DNA from: Phoronis australis
Taxonomy: Eukaryota; Animalia; Phoronida
Direction: 5' to 3'
Assembly (NCBI GenBank): GCA_002633005.1
Contig: NMRA01000171.1
Coordinates: forward strand, 664,669 to 728,668
Length of the DNA: 64,000 nt
The notes below the pieces were generated by a model, which was given only the letters and a program-made list of their open reading frames with translations, ran no database searches and was not told where the DNA came from. Each line of letters begins with the position of its first letter. Position 1 is the first letter of the stretch. The translations under genes and the position numbers were made by a program. Shown in pieces: positions 1-64,000 of this stretch.

Positions 1-406
1 TAATGCAATATTAGAGGGACTTGGTGAATGAAAGAACAGAGGATACATACGGAGCTGCTTTGTGCCAGGCGAGATAGTCAATATTTGAGTGACAGCCCCG
101 AAACCTTTGACCTCGGATAAGTAGTAAACAAATTTCCACGTGGTTGTGTGGTTAGAAAGTCGTTCTGCTAAATCTTTTCTTCTCGCTTCACGATATATAT
201 TTCATATTTGAAGTTCCCGGAGAATGAAGATAAGGTATTTTGCTAGACATATGTGAAATATCGTAAAAATGGCCAATTTTTGTGAATAAGGTTTGAGATA
301 TCCTTAAATAAATTACCACTGAGCTCGTTCATTTGTCTAATTTTTTTATTTCAAATACATATTAATAACAACTTTGTACCCAGATCAAGAACATTGCATT
401 ACTTAC

Positions 407-3400
407 TTTTCAGTTGTTGTTTTTTGATATGCTGAACAACTCTGAACCTGCTGCACTCTGGTTGCCAGTTGCCGATTCTTTTTGAAATTCTCGATAATTG
501 TGCGCGTCTGGCGGTCACATTCTTTCTGCAGTATTTGCAAGAATGTGAGCATTCTGCCAGGTCCTAACAGTGAAGAACAGAGAACATTAATTCACGTGAA
601 TGACATGATTATTTCAAGAACAAAGACATCAAGTTCCAGAGAAAAACATCTTTAATAAAGAATATTGTTTCAACCTGTCATAAATACCACTACATAGTTA
701 CAGTTATTTTAATTCACCTGATGCCCAGACACGAAGTTACGTTAAAGTTCCAAAAAAATTTTGTAAAATTTATGTAAAGTAATCTGCACATTATGTAATC
801 ATTGAGATTTCTTGACAAAATTGTTTCTAATTCGTCATGGACACTTGTCAGAGAATTCTTCGTGTGACCTCAGTTGCTGAAATAATTAGACGTAACTGAC
901 ATTTTTAATAATCTTCAGCTATTCAGGGTAGAGTTCAGTAGCTGTCTTGCAGCAATGTCTTAGGTAATCTCGCAGTCTTGCTTTTCTAGTGAAGTTCTAA
1001 TGTTATTGAACTCTAGCCAGGTTATGTGCATCTAAGACATTATACAAACCACATTACGATAGTAAGTCTAGTCACAGTAACTCTCACCAGGTTATGTGGA
1101 CCTAAGACATTATACAAACCACATTACGATAGTAAGTCTAGTCACAGTAACTCTCACCAGGTTATGTGCATCTAAGACATTATACAAACCACGTTACCAT
1201 AGTAAGTCTCCACCAAGGGCTGGTGTATTTCCACAACTCGTGCAATCCCTTCAAACAACAATGTGACAGTGTCTGCAAACAACACGTTTGCCCTTTTGTC
1301 AGTTGAACTCATGGCTAAAGCAGTCTTTAAATTCTGTTCCGTTTTCTCACCCATCTAAAAATGAGGGTCTTCGTTAATACGAGAGACAAAATGTTGGCCA
1401 TTTCTTCCATACACAGTCCTGTACAGAATTTTTTTCACATTATAACAATATAGCTTACCATAATCCTTCATTTTGTTAAGTACAAAACTGGCCTAAACAT
1501 GTTCCTTGGTCAGACTAGAAATGGCTTCTAGACTTGGAAAGATCCAACAGCTCGTTATGGCTTAAGATCAGGCTCACTTTACTAGCCGAGTCTGGTCATA
1601 AGCAATAAGAAACTGTCAGCCCTTCCTCAGCCCACAAATTACTTCTAGTGTGAGGAAGGAAAAAGTTGCGACCAGTTTTGGAAAGTGGTGTAAATTAAGT
1701 TAATTTTTTGACAGAAGTAACTTTAAGTAACCTACTGTTATGATTATAAAACAATATTGCTAGTCTTAAACACAGCGTTTTTGGTGAGGTTTTCTAAAAA
1801 TACAAACATTCGTTCTAGACAAAAGCTGTTTTTGTAACTGAGAAATTGCGAGTACACATATCTGTTTGCATTTCACGAGTTCCAAGGATGTAATACATGA
1901 TTAACCATGGAACAATGGTACCTGCACTCAAGGTTCTCTCTCACTTAATGTGTATCCAAATTACCCTTTAGAGACGCCAGGAAAAGGGAGCAGCTAAATA
2001 GTCATTTCCATGAGAACATGGAAAAGAGTCAATAATTAATGCTGCAGGTAAATGGTCCAAAAAGACATGTAGGCAAGCACACATGCACATCGTCTGGCCA
2101 CGTCAACCAATTACACTTTCAGACACTTGTCTGAATAGTCTGCAAATCCAGCACATTTGACATAATGTCTTTTACCATTACACTGCCCTTTACACAAAGA
2201 ACTTCAATCAAATAACCTTTAAATTTCATGAAAAAAATCAGTTCTCTACCTTGTATATGCAGGTAACTAGTACATTATCCAAATGAAACATACATACCCA
2301 AAGAACTATCAATACTGCAGTAATTTTCCATTTATTTCACACAAAAATAATTACCAAAATAGTCACTTTTCAAACTAAGACCTTGCTGCAAACTTTACTT
2401 CAATTATTTTGTGTTACTAAATCTGCACACTACAGACCATGCTGGTAATACACCACTATGTTATTAATAATTTCTAATGGGGAGAAATTTGACAAAACAG
2501 AACTTCACTTGTCGGCCGTATTGTGCGGTAAATAAGTGGAGAATCACCACCATGCGACCACAGCACTCTGCCACGAAGTCACTTTAAAATGACCACCGAC
2601 CAAAAGAGTAAGAAAGTAGTTTTAATATAAAGAAACCCAACCTGAGCTGATAGATATTTAGAGAACTTTTGTAATCCTTCGTCGTGTAGTTTGAGAAGTG
2701 GAAATACTTTGAAGAAACGTTCCACGGAGGCCACATCGCCGGCGTGTACAGCAGCATCAAATCTATTGTGTACGATTGACTTGAGTTTGGCCTCAGCCTC
2801 ATGTAGCAAGTGAAATGATGTGTCCAGAGTACTGCTGCCTGGAAAACAGTAAGTACATAAGATGTTTACGCAGTAAATGTTAAACTATTCTTACGTAAAG
2901 AGGTATTTTGTTTCAGGTGAGTCAATATCCTGCCAGCTACAGAAAGCAATTACCCGCATTGCATGACCATAGATGGCAAGAACAAGAATAAGACCATTAC
3001 AAAATAAAGATCCAATCTATTTGGATCTTCGGGCGGCTTTGTTCATCACAGGAATAGAATTGATTTGTCATTATATTGCTCTTAATTATGCTGTCTATGG
3101 ACATGTGATGATGGTCTCCCTGTAATAGAGTGGACTTTATTCACCAGATATAAAAGAAAGCAACTCAAGCTGGTCAGAAATACTAACTAGTTGTTTATTC
3201 AATTTGTCTACAAGAAAATCTGCATCCAACATTTATCCACTTAAAGAGCTACTGAACGTAGTTCTTTGTATTGGTGGTTTAGACTTCAGGTCCTGGCGAT
3301 GCATTTAGTTTGGCAGGGTATTAAGGATATGTGGCTTTTCTGAGAGCTCAACTACCTTTTTGTGGAGTTTATACTTTACACACAAACTAAGTAAAGTGCC

Positions 3401-6400
3401 TCTTTAACTTGTTGACGTATAAAATAAATATTAATAATTATGTGCACATGTGTCGATAAGATGTGAAAATTTCATTCAACGGATTTTACAATTATCACCC
3501 TAAGCACAGTTGAGTATTATGTTTCTCTATTAACTTCCACAAATGATTGACATAAACTGCATTTCAATAGTGAGTCGGTCACTGTTTGGTTTATGCACGT
3601 AAATGCAGAAACAGTATGCGGGTCTTGTGCTAGGTTATTTGTCACTTCCCTATTGTAGTTAATAAAAGCCAGGAATGGCAACCGATACTGAAAATGAAAA
3701 TAAGATATTAACCAAAGGTTTGCATTGTTAGTAATGATAACATAAACAATCTTAGCTTTCTCCTTCAAAAAGAACTTATAACAAAACTATGATTGTACAT
3801 ACCATCTGTAGCATCCGCTGTCATTCGTAAAACGTTTTCATCTAAACTCAGGAAACGGTGCACATGGGCTGCAGCCTAAATGGGAAAGTTGAAGTACATC
3901 TGAATTGTTGTGCAAAGTGAATCAGCGTACATTTTATCAAAAGCCGTACACCAGGTCGCAGCCAAGACCATTGTAGCATGTGATTGGTGAATGCGATGCT
4001 CTATCTATAGACACAATTGAAACACTGAAACTACCATCAATTCTACATTCAAACGTACTCAGACACAATAGCTTCACAAACCACTTTTAATGAACTGTGT
4101 GTCTGTAAATATTGCGGTTATTAACGTTTTAGCTACCAATGGGTGTACGATCTTTGATTAAGTAGGTCACTGGGGTTCATTTCACACTAGTTAAGGCCAC
4201 AAAGGATGCCCGTAGCTTTGGCAAGGACGTAATGATTCGGTAGAGTTTGTTGAACAGGGTTGCTTAGTGCTTGGTCTCAACTTGACGATCACATGTGATA
4301 ACTTGCAGTGATGATACAACAACTATCCAATTACCATTTTCAACCACACATCAATAAATAAATATCATCAAAACCTTAGAAATCATTTTCATGATGCACA
4401 CAAAAATCATCGTCAAATAGACAATATATGATTTGTATGCCAGTATCTTAAGAAAAACAAATTCAATGATAAAACATAACCCGTGAATTGCAAAAATTAT
4501 CTCTTAAAGCAAAATTCAAAAAACCCTGTTGTCACAAGCACAATTCCTGTCATTTCTCTTGTTGACCCAAATATTGATACGTGATCTCAACAAATATGGA
4601 GGTCAGAATACAATCAACAGGACAATGTGTGTTTACCTGTTCATAATCTTCATTCTGCAGTGCACTCTGAACACCATCAGTGCAGAACTTGAGATCTAAA
4701 ATGTCTTCCACTCTCTGCATACACGAAGTCACGCGACTCTGCAGCAAATACAAACAAGCCACAACTTTAAAGCGGCTGGTTCCTTCAAAGAAACTAACAT
4801 TTCATTTCGACATTTACCCCTATAAAATTATGTCAATTTATACCCAACTCAGATGAGACATGGTTTTGGGGCTTGGAAAAAAGCAATTCATTATTATTTG
4901 GGATCATGCTCATAAAATGACACGTCGTGACAAGCTTAAGTGTAAAAGCCTAGTTTTAAGCCATGACAAACTCATCGCCATTTATTTTGCACACGACAAA
5001 CTGTCAGTAAATGAATCTTGTTTTCATTTATTATCAGAGCATTGTTTGATGCTCAAACCAAATCAATTTGAAAATGTAAGATCAAGCACAGACAAGTTAA
5101 CATGACTTGGAAACCTTAAATTGAAAATCTTAGAATCCCTGGTCAAATTTAAGCTAGTCACCTTTGCCAGATCAAGTTGCCGGACTTTACTGCTGACGTT
5201 TTCAGCTAGTTTTGACGTAAATGATACCATGCCAGACAGCTGTTTGGAATCGTCATGGATAACATGAAGATTAGGCCTGGAGAGAAACAAGCAAAGGCAA
5301 AACACTAACATGAGGCTGCGTGAGAAATGGAAAGTTAAACTTTCCTCAAAATCTTATAATTTTTGCAAACAAGTCTCTGTGTGTCATACATATAAAGTTG
5401 AGCTTCATTCAAAATCTTTGATTTTTGCAAATTAACATTGTTAATGCAAATTACTTCATATGCACCAACAGCGTAAACTTAACTGCGCTGCTTTTTTATT
5501 TCAAAATTGAGCTAAACACACGTGAGAACTTCTTGATAAGACTACTTACAGCATATTGTGGAGTGTCTGCATCTTGGACTCCAGTGAGGTCTGGTGTTCT
5601 AGCAAAAGGTCAAGCTCCGAAGAGATTTTATCCTGAAAAAAAAGTGAGAATTAAGCAGTTATGCTCAAGACAGACAATCTAACAGTAAGTATTTGTTCAA
5701 GGTAATTGGCTACCTTAGTGACTAAGGACAAAATTATGCAACTTTTTAAAGATTTAATTCTAGACCACTATTTTAAAATTCTTGGCGATCATAGATTCTC
5801 AGGATGAAAAATGAACACTGCGCGCAGTGGGTGGTATGACGTCATATCCCCTGGAGTGTGTAGTGTAAAAATGGATCGATTTTGGGAACCGAATGAAGGA
5901 CTGCTCGAAGAAAAAGTTTGATAACAAGTTTGAAGGAATTAAATACATCGATAGCCTCCTAGGCTAAGGTGTCCCTCTATGTGCAAAAGGTATTTATAAC
6001 AACGTGAATTTGATGTTTTAGTCAGTTGAGGCATAATTCCCAGAAAACCTTGCGGCGTATGAAGCTCCTATAGCGGATGGGAGCTACACCGTCTCGACTC
6101 TAGTGAGTGACAGTGAGTCAGCTAGAGACAGTGGTCACTCAGGTCAGTGTGTACTTGGTCTTGGATAGTAGACAACATATTTGAATATTAATAGTTAATT
6201 GTTTGAAGTGATCCTTATAAAAGGCTGTTGTGAAAGTGCTTCCGGTGAATCATATATGAGCCCCTGTTAGCCACTCGCTAACGGGCAATTGCATATTAGC
6301 ATTAGCTGAATGGTTAGCACGCTCGCCGGACGCCGGTTAAATCGGTCGCTGGTTCGATTCCCGAGGTTGGGCAATCTCGGCTATTAAGACAAGGCGTTAG

Positions 6401-6710
6401 CGTAGTTACTCTTCTTCATTGTTCGTGTACTTAATTAACAACAGGTTTGACCTGTTTGTATTAGTCATTAGTGGTTATTACTGCCTGGTCTAATCGTTCA
6501 ATCTCCATCCACCTAAAATCACAGAACATAGCTACCTTTCAAACAAACCCACAGTCAATTTCTGACACAAACATTAATTCGTTTTTAAAAAAATAAGACC
6601 TCTTGTTGGCATAACTCCTGAAATTCCAATTTCATGCTGTCCATATCCCTCATATTTTCAAAAGTTTCAGGGGACTGGGACGTGGCATCCGAATTCATGG
6701 AGGCAGCCAT
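407..6710 (-). CDS. COG4: Conserved oligomeric Golgi complex subunit 4, 5' part (coding exons 1-8; gene continues beyond the left edge)
   Basis: Exons (minus strand, all GT-AG, phases consistent): 6600-6710 (MAASMNSD...ELCQQE), 5550-5632, 5162-5276 ([38 protein letters not shown]), 4637-4738 ([23 protein letters not shown]), 3803-3875, 2642-2838 ([18 protein letters not shown]), 1198-1354 ([28 protein letters not shown]), 407-563 (ECDRQ...TTEK). Peptides match recalled human COG4. Confidence 0.95.
924..1021. mobile_element. Short palindromic MITE-like repeat; related copies at ~37150-37305 and ~43998-44135
   Basis: Inverted ends AGAGTTCAGTA...TATTGAACTCT. The internal GTCTTGCTTTTCTAGYGARGTYCTA segment recurs at three places in the window. 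Confidence 0.55.
1017..1209. repeat. 70-bp tandem repeat (x2.8) overlapping the 3' end and donor of COG4 exon 7
   Basis: Units start at 1017, 1087 and 1157 (CCAGGTTATGTGCATCTAAGACATTATACAAACCAC...). Confidence 0.95.
6296..6375 (+). mobile_element. tRNA-derived SINE head or tRNA pseudogene in COG4 intron 1
   Basis: Pol III A box TAGCTGAATGG (6303-6313) and B box GGTTCGATTCC (6351-6361). Acceptor and T stems do not pair. Confidence 0.5.
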
Positions 6711-6782
6711 TTTCCGGAACAACAGAGAATTGTGGGATAGCTGTGTGATAGGTCGCCATTGTTGTTGCCGGTACAGGTAATG
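6706..6782. promoter_or_regulatory. Bidirectional COG4/SF3B3 promoter and probable non-coding first exon of SF3B3 (donor CAG/GTAATG at 6776/6777)
   Basis: YY1-like AAAATGGC over the COG4 ATG, ETS palindrome TTCCGGAA (6712-6719), ZNF143/Staf-like TCCCACAAT on the minus strand (~6727-6737), YY1-like CGCCATTGTT (6754-6763). The SF3B3 ATG exon begins at an acceptor (9098/9099), so an upstream exon is required. Confidence 0.6.
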
Positions 6783-7606
6783 TTTTAGTTTTTATCTACT
6801 AACATCTTCGCTACTAAGATTCAAAAACGTGTGCAAGAAATTGAATGAACATCCTTTAGATACAGTTTTATATATTTTGAGCTTGATGACTACTGGGTAT
6901 TAATTTTACTTCATGAAAAAGCGAGGCATTGAGCAGTCATGTCGGACCATTGATCAAGTAGCTTGCAAAATCACAGGCTGTATTCCTCAGACCAAGACAT
7001 TTGGTTGCACTTTGGCGAAAAAAAAGCAATCCTACCCCCAAATGTATGAATTCTTTACCATTGTTCTACATGGCACTGGTCGGAAGCAGCGATCCCTGAT
7101 TTTGAGAACCAGGCGATCACTGAATAACGACCCGGTTCCCAGTATCGCCTATCGTAGGGAGGACAACGTTTTTTAATTTTTTTTAAAATACCCATGTGTC
7201 ATACATTTTTGAAAAGCCCTTGGTGTGAGAAATGAAATGGTACAAAAATCAGAAAAATTGGATGAGCGGTTGACGAGAAAATGGCCGTTGAAACGCGACG
7301 ATTATGCGTAAAATATCTGCCTTTTTACATAATTTCGTAAAAAATAAAAGAATATACATGTGCTGCATATAAAAAGATTCGTCTAATTGAGACAAACATG
7401 ATGGTGTGTATTATATAAAATTTGGATCGATTTCTACAGAGATATTGCTGTTTAAGTGTGATGTTATAGCATATAGAACAGGCTCATCATGTTTGATGAA
7501 AACAATGGATTACACAGCTTAAAAGATAACGAGCAAAGACACCACATCAGCTCAGAAATAAATACATCTAAGCTAGGAGGAAATTTCACATCAAATCACA
7601 AGATCA

Positions 7607-7771
7607 CATTGGTGGATTTGGGGGGGCAAGGGGGCCTGGCCCGTGCCCCCCTAAAACTCCCATATTATTTCATTTGGCAGTTTGAGGGTGCAAATATCTT
7701 ACGGATAAAATCCTGCGTAATACTCTGCCCTGCCCCCCCCCTTCTATCTAAAAATCCTAGATCTGCCCCTG
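7607..7771. mobile_element. hAT-type MITE (CAGGGGCGGATCTAG-like termini)
   Basis: Ends CATTGGTGGATTTGGGGGG...CTAGATCTGCCCCTG, the same family as 36790-38056 and 41979-42134. Confidence 0.6.
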
Positions 7772-9107
7772 AATACTACTACATGGGCAACACATCATTG
7801 CCCGACAGTGACAGGGGGCTGGGGGAGGCTACACTGTGATCCCCACTTTTTTCAGTGCTGGGTGCCACCCATGTACTATTAAATTGTATCATGACAAAAA
7901 ACATCAGAAAGTAGACAAAAGACCATTTGGGAAAACAAATCACTCTTAACATAAAGGATTTCATCATTTACGCAACAAAAACTTTGTAACAACTTTATTT
8001 CGAACGGTGAAGTTGCGATGCCATTGAACTTCAACGTAGCCGATGGTGGCGCTGACATGCGGCGACTTAGTGAACTAACGACTGCTGTTTGAAAAGTGCC
8101 AATGCGCAGCAGTTTGACAGAATTTCTGAAAATTAAATAATTACCAATTAAAAGAGTGATAAATTCCTCATCTAAAAATCGGGGGGGCATATTGCGCAAC
8201 TGGAAAAACATCAATCTCCCGACCGACCAAAATTAGGCCTTCCGGACGATCGAAAACTCGCCATGAAAACTTGGCCTTGACTTCAAGAAAACAACTTGAG
8301 GAGATGCGCACGCATCTAAACTACATCCTGTCCAAATTTCATGTTTGTATTTGAGAGTATAGTGCTCTTTTGGATAGGAGGAACAAGAGGTACTTTTTCG
8401 AAAGTTGATTGCATGGCAGAAAATCGTGCGCTAAAAAAAGCTTACAAAAAATGATTTATCAGCGCTAATTTGATACAAAAAGATTACAAACTTACAAATA
8501 AAGACTAAGGTAACGATTTATAACACAAAATTGTCTTATAGTTAACTTTGAAGTTTGAAATCGGGTAATTTACCGACGTGGGTTTTACACGGAGGCAGAT
8601 ATGGAGCACCGTGACCTACTTTTTGATTGTCCTCCCTACCTATCGCACCACAGGCATAGGCGTCCGCGGCTTGTGATCGTCCCCAATACACTACATACAA
8701 TACTACAAGGTATGACACTCCCGACTAGAAATTCCACGGGTGCTTCACTTAAGCCGTCCATAGCAAACATAAAACTCAATGAATTTACACAAAACAGGGT
8801 TTCAACAAACCATCAATTGTTCTTCTAGTACTATTCACGGTGTCTCCAGCGAGCACAAAAATGTTCCCAAAAAGCCTACACATCAGTTCTTTGACGTTTC
8901 AAGGTCAAATGGGAATTGAAGTTGTCAAAACTGTCAACAATGTGACCTAAAAAGTTGTAGAGTGAGCATAAGTTAGGTTGTTGGTCACCTAGATGGCGAG
9001 CAAATTTACTTTACTGTAGCGATTCAAGATCTGGATTGCTTAGGAGACACCAACACCTGAGTGGTCAACTGAATTATGAATGTCTTCTTCTTTTGAAGGT
9101 GTTCAAG

Positions 9108-12100
9108 ATGTTTCTGTACAACTTGACCCTGCAACGTGCCACTGGCATCACACATGCCGTGCACGGCAACTTTTCCGGCAGTAAACAGCAAGAGATTGTC
9201 GTCTCGCGTGGCAAAATATTGGAGTTGTTGCGACCAGACCCCAACACTGGCAAAGTGTATACCTTGTTATCGGTTGAAATATTTGGTGTAATCCGGTCAT
9301 TGATGCCGTTCCGACTGACAGGAGGAACGAAAGGTTAGTAGAACTGGTAATAACATGAAAATTGCAGGAGGTATGTTGGTAGAAATGCTTGATCTGATAG
9401 TTTTTGATAGATTGTATCTGACTTTCATTTGTTTAACGTAGTTGTTCTTCATGTAAATTGATACAAAAATACTATCATAGCACTTCTTAGTCTCAGGTGC
9501 TAATCTTTTTCAACAAAGCTGTATTTCATAATTATGAGTATTGAGTTTTTGCTCAAAATTTGTTGCAATCTATGAATTATTCCTGGTATTTAGAATTGCG
9601 TTATTGCGCGAAAACACGCTGCAAAATCTCACCAGTTTCGGACACAATATTTCAGATAGGGGAAATTTTAGCTTCATGCTAGTTTCAAATGTTCTGGTTG
9701 TGTAACTTAGCTGCTATCTGACAAGATTTTTAAAATGTTGGGCATTCACTGCACTGTTCAAAGTTTCTAATGAATACAAAAGGACAGCTGTGCCAATTGT
9801 TTTTCATGTGAATGAGTTAGTGTTGAACCTAACTGCTCTTTGCTGAACAGTTTTACAATATTCCTCACCATACACATATTCTCGCTTACAGACTATGTCA
9901 TTGTGGGTTCTGACTCGGGTAGGATAGTTATCCTGGAGTACATTCCGTCCAAGAACCAGTTTGAGAAGGTGCACCAGGAAACATTTGGAAAGAGTGGCTG
10001 CCGTCGTATTGTACCCGGCCAGTTCTTGGCTATTGACCCCAAAGGCAGGGCAGTCATGATAGGTAATTGACCATCCATGACCAGTCTTGATAGGATGACT
10101 TCTAGCACATGTCTGTTTTGCTTGAGCGGTCGGCATGAGTTTAATACGTTTTTCCTGCTGAAAGCTTTCTGAGTTTGTTTGACTCGCAGCCCAGCTCCAC
10201 AGTAATTGTTCCTATCGATACTGTGGCGTTACTAACTGCGTAGACTAATGAAGTGCTGCTATATCACATGGCATGTTGGTTGGTGTGTGGTACGAAGTTC
10301 TACGACAAGAGCATAACATGTATTCCTGGCCCTATTGTCCATGAGAAATGTATAATTGGTCAGATTAAAATTGAATGCAGAGCATTGGTTTATTTTGATA
10401 CTACTAAAACTGTTAAATGTGTACCCTCCTTCATGAGGTTTCCTGGTCTATATTACGTTGCTGGGGAATTTCTTTATTGGTGAATTTCTAAGAAAGCTAA
10501 ATGAACTGTTTGGGTCATGACCAACTGACGTAGCTGTATATGTTATGTGAGACTTTGAGTGCTCCAACTCCGACTCGGTTTGTGTAGTGTGTAATAGTCA
10601 CTCAGCTTATCTGTCTCCACTCCAGGTGCTGTTGAGAAGCAAAAGCTGGTGTACATTCTCAACAGAGATGCCCAGGCCAGACTGACCATATCTTCACCTC
10701 TTGAGGCACACAAGTCAAACACACTGGTCTATCACATGGTGGGGGTGGACGTCGGCTTTGAGAATCCCACGTTTGCCTGCTTGGAAATAGACTACGAGGT
10801 AAGATGTTATGTGCCTGTTACCTATTAGATAAACACACCAGAATTTGACAGTCATTAAGTTATACAATGGGAATGTAGATTTGGTAGTCCTATAGATCAA
10901 CCTAAGGGGGTGTTGTTTGTCCGCATTAATACTTGTTTATTGGACAAAGCTACATAGTTCAACAGTCCACAAAGTACTGTGTAAATTTACTTGCGCTTTG
11001 GTACATTTTAAATATTACCTGCAGTAAATAGAATGAATGGTCTTTACCCTGACTCATTGTAACACCTATGGTCACTGAGTAAAAAAGACGTCTGTTAATT
11101 TCAGCCAAGGTTTTGTGCGTTTTTTTAATGCTTACGAGGGCACTGAAATCAGATTTTCTTAGTGATGAGCAAAAAACAAATTCCACATTTTTGGTCCTCC
11201 CAGGTGAATTTTCTTTTTATGCGCCCACATATTTATATGTGGACGTATTATACCGTCATCTCCGTCCGTCCGGGCGGCGTCCGTCTGGCGTCCGGCGTCC
11301 GTCTGGCGTCCGTCTGGCGTCCGGCGTCCGCTGCTTTATCTCCAAAACCCTTTGACACACGTTCATGAAATTTGGCACATATGTTCCATTCATGAATGGG
11401 ACGGCATATGTGAACTTTCGGACGGATCCGACTACCGGTGTGCCCCCTAGTGGCAATTTTAGTTTTTTACGCTTATCTTTGTATCTTCAAAAGTCCTGAA
11501 CAGATTTTCATAAAATTTGGTATGTAGGCACCTATTAGTGAGATGATGCTATCCTCCCGTTTTCGGATGGTTTCGACGTAGTTTGCGCCACCTAGTGGCC
11601 GTTTTTATTGTTTTCGTGTCTGTTTTTTGTGTCCACCCCTCTATCAACCAAACTGCTCAAAGGATGATTGTGAAAATTGGCTTGTATGCGCTTACTATAA
11701 AGAGGACGGTTGACGATGATTTTCCGACGATTTNNNNNNNNNNNNNNNNNNNNNNNNNNNNNNNNNNNNNNNNNNNNNNNNNNNNNNNNNNNNNNNNNNN
11801 NNNNNNNNNNNNNNNNNNNNNNNNNNNNNNNNNNNNNNNNNNNNNNNNNNNNNNNNNNNNNNNNNNNNNNNNNNNNNNNNNNNNNNNNNNNNNNNNNNNN
11901 NNNNNNNNNNNNNNNNNNNNNNNNNNNNNNNNNNNNNNNNNNNNNNNNNNGACTATGAAGGAAAAGTTCCAAGTAGAAATTTGTTTCTGGCATTCTAATG
12001 CTGTGCTAATCTCGTATGTTGGTAAATTTGTTTTTAATTCTGTTTCTGTGGTGCTTTAAGCAACTGATATATAGGATGTGCTTGTATTATGAAGATCACT

Positions 12101-15100
12101 CACATTTTGCCCCTAGCCTATTGAGGAGACAATGACCATGCCTTTCCATTTTGCAAAGTACAACATACTACATATATGCCCTCTACTGGCCACTTTATGG
12201 TACCAATAAACAACCCTAGAAGGCTACCGTATGTGGTGCAATTGTGGGCGCATTTCAACGCTCTGCGTTGCTCTTGTTTGAAAAAGTGGAGAACAAACGT
12301 TCTGCACCAATAACTAGATTTTCAAAAAAAAAACAGACTTTCTGGCCTTGTGTGATATTGGTCAGTGGTGTTGTGTGACGGACAGAAGTCATATATAAGG
12401 TGTCCAGATTTTGAGAACCAATTTGATGCTTGTTATTCAGTAGAGAAAACTGGTTCACAAAATGCTGGGACGTTATATCTGACTATTACTCTGCGACACA
12501 TCTAGGCCACTCTAGTGTCACACCTAGCTCTGTGTTGCAGGAAGCCGACTCGGACCCCACTGGCGATGCTGGTCATAAGACCCAGCAGATGTTGACCTAC
12601 TATGAGCTGGACCTGGGTCTCAACCATGTTGTCAGGAAGTACTCTGAACAGCTGGAGGAACATGCCAACTTTCTCATTACAGGTAGGCTGGCTGTGGACC
12701 TTGTTGGTGCAATGCAATTGTAAAGTAACCGGTTGGCTTTGTTGCTATGATGTTCCATTGTTGTGCAGGTGTCACAAAACGTTCTGTGTATCCCCAATCC
12801 ATTAATATCTGAAATCGGTGTTTTTGGTGACTGGATTTTAGTTTTCTACATTTTCCATTTCGAAAGCTGATTCTAGTTAATAGCATAGTTGCCATTTATA
12901 GTTTCTGTCTATGAACAGATTATGTTACTTTAAACCTGTTTTTATCCCATTGTTCTGTGTTGTTTCCAGTGCCTGGTGGCAACGAGGGGCCCAGTGGTGT
13001 GCTTATTTGTTCTGAAAACTACATAACGTACAAAAACTTCGGTGACCAACCAGACATCAGGTGTCCCATCCCAAGGAGAAGGGTAAGAGAACAAAAGAGA
13101 TCTCAAGCTGTTTTATTTTATGAGGTCACAGCCTTGTTGATTTTCAAATGGCACTGTGCGTTTGCGTGCATCAATGAAATTACAAGATGCTAATATTGTC
13201 CAACTTAGAAACGCAGCCCAGCTCCATAGTAGTTGTCCTCATCGATACTGTGGCGTTTCTACCTGCGTAGACTAATGAAGTGCTGCTATATCACACGCCA
13301 TGTTGGTTGGTGTGTGGTACGAAGCTCTACGACAAACACACATTACTGGGTTGTTATGAAAGTTCTGGATATCATAACTGTAATTGTCAAGTTGGATTAC
13401 TAAAAGTAATGACTAAACGTAATGACTAAACTTAAGACAGCTCTTTGCAGACAACTTTCCAAGCCTTCTGCTCTGTCTCCACCGGTGTAAGACAAAGTAG
13501 ATGGATTTCAACTAGATACAGGTTACAAGAGTAAATTTGCTTGTAGTTAAGTAGTCACAAGCAGAACTGTTTCAATTCATCTCCTCAGCTTAACTGTGGT
13601 ATGTTCACTGTGTTCAGTTTGAAAGTAAATTGTATAGACAACTGAGAAAGCAATGATTTTGTGTCCAGTAATGATGTCCGTAACTTGTGTTTGACAGAAT
13701 GATCTGGATGACCCTGAGCGAGGTATGATCTTCGCATGCAGCGCTACACACAAGACCAAATCAATGTTCTTTTTCCTGGCTCAGACTGAACAAGGCGACA
13801 TCTTTAAGATCACGTTGGAAACTGATGAGGACATGGTAGGTGTTGATTACTGTACATAGAATTTGTGATTAGTAGATTTAGTGCTGAAAGTTTATATTGT
13901 GAATGGCAATAGTTAACTGCTTAATAGACATGTTTGGTCTGTGTTGACAGTCGAGGGACTATAGGTAACAAACTAAACAAATTTAGGTAGTGCACTTGAG
14001 CCTTGCATTGGATATTTCTTGCAAAATCAAGGGTGAGCAATGAGCATTTACGCGACCGGTTAAGTGTTCAGATAATGACAGTTGTGTCGGCCACCTCACT
14101 AGTAAGAGTTAAATGAGGATTTTGTGGAATGCAGTAAGTGTACAGCTTTGTAAGTTTCTGGTGACCAAATTGGGTATATTTTGGTAGCTGTGATTCTTCG
14201 TAGACAGTCTTGGGCACTAAATTAATGTTATGACTGTATAAGTTCAGGGTGCTTGTTTAAATAGAACACTGATTCAAAGTGGAAATTGGGAACATTTTGG
14301 TGGTATGTGTTTAAGTGAGCATGGGTACTACTAACATGTGGACTGATAGGTCATTAAAATTAATCATCAATATTCAGTGGTGTGCATTGAGCTGTGAACA
14401 TAGGCGGTTACTTATGTATTGATATGTCATTCAAATTACGGCATCATAGTTCAGGGGTGGACATTGAGGTGAACATAGGTGTTGGTCCACATAGTGCCAT
14501 TTCATATTAACTGCATCACTGCTGTTCGACACTGGTCTTGTGTATTACCTGTCCTAAAATTTTTTTCAAGCTCAAAGGCCTAATGCGGCCAGCTGTTGTG
14601 TCGCTAATTCACTAGACCATAACTTGACCACGTTTGCCCGATTATATTCGCAGGTGACTGAAATTCGCCTCAAATACTTTGACACTGTACCAGTTGCTAG
14701 CGCTATGTGTGTGCTGAAGACGGGCTTCTTGATGGTCGCCTCAGAATTTGCAAATCAGTGAGTCACTGTCTTTGAATTTTTGTCTGACTGACTAATCAAA
14801 GGGAATAATTTTGATGCATCAAACATCTTGTATTAAGTGGGGCTTTCTTACGAATGCTGTGATTAATTGAGCTTTGATGTTTGCGCATTGGCTCCAATTC
14901 CGTGCGAATACTTAATATCCAGACTTCTTAACTTAAAATAGTTGCTTGACTCAGCATTATTGTATCTCCACAGTTACCTGTACCAGATTGCCCACCTTGG
15001 TGATGACGATGACGAGCCTGAGTTCAGTAGTGCCATGCCCCTGGAGGAGGGGGACACCTTCTTCTTCGCGCCTCGCCCTCTCAAGAACTTGGTTGTTGTC

Positions 15101-18100
15101 GATGAGATGGATAGCTTGTCCCCGATCATGTCTTGTCAGGTGCATGTCATCAGTAGCTTTGTGAACTAATGCGAGTGGGCACTTAAGATTTCAACAGTTC
15201 TTAATTACAATAGGATGAACTGTTGATTTGAAGATGTTGTGACTGTTCAGTTTGTATGTTGGAGAACCTAATCCTCTCTTACAATTGTCTGGGATGTACT
15301 TGTGCTGTCTTTTAATACCAAAGCATGATGACTGTATAGACACATCCAGAAATTCCGTAGCGCCCTTTCTCATTCTGTGATATTTACCCACGATGCTGTG
15401 CTCCGCCTGTCATACTGTTGTTGGTGCTAATCGCCATTTTAAAACAAAGTTATTTTGCCACTTGTCATTCTAGTGCTAGTTAGGTTTGACTGTTTCACAG
15501 TGAATTACAGCGATGACATCAGAAAATCGGTTACAAGCTAAATGGAGTGCAATTCGTCGTTCTTTTCGTGTCCTTCTCATCTTAGAAATATTTAGCGGGC
15601 TTACGTATCGTAAACTTGGCCAAGTCATACATTGCGTTTGTTAACTCTGTGAAAGAACAGAGTTGAATTTGGGTTATGGCTATTAGAACCACATTTTGCT
15701 CAGACATGTATAGTGAGATATAGAAATAGTGTTACTTGGCACCTCGTCGTCGCTTTCAACTGACATAAATGTGAATGAATCACGGTTCCTTGTCTTGTGT
15801 AAACACTAATTTGTGAATTGTTTGTGTGTCCACAGATTGCTGACTTGGCCAATGAAGACACTCCCCAGTTATACAGTGTATGTGGGCGCGGACCTCGCAG
15901 CACACTTCGGGTTCTAAGACACGGTCTTGAGGTGTCTGAGATGGCTGTGTCAGAACTGCCCGGTAATCCCAATGCTGTGTGGACTGTCAGAAGGAATGTG
16001 GAAGGTATGTTGATTATGTGAGGCTGCACAGTCCGTAATTTAGAGTGAATGAGCGAGCAAAGAAAAGTGAGAAAATAGCGCTGCATTGCTACTGATTTTA
16101 CTAGTGGCTGGATGCCATACAACATTGAGGTGGTTTCTTAAGATTTACAACTTTCTGTAAATTCATTTGGAGTTTTCAAGCGCATGTGTCTGAGGTACTG
16201 ATGTGAAGCAGTTGATTTCTAAATACCATTGTGTTGTCTTAACTTGAGCTGAACTGTGTTATGTTGACATAGTTGCAGATTTCTACCGGGTGTCGAGAGA
16301 TGCTTCCTAACTGTTCACTTCAATTACAGGTTTTCTGTGTGTTTTGTTTGCAGAACAAGAGAACTGCAGTGATACTGATCTTGTAGTAAAGAATCGGCAG
16401 CTGCCGTTGATTAGCCAGATGTCCAGTATGAGGCTTTTCAAGATATTAATATAGAAATTTTATTTCAGCATGTACAGCTCAATGTTAATCTGTTGTGTCG
16501 TCTGTCTTCATACATGGCCAAAACTCACCAAAACCTGAAGTGTTGATTTGGTCTTTCTGTATTTCAAAAAGAAAATGCGTTTCTTGTGAGGTCCAAGATT
16601 TTTTAGGCAAACATCATTTATTGATTCATTTGTGTAAAACTGATCAGCAATCGTTTATAAACAGAATGCACTCTTTCTGTGACTGTTCTGGGGTGACTTT
16701 ATTGCAGTCATAATAAAGCTGTTTTTGATGAGTTTTGGAAATGTATGTGAGAAATCTGTCCTTGTATTGTTAGTGCACTATTATCCAACAGTCAAAACTA
16801 GTACTAATCTTTGCGGGTGTTTGGTCCATATGCCGACACCAAGCATTCTTTTCTATTTGCAGGATGATGTTGGCCTCTGGTAGTGCTAATGGTGTGGAGT
16901 CACGGCTGGAGCTCCTGAAAGTAGGCGGAGTCTACACAACTACCTGTACTTACTAGTTCTTTTACTCACCTCAAATTCTTGGGCTAAATTTGTATTTAAC
17001 GGTTTAGTGTTTTACTTAGTGTGCAGATTTAGCTCTTGCTGTTCTGTAATTGGTAAGTCAGTAACTATTACTTGCATGTGTCTTGTGTGCTTGTCGGGAA
17101 GAAAACATTTCAAGTGTTCAAGGCTCCAGTGGTTAGATCAACACATTTATGGGTAGAAACATTGTCAAGAAGTGGAGAAGAAAGAGGGCGCCAGAGTGCG
17201 GCATGAAAACGACATTTCAATATTAATCTGATACCTTCAGGTACAATAGTAGATCAAGAGCAAAATATAACAAAATATTCACTTCTCATGACACTGCGTG
17301 GCACAAGATATGCCAAGCAAAAACACTACCACAACTCCATGTAATATCAAGATGTTTTCATGCTGCACTCTGAGGTCGTTTTTTTCCACTTCTAATTTGG
17401 CCAGAAACTAATATTGTGTACAAGTCTACCTAGAATAGTATGGGATATGGGATTGTCTAATTGAGAAAACATGTAAAAGACATTACCTTGTCTGGCATGA
17501 TTCCTCTTTGATTTCATTTCCTAAAGTTAACTGTTGTACTCTGAACAGTCTAATAATTCAACTGAACTTTTTCCGTACAATTTCAATGTACACATACTCC
17601 AGGTTTCATTTGAAATGCCGTCTTCCCAATGACACACCTACACTGGCACACCTGCCTCTAGTGATGTATACCATGTAAACTTACGTGTGGGCTGTTTGCA
17701 GAGGACTACGATGCCTACATTGTCGTGTCATTCGTCAACGCCACCCTCGTACTGTCCATTGGTGAGACCGTAGAAGAGGTGACAGACTCTGGCTTCCTTG
17801 GTACCACGCCCACACTCTCCTGCTCCCAACTTGGTGATGATGCTCTAGTGCAGGTGAGATAGTCTGCATGGATCAGTTGAACCAACCTGTTTCTGCACCG
17901 TAATAAGTTAGATGCAGCTTGTTACTCCTTTCCCTGGTGACTTATGATGATAAATGTTTTGTGTAGTGAAATATTAATGTAAAGATATACAGAATATCAA
18001 TGTTGGTTATGTGCTAGTTTATGGTTATCCTGTGCTCATGAAAAAGCAAAAAAATATAGTATCAAAACAAATAATCTGTGTTTTGATTGATACCCTTAAA

Positions 18101-21100
18101 AATGGGACTGGTATATTTTGTATTAAATTTTCTATAACGAGAAAAAACCTGTGTGAAGTTGATCTGAAGTTGGCAAAGTTTGTACTTTACATTGTGATCA
18201 CTGCCAAGTTGTAATGGTCAGTCAACTTGTATTGTGCAGTCGTGGTTTTGACAACAAAAAGTTACTGAACAGCAATGAATGAAGTTATTGTTTCATTTGC
18301 ATATTATGACATGAACAAGTCACTGATCTTTGTAAGTTTGGTTCATTGGTAGTGTTTGGTAGAGTTATTGAACAAGTTTCAGTATGGAAGAGATGGTATT
18401 GATGTCATGCTGACTTTCAAATTCTGGTACCAACCTGTATTATGTATATTGTACTTACTACATCAGTCTTCTTAAAGAGTGTCATTGTACAAACGACTAG
18501 CCAACGAATGTTTTTACTGAATGGCAACTTTAACAAATTTGTTGTGTGCATGTGTTTGTCGCAGCCCAGCTCCATAGTAGTTGTCCCCATCGATACTGTG
18601 GCGTTACTAACTGCGTAGACTAACGAAGTGCTGCTATATCACGCGCTGTGTTGGTCGGTGTGTGGTACGAAGCATTCCAACACATATTAGTTGGTTTAGC
18701 TACAATTGGTGTGTTGGAATTTTGGAAAACATTACAACTTTGTATTACGTATTGTTGATTTTTGAGCATATCTGTAAGTTTGTAATTTGTGAATGCAGAA
18801 CTAGCTGTACATTCCATGCCATTTACATTTGAGTTCAGTGACGGGGCGTGTGATGTTGTAGGCAAATGCTGTAGCAGTGGTTAGCTGGCTGTGTAAGAAA
18901 GGTGATGTGACTACAGCCTTAGTGAAGTGAGACGATCATTGCTCACGGTTACTTTGTTGTTTACAGATCTACCCTGACGGTATCCGCCATATTCGTTCAG
19001 ACAAACGTGTCAATGAGTGGAAAACACCAGGCAAGAAGACCATCGTCAAGTGTGCCGTCAACCAGCGTCAGGTGGTCATAGCATTGACTGGCGGAGAGCT
19101 GGTATACTTTGAGATGGACCCCGTAAGTCAACTCATTCGCAACTTGACTGTGTATCACAGCCCAGCTCCATATCAGTTGTCTTGATCGATATTGGAAGTG
19201 TTTCTGTCTACGGAGACTAATGAGATGTTAGGTGCCTATTTCACTTAAGTTGCTGTGTGATGCTGAGCCTAACGATTCTACCGTGGTTTTCAAAATAAAT
19301 TGGACAGCATCGAAATTGATCGTGTTCAGTTTTTCAACTTCCATTCATAACAAAATTGATCGTGTTCAGTTTTTGAACTTCCATTCATAACGAAATTGAT
19401 CGTGTTTAGTTTTTCAACTTCCATTCATAACGAAATTGATCGTGTTCAGTTTTTCAACTTCCATTCATAACAGAATGTTTCTTTGCAGTTTGATTTTGTA
19501 TAAAATAATCAAATTTTGTGGTTGTACATCCTAGACTGGCCAGCTGAATGAGTATACAGAACGTAAAGAGATGTCCACCGACATCATCTGCATGGCTTTA
19601 GGGCGGGTGCCAGCCGGGGAGCAGAGGTCAAGGTTTTTGGCCGTTGGTCTGTCCGATAACACAGTGCGGATCATTTCGCTGGACCCTTCGGTGAGTTCTC
19701 CGTGTTTCAGTTTGTGACCAACTCTCACCTTTGTTTTGCTAGTCGCATGAAATGTTTGAGCTCCTAAAATGTGAAAAGTTTTCCATGTCTCTGTCACAGA
19801 ATAAACTCTACTAGAATCCAGATACTCCTTTGAACATTTTTTGTTCAGTTACAATAGTACTGTTGATTAATAGACCTAGTTAAATTCTCGGCTTTCAATG
19901 TTGTGCCTCTTTATTTTCAAATGGCTATGGATTAACACCAGACAGATATAACTGTAGATGTATGATGACACCAGGCAGATATAACTGTAGATGTATGATG
20001 ACACCAGGCAGATATAACTGTAGATGTATGATGACCCCTTGCTCATCTGTATTTACAGGACTGCCTGTCCCCGTTGAGTATGCAGGCTTTGCCAGCCCCA
20101 CCGGAGTCCCTTTGTATTGTGGAGATGGGTGTGACTGAGTCTAGTACAGACACAGAGTCGAGTGGTGCTGGGGAGCTGTTTCTCAACATTGGTCTACAGG
20201 TAGGGAAAGGCTTTTGAGTCAAAACAGATTTTCCCCCTATGGTCCTTACTGTAGAAACAATCAGCTTAATGTTGATTGTTGGAAGCCAAGATGAGCAAGA
20301 TTTGTTAGCATTGCAAATGAATTACGACTTGGAAAAAGTTTACTGGTGATATGTCATGTAAAACAGTTCGCTGCCTGAATGCTTAGTGCTTAGTTTTTCC
20401 AGGGCATCTTCCACTGGAAGATGATAATGTGCCTTGTCCATTTGCTATTCGCATTCCAATGAGTTGAACTGACCACCAACTCACATGTCAGTCTGTCAAT
20501 ACAACTCCATGCGATGACTTCTACACACTATTTAGAAGTCTTCTCGAAATCTTGACACTACTTTGGCTTGCAAAAATACACCATCATTTTTTGAAAATCT
20601 GTCAGACCTAAATTGTCCAAAAATATTATAAATTTACCAAAGCATTCAATCCCTGTAAACAAATAAAAGATGCGAATGATCCTGTCAGTTGGGTGTTAAC
20701 TGCATGTCATGGTTGTCCAGAGGGTTAAAAGGGCCGTAGCTCATGGTTGCCCAGAGGGTTAAAATGGCTGTAGCTCATGATTGCTCAGAGAGTTAAAATG
20801 GCCGTATGTCACTCTTGTGGTAGGTATTAACCTGAATCAAGCCAAAAAGTAGTTTCGAGATGTCAATGTTACAAGGTGCAGACTCCAAGACCTTACATGT
20901 TGTGTCTATCAGGGCTTGGAATTTTCCTCTTTTAAGAAGATTTCCTCTGTTTTGGTTTCGATTTCCTCTTTGATTTCCAGTTCACTCCTTTGTCTCTTTT
21001 TTATCATTATTTTGCCTTCATGCAAAAACTGTTATTTCAGTTAAATTTTACAAGATGAAAAATATTTCTATCACACAAGCCTATTTAATAGTGGAACGAT

Positions 21101-24100
21101 ACATCACCTGGAAAATTTTCCTCTTTTTTGTTATTGGTCATATTCCAAGCCCTGGTCTGACACTAATAATGGAAGTCCTATTACCTTGTTTTTCGTTGTT
21201 TTTGAGATGTTGATTTCATAATCATGGTGTGCAGTGTGATTTAGTCGTAAGGATGGTGGGAGTTTGCCAGTTTGAAGTATGGCAGTCTAATGGGCAAACT
21301 GTTGTCTTTAAAGTGGTATGTGTATCGCAGCCCAGCTCCACAGTTATTGTTCCCATCGATACTGTGGCGTTACTAACTGCGTAGACTAACGAAGTGCTGC
21401 TATATCACGCGCCCTGTTGGTTGGTGTGTGGTACGAAGCATTCCAACACTGTTTACATTTTAATGGAAATTTTGATTTTACTTTGTGATTTGTTTTCATT
21501 CGTGGTGTTTTGATTGTTGTAGAATGGTGTACTGTTGAGGACCCTGCTCGACACAGTGACCGGGGATTTGTCTGACACAAGAACACGCTACTTGGGCTCA
21601 CGACCAGTCAAGCTGTTTAGAATTACAATGCAAGGCTCAGAAGCTGTAAGTATACCTGTCTTGCTATGGCTTGACCTTTTCGTTAATCTGTCTATGAGGC
21701 AAGTAAACTACAAAATTTACTTGCCAGAAGGAAAAACGTGCTTGGCTTGAGTTGTAAAGTCTTTAAGTCAACAATCGCCTTAGTAGACATTTGCAAGTTC
21801 TGTTGTGTGCCACTTCATCTGGATACAAAAATTCACTGTTCAAATCAACTAGCCTGCTCCTTTTGTTAAACATTTTGTCAGCAATACATCTTCTGTGATT
21901 AAAATTCTCGAGAAAGGAAGCACTTGTATTTAGTTTTGACTTGCAGCATCATCAGATTTAATAGTCTCTACTATCTCTTAATTGTTTCTTTATGTCTTGT
22001 ACAATTAGTTGACCTTCATGTAAAACTACTCACAATAAACCCTATTCCTCTTGCTGTGAAACAGAGTTGATAATGAACCTACTGACCAGTTAGATAATGA
22101 ATAACTTTTTCTAAGCACTGATTGAACTTCCGTTGTGAAGTGAATTACACTCTTAATAAAGTGGACTTTTTGTAGTTGTCGTCCTTCGCTGCAGGTCATG
22201 ATTGTTGTGTGGTCACAATTACTTTTATGAAAATGTTCCACTGAACGAGCACTATCCAGAGGCGATGTTATATTAGGTGTGATTTAACTTCTGGTTGTAG
22301 ATCCTGGCTATGTCCAGTCGTTCCTGGTTGAGTTACTGGTACCAGAACCGTTTCCATCTGACACCGCTTTCATACGAGACACTGGAGTACGCGTCGGGCT
22401 TTGCTTCTGAACAGTGTCCTGAGGGCATTGTGGCTATCTCCACCAACACACTCAGGTATGGTCAGCACATGAGAGCTATCCAGGCAGAATAAGTGAAAAT
22501 ATCACCCAGACATTTCTCTTAAGAGATTTTTGAAAGATAGCGACTAACTGAGTAATTTTAGTTAATTTGTGTCTTAGGTTTGTTTGTGTTACTTAAAGAT
22601 GTATTTGCAGGAATTAAATGACAATGCTATTTGAACATCATCTAAGTTAAACAAAGTGTTGTGTTCACTGACAATGTGTAAACGTGAAAAAAATTCCTGC
22701 AAATAAGTGACCTTTGCACTAATGACGTACCTTGGGGTCTCACTTACCTCGTATCATGCAGTGCTATTCCCCAACACCACGGCACAATACTTAATGGATA
22801 GGGTTGAATGATTTAGGGCGGATTGTTTTGGACACAAAACTTGTTCTTAAAAACTTGGCAATTTTCAATGTACTTCATATTCACACTGTCGCTGTTTCTA
22901 ATTTGAGCAAGCAGTCTCAGAGATGAGGAATTGGCGTACAAGTTCCACTTTAAGATTGGCTGCTAGAACTCTATGGAGAATCAGCTACATTTAGTTACTT
23001 CAGTGTTCTTCTTGGCTTAAGTAGTCAACTATGTATCAGATGTGCCTTTCCCATCACCAACATGTGTTCAAACCATTAATAAACTACAGTAAGGTCACTG
23101 TGCGGAATTCAAGGTGTTATCAGTTGTCACTCACTCATTGCAGGATTCTTGCCTTGGAGAAGTTAGGTGCAGTCTTCAATCAGGTGTCCACCAGCCTCCA
23201 GTACACTCCCCGCAAGTTTGTCATCCACCCCGAATCCAATAACCTGGTCGTCATAGAGACGGATCACAACAGTTACACGGAGGAGACCAAGCAGCAACGA
23301 AAAGAACAAATGGCCGAGGTGAGCAGTACTGATAAGACTTAGTTAGGAAACGAATAGAAACAATGTTTGGCCATTCCGTCAATGTGAATTACTATTAATG
23401 GTGGAAGTCACTGACTTTCTGCTGGCGTTGTAGTATGGAAATGATGTTTCTCAATCCGTGTTTCACCTGATGTCTACGTGATTATTATGTTTTTTGAGCT
23501 GATCCATACTATTCATAAATTGTACTAAACAATTCCAGTGTCGACATGAACTCATTTTGTCAGTCTGTTACGTCTATCCTGTCTTGGAAACTCGTGATTA
23601 GTGGTCCAACAATTATACTCTGAATTCACGTGACAGGAAATGGTGGAAGCGGCTGGTGAAGAGGAGCAGGAGCTCGCCGCAGAGATGGCGGCGGCGTTTC
23701 TTAACGAGAACCTGCCAGAGAACGTGTTCGGCTCTCCCAAGGCAGGTCCTGGCATGTGGGCGTCGGTCATCCGCGTGGTCAACCCCATCAATGGACAGAC
23801 GTTGGAGAAGATCTCCCTGGACCAGAATGAGTCGGCACACAGGTAGGGGGCGCCAAATGCGACTTAGCAAAAATCTCAGGTCGCCAACTGAAATCTTAGG
23901 TTGCCAGTGCTGACGTTGAATCATTTAAAAAATACAAACAGGTCATGCCATACTCAGCTATCAGAAAATTACGCATACCTCTTCAATTTGTCCTCGTAAA
24001 AAATCTGCACTTAATCTCTAACTCAATTCCTGCTGTCAATGGGCAGACTATCGCATACACTGGAGACACGTGTTTCATGGTTCCATTTTTGCCCAACAAT

Positions 24101-27100
24101 TTTAACTTCGTTTACTTCCTGTTGTAACCGAAGAGCGTGTTTGATGTTTGTCGACTGCTGAGGGTGGCAAGTGCACTGATTTCATAAAATAAACGGAGTA
24201 GTTGTGAACCAGAGGTATTCAATCTAGGAACACTGTTAGTAATTTAAAGTTTGGAAGTCAACAAAAACTTTTGAGACGAATTTTGGGGAATTGTTGTCTG
24301 ACTCGCAGTAGCAACCTTGTGGCAACATGCCAAACACATTCTGAAGTTGCAGTGAAGATAATTATACATTTGATCTTTTTTATCAACAGTTTCGGAATTG
24401 CACCAAATGTACTCTTTTTCAGCCATTCGCAAAGTGTGCTCACAAAAACGCTAAATTTTTCTCATTTTTAGGTTTCTTAAAGTGTTTCTATGCTTTTGCA
24501 AATTTTGATTTGGTTTTTTAAAATTAAATGTATTAGAATACTGGTTTTGATTTGTTCAGTAGTTTCCGATGTTTATTAAATTCTTTAGTCACGATGAAAC
24601 TGAAGAAAGTAATTGTTGCAGCCGATCTGACAGTGTAATGAGGTGCTTTTGTAATAAATGGTCAAGAATACTTTGAAATTGTCATTTTTAAATACTTGAA
24701 TTAATTGATGACCTTGACTTTCTGCAGTGCTGCTCTGAATTGGTTTCAACTATGTTCACCGTTGTCCTTACAGTATTGCTCTGGTCAGATTTGCCAACCG
24801 TGGCGACGATGCTTTTGTCCTCGTTGGCACGGCTCGTGACCTGGTGTTGAACCCGCGGTCGTGTGCTGGTGGCTTTGTGCATGTCTACCTATTGTCAAAA
24901 GATGGCGAAAAGTTGGAGTTCCTACACAAGACGGCCATCGAGGATGTGCCGATGGCCATGGCGGGCTTCCAGGGCCGTGTACTGATAGGAGTGGGCAAGC
25001 TGTTGAGGATCTACGACCTTGGCAAGAAGAAACTTCTGAGAAAGTGTGAAAACAAGGTGAGCCTAGTTTGTGCTGGTATTGGTGGAAGTTCGAGATAGGT
25101 CATTTGCTCGTGCAACAGTTTGTGAGATTGCCACATTTACATAGCGTAGTCGACAAACTGTCTTGCATAGACTCCTTCAGGTATGTTTTGGTTACAGCGG
25201 GTTCATATTGCTCATTGCAAGTGCATGTAAACCAATGCATTGTTCACGATGCATCTGTTTATCGCAGCCCAGCTCCACAGTTATTGTTCCCATCGATACT
25301 GTGGCGTTACTAACTGCGTAGACTAACGAAGTGCTGCTATATCACGCGCCCTGTTGGTTGGTGTGGTACGAAGCATTCCAACATTTCTGACGAAACAATT
25401 TTTAACTTGCTGATCCATAATGTTGTCAAAGACTTTATGTAAGGGTTGCCAGGATTCTGAGTGACGGTTTAACTGACCAGTCAGAATGCAGCATTCGTGA
25501 CACACCTTCATTTCTAAGCCGCCATTTCACCCGACAAACAACGTGTTGCCCAGTAAAACTTATTGTTTGTTTGTCGACATTGCGCAAGGGATGGATCTTG
25601 CGATAGGTCAATTGTTGCAACCAGTTACCAGTTTCATTCAAATTTGTTAAATGACAAACTCATATTTTCTTCACTGTGGTTTGTTATGTATGTAACAGAG
25701 CAAGTCTCCACTGAACATAAGAAATATGTATTTCCTCTCATCAGCATACGTTTCAGTTCAATTGCATATGACAACGATCAATTTTCATGATAGCAAAGGA
25801 AGGAAACACCCTTCCTCTAAGCCTGTCGCTAGCGAAGTGCCCGACACATACAGTCGCGCCCACATGCCCACGTAACAAAGGCGCACTGAGACGCAACAAA
25901 GACATTAGCATAAGAATAACTGAACATTTGCAACTAAATAAGAATAACAATAAAGTTACGAACGTCCCGTCCCGTCACATGTAGTGGACTTTTTGTCAGC
26001 TTTCAACTTGTAGTGCTGCAGCTGTTCCTGCAGTGTAATTTGCACCCACACTCAACATCGGACGAATCTATTTTTAGCACATTCCCAACTACGTCGTGGG
26101 CATCTATACTCAGGGCAACCGAATTGTGGTTTCGGATATACAGGACAGTTTCCATTTTGTGCGTTATAAGCGGCCCGAAAACCAGCTGATCATCTTCGCG
26201 GATGACACTAACACTCGTTGGATCACAGCTGCGTGTCTTCTGGACTACGACACCATGTGTGGTGCAGATAAATTTGGCAACATAGCAGTGGTGAGTGATG
26301 GAACAGCTCGGTTAGTTGAAGAACACAATGTGAAATAACAGAGTTTCTTAAAACGAGAATTCATGACGTTTGTTTCAGCTGAAGTACCAAGGTACTGCCA
26401 TTTCAGGTTTTTGGTTGTCTAACCTCAAGATTTTAGTATCCACATATTTCAGCAACTGGCAGTTTGTGAATATGAATTAATTATTAATGTAAGTTTTACA
26501 TTGTGTGAGAGCGGAACTGTATCTTTTATTTTAATTCTGTCATTCAGTTTAAATCACGGTAATACTTCAATAAAACCAATTCATTTGCTTATTCAGCCTT
26601 AGCGGTAATTTTAGTCGGCCACTGATCTCTATTACCCTGTATATGTTGCTACTTCAGACTGCTAACGAGAGTCAGAATTGATAAAAACATGGCTTCCTCG
26701 TGGTGGTTAAATTTGGACATGATGTTCCTCAATCCGTGTTTCACCTGAATTCACTGTGATTATGTTTTTTGAGCTGATCCTCGATACCACCATGGGTAGG
26801 GCAATTCGAATTCCTGAACTTTTTTACAAACCTCAGAAATTACTTTCACATTATATCCAGGTTCTCATTCCCTCTCCTGCATACATTCACTAGTAAGACT
26901 GAACTCGAAGAAGTAGGAAACACCTTTGTGCAATGCTTGATTGTCTGCCAGTAAAGCCTGGATTCGAACCCGAGTGAACCACACGATCTCTGAAACCGAA
27001 CCGGAGACCATGTCTTTGGTTCTTGGGCATGCAGATGGCTTACAGATCCAGCGATATTTTGTTGGAACTATTCTGTATTTTAAAAGTTCTTGTATTATTG

Positions 27101-30100
27101 GAAAGTATGAAATGACATAAATGTTAAAACTGCTGTGCAATAAACAATGTTCTAAGCTCGGGGTCTAATCTTTGTAGTTGAAATCAAACTCCAAATTATT
27201 TTTAGCATTTTATATTTTAATCTATAAGGGCTGTTCTAGTAAAATCCGTGTGGGAGGGGGGGGACGGCAGCAGAAATAAAAATTCATGGGTGGTGGTCTT
27301 CAGAAAAAAACTCAAATTATGGGTGGTCGTTCTTGTATGAAATGATGCATTAAAAATGGGTGGTATTTTTTGAACTTTTAATGTTGATCCCAATAAAAAA
27401 AGAGCCCATATTGCCAGTGAACAGAGTGCAATATGTTCACTAAGCCATTGAACAAGTCATGGGCAACTTGATTTGAGTCAACTGTTTGTCTGCAGTCCTA
27501 TTGAATTGAAGTTATGCAACACTAAACTGGTTTTAACACATATAAGAAAATTGATGATTTTTAAATAAAAAGTATGAGGAGTAAGCTAAACAAGTTCCAA
27601 TATTCACTTGACATAGAAGTATAAAAGAGTTCGTGGAGACAGTTTGAGATTCATAGATCCTTATAATTGAAAAAATGTTCATTGAAATTTTAGACACATG
27701 GTGAACAGAGACACCTGGTGGCTGCCAAAAGTATTGCTCACAGGCTACTTTAGTTTTTGACAATATTGGACAAGACAACTAGTTCTTGTCTGTCAATCAT
27801 TTAAGTTCTCAACAGGTCCTCCTGGAGGCAATTTGTTTGGAAGTGTTGGATTTTATATTTTAACCTATTAAAAATAATTAAAAAATTATGGGTCACGGGT
27901 TGGAGAAATAAATGAAAAATATGGGCGGTGGGTACGAAATAAAAGTGCCTTCCCCCCCTCCCATACAGATTTTGCTGGAACAGCCCTAAGTATCTTATTA
28001 TATGCATGAACAATTGTCTTATCTTATTTAGCACTTGATGACCCCAGCATTAAAGTTAAAAGCTTGAGTTTGAACTTGAAATGTTGATTTTTTTACTCAA
28101 GTTTTTAGCTGGAACCTTGGGGTCAAAAAGTGCGAGCTTGGACTAGAAACTTTTGTATAAACCATAATGTACTTGAACTCAAAAGTTTTGTCTGTAACTG
28201 CCGATTTCACCTCGACATGACCCGTTTGATGTACACTATCAAGTGTTGCCTTGAAATGAGGCACGTATCGAATGTTAACATTTTAGTGGCCTTAATTGTG
28301 TATTAATGATCTTAGTTTTCATCCAGCTCACCAATTGCAATTGCATTGTTTTCTTAACCTTAGACACTGCTGTTTCCTGCTTTGTAGCAGCTCCCTGCAA
28401 AAAGTCATGTAAAATGAGTTCAATAATATCAAACGACTACATCACATTTTGCATCAAACAGAAGCTGAAGGTATAACTAATTAAAAGTAGTGTTTGTGAG
28501 AGTTTTGTTTTGGGAACGCGAGTGCACTGCCATTATCAATAAAGGATTTTTTACTCTTAAGTGGGGATGTGATTTCGCGTGAAGTGTTTTTGTCAATTTT
28601 TTAAAGAAAACCTGCGTTGTGTTTAAAGAGTACGACAAGTTGGAAATGTTGTATTTGTTTTGAATGAACCAGAAATGACATCATTGGAATGTGACATTGC
28701 GATGACTTATCACAACAACGGGAACTTTTTGCATTTCCTCTGCTTTGCTTGAGGCTTGTTTGACATTGACTTTTAAGTGACTGCTTGTAGGTGCGGTTGC
28801 CACCAGATGTCAGTGATGACGTTGACGAGGACCCTACAGGCAACAAAGCATTGTGGGATAGAGGTCTTCTGAGTGGGGCCTCACAGAAGGCAGACGTGTT
28901 GTGCAACTTTCATATCGGCGAGATCATCACTTCCCTGCAGAGAGCGACCCTCATCCCCGGTGGTTCCGAGTCGCTAGTTTACACCACCCTTTCTGGTGGC
29001 ATAGGCATGCTTGTGCCATTCACTTCACACGAGGTGGGTCCACATTTCAAGACATGGACACACTGTTATAGGCACATTATTGACAAGAAAAAAGGCTTTC
29101 TGAGAGCGGCCGCAATGCGTAATAAAATCTCCAACTCCTGAGGTCACAGTTTAAGGCTATAATGCTGGAGCTAAATCCTTCTTGATCAATAGCAAACTAT
29201 TTTAGGCGTATTTGGCTGGTGAAAACGTGTTTGCTTTTAGCAAATGTTTATAGCAGGAATGTCCCTTGAACAACTGCACATTTGTAGTGTAAGTGGGTAA
29301 ACTTCTTGATGTGCCCAGGAATCAAAGTGCTGCAAGCAGGTACCCCCAGACGAAAGTTATTGAACCTATATTCAGGAAATTACAACTACAGGCCCATAGT
29401 TTTTTGTAGGTACCCCTAAATTGAGTCAGTAGGGGGCTTTGTATCACAAATTGAAGTATGCACTTGCCAGTGAAACATTATTGACTGGAGTTGTTTTGTG
29501 TTGAAGTTACACATTATATGGTTTACATACCAATGCATTCCCCTCCATTGCTTTACTTCAGGACCACGACTTCTTTCAAAATCTGGAGATGCACATGAGA
29601 TCTGAACACCCTCCACTGTGCGGAAGAGACCATCTACTCTATAGATCGTGCTACTATCCAGTGAAGGTGAGTCCATTTTGGAAGGGGGAAGTGTTTGTTA
29701 GTACGTTTTGCATACTGATGTTTGTTCTTGAGGTTATGAAAACGAGTCTGCTTTTCGCCTAATATCTACAAAACTACTTAAATTTAATCAGTAAAAGGAC
29801 ACATTTTCTATAGGTAGAAAGATTACTTGTTTGATTTCATACCCATTTTCCATCGATTGAGAAATGTGATTTTAGTTGATTTAAGCAAAATTCAGGGCTT
29901 GGAATTATCCTCTTTTAAGAGTATTTCCTCTTTTTTGGTTTCGAATTCCAGTTTCCTCTTTTTTATCATTATTTTGACTTTATTCATAAAAAACCCGTTT
30001 ATTTCAATTAAATTTTGCAACACAAAATATTTCTATCACACAAGCTTATTTATTTGTGGAACGATATGTCACCTGGAAAGTTTTTCTCTTTTTTGTTGTT

Positions 30101-30390
30101 GGTCATTCCTAGCCCTGAAAATTATATAAAGGTACAAACATGATGTTTTAAATAAAGCGTTTATTTTTTACTGCAAAAATGTCTGGCGAGAGATAATTTC
30201 AATGTGCCTGAAGCTTAGTTTGATATGAAGCTTGGTGTGTTTTTTGCAGAATGTCATCGATGGAGATATCTGTGAAATGTTTAGCTCGATGGATCCAAGT
30301 AAACAGAAGAGTGTGGCTGAAGAGCTGGAGCGATTGCCCAGTGAAGTGTCCAAGAAACTTGAGGACATCAGGACAAGATATGCCTTCTAG
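9108..30390 (+). CDS. SF3B3: Splicing factor 3B subunit 3 (SAP130/Rse1), complete, 22 coding exons, 1216 aa
   Basis: Exons: 9108-9333, 9892-10062, 10626-10798, 12541-12682, 12970-13082, 13698-13835, 14654-14757, 14974-15139, 15836-16004, 17702-17853, 18967-19122, 19535-19690, 20059-20199, 21523-21645, 22301-22455, 23144-23318, 23637-23842, 24774-25056, 26078-26290, 28791-29033, 29562-29666, 30250-30390. Sum 3651 nt, all GT-AG, frame intact. Starts [14 protein letters not shown] and ends [13 protein letters not shown], as in recalled human SF3B3. Confidence 0.98.
10185..10310 (+). ncRNA. Intronic H/ACA snoRNA, copy 1 (predicted 28S Psi4521 and Psi4420 guide; SNORA63/E3- or SNORA10-like)
   Basis: Hairpin CGCAG-CCCAGCT-CCACAG...CTGTGG-CGTT..CTGCG, H box AGACTA (10242-10247), second hairpin, ACA at 10305-10307. 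Pocket strands pair with 28S AACG-U-G-AGCUGGG. Confidence 0.88.
11214..12278 (+). mobile_element. Non-autonomous Helentron (HINE/DINE-1-like), spanning an N gap
   Basis: Subterminal inverted repeats ATGCGCCCACA (11219) / TGTGGGCGCAT (12243), (CGTC)-rich microsatellite at 11270-11330, 3' hairpin CAACGC-TCT-GCGTTG, CTTGTT end, T-rich flanks. Confidence 0.8.
11734..11950. other. Assembly gap (N run)
   Basis: Run of N inside a repeat. Confidence 1.
13212..13337 (+). ncRNA. Intronic H/ACA snoRNA, copy 2
   Basis: Same two-hairpin structure, H box AGACTA, ACA at 13332-13334. Confidence 0.88.
16863..16920 (+). other. Candidate 58-nt poison (PTC) cassette exon in SF3B3 intron 16005-17701
   Basis: Branch-like TACTAAT at 16802, acceptor TTCTTTTCTATTTGCAG, donor AAA/GTAGGC. 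Joined in phase 1 it reads G|GA TGA, an immediate stop. Confidence 0.45.
18560..18685 (+). ncRNA. Intronic H/ACA snoRNA, copy 3
   Basis: Same structure, H box AGACTA, ACA at 18680-18682. Confidence 0.88.
19156..19280 (+). pseudogene. Degenerate H/ACA snoRNA, copy 4
   Basis: Keeps CAGCCCAGCTCCA and the H box AGACTA, but stems are disrupted, the 3' hairpin is diverged and there is no ACA at the expected position. Confidence 0.65.
19311..19471. repeat. 40-bp tandem repeat x4
   Basis: CGAAATTGATCGTGTTCAGTTTTTCAACTTCCATTCATAA at 19311, 19351, 19391 and 19431. Confidence 0.95.
19935..20036. repeat. 33-bp tandem repeat x3 just upstream of an SF3B3 acceptor
   Basis: ACACCAGGCAGATATAACTGTAGATGTATGATG at 19935, 19968 and 20001. 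Confidence 0.95.
20708..20806. repeat. ~34-bp tandem repeat x3
   Basis: CATGGTTGCCCAGAGGGTTAAAATGGCCGTAGCT-like units. Confidence 0.85.
20910..21154. mobile_element. MITE with CAGGGCTTGGAAT TIRs (copy 1)
   Basis: CAGGGCTTGGAAT...ATTCCAAGCCCTG; a second copy lies at 29893-30117. Confidence 0.8.
21326..21451 (+). ncRNA. Intronic H/ACA snoRNA, copy 5
   Basis: Same structure, H box AGACTA, ACA at 21446-21448. Confidence 0.88.
23431..23511 (+). ncRNA. Intronic C/D box snoRNA, copy 1 (SNORD126-like; predicted 28S Am1323 guide)
   Basis: 9-bp terminal stem TAGTATGGA/TCCATACTA, C box ATGATG (23441), D' CTGA (23467), C' GTGATTA (23478), D CTGA (23499). The D' guide TCCGTGTTTCA is complementary to 28S UGAAACACGGA. 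Confidence 0.9.
25263..25386 (+). ncRNA. Intronic H/ACA snoRNA, copy 6
   Basis: Near-identical to copy 5; ACA at 25381-25383. Confidence 0.88.
26715..26780 (+). ncRNA. Intronic C/D box snoRNA, copy 2 (SNORD126-like)
   Basis: C box at 26719, identical guide TCCGTGTTTCAC, D' at 26745, C' at 26756, D at 26774. Short GGA/TCC stem plus an external stem TGGTGGT (26701) / ACCACCA (26786). Confidence 0.88.
27228..27986. mobile_element. PIF/Harbinger (Tourist-like) non-autonomous element
   Basis: ~35-bp imperfect TIRs GGGCTGTTCYAGYAAAATCYGTRTGGGAGGGGGGG, flanked by a TAA target-site duplication (27225-27227 / 27987-27989). Confidence 0.85.
29893..30117. mobile_element. MITE with CAGGGCTTGGAAT TIRs (copy 2)
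   Basis: Homologous to 20910-21154; flanked by the 6-bp direct repeat AAAATT. Confidence 0.8.
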
Positions 30391-31183
30391 ACAACACGTC
30401 TAGGTGTCACAGAGCTGAACGTGTTCCGTGTGTACTGTGTATTGGTATGGCTACTCTCCCCTTGGATTATCACATGAGATACAGGCTCTAGTGGACACAC
30501 TGAACTGGATCGTCTGTCAAAGTACCTTTGAGTTGATCTGACTGGGTAGTATAGAACACTGGGGTGCATAACATACCACATCAGAACTGGGTTTGTGCTG
30601 AACTGGTGTGAATCTGCCAAGCGTTGTCTTTGAATTTCAGCCACGAGGAGGAACTCAGTTTTGGAGCACGACTGGTCACAGTTTACGCTGTATGAAGAAT
30701 CCACTTGTGCTTGTCCAAATTATGTGATCATGCCAGGTATTGTGGATGGTACTACGCTGAACAAACATGTAGAATCACCTCATAGTGTATTAGCTATACA
30801 GTACTTTTTTTTGTGAAAATTTATCTTGACAAGATATGCAGTGAAAAGGACTGTCATTCCAAGGTTGTCGTTAGTAACGATCTAATGGGACAAGCTATGG
30901 AGTGGGAACTAATTAACTAATGGTTGTACAGGATGAGTGTGAACCTGTTGGCCAAAGTTTCCAATCATCCACCGCCTGCTTCATCAAGACCTTGTGAAGG
31001 CAACTTCGTTGTTATATGGGTCTAGGTTTTTGTACAATTAACTTTACATAGCCGTTGTATAAAGGACTGCTTTCTGGAAATCCGTGTTAAAGGAGTAAAC
31101 TGTGAGCTGGAGTTACATGAGATCCCACTGGTTTATTGTTCACTTTTTGTACATAGAATGACTGTAAAATTATAGTGATTTTA

Positions 31184-31189
31184 AATAAA
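31184..31189 (+). terminator. Probable SF3B3 polyadenylation signal
   Basis: AATAAA ~800 nt after the stop, with TGTA elements upstream and a T/GT-rich tract downstream. Confidence 0.65.
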
Positions 31190-31634
31190 GTCTGTTAAAT
31201 TTTTTGTCATATCTTCGTTGGTGGTTATCTTTTAATCATTTAATATGCACCTGCATACACATATAGTTGGTGCTTATTGCCATCATCTCTGATTAATGTC
31301 CTGCTTCTGCTGCTGTATTTCGTATATGGCTTGCATGATCTTAATATTTTTGGTATTCCTATGAAGCTGGTGATGACTTTCAGACCTATGTGACTACCAT
31401 TGTTCCTACTTTTGGCAATTTTACTTTTATCTTTTTTTCGGAGTTCCTTGGTGGATGTCATGAAATCGGGTAAATACTAGTTTCTGTTAGATGACAAAGT
31501 CATTCCATTTGTGGTCGGATTCAACAAATTTCTCACCACCTAGTGGCCACCTAGAGTCTGTCTTCTGTCATCCGCTTTTCTATCTGATAAACCATGAAAA
31601 TTTGCCCCTGACATTGATTTTTGGTGATTTTGCA

Positions 31635-32912
31635 TTTTTATGTGCCCACATGTTTATATATGGACGCATTATGCCGTCATCTGCGTCCCTCCGGGCGGCG
31701 TCCGCTGCTGTATCTCCAAAACCGATGGTCGTATGCTCACGAAATTTTGCACGTGTTCCTTTCATGGATGGGAAGGTATGAGCGAACTTTCGGACGGATC
31801 CGACTACCGGTGTGCCCTCTAGTGGCAATTTAGTTTTTTACGTTTACCTCTATCTTCAAAAGTCCTCAAGGTATTTTCATGAAATTTGGTATATAGGCAT
31901 CTATTAGTGAAACGACGACATTCTCTCGTTATCGGAAGGATTCGACGTGGTTTGCGCTATCTAGTGGCCATTTTTACTGTTTTCGAGTCTGTTTTTGGTG
32001 TCCACCCCTCTATCAATCAAACCGCTCTAAGCATGATTGTGAATAGGACGGTTGACGATAATTTTCCGACGACTTCAACTACTGTGGCGCGTCCTAGTGG
32101 CAGTTTCTTTTTTGCGCCCATAGCTGTATCTCTTAAGCCGTTTGTTGGATCTTTACTTAATTTAAGAAGTGTGTTTATATGATGTTGGCAACGAATGATG
32201 ATGATTTTGGGATGGATCTGAGTACTGGTATGCCCCCTGGTGGCACGCAAAAACGTAAAACTTAAAAGTTTTACGTATCTTCAAAGGTCCTCAACAGATT
32301 TTCATAAAATTCGGAGTACGGGCATCTATTGATGAGATGACACCCTCCCGTTTTTGGATGGAATCAGATAATTTGCGCCACCTAGTGGCCATTTTTGCTT
32401 TTTTCGAGTCTGTTTTTTGGCGTCTACCAAATCATTCTAAGGATGGTTTTGGAAATTGGCGTACAGAATGTTCTCAGTGTGAAGAGGACGGTTGATTATG
32501 ACGACTTTGACTACTCTGGCGCCTCCTAGTGGTAGTTTTGTTTTGTTTTGCGCCCATAGCGGTATCTCCTAAACCCACTGGAGGATCTTTATTAAATTTA
32601 GTAAGTGTATTTATATGAAGCGAACAACAGACAATGCCGATTCAGGCGAATCCAATGAACACTGTGCCCCCTAATGGCAATTTCATTTTATTCTGTTTTC
32701 CTTTGTTTCTCTGAAGTTCCTTGGCGGATTTCTATGAAATTTCGAATTTATGATAGCTTTCCATTAAAGAAGCAATGACATGTTCCCATTTACGGATGGA
32801 TTGTATGTTTTTGCGCCACATCGTGCCCATTCTATGACAAATAAGCAGTCCTAAAAGCACATCATTTGCGATGCATTCGTGGGTGCATTTCAACGCTCCG
32901 CGTTGCTCTTTT
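31635..32912 (+). mobile_element. Helentron/HINE copy with internal ~143-bp satellite-like subrepeats
   Basis: TTTTTATGTGCCCACA start and GTGGGTGCATTTCAACGCTCCGCGTTGCTCTT end; homologous to 11214-12278. Confidence 0.8.
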
Positions 32913-33149
32913 TGCTTCAGCAACTGTGTCTCCTTAATCATTTGTAGGTTTGTGAAGTTATCAGATCATGTGCCTTTGGAGGTGACCACAAACTACTAGT
33001 TTTGGACAGGTTCGACAACTGCTGTCCAACTCTTTACTTACCAAATTGCTGAAAGGATTGTTATGAAAATTGTTCCTGATGAGAAATCTCACCTGACCTT
33101 GATTTTCAGACAGGTGCGAATGCTGTGGCAATGTTTTTACGTCCACCAT

Positions 33150-36100
33150 TGAATCTCGGTCCTTTTGAAGATCTTTGTGAAGTTGGCGAGTGTTTTCCTA
33201 TGAATGTGACTTGAGGAAGATAGATCTGACTACAGCTGTGTCCTCTAATGGCAATTTTAAATTTTGCGCTTACCTATGTTAGTATCTTCGGAGGCTCTCA
33301 ACGGATTTTAATAAAATTTGGAAGTCGGGCATCTATTAGTGAAATGATGCCATCCTCCCGTTTTCGGTCGGATTCGAGGAATTTTGTGCCTCTTAGTGGC
33401 CATTTTTACTGTTTTCGTGTCTGTTTTTTGGCGTCCGCCCTTCTATCAACCAAACCGCTCTAGGGATGATTTTGAAAATTGGCATGTTCTTACTGTGAAG
33501 TGGGCGGTTGAGGACGAATTTCCGGCGACTTCGACTACTGTGGCACCTCCTAGTGACAGTTTTGTTTATTTTTGCGCCCATGGCTGTGTCGCCTAAATGC
33601 TCTACAGAATCTTTATTGAATTTTGCTGGTCAATTTATATGAAGTTGACTACAGAGTACGAAGAGTTTCGGAAGGATCGGACTACCGGTGTGCCCCCTAG
33701 TGGCAATTTTAGTTTTTTACGTTTACATCTGTAAGTGTCTAGGGTGGACAACGGATTTTCATAAAATTGGCAGATAAGCATCTATTAGTGAGGTGACGCT
33801 ATCTTCCGGTTTTCTTTTTTTGACATCTGCTCTTGTGTCTACCACACCACTCTATGGTTGTGGAAATTGGCATGTATATTGGCCTAATGTGAAGAGGAGG
33901 GTTGACGATGATTTTCCGACAACGTCGACAACTGTGGCGCTTTCTAGCGGATCTTTATTAAATTTAGCTAGGGTCGCTTTAAAAGTTATTACACAAAATT
34001 ATGAAAATGGCGGGCTTAAAATGCCTCACATCACATCATTTATTTAAAGTTCAAAATGTACCTAGATAAGAAAAATTTTGGAAAATGGTGATAACGTTGA
34101 TGCGTGGATCCGGTTCTTGTTAGATTATTTGCCAGACAATTTTTAGAATTCTTAAAATTTGGTGATTATTACTTTAAATGGCTTTTGTTGAAAATTAAAA
34201 ACCCGGTTTGGAAAGAGGTTTAATCGTTCTGTATACAGCTAATGATAAATAATGATAAACATTTATCTTTGCAGCCGTTGTGGTATGACAATGATATAAT
34301 GATTGGTGGCAAAACGGTATTCTATAAGAGGTGGTTCGAGAATGGTTTCCATATTGCGGCTGACTTGATTCATCCCTCAGGGCGGGGATTAATTATACTG
34401 AAGTCTGTAAAAAGGGTAGCTTTGTCCTCCTTTTACCGAATGTTTCAGCATTCACCAAGTCATTCAAAAGATAGAACACAGTTTTGATTACAAACTATTG
34501 TGTTGTTACCATTATGGTCCAAAGTGTATGAAGTTGTAACTAGATCACTAAAAGGCATTAATGACTTTTATGATTTATTTGTTAAAAATCTGTACTGTAA
34601 ACCTTCTTCAGAAATAAAATGGAATTTAAGCCTAAGCATGACCAATGAAAGTATGGATTGGAATTCCATAAATAGTGTTATTGGCAGGTATACTGATACA
34701 AAGGTACTGAAGTGGTTTAATTATAGAATTGTACATAACATTCTTCCATCAAAATGTTTTCTCAAAAAATGGAATTGTAAACTCAAATCTATGTTCTTTT
34801 ATAGCGAAGTCCCCTAATCAATTGTACATTTGTTCTGGGAGTGTAGATATNCCCCCCCCCTCACTCACCACTCCCCTTTCATCACGGGGCAAATGTATTG
34901 CCAGTGTCTATTTCACTCACCCCATTTCTCACCCTAGGGTGCCTGTATTGCCAGTGTCCTAATTCACTCATTCTCCATTTTCATTGGCACGCCCTTTCTA
35001 CTCACCTTTTCGGGGTTCTCTCTCCCGGGCACTCTTTCCTGCCCCCTTTATACTTGTTGGTTTACCTCATACCTTATAATGGGTTATTCTCCACTTAGCA
35101 ATTTTTTCATACGTAATAATAGGTTGACTTTTGACGGTGCCTCCGTTTGCCGTTACTTATCTGTGTGTATCTTTGTACATGTCACCGTTTCTGATGACTT
35201 AGGCATGCTTTTTGTTGGTTGACATGTTCCTTATGTATATTCATTAGTTTTTATCTATCCATGTTAGCCTTATATTCCTCTGGGTTTCAGTTACTATGAT
35301 TTCAACACCTTGTTGTGTCGCTCTATAATTTTGTTTTTGTTTTGTCATGATGCCTAGCTGTACCACTCCATGTTCGTATTTTCGTATTTTCCTATTTAGG
35401 TGCTTATTTTTGCCCCTTTTCTCTATGCTCCTTTTGTCAGCCTCGCTCGCTCTCCCTTGGGTGGGCGGATGCATCCTTCTGCTGCATCTGTGGCAGATTG
35501 TCACCCGCACCTTTACAGTTCAACATATAATATAACTTTGGTAATTACCGAAATCTGTAGTAGTTTAGTTTGTCATAATATATATGACCTTTTATCTCAT
35601 TTACACTGTAAACTAGCTTCGGTATCGCTTCGCAGTTAGCGCATATAAAAATTATTTAAGTATTAATTTGTTTTATGTAAGCTATACTGCTTCGTCCTCG
35701 TTATCATATTGTTTGGATTCTCGGGTCAGTGACCCTCTTTGTTCTACGATTATTGGTTTAATTGTACCACGTGATCTCTTTGTCTTGTCGCAACTCTGGG
35801 CCATCGTCCACAATTCTCTCCAAATTTCAGTTTTCACTTATATTCTCTTTCCCTCCCTCCCTCAAACCAATTTTCCTTACTCCCCTGTTTATCCTTACCT
35901 TTCCCATGTGGCTGTCCCGGTGTTGCTGCTATGTTTCCCATATTATTACTTAACTTTCTATTCACCACTTATGTATACAGTTCAACATATTATATAACTT
36001 TTGTAATTACCGATATCTGTACTAGTTTAGTTTGTCATAATATATATGACATTTTATCTCATCTACACGTGTTGTTTCACTGTAAACTAGCTTCGGTATC

Positions 36101-36780
36101 GCTTCGCAGTTAGCGCATATAAAAATATTTCCGTAAAAGATGCTTTGTTAGGTTTTTGCAATAGAAGTTTGTTTGTATATGCTATCGTATTTTGCTTATC
36201 GAAAATGTTTATATATAGGGAGAAGTTTAAAGAAGCTGTACATATTTTTGATTACTTACGGGTTTATATCATAGATTATTGTAAAATTGATTAACTGATT
36301 TGTAAACAACATTTTGAGTTGAAGCGACACATAACTAAGTGGAAAGATCTTGCATATTTAATTTAGATTCTCTGTAGCCATCATATTTGGTATTTAGTCT
36401 TGTTATTTGTGGCTAAGTGCGCACACTTGCTATGTTTATGTTTTATAAATAATGAAGAGGAATGTGAAGAGGAAGTCTGACGACGATTTTCCGAAGATTT
36501 CTTCTACTGTGGCGCCACTTAGTGGCAGTTAATATGTTTTGTGAATCTATAGTCTCTCTGTGGCAATTTTTTTTCGTTTTCTTCGGTTTCTCAGAAGTTC
36601 CTTGACGGGTTTTTATGAAATTCGGTAAATAGCTTTGATGACACGTACCTGTTTACGGATGGATCGACGTATTTTGCGTCATCTAATGGCCATTTCTATG
36701 TTCCAAATAAACATATCCCAAGAAGCACACAGATTGCGGTGCATTGTGGGCGCATTTCAACGCTCCGCGTAACTCTTGTT
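33150..36780 (+). mobile_element. Helentron/HINE copy split by a LINE insertion (HINE parts ~33150-33970 and ~36460-36780)
   Basis: The same subrepeats occur on both sides. The 3' terminus TGTGGGCGCATTTCAACGCTCCGCGTAACTCTTGTT ends at 36780. Confidence 0.7.
33975..36370 (+). mobile_element. Degenerate L1/Tx1-clade non-LTR retrotransposon, ORF2 3' part (interrupted at 34851-36120)
   Basis: Frameshifted peptides YENGGLKMP, PLWYDNDIMIGGKTVFYKRWFENG, KWFNYRIVHNILP and CSF..SIVHLFWEC, typical of the post-RT/zf-RVT region. Confidence 0.75.
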
Positions 36781-36789
36781 ATATTTGCC

Positions 36790-38056
36790 CATAGGCGGAT
36801 TTAGGGGGGGGCAGGGCCCCCCCGTTTTGGCTGCCGCAAAAAATAAAACAGCAACAGCGTAGAGAAATGTTGAGTTTATTAATTAACCCCGGTAATTAAA
36901 ATTATACGGCTGAAACAAGATTTAAATGTGTGCAGTTCTAGTGTTTGGGGGGGGGGGGGGGGNNNNNNNNNNNNNNNNNNNNNNNNNNNNNNNNNNNNNN
37001 NNGCTCAGATCCAATTTCAAGTGTCGAATTCGGAACACGGCGCAATCGTTACGGAACTCATGGCTAAGTATAGGCTCTCCCGCGATTAGTCCCCTGCACA
37101 GACCCACGAGATTGGTTATCCGTGACGTCATCTTGTGAGGCCCGGGAACCAGGCGTGCGTTCAGTAGACGTTAAGACCTACGCTAGGACCTAGCCAAAGT
37201 CTAGTCAAGGTTACGTGTTCTCATTTAAAATACACGGCAATATCTCACGTAATCTCGCGAAGTCTTGCTTTTTAGCGAGGTCCTAGCGTTATTGAACGGG
37301 AGGCTGGTTATCCCGCGATATCCCAGGCGACCGGCAGTGGCGCTGGGCACAACGACTCCGTTTCCGTCGTCTGCTCCACTGTGCAATGAAGAAAATTACT
37401 TCATTTTTTAAAGAAAATGGAATCTGAGTGATGATGAAAAAACAGAAGCTGCTGGTAAGATGTCAATTTTAATCGAAGCCTTAGTGAATCACTCAGAAAC
37501 TCACAATTCTCTCTTTGTCAAAACTTAACTTAAGACGATTTCCAAAGCAATCGCGTTATTATTGCCAATACAAAAAAACGGATTTGGTCTTTTGGGCAAT
37601 TGAAGACTATTTTAACTACAACAAATTTGTTACGAACTGATTGCACAAAATATAAAACATATAATAAGCATTACAAAAAGAAGGAGGTTTCTCTCGCAAA
37701 TGCTGTGGACCATAAACAAGTAGGTCTCTTAGAGTCAAATTAGGAGTTAAATCGTGGTGGTGCACTGGTAAAGCACGCGCGCTCTATCCGCCATGTCGTG
37801 AGTACGAGTCTGTGGTAGGCCCTATTTGCAGTTTTCCTGTTTGACACTTTCTCCGTGTTTTTTTTTTGCCTTTTTTCTTGGATAATACTTCGGGAATCAA
37901 GGAAAATGCTCGATTTTTAGAGGAAAAAACAAAAAAATTTACTGGGCGGGAGGGGGGCAAACCCCCCCCCCCTATGTGCATCTACAATCGTGCTTTGAGC
38001 AAATATTTACAGACAAAATGTTGGGCCCCTCGTGTGATATCTTAGATCCGCCATTG
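36790..38056. mobile_element. Non-autonomous hAT-like element with 5-bp TSD (contains N gap 36963-37002)
   Basis: TIRs CATAGGCGGATTTAG / CTTAGATCCGCCATTG; the direct repeat TTGCC lies on both sides (36785-36789, 38057-38061). Confidence 0.7.
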
Positions 38057-38839
38057 TTGCCTCTTCATCTTCAATGTTCCTTGACAGTTTTCAGGATTTT
38101 TCCGGAGCAGGATTATTACAACTGCACCTTCCCATTTCGAGATGCTAAACCACTCGGAAGATTATCGTGGAAGTTGGCAGATGTGTTTGTAGTGACAAAA
38201 GCACGACTAACGTTAATTCCCAGCTTCATTGGTGCCCCCTATTGACATTTTGGGCCTCTGCGACCATGTCTTCTAAGCCTCGTACAAGTTATGAGAAATT
38301 TGGCAAGTGTATTCACATACTAAAGGTCGACAATTCTGACTACCTCGTTACCTCCTGGTGCAATCTGTTTTTAAGTTTGTCTCTGTATCTGTTGAGTTCC
38401 TCATCAAAGATTATCATAGGCGGCAGACGTGAGCTCATTTCAAAGTTTCGCGTTGCTTTCGTTAAACTTATATCGAGGACTGTTTAGTGGTATGACTCAC
38501 CACGGGACATTAGGTTTCAAACAGTGGCGAGGGTCACAAAAATCGAGTTCCATAAAAGTGTATATGCGAAACGTTTGTTTTGACTCAATAGAGGCCTCCA
38601 GGTGCTTGCAACCTTTTTGTGCTTCCGCCATATTAATTTAATTTGAAAAAGAACTGATTGTTCTATGGAGCCTGTGGAGGCTTCTTCAGACTCAGCTGTG
38701 CAGAGTCAGAAAATCCATTTGTCGTTTTCTTTTTGGTCTACTGTCATAACCTTTCCTGCTGATGTGCCTTTTAGAGGTTCATTGTAGGCCAGAGAGCGTA
38801 ATGGAACCTGGAATCACTGCTTTTGCAGTTTAAGGCTAT

Positions 38840-41800
38840 CCTGGCGCTCAATAAACTACAAAGTATTTTAAACGATTTTAATGGTAAAATTATCTACCTT
38901 GATCCAGCGAATGTCGGAAAGACAACGTCGGAAATTTGCGAAATTTTAGAACGGGGCTCTTTTCCAGGAAATTGACTTAGCTAAGACAAATCTTAACTTT
39001 CAGGCCTTACCACACAAGTTGCAGATTACTGGCTGTTTAGCTGCCAACGAAAGAGATAATGACATTTTAAGTTATTTCCAAGTTCGGAAAACACGGTCGA
39101 AAAATGACGGTGGCCGGTGCAGAAGCACAATTTCTGGAAGAGCTTGTTATATTCCATCATGCAATAGTCTCAGTGAAATGCAACTCAGCAATGATTTGAT
39201 CTCAGTAAAGACTGTACCAAACATTATTATCCTGTGACGGCTCATTCGGGATTTTCAATTGTTCATAGATGATTGAATGAAGTATTTTAATTTATTTTAT
39301 TCGAAATTTAAAAATTTCAAATGACATGTGCCAGTGTCAATTACTATTAATTCGAGAACAGGACGTCTAATCCAGAAAAGTGTGAAGAAATGTTGACGTA
39401 GTATTTACAATATTCCATTAGAACAACAACACTTTCAACNAACACTTTCAACAACAACAACAACACCTTCAACAAGAATAACATTACAACAACATTACAA
39501 TAACATTACAACAACAACAACAACAACAACAACAAGAACATTGATAAAAGTAACGGCAATTGTATGAGTAATCCATCGTCTACATAACACCAATACAAGT
39601 TATTTCTATGCAAAAGGGTCAATGTTCTGAGACAGAGAATTGCGAAGATGAGATCAGAGGTAGCTCAAGACAAAACGTGAAAATTCGACCACAATTGTAT
39701 GAACTATCGGCTTTTTTGCACTAGCCATAAGGTGTGACTCCGTGTTATCACCTATATGTAACATGATTGACTGTCTGAGCAAATGACTCATAGTACAAAA
39801 TAGTAAGTTATAAACCGTGGAAATATTTTAAATCTTGTAGTCAGGATGCAGGGTTAAAAATGCTAAGATGAGGTAAAAGCTCTGCGCAAGTTCTAAACGG
39901 ACTGCTTTGGTCATTTTAAACAGTGTTCTATGATTTTGGCCCGCTATTTGGCAATCGTCTCTCCACAGCAACAGACCTCAATGACGAGGAGTTCTCTGTG
40001 TTACTGAGTTAATTATTGGGAATGAAGGTCTGGCAAATTTTCGAACCCTTTGTACTGTTTGTATTTCGACAAACACGCCTCGTAAGCTACGTATGCAGTC
40101 TGTATAGCAACGAATGCTGTTCAACTGATACCGAAACATTGTGACGTCTCATAAAACCATTCTAGTATGATTTTGAATTGAAGCAGCTAGTCAAATCTCT
40201 CTGTCAAGATCACGGTAGGTAGTGAAGGCTTTTTTAACCAAAACAACTGTGGAATACCTGCATACAATAGCCTATCATTGTTTCCAACAACGAAGTAACT
40301 TTTCCAAAATGTTGTAAAATAAATTTGAATATTTCTTTTTGGAAAATCTTTGAATTGCGTCATCAAAACATGACCATCTCATTTTGCCTGAGACTTTTGT
40401 CTCAGTGTATTTAGCTTGCGAATTTTAAGTCGTATTTGACAACTTTAAGTACTGGTTCAATTTGCTTGATCAACAGGACAGTCTTCCAAAGAAACAGTTT
40501 TTAAGTGGCGTAATTTTGTATCTCTTTTTCAAGAATTAAACCGATCGCGTTTCACAACTACACCTGTGATTTTCGCGCGTCCTGTACCTGTAGTATTTAT
40601 CTGTCCTTTACATTGGAGACAAGATAATTTAAACCATTTATCTTTATCTTTGTCCTACTTTTGGAGTAACGCGAACGGTGCGCTATTTTGTCGTATGAGA
40701 TTACTCTGTGAACTCTAAGCATAGAAATGCCCACCCTGACGTGGCAAAGCTTTTTTGTAATTTGTTTTCTTCTTGTTGCCAGGCCTGTCTTCAGTGACCG
40801 TAAGGTTACTGGTATGACTTTTCTGGTTAGCGTCAACAGAACTTTCTCTACCGAGGGGTAAGTAATAACTAGAAAAATGATATATATATACGCTGCAGCA
40901 TGGAGGGGTCATATCCCACCCAATTACATGAAACATGTGAGGCCGAGTCTGCTGTATCCAGAGGACTCAAGAAATCATTCCCCTTGATCTATGGTAGGAT
41001 GGTTATCCTGTTATTTGAACCACTGACGTTATTCAATTTTCTCATGGGTTGCATACTACGTGCATTTCGAGCGCTTTTGGCACTTCACACCCCATCTTGA
41101 TGGTGAATGGCGCTATTCAAGTTCCAAGCCTTCATAAAGGTGGTTTAACAAAACCAGGTTTGAGATCAGATTTACACCTGGCCTACCCACAACATGTAAT
41201 TCGCCAACGTGGTTTAAAAGTCTGGTTTTGTTGGACTTGGGTTTAGCAAAGCCAGATTTAAAGTCTCCAAGCCACCCCACTGTGTCGATCTGAATTAACC
41301 CAACAAAGAAACTAGTGAAGTGCTTCGATGAAACCTTAATCATGTGGGTATACACTGGCACACAGCAGTAGAATCAATGTAGACATTTGCGAAAAAGGTT
41401 TAAAAGCTTTTTTTCATGAGGAAAAATTTTCCCTCCCAGAATTGATCTTTGAGAAAGCCAATGTTACAGAGAACAAGAAAATTGGTGCCAAATCAAATCA
41501 ACGTAAGCAGCAGACTTTTAGAGATATTGATCCAGACTGGCTGTACAGTTGCCACAATCGGAGAAAAGCAGCGACAAACAATTAAAGGGTATCACTAAAA
41601 ATGAAGTCCAGAAAGAAAATGTCATCATTGAAAAAATTGGAAAGAAAAACTGTGAGGGGACCCAGTGGTAGAGGGGACATTTTTCATTTTGTAATGTCTT
41701 TGCCCAGCATACGTACACTCATTAAAGTACTTGTTCACGATTAGCCGCAACATATGAAATGCCTAAATTTATTTCCGTGTCATTTTAGTGTTCATTTTTT

Positions 41801-41900
41801 GCGGCCAAAGACGTAGGGGCATTACCCTTACCCGGCAACCTTAAACCGGGGACCAATGGAGGTGGAACTCAGTCAGAAAAATCAGAAGATGCCGTCTTCA
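38840..41900 (-). pseudogene. Heavily decayed hAT (ZMYM1-like) transposase relic
   Basis: Colinear remnants on the minus strand: FYCCVP (TTF-finger-like), FHVIGWDMTP (~YSIILDCTP), VISYD (~GQSYD), RWSCFDDAIQRF (~TRW). Many stops and frameshifts. Confidence 0.45.
39422..39540. repeat. (CAA)n-rich microsatellite
   Basis: Imperfect CAA tract. Confidence 0.9.
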
Positions 41901-41978
41901 GTCAACCCGGCCGTAGCGCTTGCGACGATGACATCATGTGCTTCACCAGTCGTATTCTGCAACATGTACTGGTCTACG

Positions 41979-42134
41979 CATAGGCGTATCCAAGGAGGTC
42001 AAGGGGACCGGTCCTCTGTTTTCCCTTGATTTTAGTGACATCAAATCTATAATTATCAAATTGTTGACTTGAACCTCCCTTTTAAAAATCCTTGATCCGA
42101 GCCCCCCCTTTGAAAAATCTTAGATCTGCCCCTG
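41979..42134. mobile_element. hAT-type MITE with 5-bp TSD
   Basis: CATAGGCGTATCCAAG...CTTAGATCTGCCCCTG, flanked by CTACG on both sides. Confidence 0.75.
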
Positions 42135-43699
42135 CTACGTTTGACCTTGTGTCGTTGTAAATCTGAATATTGAAAATAGTCCGGAGTTTATGACAAACAG
42201 AGGGTGGTACGTGGGATTGGAAATTAGACCTCACGATTAAATGGTCGCACGTGTAGTTAGCATAAACTCCTATTCAATCCTCGCTATAGTGGTCAGCAGT
42301 GTTTGTGGTCTACAGAGACATACTGATGTTACAGCGATTTTATTTTTTTTTCTTCAGTTGCGTGTCAACGGGTAAAACCCAGATGCTGATACCAGACACG
42401 CCACGTAACGTTTCGACCGAATTCCTAATTGGACGTTGTGACAAAGGGACTCTCACGTTTCATGTGACTCCAAGGACCCGAACGGATGACGTGGTATGAT
42501 TAATGCATGGGTTATTTCACGTACTCTCACACCCGAAATTGATCTCGTCCAAACCTCTGTACTGTCACAGTGTTCAGCAAAACGGATTTTTATATTTAGT
42601 TCAAATTTTTGATATATTTTCCATCGATTAAAAATTGTTAAGTTAACATAGGCTTCCTGGGAGATTAATTTAGTTCCAGTCATACACCCGTTTTGAGCGA
42701 TATGTCAAATCTTGGATAAAATTGACTGCTTTACCTGACGCAAGTTTATGTTTGTTGATAGGACCTTCCCCCTTTCTTCGTGAGAGTGCAAGTTTCAAAA
42801 CATTTTAGAAAAATTCGTTCGCATGATAAATTACAGTCGCTTCCTGATCTTTCTTGAAAGAAAATATAGAAATTGCTCAATTCCCGAGCATCCTCACGCC
42901 ACGCCATATTATTACGGAGCTTACTTTGCGGGTCGATGGGGCTCCTCTTCCTAGCTTGATACCCCCTCCAATAATGTGTTGGTTGATGAAACAATATAGT
43001 TGGTAGTTTGTTACGGGAGCACAAATTTTCCTACTCTAGGATGCCACNTGTGTTCACTGCCATAGACCTCTGTAATAGTGTTCAAGCGCACATGATTACA
43101 TTTTTTAAATCGCCCAAGGATCAAAGGCTGCTCTGCATTTACTTCGCGCCGGGTCAACCGGCTAAGATATATTTTGATTGGTTCGTACACCAGAATTCGC
43201 CGCCGAGAACCTATCAGATGTCTTATTAAATGTGGTAAAGCACAGCTCATCAACGGTTATTTTTTCTCTTTCAGATGGTACACCTTACCTTTTACTCGGG
43301 TTCCATTCCCCACGACCCGCCACCCACGTGTTCAATACCGTTCCCGGAATACTCGTACAAAATTCCTACGACAACCAACATATCCGAGTCTCTTCTGCCA
43401 GGCTGTTTTACAACAGCGACGCGCTACTACTTGACTTATTATTGGTTTCGTATTCTGGATTGGACGTTTGCCTAATTCACTGTGGTTATTTTGACCATAG
43501 ATTAAATACTTTGAGGAAGTAAAATCTGTGTTGACTTAACCGACACGTTTTATACAGACATGGTTCAGTACCGTCTCTTATTTTCCCTGAACTGAACGTT
43601 TATGTCTTAACTGTTTTTACATTCTATAATGAGAATGAGACTTGCATGCTGGATTGAATATTTTCATGTTACTAATACCTCCGAGACCTCTCGTCTCCT

Positions 43700-43870
43700 T
43701 CTCTGGGTTAATGTTATGACTAACCATTTGCATGACTCGGGACATGAGTTTGGCAATAAGAATGTTGAGATCTTGACTTGCAGAGAAAAGAACTCGTTTG
43801 ATAGCGGAATACAAGACATTCCGTTACACACCGTCACATACAAACTGTCCTCGGCGTGGAACGCACCACA
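43700..43870 (+). mobile_element. Penelope-like element fragment (C-terminal GIY-YIG endonuclease region)
   Basis: HLHDSGHEFGNKNVEILTCREKNSFDSGIQ resembles the PLE motif HLxxxGHxFxxxNVxILxRExxxFxRGxKE. Confidence 0.6.
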
Positions 43871-44330
43871 AAACAAACAAGTTCCCAAGAGACCAGAGGT
43901 CCCGCCACTAAATTCATACATCCCATCGAAGTCAAAGAGTGGAAAATTACACTGCACCACTTTATCTTGTTCGTAACATATGGCCTGTATTAATGCACCA
44001 GGGTACAGTACTTGAGTAGCTGTCTCGCAGCTAAATAATATAGAGAAAATCACATCTTCTCCTTCAAAATGCACGACAGTCTGGCGACGTCTTGCTTTTC
44101 TAGCGAGGTCCTAGTGTTACTGAACTCTACCCTGGGCACGCTGTTTTACCATCACACTCCAATCAGACGAACATAATACTGCGAATTAAAGTGCTTTTGA
44201 AAATGGGAGTCATAGAATAGGGGTAAAGCGTAGAGACGAGGAGTCTGGAAAATAAAAGTAATTTTGAGTGACTTCAGATTCATTTTTATTTCCAGTATTT
44301 GTCACTTTGGAGATGCATTTCGTTTTTTAT

Positions 44331-44333
<3 letters not shown>

Positions 44334-44384
<51 letters not shown>
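44334..44384. repeat. (TA)n microsatellite
   Basis: ~25 TA units. Confidence 0.98.
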
Positions 44385-44387
<3 letters not shown>

Positions 44388-44676
44388 ATGACACCACTTT
44401 CTCGCCCCTTCATGCCAAAGATAAATTTGTCAACTATGTAGTAGACAGTGAACATATCATGATAAAATCACAGAAATGTGGTGAAAATGAATAGTAATGT
44501 GAACTCTCAATAATTTTGGACAAAATAATTTGCACCACACCGCTGTGGTTCAATTTGCTGCTACGTATCTTTTATGAAAAGAATGGAAATCAACATTGCA
44601 CCTGTCAGCCACGTTGTGTCTAAAATGATTGGGATTTACCGTACAGAAATTTGGTAATCTGTAAACTATGCACCTG

Positions 44677-45048
44677 AACAACATACTTCCGGGAACGTAT
44701 TGACGTCTTATCACAAAGATCACATCATCTGAACAACATACTTCCGGGAACGTATTGACGTCATATCACAAAGATCACATCATCCGAACAACATACTTCC
44801 GGGAACGTATTGACGTCATATCACCAAGATTGCATCATCTCAACAACATACTTCCGGGAACGTATTGACGTCATATCACAAAGATTGCATCATCTCAGCA
44901 ACATACTTCCGGGAACGTATTGACGTCATATCACAAAGATCACATCATCCGAACAACATACTTCCGGGAACGTACTGACGTCATATCACAAAGATTGCAT
45001 CATCTCAACAACATACTTCCGGGAACGTATTGACGTCATATCACAAAG
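44677..45048. repeat. 55-bp minisatellite x6.8
   Basis: AACAACATACTTCCGGGAACGTATTGACGTCATATCACAAAGAT... at 44677, 44732, 44787, 44842, 44897, 44952 and 45007. Confidence 0.97.
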
Positions 45049-48000
45049 AATACAAATGAACGTATTCATACAGAACTAGTTTATTGTGCGAATCAACATC
45101 AATCAACAAATTACACACCAATAACAACAACTGAAATTTTTCATTTAATTTTCACCCGTCTCTATTGCAGTATAAACCTATCAAAAAGAGAGGTAATCGA
45201 TAGCTTTAGTTCGTTGTACGAATTTTACCTGATGATCGAACAATAATCACAGTTTGGTTTTATCCAAAACATATCGATCAAGTTTGGATTCAACCTTAAG
45301 TTGGTAAACATAACTGAAGACGTTTTCAGAATAGCTCTTTTGTAACACAGCATTTCTTAACGACACTGAAAGCGAATAAGCAGTAGAATTTGAACTTATT
45401 GCTGATAGTTAAAACGGGTATAAACGCATGTTCTGTTCTAATTTAGACCACATAGCGCTATAAAACTGATCTCAACTGGTTCCTCGTTCATGATTGGCTT
45501 GGAAAATCTTGAGCTGACAGTCGCTACTGCTGTGAGACCATACTCGGAGAATAAAACGAGCCGCTGTGACAAGCCAACATACAGGGCCTGGCTTCAAGCC
45601 GTATGAGGTTCTTCCACGACTAGAAATCACTTGATTTCACTAAGGAACAATTCGACACCGGTGTCATAACGATAAATGGTCCTACCTCAAAATGTCATTT
45701 GTGGCAGAAGGTGGGTTTATAGCCGACAACTGCTAATTACAGACTAAATGCATATCACAGATGTTGCCTAAGTAACATCAATAGAAATTGAATAAAAATC
45801 CTATCATTTTACGGCATAACTGAGAAGTTTATCTATCAATTCGTTTGCCGTAATAATCAAACAAGGTTTTATTGACTTATGTCACCGAATCAAGTAAAGT
45901 TCAATAGACTTTTTTCCTCGTCGAGAAATTACAGACAGGCGAAAATTATGAAGTTTGCCCGCTTGCTTTTTGACTGATTCTCCGGAAACGTGATTTGTTG
46001 TGCTATAAAACGAGTTTGGAAAATCTTGCATTGTACAAAGGAAGTGAGAGTTCTTTGGCATAATAAAAGCATGCTCTTTATCAACGCACACCTTTTTCTA
46101 CAAACTCCCACGCAATGCAAATAAATACACAAACAAATCACGGTCAACAAATTTTGACTTCTTGGAAATCATAGGCAACCAGCAATACTCAAGTGTTGCT
46201 AAAATATACATGTATTAAACTATAAGGTTGTGTAGGATCTTAAAATGTCTAAATTAGACTACCGAACGTCATATTTCATAAATGGCTGATAAGACTCATA
46301 GGAAACATTCAGTGGCATGCTTCATTCGCTGTTCTACAAAACTTTGTCCAGAACTGTTGTTGAATGAAAACGAAAACGAAATGATAATTCACAGATTCTG
46401 AAGTGTTCCTTAGATTTCATCTTCAATATTTACATCAAACAAACGCTGTTTTTCTAAGAGAGTAACTTTCTTTTTTTCCTAAATTTTAATAAAAACACAT
46501 GACCACGCGACCTAGTTAAAGGCAGATTAGTTTGAAGTCAAGAATCACATTGTACAAGGATTCTATTTACGGAAAAGATGTATTTTTAATGATTCAAAAA
46601 TGTAGAGTATAGAATGACTAGCTACATACATAGCTTTTAGCTTTGTCGATCAGGTCGTACATACTCTGAATATCAATTTTTAGCCAAGTCTAATCTAGTG
46701 ATGTCTGAAATTTACGGGATGAGGGTTAAACAAACGGCAAACGGTCTGACGCCACAATTCCATCGGACGTGCCCAGGTCACATGGGTCGATGGGTATATG
46801 TTCGCACCCGTCGCACCCCTTGGCAGACTTGTTTTGAAATGGTGCCAATAGCTTATGCCTTAGTTACCAGACTATGAGGCAGAGGAATGTCGACGGTAAC
46901 CGGAAGAAGAGCCCAGCCTTTCCCAAAACAAGTACGTATTATCTGATAAACGTAGCATGAGGCTAAAAATGGAATGATTGGTTCTGGGTCAGAGTAGTTT
47001 TGAGACCTGCATCCTATTTCAGCAGGCACCCGACGCGAATAGTAAAAAAGTATCTCAGCTGGCATCCCAGTCAGGTGACTTTCTTTTTTGAAAACATAGA
47101 CATCCAAAAATACCGCCATGATCACCTTATCAATTACGTAAAATACCACAGACCAGAAACAACGATGCTTTTTTGTGTGACCGAGAAATTTGCAGCATAA
47201 AACCCACCACCAGCTTACCTTTTCAAAGCCAGGCTACATAATTATCATCTGAAAGCAGGGCCCAGACTTTATATAAGGCTACATATGGGCTGATACGCCG
47301 TCCACACTCAAGCCAGCAGGTGTCGCAAATGAATGCTGATGAGGGGCAATTCGAAGGATGTTTACCCTACTTTCGGAGTGTCAGCCTACTTTTTGAAATA
47401 TCTTCATAATCTCGTGCAAGGAACAACATTGCTATTGATATTCAACATGTGATACATAAACCAGCCATAACTAAGTTGTTGACAACAAACATTAATTTCC
47501 TAACGCTTCCTAAGTTTTTAAAAGGTTTAGATATGTAACACTTCCAAGGACACGTATCGTTCTGACGTCCAACCTACGTTGGTTAGTACCAGTTCTAAAC
47601 ATTCCTCATTGGACTGCCAGTTGCAATTCTCTTTAAATCTTCGGCCCTAACAAAATTCAGCACGCATGAACACTGCACAACACAACATATATAGGAAAAC
47701 CTTCGGAAATTGCAGTAAACTTGGCGTCAAGACAAAACGAGAATATTTTTCTCAAAAGAAACCACTTCCGGGGATATGAAAACACCTGGATTTCAAAGGA
47801 TTCTCACAATATATTGGAAAATTGTCCTCGCTTGCTGTAATTGCAGCAATAATTCCATAGCAAATGATCACGACTGAGACAGAAGTCAAGGGGGGCTAGG
47901 TCACTTCCACCCGCTAAATGATATGAGTAGTAGTTTTGTTTAGGTGCCCTATTTGGGAGGGTCTTCGGTAAAAGATCATAAGTGGAGGGTGAAAGACTAA

Positions 48001-48394
48001 AGGTGACGTGTGATTACTGACTTGTTATGGTGTTGTTTACGCCGGTGAATTGGAATCGGTGTTGTCAAAGACACGAAAGATACTACGCGATCAACATGGA
48101 TATTACGAAGTTCGTGGTCATCCTGTAACTGAGACGATCAATGACGCGTAAAGATTGTCATGTAAGCCTGTTGTAATCGCCGACGGATACGGTCATGAAT
48201 GTCACCAAACAGGCAACTGTCGCTGCACTGATATCGCACGAATTTTACTGACCGCATAAAAGAGTGCAGAACGACAATTTCTTCAGTGCACTGGACACGA
48301 AATATAGACGACATTCTAACTTGGCAATTACATTGTGGACAAAATTACATTTCCTGGATACTTTGAATCAAGACTTTGTAAACGCAAAGTTCGT

Positions 48395-51300
48395 TCAATC
48401 GATAATTTCGCATTGGGGAACTTTTTTGATCAACCAGTAGGTTTTCATAATTCCCTTTCCCTGAAACAGACACAATAGAAAAGTTAATTGATTTCTAAAT
48501 AAAACACTCCACTTCGTCTATACTCTATAACGCGGGTGCTAAGTGTTATCAATGAGTGCAGAGGGTAACTAGTCAAGTATTTACACTGAAAAGACAATGA
48601 TAAATGCTACGTTCCGTTGCTAGACGTAAGACGCTGACCAAAAAGCAAGATCACGGAAGTCTTTGTGAGATAACGCCACGTATTAAAAGCGTCTACGGAA
48701 TGCAGGCTGTCGTACCTTAATCTCCACGTCACCGCGTAGCTCGGTGACGTAACCGCCCAAGTTCTGCAGAGCTTTGTTAGTCGGTTCACTCATTTGGATT
48801 CGCATTCCTATAACGAGGGATACCGGTTACAGAAATGCAATAAGTGCTTACATCAAAGATACTATAAAATCTTTGCTTACATTCAGAGCGACTAACACAA
48901 TTTTAATTGTTTGGTGAATTTCGAACATAGACAATGTAAAACATGGCTGAAAGAAAGGGGTGGAACGGATATCATTTCAATGTGTTTGTAACAGGTTTTT
49001 GGCAGTTTATCTTTTTCAGTTTGCAAAACACGTGTCGTGACATCTTTTTACGGATTTTACGTTTCTGTCTCCTTTTTTATCCTAGCGTCCGCTTTTTTGG
49101 CGCAGAACTAGAAACACCATTAAAAGTCCCATATCCGGAATGTGTGAACTAGGACTTATGTTCAGAACTTTCCGGAAAGTCTTGAACCTACCTTCGCCAG
49201 TCGATTCCATACGAGATGCCGTATTAATCGCATCCCCGAACAAACAATACTTGGGTCTTTTTAGTCCAATCACACCTGCCAGTAGAAAAATAATCATTAC
49301 GATAGTTATAAGGAGAAAAGAGTGTTTTCATGTTTGCATTCGAACCTAAAACCACCGCGGTCGCAATCAAGTGCTCTGCTGGAGGAGTTACGTAAACTCT
49401 ACTACAAATTCACCCACGCACCCACGCCGGACTAGGCTAATAATCTCATCCTAAAATTGCGTTTTTCCGTGGTAAAACTGAAGATGTTCCTTTAATCAAG
49501 AAACTATTAAAACAAGTCCACGTAGGACACGACGCTAATTGAACAGAAACCTACAGAGGGAGCCTGTTCGAATGATTCAACGGAATAAAAGGAAGAGGAA
49601 ATTAAATAATTGTAGAGGACATGGGAATTAAGATATAGGGAGCATAGAACAGTTCTCACAGGGGTTTGCCTATCAGAACACAAGTTAATGGACTTGTCAC
49701 CCTTTCTTCACTCTGTCAAAAACTGCATGCAAAGAATGAAAAGTTCTGGGTCATTTTCCATCACAAGCCCAACAGATGAGCACAGAAACTTCATTATCTC
49801 TTGTAGTTTTGACCCTTAGTTGCAGTCCTACAGATAAGCAAGGTAGACTAAGAAAAGGGGCAAAAACGCAAAATCGGCGCTTTTCACCCTAAAACACCAC
49901 TTCCTTGCCCACAGTCAACACTTGATTCTGAAAGCAAATTCCCACCAACTACAAAAATGGCGTCTAAACGTACTGTCAACCAACTAGTTTTTTTGCAAAT
50001 CTGGCTTATTTGAGGGTTACCTGAAATCGCAGACAATTTCTCAGTCGCTACCCAGCAAAGCACAATTGCAACAGCGGCGCCATCTTGAAGAAGAGTGTAG
50101 CCACAGCCGAGTAAGTGGTCGTTTGAATTCTCATCATGTTCACAAATACAAACAACCTACATTCACTTGGCCTACATGCAATACCTGACTAGAGAATGGC
50201 CCCAAGCCTGGCCTACCCCTAGATTTTAAAATTTTAGCAGTGCAAATTGTCCACGGCAGCAGTATAACAGTACAGGGCCATCACAATGACTTATGTCCTC
50301 CATATCTCTCTTGAAACCACTGTGTTTAGGGTTAAAGAAAGGTAATCTGGTGGATTTTACTCCTACCAAATATCAGGAGACCAACCGTCAAGAGACGCAG
50401 TGAGACCCTCCATGCGGTTAGGGAGATATATCGGGTGTAGTTTATACCCCTTTAAAGGAAGAGTTATGAAAAATATATGCACCCAAAGGAAAATCAAATT
50501 GAGCTTATGATCCGATCAGTGCTGGTTTCAGTTGTATTTGGTTCAAAAAGGGGGGGGGGGCAGTCAGTTCCCGTCGACTGAATTGAAGCCATCAAATTTT
50601 GGAAGGGCCGGCAAGCGTTTTTTACTCATGCATACTATGAATGCACCACAACAGTGAAATATTCGTAAATGATTTTGTTGGAGTAAGTAGCCTTTTGGAT
50701 AGCAAAACAAAAGGAGACAGCAATTTACTTATTTATCAATTTATTTCTACACCATCTCTTGTTTTTTGTACAAGTTATCAAATAATTAAAAAGCTATACC
50801 CGCGCAGCATGATCCAGTGTGTATGCCTATTCTCACTGTCAATCTCTCTTGGGGGCAGTGTCGTATAGTGAACGAGGGTACAGCATTTAGGATTTCCAAG
50901 GCCATGTTAGCTATCTGTTGCAAGTGGTCTTCAATGTCCTCTGGTACTCCGCTGGCAACCATGTAAGCATCACCAATCGTCTCGACTTAATAGAAAACAA
51001 GACTTCAATCAATTACTTCATAAAACAAAAATTCCAACCATTCACCCTGCCATCCCAGGACAAATATAATTAGTCGAATGCACACTGGTCTGGTCGTTGT
51101 TACGACAAAGTTGCGTTCTGTTGAGNATACAGGCCCAGTTCGACACCCAGTGAAGAGGACAGTTCGTCATCCAATGAACAGATCGGTGAGCCTAAGTTTG
51201 ATAAGTTTATTGTGGACTTGTATTGGAGCTATTTGGAAGGTGCCAGGTGTGTGGCGAGGGAGTCACACGGCGGGATGTAAGCAGTTTGAGTGCTTAGATC

Positions 51301-54300
51301 ACCCTTCAGTGGGAGTGTGTCGCGGGACACTCGGGCAAGTGGGACAGTTCTTCCTCTGTACGTGAGACGATAATGAGTAAACCCCAGTACGCAGCAACAG
51401 CGTGGCGTGTTGACTGACTCGTAAGCAAAAGCAAACAACGACCGAACTTATCACAACCGAGGTAGAGCAATGACTGAGTCGACTGCTCTCACAGTCAGAC
51501 TATATGAACAGAAATTGGCGCGAAATTCTTGCCTCCCAAAACGTCACTTCCGGAGTAGATGACGAGTAATTAATTAAATTACGAAAAGCAGTAAATAAGT
51601 GAAAAATATGTCTGGGATAATCAACGAATCTTATTTTTGCTAAAACTAACATGAAAAAGGTTGCCTTCGCCTTTAAAACTTCCGTATGTTTACTTCGTGT
51701 TGGAATCCAAGCGCGTTTCATGTGTGCTGACTGCTGTGGTAGCAAATGCACTGATTTTACGAATTGAACGGCACAATTGTGAACCAAAGTTATTAAATCT
51801 AGTTAGTTTGTAAGTCAACACAAACTTTGAAACGATCTTTGGGAGAATTTTTGTCTGACTTTTATGCTCGTAGTGGCGACATAGTAACGTCACTTGGTAT
51901 TTTTCCCAGGTTGCCAAACGCAATCTGAGGTCACCTGTAGGTCGTCAAATGGAGCACTATAAGTAATGATTTCTCGCTGCACATGGCTCACGAGTGTCCT
52001 ACTCAACGGAACGCAGTCCACATGGGCTAAAACAAAATTAGCCGTGCTACGAATTTGAACATTGTTTCGTGCGCGAGTCCAAATTACTCAATAAGCGCGT
52101 AAGTCCGCGACGGATGCAAACCAAGGGACATCGCAAGAGCAGAAGGAGGGTGTCAAGTACAGAGCCGGAGTCATTGGGTCTTCAGAATAATTCAATGGCT
52201 GCAGGTATAAGCGAGCGAGACATTTTTTGCCAAGATTAAACTTTCACCTCTCGTACCCGACTCGTTGTTAGTTAACTAACACGTTTTAACAGAAGCCTTC
52301 GCATCAATGTGAAACAGGCCTCTGATATGTTGAATTCTGAGCCATAGAACTTCCCCCAGTTCTGGAAATGAACCAAAATAAACAGTAACCGTTGCATTTG
52401 ATTCATTTTACGTTCAGCGGTGTCATCTGATTGGTCTGTAAGCCGGAAGTCGTCATCGAGAAGTAAATCAAGTGCAGCCGGTGCCCTTCGACGATAATAT
52501 GTCTCGTGCGCTAACGCCGACTTGTTATGTCTCTGGGTACAATAGGAATGTGAAAGATCCTATTCTGAGTATTTGTTGATTGTAGCATGATAATGTACAT
52601 GTTGAGACGTCGTAAAAAACAGCGACTTCAAAGTCATGCTATGACTTAAAAATTGAAAAACAGCAAGTCAAAATTAAAACTCATCTTGTACACGTTATAG
52701 TTGTTGATAATATCATCAAACATGGTATACAAGTCGTTCAGGAAGTTGACAATCTGAAGAGGCGTCGAGCTGGAGGAGATACGGGTGAAGCCGACGATGT
52801 CACTGAAGAAGACTGTGACACGTGAGTGATATCGTGGTTCAACCTGCTGCCCGACTTTCAGACAATCGGCTATAGATCTGCAAATGCAAAATAATTCAAT
52901 TGAAAAGTTTGATGCAAACTCGCTATGCTCACGTCTTTTAAGCGCTGTGTAAGTATAGGTCAAGTTGCATATAGATGGTGTAGTCTAGCAAGGTCCAAGA
53001 AGAATATATATATATATATATGGTATATTTCGAAACTCGCCATGTCTAGCCTTCACGAAGAAATAAAACGAAACCTTTTTGGTTCATATTTTACACAAAT
53101 TTGACATATGTATTCCAAATGATCTAGTCAAAGGTTCCATGTAATGTATGGGTAACTCACCCATACTAAAAAGCCAGCACCAGTAAATAGTAACAATTAT
53201 AGTGTTTGCGTGAACACGTTGTGCTAAAGGTTATGTAGGACTCCAGAAAAAATCCAAATTGGTCTAAATTTGGAACATTATATCGCAGAAAATGGCTAAT
53301 CAAATGAAACTTTCAGATACTACCGTTATGCAGTGTTCTCTCCTGATAGGAATTGTGTTTAAATTGTTCCGCTTTTGCATGAAGGGCTATTAAAATATGA
53401 TCTCATTAGCTCAAAAGTCAAATAAATGAAAAAGAAATCATATGTTAGGAAACTGCAACAGCTTTTTAATATCTGATCTTGAGCATCTTTATCAAATTTT
53501 AAAAATTTAGCCATGTTATTTATACCGTTATGGTGCTACCAATATACCTTTGTTTTTGTTAAATTTCACTAAAAGACATGGCCACTTGCTCAATGGATAG
53601 AAGACTGGCAAAAATAAAAGAAATCTAATTTTAAATGCTCAATCTACTTTCTAATAATATATACATTTACTCAGTTAAAATCCATAGTTTTAATGTGTTG
53701 CCTACTGCTTTTGTTACTTTTCTCCTAAAACGAGGGTGAGATGTTTTGATTCATCAAGAAGAAACAATTCAACAAGGATTACAATGTTGCTGTGTTTAAT
53801 AACCCACCTTTCAACCGGAGGTGTGATAACGATAGCCAACAATTATCTTGTCCTAAGAGCTGTGTCCGAAAATCTAATTTTATTAAGGACTACTAAATCT
53901 CATTTTAGCTGATTTATAATCGTGATAGAAAAACCATTTGACGTTAGCAAGTGAGCAGGGACAAGTTCCAAGAAAACTGACTTAGTTAAAGCAATTCGTA
54001 AATTTAAACAAATTTAAAGATAAATTTCAACTTCTCTGAAGTCCGTTCGAAGAAAATGATCACAAGTTCGACTTAAGGTTTGTCTTCCGTTCGACTAACT
54101 TAGCGGACGTGGAAGTTTCAAAGTTTGGAAGTCGAGACAAAGCTTAGACTTAAGTGAAAAATTAACTTAAGTCAGTTTCTTGAAACGTGCCCATGATCTT
54201 TAGCAACATTCTGTACTTACTGCGGCAACATTTCGTATAGTAACGTTTCTGTTTTTCTTTTCTCCATAAATAGCTCGTTCGTGCGTTGTTCAACCAACTT

Positions 54301-56340
54301 TTCCAGGTTGTTCGCATATTTTTCCAGTAGTTCGATCATGTTCTCCACGATATTTCTCCTAAAATAAAACCAAAAATGAACACCTATTTAATAAAACATT
54401 AAAGCCCTTAACACGTATAACGAGGGATATTACTGTGCAGCTACGCACAGCGTGAGCGTACGTGTGCGAGTACGGGGCTACTACGCGAACTATCAAGAAT
54501 GACTCGAGTCACCGTCCAATAAAATGCTCCCTTAGTCGAACATCCTCTACAATAACGCCCTATTACTCCGCGTTCAAAACAGACTAGTCTTACTTTGGGG
54601 AAGAATGAATGAACCAAACTTTGGTTGCCGACAGTGGGCTACTCCAGGACTCTGCTTCATGGCTTTTACATGTAAGTCACTTTTCATGAAAAAAAACCTT
54701 TAGGAATGAGTCCAAACAACTATTTCTGAAAAACAATTAACTCTCGCTTGAGCAAAATTGCAAAGTCCCTGAAAATATACATATAACTGTTTGTTACAGA
54801 AATTATTCACATTAATTATTTCTAGACTGTGACGCGCTCATATTTACGTCATCAGCAATTATGAAGTAGAAGTGCAAGACCAAATTTCTGTCTTTAGTCT
54901 TAATTAACTTTAGTCTTAATTAACTTTAGTCTTAATTAACTTTAGTCTTAATTAACTTTTCATGAAACGGACCCCTGCAATTAACACAAAGTATTAGCAA
55001 CATGCAATATGAATAAAGGAATGAATAAATAATTCAATACACAAATTATTATTGTTACCTTCCCTGGTTGATTTTCTTTATAGTACCACTTATAACGGCA
55101 AAGGTTGGTCTGGTCTGGGGGTACTCCCGCCAACACAGTTTCATCAGTTCGATGACTTCCATGTAGTTTTCGTTCTTCACCTTCACTTCTGAGTTGACGC
55201 GAGTGCTGGGGCGGAAACCCTCGTTACGAATTCGCCGCATGGTTTCTAATGAGAAATAACCACAACGCTGATGATGCTGATACGTGACCAATGATAATAA
55301 TAGTGATGATTATATTGATATTAATGAAGATAATAATGATGGGATACCGATAATAATATTAGCACCCGTTCATGAAACTAGGCCCGACAAGTAGCAGCGT
55401 GTTGCCGCCAAGTGTGCTCTCTAGACTTTTTCATTTTAATGATCAGTTGTTAGGTACGGTGACCCGCAATTTTTTTTTAATTGCTTCGCAAATAAATTAC
55501 GGTACATATTTAGCCCAGAAAGCAATCCTTTATATTTAGGATTTTAAAGATGCATAGTCTCATTAAATTGTGAATATGCAAATGAAGTAGTAATTTACAA
55601 ACAACCGCGGGTCTCCCAGTCAGCCGGAAACCACCCACGAGCCAGTTACTATTACAATCTCGCGAGACTATTTTTATGTAAATAAGTATGGCGGACGAAC
55701 ACCGGATGTCGTCCACCGACAACTGAGGTCTGGCTACTCCGCCGACACTTCTCATGGTGACCACAACGAAAGCATTCGTTCAATAATTCCATTTTGCCGT
55801 CACCTTGCACAGTCTTCGACATCATGCCATTTGCGTCTCTGTTATTGCAAATTCGATGTATTTGCACACCCAGTCCTTCTTTATTCAGCCCATTCAACAA
55901 CAGTGCAACGACTTGTCAAATAGTCTAAAGAAGGCTGACGGTTATGATGACGTCAGACACAAACTCATCAGTTACCTGTGGATGTGGTCATCATACACTG
56001 TAGCTGTCCCTCCCTTCGTTTTCAGTCATTTCGTTGTATATACCATACAAAAGTTTTAATTTATTTTTAATTCAGTTTGTAAATTCAATCTGTAAATATT
56101 CATTTTAATTTAATGTAACTTAATTTAATCTATCTTAGTTTATTTAATTTATTCTTTTTGCTGTGAGAAGACCATGCTGTATATTAGCCTTTGGCTAAAG
56201 AATGTTTTAATATCTATTATATTTTATCCTCTATGAATAAAGATTTATTACTATTATTATTATTATTTATTGTTATTATTATTATTCATTATTATTATTT
56301 ATTATTATTTATTATTATTATTTATTATTATTATTTATTA

Positions 56341-56391
<51 letters not shown>

Positions 56392-59300
56392 CTTCTCGTC
56401 CACATTTGTTAGGATGACACCGAAATCCCTGGGAAACTCCCACAGAATTGTCCTTACCTAATAAAACAAGGCACAGTTTTTATTATTTGTTTATTTCAAT
56501 ATCAAATAACGATTGCCTAATATATGGAATTTCCAGGGTTTTTATATGTTCATACTTGTTTTTATTTATTTATTTACAAATTGTTTCTTTTCCTGATTGT
56601 ACTTGTACATACGATCTGCAGAAAGTCACTAGGTGGCGCTTGCTACAAATTTAAATATTCAGTTTTAATGAGACATAGCATCTTTTACTATAAAATAATG
56701 ACTTACTAAGTGTAACACATTAATGAGCAAAAACACCATAAGTAAAGAAAACAAAAAATAAGAACAAAATCACACGGTAATAAAGGAGAACACGTTCAGA
56801 AAACATTATACAAAAACATAAACTAAGCAAAACAAAAAGCTCAGGGTAGATATTAATACAGTTGCCTATCATGACATTTAAAAATACAATCACAAAGATT
56901 TATAAGTAATAGAACATCACAGTAGTGGTTCAAATTGCGACAACCATATAATAAGAAAACTAGTTTTTCAAGCCTATTACTAAGATTTTGAAAATATAAC
57001 CAGATATGATCGTTGGATTGCAGGTTGCGAAAGAGCTGTTCACGCTCAGCGTTATAGACAGGGCATGAGAGCAAGTCGTGGGCATCACTATTAATTGTCC
57101 GACATTGTATTTGACATTTTAGTTAAATTACTTTTTTATTTTTCGTGTTTCGCCTGGGTGGAAATAATTTACTCCTAGGTGAGAATGAATTCATCTAAGT
57201 GGAGATATTTTCTACCCGGGTGTAAACATTTTCAAGCTGGGTGGAAATATTTTGAACCTATGTGGAAATAATTTCAACATTTTCAACCCCAGCGGAAATG
57301 ATATACACCTATGTTCATATGATTTCCACCACATCCACGTGAAAATTATTTCCACATGGGTTGAAATTATTTCCTCCCGGGATGAAATTATTTATAGCAG
57401 GGTGGAAAATATTTACGCGTAGGTGAAATCATTCTCATCTGTGTGTTAATTATTTACACCTAGGTGAAAAAAGAAAACAAAAAAGTAATTTACCTAAAAT
57501 GGTGATATTTTCGGACCACTGATAGTTTATCAGTAACTTTCATTTCTTGTCGTATAATGATCATATTTGATGAAATTGACTTATTTCTTTCATTTTCCCA
57601 CAGAACCCCATTTTAAAATCCCAAAAAAGAATTTGGAAACCTGTCACGAAGAAGCCCGCGAATAGCATCTAAAATTTCGATGTTTTTGCAAACACGATAT
57701 GTACGCTGATTCTGACCCGGAAGTCTTTGTCAGATCCCGAGATGTGCAGTCTGACTTTTAACCAAAACAACTACCTCACCGTGGCGATGTGGGTAACACA
57801 GCGATTGGTTACGTGACATTGGTAATGTTTTATAAGCATCGCTTAAAAACAACGATTGCTTACGTTTCATAAGTTCATTAATTAATTGATTTGAACGTAT
57901 AGAATTAATGTGTTCCGTGACAAGGCAACGGAAAGTAGAAAACCTAAAATAGGCAGAAAATAAGCAGACTGAAGTCATTGCCTGCCTACCTTACTGGACG
58001 TGATGTCTGAGCAATGAGCTCAATTTAGCTCAATGCTTTAAGTAATCACGACTTTCAAAAACACACACCGGAGTTTTCCGATCAAGCGCCCATCACCCAT
58101 GTGAACGTTTCGGAGATGGGCATTTTGTTCTGAACAAAAAAACGACGGGTGGTGTTTAGAGCACATTCCCTCAAATTGCATGTTATCACATATACCTTTT
58201 CATTTTGCGACCCCTGAAATGACCGTTTTCCGTTTTGTGCAAAAGTTGGCTGGCATCTTAGGTCGACAAATGACGCTTAATTTGTTTAATGCACCCACGC
58301 AACCAACACAGTTAAATCGTTTTGGCATTTCTACCTCGTGACTGAGTATGGACGTTTGTGAAGCATCACGCAAGATCCAATTCCTTTTCGTTCAAAACAT
58401 GACTTATAATCTGCGTTTGCAAACTACATCCCACTCACCCCTGATCACACACAGACAGCGCATTACCATATTCTTTGTGTATCCAACACAATAAACCTAT
58501 TTGTTACTAATGACTTGGGTAAAGCATCTCACCTATGGTATTCTTGGTGTAGCAAGGTCTGTAAACACTATTCTCATGGCATGGAATGGCGAAAGGATTC
58601 TACTGTGCTCTACTGTCTTATTAACTATTAGAAATGACATTTGGTTAAGTTTCACAATCTAGGGTTTGCCCAACATAAGGTAGCCATCCTCTTTTGAAGT
58701 GGTGGAAACCTCGAACTGCCGAATCATGATGCGATTTTCAAAATCTAACATTCTCAAAGGAAACTCTTTTAAGTGTTGATCGAGGTAACATGAACAAGCC
58801 TTTTATATACTTACAACACGCTAATCAACCGCCATGTACTTACCACAGTGAAATTTGTCAATTTCACAGATGTTAGGTTGCGTCAACATCACAGCAAAAT
58901 CAAGATTCCGAAAAGTGCGTTGGGATTAGCGTCATCTCGGAAACAAAAAGACTAACAAGCACTTTATCGGAAATGCCCGGTGAGGTATATACCTTCTGCG
59001 GGTCCGCTGTCGCCAAAGACTCCCTCTCTGAAGACGATCTCATGAAGAATAATCCCGAAGCTGTACACGTCTCCAGCCTGAGACCCCCTTTCAGGCTTTT
59101 CTGTGCGAAAAAATTCCGGAGCAGTCCACAACTGGTCTGAAAATAAAAGTTTTGAGTTCTGGGCACAAATAACCCGACATTGAGAAAAACAACGCGTGAA
59201 CAATCTTCACCAGTCAATTAGGAGCATCCGCTTAACCTATGGTGTGAAACAAACAGAAATAAAATAACGAGGGTTAACGAAAGTGAGAGGTGTAGCATCT

Positions 59301-62300
59301 AGTATAGACATCTTCCAGATAAAGAAAACCATATTTTTCTATATTGAGGAAAATGGCACCTATGATAGTGTACGCATTACAGTGTCGCACGTGCTGGGCA
59401 ATATTATAGCCAAGCTGGATGAGAGAAGACACACAGTACATAACCACAAAATGTTATCGTGCCATACTTCGGTGAAAACGTTCACCATTGCCATCAGTTC
59501 AAAATGTGGCGATTGGAGCGTTTTGTTTGATTTATTTAAACACTAAAGTATTATTCACCACAAGATCAAAATCGGCAAAGCGCATTTTTATTGTTTTGCA
59601 AAACGTTATATTTGTCTCATGCGACGCTGACTACAATCTTTCAAAGAGCCACCGTCCGAGAGGAGTAGCGAGAACGGAAACGATTCAAAAGGCGCACAAT
59701 TTCACGTGTGAGCGTCAGCCTAGTGCACATGTCCTGGTTTGCACGTTTGTCCCAAAACAAATGATCTGGGAAAGAGCAGTAAACGTATATTGTTTTACTT
59801 GAATTAGTCACAAAACACAAACTTGTGAAGAATGCTTCGATTTAATACGTCGTTATTGTACTAAGATATCCGATTACTATAACGTCCAACAAAAGCTCAC
59901 TTAAAATGCTTAAGGAATCTAAGCCTGATTTTTTGTCGCCATTGAAGCTTGGTTGATGCAATTTCCGGATTTTAGTCGAAGTGCGCGCACCAATGAAAAG
60001 AAATTTTTTATCAGAGACAATGGCTATGCATTTGACCAAAATACTTTTTTTTTCTTTCGAAATTTTAATAAAAATATCGAAGTGTCTGATCGACAGTCAT
60101 CAAAAACGCTGGCTTTCGGTTGACGGTAAAAATAGTCTAATCAGACGTTATTCAAGTCACCTTTTGGCAAAAAAGGTTCCTTAACAATTTGAACGTGACC
60201 CGATCCCGTCCCAGTTTTTTTTTGACCAAGCTACTACGTAAGTAGAACAGCAAGTGAACGGGGAAACAAACCACCTAGCCTTTTACCACTAAAAACAATA
60301 CGATCACCGACACCTTTTGAGTAGTTTTCTAATGTCTCATTTCAAATTGAAACAGTTAGTTGACTTTATAAAAACAGAGTGCGACCGGATAGCTACTGTT
60401 TCATCAGGGTCAATTTGCTCGTGGTATTGTGATATTAAAACACGCTATGGGACCAAACATAAAGTCTACTCCAAAGGTGGTGTTGAAATTAACTTGAAGT
60501 AAGCATAATAAACTTGAAAGGCGGGAACTGGAACGCCTGCGCTACATGACAGCCGACGATATCGATTTTTGAACGCGAGCGTAGCTCAGCTGCCCCAAAG
60601 AACTAGAAAAGTGTGCGACTGTCGAGTGCGCTTGAATGGACCGCTCGTACAACATATCTATGAGGTATTTAATGACAAATACCGTAAATGTCCGTGTACG
60701 ATAGAGCGCTTACAACAGATTATTTGTTAATTTCACATCTATTGGCGTTTATTGGAGATCCGGCGTTTATTATCTATCAGACCAGAAAAATCACCGTTGC
60801 TAATCGTTCGCTCCAAGGTCGTGATAAGTTGCTACATGTATCTCACGCATATCACATGATTTATAAAATATTATACGTGTATGTGCTCCACTTTTGGCAC
60901 TCGTTGTTTCGTTGTTATGTATATAGCATGCAAACCGGCGTACATTAGAGACCGGTTTCTACGTTTATTAATTTCAGGGTACCAAATTGAATTGCTTCTA
61001 TTGGGAACCCGATTTATTACTTGGCGGAATTCTTCGAATTCCGACAAGTATGTTGCTCTGTCGTCATTTTTTTTTGTTCGCACTCTACAGGTCGCAATTT
61101 TCGTCTTATTTTCACGAAATTTGCACACAACGTGTAGATCAGAAAGTCCTGGAAGCCTATTGTTTTTGGTCATGATCAAATACAAAATGGCGGACGTGGC
61201 GGCCATTTTGTATCCGATTTCACAGTCAAATGCTCGTAGAGGCCGCATTTTTCAACGTACATGGCTGAAATTCGGTACGATTATAGTAAAACGCATGTGC
61301 TACAAGTGTGCAGAAAATCTTTGACTTCCGGTCAAAGATGGCGGAAATATTGGAAGTGGCGCATGCGCACCCCGAAATATGGCCAAAAACGTTTTCTCAT
61401 GTAGAGGGCGCATTTGCGAACCAATCACTTTCAAACTGCTCACGTGTTTGTTGAGTTTAATAAGCTTTTATAAAAGTTTATTGAACCGGAAGTCACTTTC
61501 AAGATGGCGGCTGTGGCGCATGTTCATATTAGAATGTTAGAGGTACAAGTCGGCGGGTGCAGTTAGATTCCAGAAATCAAATAAAAATGCAACGCCCTGG
61601 AACAAATTTTTCCGAAAATATGACCAATCATACCTTTTTCTGCCGACCAACATTGACCACAGGCGAACACGTTTTTGGTCTTTGTTGTTGGAGAGGACTT
61701 ATGACAAAGTTTCGCCCGGGTACAGGGGTAGGAGAATTTCATGTCAGGTGGGCACCACTTCCCCGTATATTTACATTAGATGCTCCCCAGCCTAAATTTT
61801 ACTCAAGTCGGGGGGGGGGGGCAATTGCCTCTAACCCCTACCTAATAGACCTACGAGTCCGTGGTGACTATAAACATTCCGAAATTAGCTAAATGTTGGC
61901 TGTCTAAATCAAATCCAAGGATTTGTACAATATGCTGTTAAGTCCATGCAAAAACCATTCCACGAAAAGACATGAATTAATAATAAAACAAACAGCTCCA
62001 TCACCCATCATCCAATCGCATATTTAAGATGTCACACGGAGGGGGGGGGTGCAATTTAAACTTTTGAACACAAATGTTCGCGTGAATTCTAAAAAATAAC
62101 ATGTCGTAGGCGTTTTGTTCTTCGTTCTTTTCGGGATCAAGTAGGTTGGGCCGGGCCTCCTGTGAATTCAAACATGATCTTCGTCAAATTGGTGCGTTTA
62201 CCTGAAGAAAGTTAAATTTACTGCTCTCCAGAAAACACCAAAAACAGCTCAAATCCACCAGATGAAAGTCAATAAGTGCATAATGTTACTTCTTGGTGAA

Positions 62301-63836
62301 TCAAAGTAAAGTCATCACAAGACTATACTCCTGGTAACTCTGGAAGAGATTGTAGAAGCAAGAAATAACAGCGTTTTTTGCATAAGCGAGGCCTACCGTG
62401 GTACTCATCTCCGCAATGTTGCTTCAAAGATATGATCTCTGTTGGCCCAAAGTCTGTGACCTTAAGTACCCATCGATTGTCTACAACACAGTTTGAACTC
62501 TTCAATCGCCCATGAGATTTCAGTTTGGAGTTGTGCAAGTATGACATCCCCTGTGAATATTCAAATGTAAACAAAACAAAAACCATTAGTGCCAGGAAAT
62601 ATTCTAAATAATTGTGCACGAGTAATAACATATTAAAGTATATCAAAACAATCCTTATCATGTTATTTTATTTCCAATCAGCACATGAGTCATAGAATAA
62701 CGTGGCCATTTTACGTACTATATTTTAAAAATGCTTAAATTAAAACTTTCACTTACAATTGCGTTCATATTATTATCATCACCGTTATTAATAATATTAT
62801 CATTACCGCTACTGTTGCTGTTACTCAAGCTGCTGCTGCTGGTGCTGATGGTGGTGGTGCTGCTGGTGCTGCTACTGCTGCTGCTGCTGCTGCTACTACT
62901 ACTATCACTACTACTATTACTACTGCTACCTTTCCTTTTAAAGTTATAACAGCACACAAATAATTTTAAAACCGACTTAAGGATCTAGAAACCAGTCTCA
63001 AGCCTCTAGCATTATAGTCTAGGGGGATGTAAGAGAGGCGTGCTCTACTACTAGTCCACAGTTCCTCCTCGAGGAAGCGTTGCTTTTACAAAGATGGGAC
63101 GTGTTCGAAAAGGAACAAACTCTGTTCATCTGATCGTTAATAAGAGGATTTCGAAACTGAAGAAACTTTACCGTCACAACGCAACTGTCTGATCTTAATA
63201 TCGTCAAGAGGAAAGAAATGAATTGAAACTTGTTCGTAAAGTTCATTAGTCACATTTTCAACAAATCAATGACTGTCACTACAGTGTACTAATTCATTAA
63301 GGATACTAGCCAAATAGATGAGGACACAAGGGGCCTTATACGTGCATGACCATCGGACAAATAAACAAATAAATAAAGACTCTTACCGCCGTTAAATCAC
63401 TTATGAAAGAGCATCTGAAAATCCAATCCAGCGAAATGTCCGTATTGTCTAAAATTTCCTGAAAATGGAAATGGATGCTAATCAACAGAGTAATATAGAT
63501 CTACAACAATAGAAAATGAGGTTTAAACGAATTAGCTACGAATTTATAAACAAGTCTTCATACCTTTTGATTCAGGCCACTAGCATGTATTATCAAGAAA
63601 TTGATGCCAAGCTGTTATTGGTCGGATTGGACTGATCTCTGGAAAACTGACAGTTCGTCCATGCATAATACCCGGCACAAATAAGTTGCTTAGTAACCCT
63701 CCAAGTAAAAATGAATACATGGCGTTCTTACCTCAAGGCTGCCCTTTTCACAGAATGCGAAAACCAGACAAAAATTCGGGGATTGAAGACTAGCGCCGAC
63801 AAAGGAGTTGATATTATCGTGCACCATATCGCGCAT
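48395..63836 (-). CDS. Receptor-type (NPR/speract-receptor-like) guanylyl cyclase, 3' part: kinase-homology domain, coiled coil and cyclase domain (5' exons lie beyond the right edge)
   Basis: Exons (minus strand): 63732-63836, 63387-63458, 62397-62550 ([23 protein letters not shown]), 58993-59136 (LWTAPE...[12 protein letters not shown]), 55059-55245, 54221-54358 ([16 protein letters not shown]...LLYEMLP), 52685-52877 ([12 protein letters not shown]...VYK), 50800-50986 ([13 protein letters not shown]), 49192-49275 ([18 protein letters not shown]), 48716-48807, 48395-48460 ([10 protein letters not shown]). Phases are all consistent; one intron has non-canonical ends. Confidence 0.95.
50987..52684 (-). 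other. Probable non-canonical AT-AA intron of the guanylyl cyclase
   Basis: TACAAG|ATGAGT...TTTTCTATTAA|GTCGAG restores YK|VETIGD at phase 0. Confidence 0.7.
53958..54192. mobile_element. MITE with ~30-bp imperfect TIRs
   Basis: GGGACAAGTTCCAAGAAAACTGACTTAGTTAA ... TTAACTTAAGTCAGTTTCTTGAAACGTGCCC. Confidence 0.6.
54892..54958. repeat. 16-bp tandem repeat x4
   Basis: CTTTAGTCTTAATTAA units. Confidence 0.9.
56100..56389 (+). mobile_element. LINE 3' tail ending in AATAAA plus (TTA)n
   Basis: Short hairpin TTAGCCTTTGGCTAA, then AATAAAG, then a long (TTA)n tract. Confidence 0.5.
57115..57501. mobile_element. Foldback-like element with TIRs and internal ~21-22-bp subrepeats in inverted arms
   Basis: CATTTTAGTTAAATTACTTTTT ... 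AAAAAGTAATTTACCTAAAATG, with repeated GGGTGGAAATAWTT units. Confidence 0.6.
62810..62930. repeat. (CTG/GTG/CTA)n compound microsatellite, intronic
   Basis: Trinucleotide tract between cyclase exons; it produces the poly-L and poly-S ORFs in the track. Confidence 0.9.
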
Positions 63837-64000
63837 CTGGCAAAGAAGAAAAAGCTTAACTGATTTAACCCAACGACGTATGACTTGGGCATTCAAACAT
63901 ACTAAATAAAGTATATAGTTGTCATTTTACAAACACTAAAATTTACGCGAAAATTTGAAAACGGCAATGCAGTTTCGTTTATCAATAAGAACAATGAGAC

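Follow-up and report, generated by a model that had tools for sequence, protein, structure and literature searches.

An AT-AA intron with a U2-like donor in a receptor-type guanylyl cyclase gene of Phoronis australis

How is an intron removed that begins with AT and ends with AA? The question arises in a stretch of 64,000 nucleotides of the Phoronis australis genome (the window), where an intron with these ends interrupts a receptor guanylyl cyclase at YK|VETIGD. In the assembly, read on the minus strand, TAC AAG closes the upstream exon at 52685 and ATGAGT opens the intron at 52684; the last letters of the intron are TTTTCTATTAA, with the final base at 50987, and GTC GAG ACG ATT GGT GAT opens the downstream exon at 50986 (Table 1). 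A sequence-only reading had proposed these letters and coordinates, 52684 to 50987, and they match the assembly. The window holds 30 further mapped introns, nine in the cyclase and 21 in SF3B3, and every one of them is GT-AG.

Table 1. Features of the cyclase gene and its AT-AA intron, in window coordinates.
Feature	Position	Strand	Basis or remark
Receptor-type guanylyl cyclase gene, 3' part, 11 exons	48395..63836	-	tblastn exon map
18-nt segment of the preceding intron, predicted partner of the donor (52687-52670)	54017..54034	-	Pairing prediction, post hoc
Exon 5' of the AT-AA intron, cyclase domain start, FSDIVGFT ... YNVYK	52685..52877	-	
5' splice site AAG|ATGAGT	52679..52687	-	U2 consensus apart from +1 A
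AT...AA intron, 1,698 nt, phase 0	50987..52684	-	Assembly sequence and RNA joint 50986->52685
3' end: one YTRAY-like candidate branch at -26, short T-rich tract, TAA|G	50986..51012	-	Prediction
Exon 3' of the AT-AA intron, VETIGD ... IGIHTG	50800..50986	-	

Is the intron used? We looked at four RNA runs (X5-X8), whose joints were listed from three reads per run upward. In run X6, five reads with five starts join 50986 to 52685, skipping 1,698 nucleotides with ends TT..AT on the plus strand; the other three runs have none. The joint carries no positional ambiguity ('both' 0) and is flagged 'between: not known', with no extra letters given for it. Its ends are exactly those of the AT-AA junction suggested from the sequence. 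As letters of the assembly and as an RNA joint, the AT...AA intron at YK|VETIGD is thus confirmed. Reads over the cyclase exons come from a single strand, in keeping with a minus-strand gene, and the depth of unspliced RNA at the donor is almost nil. Run X5 covers the downstream exon, whose own downstream GT-AG joint it shows in three reads, and none of its reads spans the AT-AA joint. Four DNA runs of one sample contain 0.55-0.78 of the sequence words; they were not counted as support because they may be the assembly's source. In the run search by such words, no RNA run was among the matches listed. Reads with two differences at 52796-52802, of short coverage only, were taken to come from a paralogue and were not used.

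The mapped exons encode kinase-homology, hinge and catalytic (class III cyclase) domains; the receptor-type assignment follows from these, the 5' part of the gene lying beyond the window. The motifs FSD, ETIGD, YCLFG and NxASR are all present. A separate observation concerns the PRYC motif, whose R is K here and K in 0 of 78 homologues. Removal of the AT-AA intron yields 473 codons from 11 exons, with a single, terminal stop and no frameshift, and the protein is 50-52% identical to its 12 best homologues across about 465 aa. Retention brings a stop after 12 codons and would cost the gene its cyclase core, and selection would therefore be expected to preserve splicing. The further suggestion of a 'rate-limiting splice' for cyclase activity is not supported.

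To place the intron among its relatives, we compared 121 matched stretches from 120 homologues. YK-[VI][EA]TIGD is found in 109 of them, and in none of the 121 is a residue inserted at YK/ETIGD. Of 33 short proteins, 22 read into the intron with V, which implies a GT donor, and one with A (GC); seven go on as exon and three are without the motif. AT-type read-through at the same position, with M or I, occurs in none of these 33. Altogether, GC-type donors are inferred at this position in three relatives. A metagenome scan, in which 80 of at least 93 loci were kept, mostly distant cyclases, added two loci (L002 and L009) with a GT-AG intron at the same position, the sole two among the matches listed. 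That the position is common to other animal cyclases, as the sequence-only reading had stated, is therefore borne out by the homologue read-throughs and by these two loci.

We then asked to which class the intron belongs. With +1 and +2 left out, the donor scores 7.47, above all 30 held-out canonical donors, whereas the acceptor exceeds only 7 of the 30 canonical acceptors, in the canonical range and low, on matrices built from only 30 introns. The description of both ends as textbook U2 sites accordingly stands for the donor and needs qualifying for the acceptor, which is below average. CCTTAAC is the U12-type branch-site motif near the 3' end, and its best match in the last 60 nt of the intron has four mismatches in seven; the same 60 nt hold no AC dinucleotide. 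The donor mismatches the U12 motif ATATCCTT at four of eight positions, the published U12 donor motif being RTATCCTT (PMC5029451). The intron is thus U2-type by its donor and, weakly, by its tract and branch, and it is not U12-type by donor and branch motifs, in agreement with the sequence-only reading of the donor.

In U2 introns an A..A combination may be able to rescue splicing, as the sequence-only reading had proposed. We consider it probable that the cyclase intron is a lineage-specific U2-type AT-AA intron, removed by the major spliceosome, in which an A-A pair replaces the terminal G-G pair. U1 and U6 would keep selecting the donor because every position but +1 is near consensus, and this selection would be aided by AAG, the lysine codon at -3 to -1. 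U2 would engage a branch point of the usual kind, some 23 nt before the 3' end. The first and last intron bases would then pair in the second step, so that a +1 A would disfavour AG ends; TAA| would be the compatible 3' end, no AC lying in the last 60 nt. An ancestral GT-AG intron may have changed at both ends in this lineage, with the strong donor compensating; in fact, GC-AG donors with compensation are described as having just such a strong remainder (PMC1557818). The pairing of first and last intron bases is documented, and so is rescue of U2 introns by A..C, the one rescuing combination described in these sources of the two to which the earlier reading had appealed (PMC11585973, PMC1557818, PMC6461851). 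Against our reading counts the block of the second step that G1A causes in introns of yeast and human (PMC4299874).

Might AT-AA exist only in the assembled haplotype, as a private and possibly null allele, or be an assembly fault, with GT-AG or AT-AC in the RNA donors and normal splicing there at the same position? The RNA samples are other than the DNA sample, and the position of the joint is silent on the letters of the donors' introns. No AT donor was found in relatives (120 homologues, 33 short proteins), and isolated Ns occur in the assembly, a single one lying within the AT-AA intron at 51126. Such an account nevertheless requires two changes at exactly both terminal bases; as independent G>A errors, with the error rate assumed to lie at 1e-3 to 1e-4, these come by arithmetic to about 1e-7 to 1e-9 per intron. 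Moreover, the donor that outscores every canonical one fits long-term compensation, and the codons run on with neither internal stop nor frameshift. We regard a haplotype or assembly origin as unlikely.

Alternatively, the ends could truly be AT-AA and ADAR could make one or both terminal adenosines inosine, so that the spliceosome meets GT-AG; cyclase production would then depend on editing. The sequence-only reading had overlooked this rival. Both changes are A-for-G, exactly what A-to-I editing reverses, and a predicted 18-bp helix spans the donor A (13 Watson-Crick and 5 G-U pairs, -14.9 kcal/mol). This helix is the longest among 62 intron ends; among 300 random As none has one as long, among 34 genomic tiles one does, and among 500 shuffles one. 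However, it is weak in energy and was found post hoc, and its partner lies 1.3 kb off, within a bin that attracts repeat-like reads of either strand. When the donors are ranked by duplex energy, this one is the weakest of 31. The helix at the acceptor is not unusual (equalled in 8 of 34 tiles and 123 of 500 shuffles), local folding at both ends is ordinary, and none of the 25 longest of 53 inverted repeats covers either splice site. ADAR disfavours an adenosine with a 5' G neighbour, and the donor A has just such a neighbour. Among the 40 of 577 RNA difference rows listed, none is an A>G change at the terminal bases, the donor being barely covered by unspliced RNA. Human AT-AG and GT-AA sites that undergo editing have been described, but the cases tabulated each alter one end only (PMC4176328). 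Editing of one or both ends therefore seems to us quite improbable. The fuller proposal, in which ADAR completes both ends, guided at the donor by the 18-bp duplex, and forms an obligatory double gate on active cyclase, we hold to be very improbable.

Removal by the minor spliceosome, as a degenerate U12-type intron, is scarcely credible: AT-AA ends are known in the U12 class, where they form the commonest non-canonical pair (823 minor introns in animal clusters, 1.1%; PMC10639083, Table S1), but the U12 motifs are missing here and the donors of relatives at this position are U2-like GT. A main mRNA made through the shifted GT-AG pair TGA|GTTTTA ... AAG|TC, which keeps the frame, has canonical dinucleotides and encodes YKMIETIGD, has next to no chance of being right: although a joint with fewer than three reads per run would escape listing, no YKMIET joint is among those with at least three, against five reads for the AT-AA joint, its donor (-11.7) and acceptor (-5.1) both lie under all 30 canonical sites, which upholds the earlier view of its donor as very poor, and its insertion occurs in none of the 120 homologues compared. 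Within 60 nt, all 11 GT/GC-AG pairs that preserve the frame have negative donor and acceptor scores and change the conserved motif; we rejected them, together with a one-base shift with TG-AG ends (YKIET, joint 50985->52684), absent from the RNA joints with at least three reads per run.

That the first and last intron bases pair while the exons are joined is a rule derived from engineered mutants, cryo-EM structures and some dozens of conserved AT-AC introns. If the cyclase intron is indeed a U2-type AT-AA intron, the major spliceosome would tolerate an A-A pair at a splice that seems to be required, and both ends of an intron could change together in evolution. Relatives of the ancestral GT-AG intron could still be compared with it, and we envision a probable natural test of end-to-end recognition. 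Such introns would also form a class missed or mis-spliced by gene predictors. The reach of the case, a single intron, is limited to splicing specialists.

In the literature searched, we found neither a U2-type AT-AA case, the published AT-AA introns being U12-type or unclassified, nor an AT-AA intron in a cyclase gene. The U12-type AT-AA introns of RASGRP4 and MSH3 share the terminal dinucleotides (PMC1557818, PMC10639083, PMC4176328), but they have the U12 donor and branch motifs and the cyclase intron is without both. Editing-dependent sites (ADARB1 GT-AA, C14orf37 AT-AG; PMC4176328) likewise have a terminal A for G in a U2-like context; there one end is altered, here both, with no editing among the rows listed. 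In GC-AG introns, as in the cyclase intron, a weak terminal dinucleotide is offset by a stronger remainder of the donor, yet they retain the +1 G and the 3' AG and the cyclase intron neither. Closest are the U2-type AT-AC (type II) introns of sodium-channel alpha genes and TAF2, counted at 15 in human, 6 in mouse and 3 in fly in a tally that has no U2-type AT-AA class (PMC1557818). They share the +1 A in an otherwise strong U2 donor and a non-G terminal pair. Use of the major spliceosome is shown for SCN4A/SCN5A (PMC1557818) and inferred for the cyclase intron. Known type II introns are conserved across distant species (PMC1557818), whereas the relatives of the cyclase intron have GT or GC donors. 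Thus, the cyclase intron probably works like a type II AT-AC intron and is not a member of that class, for it ends in AA where type II introns end in AC.

The receptor-type guanylyl cyclase gene, mapped as 11 exons from 63836 to 48395 on the minus strand (tblastn, 12 homologues), contains an intron with most unusual ends. On that strand an exon ends TAC AAG at 52685 and runs into ATGAGT from 52684, and the downstream boundary reads TTTTCTATTAA up to 50987, followed by the exon GTC GAG ACG ATT GGT GAT from 50986. Thus, the AT...AA letters, the coordinates and the YK/VETIGD junction are just as the sequence-only reading had them. Spliced with this intron out, the gene gives 473 codons and one terminal stop, with 50-52% identity to its 12 best matches over ~465 residues; retention of the intron would lead to a translation stop after 12 codons. 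AT-AA is no regional habit, since all 30 other mapped introns are GT-AG (9 in the cyclase and 21 in the neighbouring SF3B3, whose junctions were picked from GT/GC-AG candidates, all at most 9 points from the best unconstrained join). Part of the AT-AA intron matches 24110-24303 at 73%. Elsewhere in the cyclase (49192-49275, minus strand), PRYC has K in place of its R, and the usual T is an A; K occurs in 0 and A in 1 of the 78 homologues with the motif. These substitutions may reflect altered activity or relaxed constraint.

The junction is real and supported by RNA (five reads, one run). Three raw runs (~18-19% of each sampled) and one contig set, together the data sets X5 to X8, were aligned over 48400-55300, with joints reported from 3 reads with 2 starts. 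Reads in the cyclase exon bins have a single orientation, as expected for this minus-strand gene. The joint 50986 -> 52685 skips exactly 1,698 bases with no ambiguous letters and is carried by 5 reads with 5 starts in X6 and by none in X5, X7 or X8, whereas at the same threshold neither the joint of the GT-AG alternative (50985->52681) nor a one-base-shifted joint is listed. Two canonical cyclase joints have 3 reads each in X5 and none in X6, so all these counts lie at the sampling floor. The joint is flagged 'between: not known', with no extra letters listed, and its plus-strand ends TT..AT (AT..AA on the gene) are printed from the reference, not from the RNA donors. RNA and DNA come from different samples, and 40 of 577 RNA-versus-reference difference rows were listed. 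Two linked differences at 52796-52802 (23/23 reads in X5, 6/11 in X6, on a short stretch) point to an expressed paralogous cyclase. In cyclase intron 6, 53251-53481 has one-strand RNA depth of ~4-6 in X5 and X6, and the differences at 53298 and 53313 are fixed. It is either repetitive sequence or an exon, so far unannotated, from a related locus.

Could the letters themselves mislead? A private haplotype or assembly fault at the intron ends is the strongest rival, though an improbable one: there is an N at 51126, inside the intron, but such a fault requires two changes on precisely both terminal bases. A-to-I editing of the ends is less probable still. Both changes are A-for-G, single edited ends are known (PMC4176328), and the donor is predicted to form an 18-bp helix with 54017-54034 (13 Watson-Crick and 5 G-U pairs, -14.9 kcal/mol), the longest among 62 intron ends and equalled in 1/34 genomic tiles and 1/500 shuffles. 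However, the helix was a post hoc finding with its partner in repeat-like sequence, this donor ranks weakest among 31 in duplex energy, and the acceptor has no unusual helix.

Splice-site scores, from matrices built on the 30 canonical introns with each held out when scored, indicate that the intron is most likely U2-type AT-AA. Without +1/+2, the donor AAG/ATGAGT scores 7.47 and exceeds all 30 canonical donors, but the acceptor (1.87) exceeds only 7 of 30; the earlier description of two textbook U2 ends therefore holds for the donor and not for the acceptor. A single YTRAY at -26 is a candidate branch site. A U12-type intron is very improbable: the donor has 4/8 mismatches to the U12 motif, as the sequence-only reading had anticipated, and within the last 60 nt no sequence comes closer to the U12 branch motif than 4/7 mismatches. 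AC is absent from those 60 nt. Equally improbable as main product is YKMIET, made by the GT-AG alternative, whose donor had been called very poor and which scores below all 30 canonical sites at both ends (donor -11.7, acceptor -5.1).

Among 121 matched stretches of 120 homologues, 109 read YK-[VI][EA]TIGD; an inserted residue at the junction occurs in none of the 121. The other 12 diverge directly after YK (6 V, 2 A, and 1 each S, E, I and K, the I being a tick isoform), as expected of intron read-through or alternative ends. In 33 short homologous proteins we count 22 V read-throughs, two of them just 1-2 residues long (the script gave 25, of which 3 were reassigned to 'exon continues'); of the remainder 1 starts with A, 4 are spliced or continuous and 3 lack the motif, and no read-through in the 33 starts with M or I. 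Judged by codon, V would mark a GT donor and A a GC donor. Two metagenome loci (L002, L009) have GT-AG introns here, read directly. Together with the GT-type read-throughs they show that the position is old, in keeping with the claim that receptor cyclases commonly have an intron there, and that AT-AA is likely the derived state. Three homologous ORFs (P0005, P0056, P0262) read on as YK/A, which suggests GC donors in other animals; owing to the lysine codon, changes at this donor may be better tolerated.

Features of the window
Feature	Position	Strand	Description
SF3B3, complete gene	9108-30390	+	22 coding exons, 21/21 introns GT-AG
Tandem array	44674-45049		downstream of cyclase gene; 55-nt period, 6.8 copies, 93% matches
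Interspersed-repeat intronic stretches	51127-51700, 52426-52462, 53944-54190, 54660-54960		many RNA reads, both strands, loose ends

SF3B3, whose exons match at ~70% across annelids, echinoderms, vertebrates and molluscs, encodes a U2 snRNP subunit and lies ~18 kb from the cyclase 3' end, probably by coincidence.

How could such an intron be spliced? An A at the last intron base can rescue G>A at the first (G1A), less strongly than C does. The first intron base contacts the last in a non-Watson-Crick pair, and the partner of the branch A is the second-last base (PMC11585973, PMC6461851); G1A blocks the second splicing step (PMC4299874) and C at the last base rescues it (PMC1557818). On balance we favour the view that a very strong donor, aided by the lysine codon AAG, would hold U1/U6 selection and an A-A pair would replace the terminal G-G pair.

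In the literature covered, AT-AA ends occur in U12-type or unclassified introns. The SCN4A AT-AA intron occupies a U12-type position. It is found in snake and Anolis where paralogues have AT-AC (PMC4209135). AT-AA is the commonest non-canonical pair of minor introns, with 823 in animals (PMC10639083), and in the tables seen of PMC1557818 it is confined to U12. Among the 32 of 47 matches listed from supplement file 3 of PMC4176328, the 25 ATAA rows on the 'Total' sheet comprise 20 U12_ATAC, 5 Non-U2/U12 and 0 U2; the classifier used there may be biased towards U12 where the donor is AT. A mouse set has 8 untyped ATAA junctions (PMC13149111), and none of the 79 non-canonical introns tabulated for fly in PMC4528330 is AT-AA. 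The accessible parts of PMC10853796, PMC7367187, PMC11347168 and PMC7072748 contribute no further case. The literature searched yields neither a U2-type AT-AA intron nor a cyclase intron of this kind, although subscription papers, intron databases or the PMC7072748 supplements may contain one. U2-type AT-AC introns are few (15 human, 6 mouse, 3 fly; PMC1557818), and in metazoans their donors follow a strong ATAAGT consensus, one base off the donor here (PMC5029451). We infer that the cyclase intron behaves as type II AT-AC introns do, but it ends AA where they end AC.
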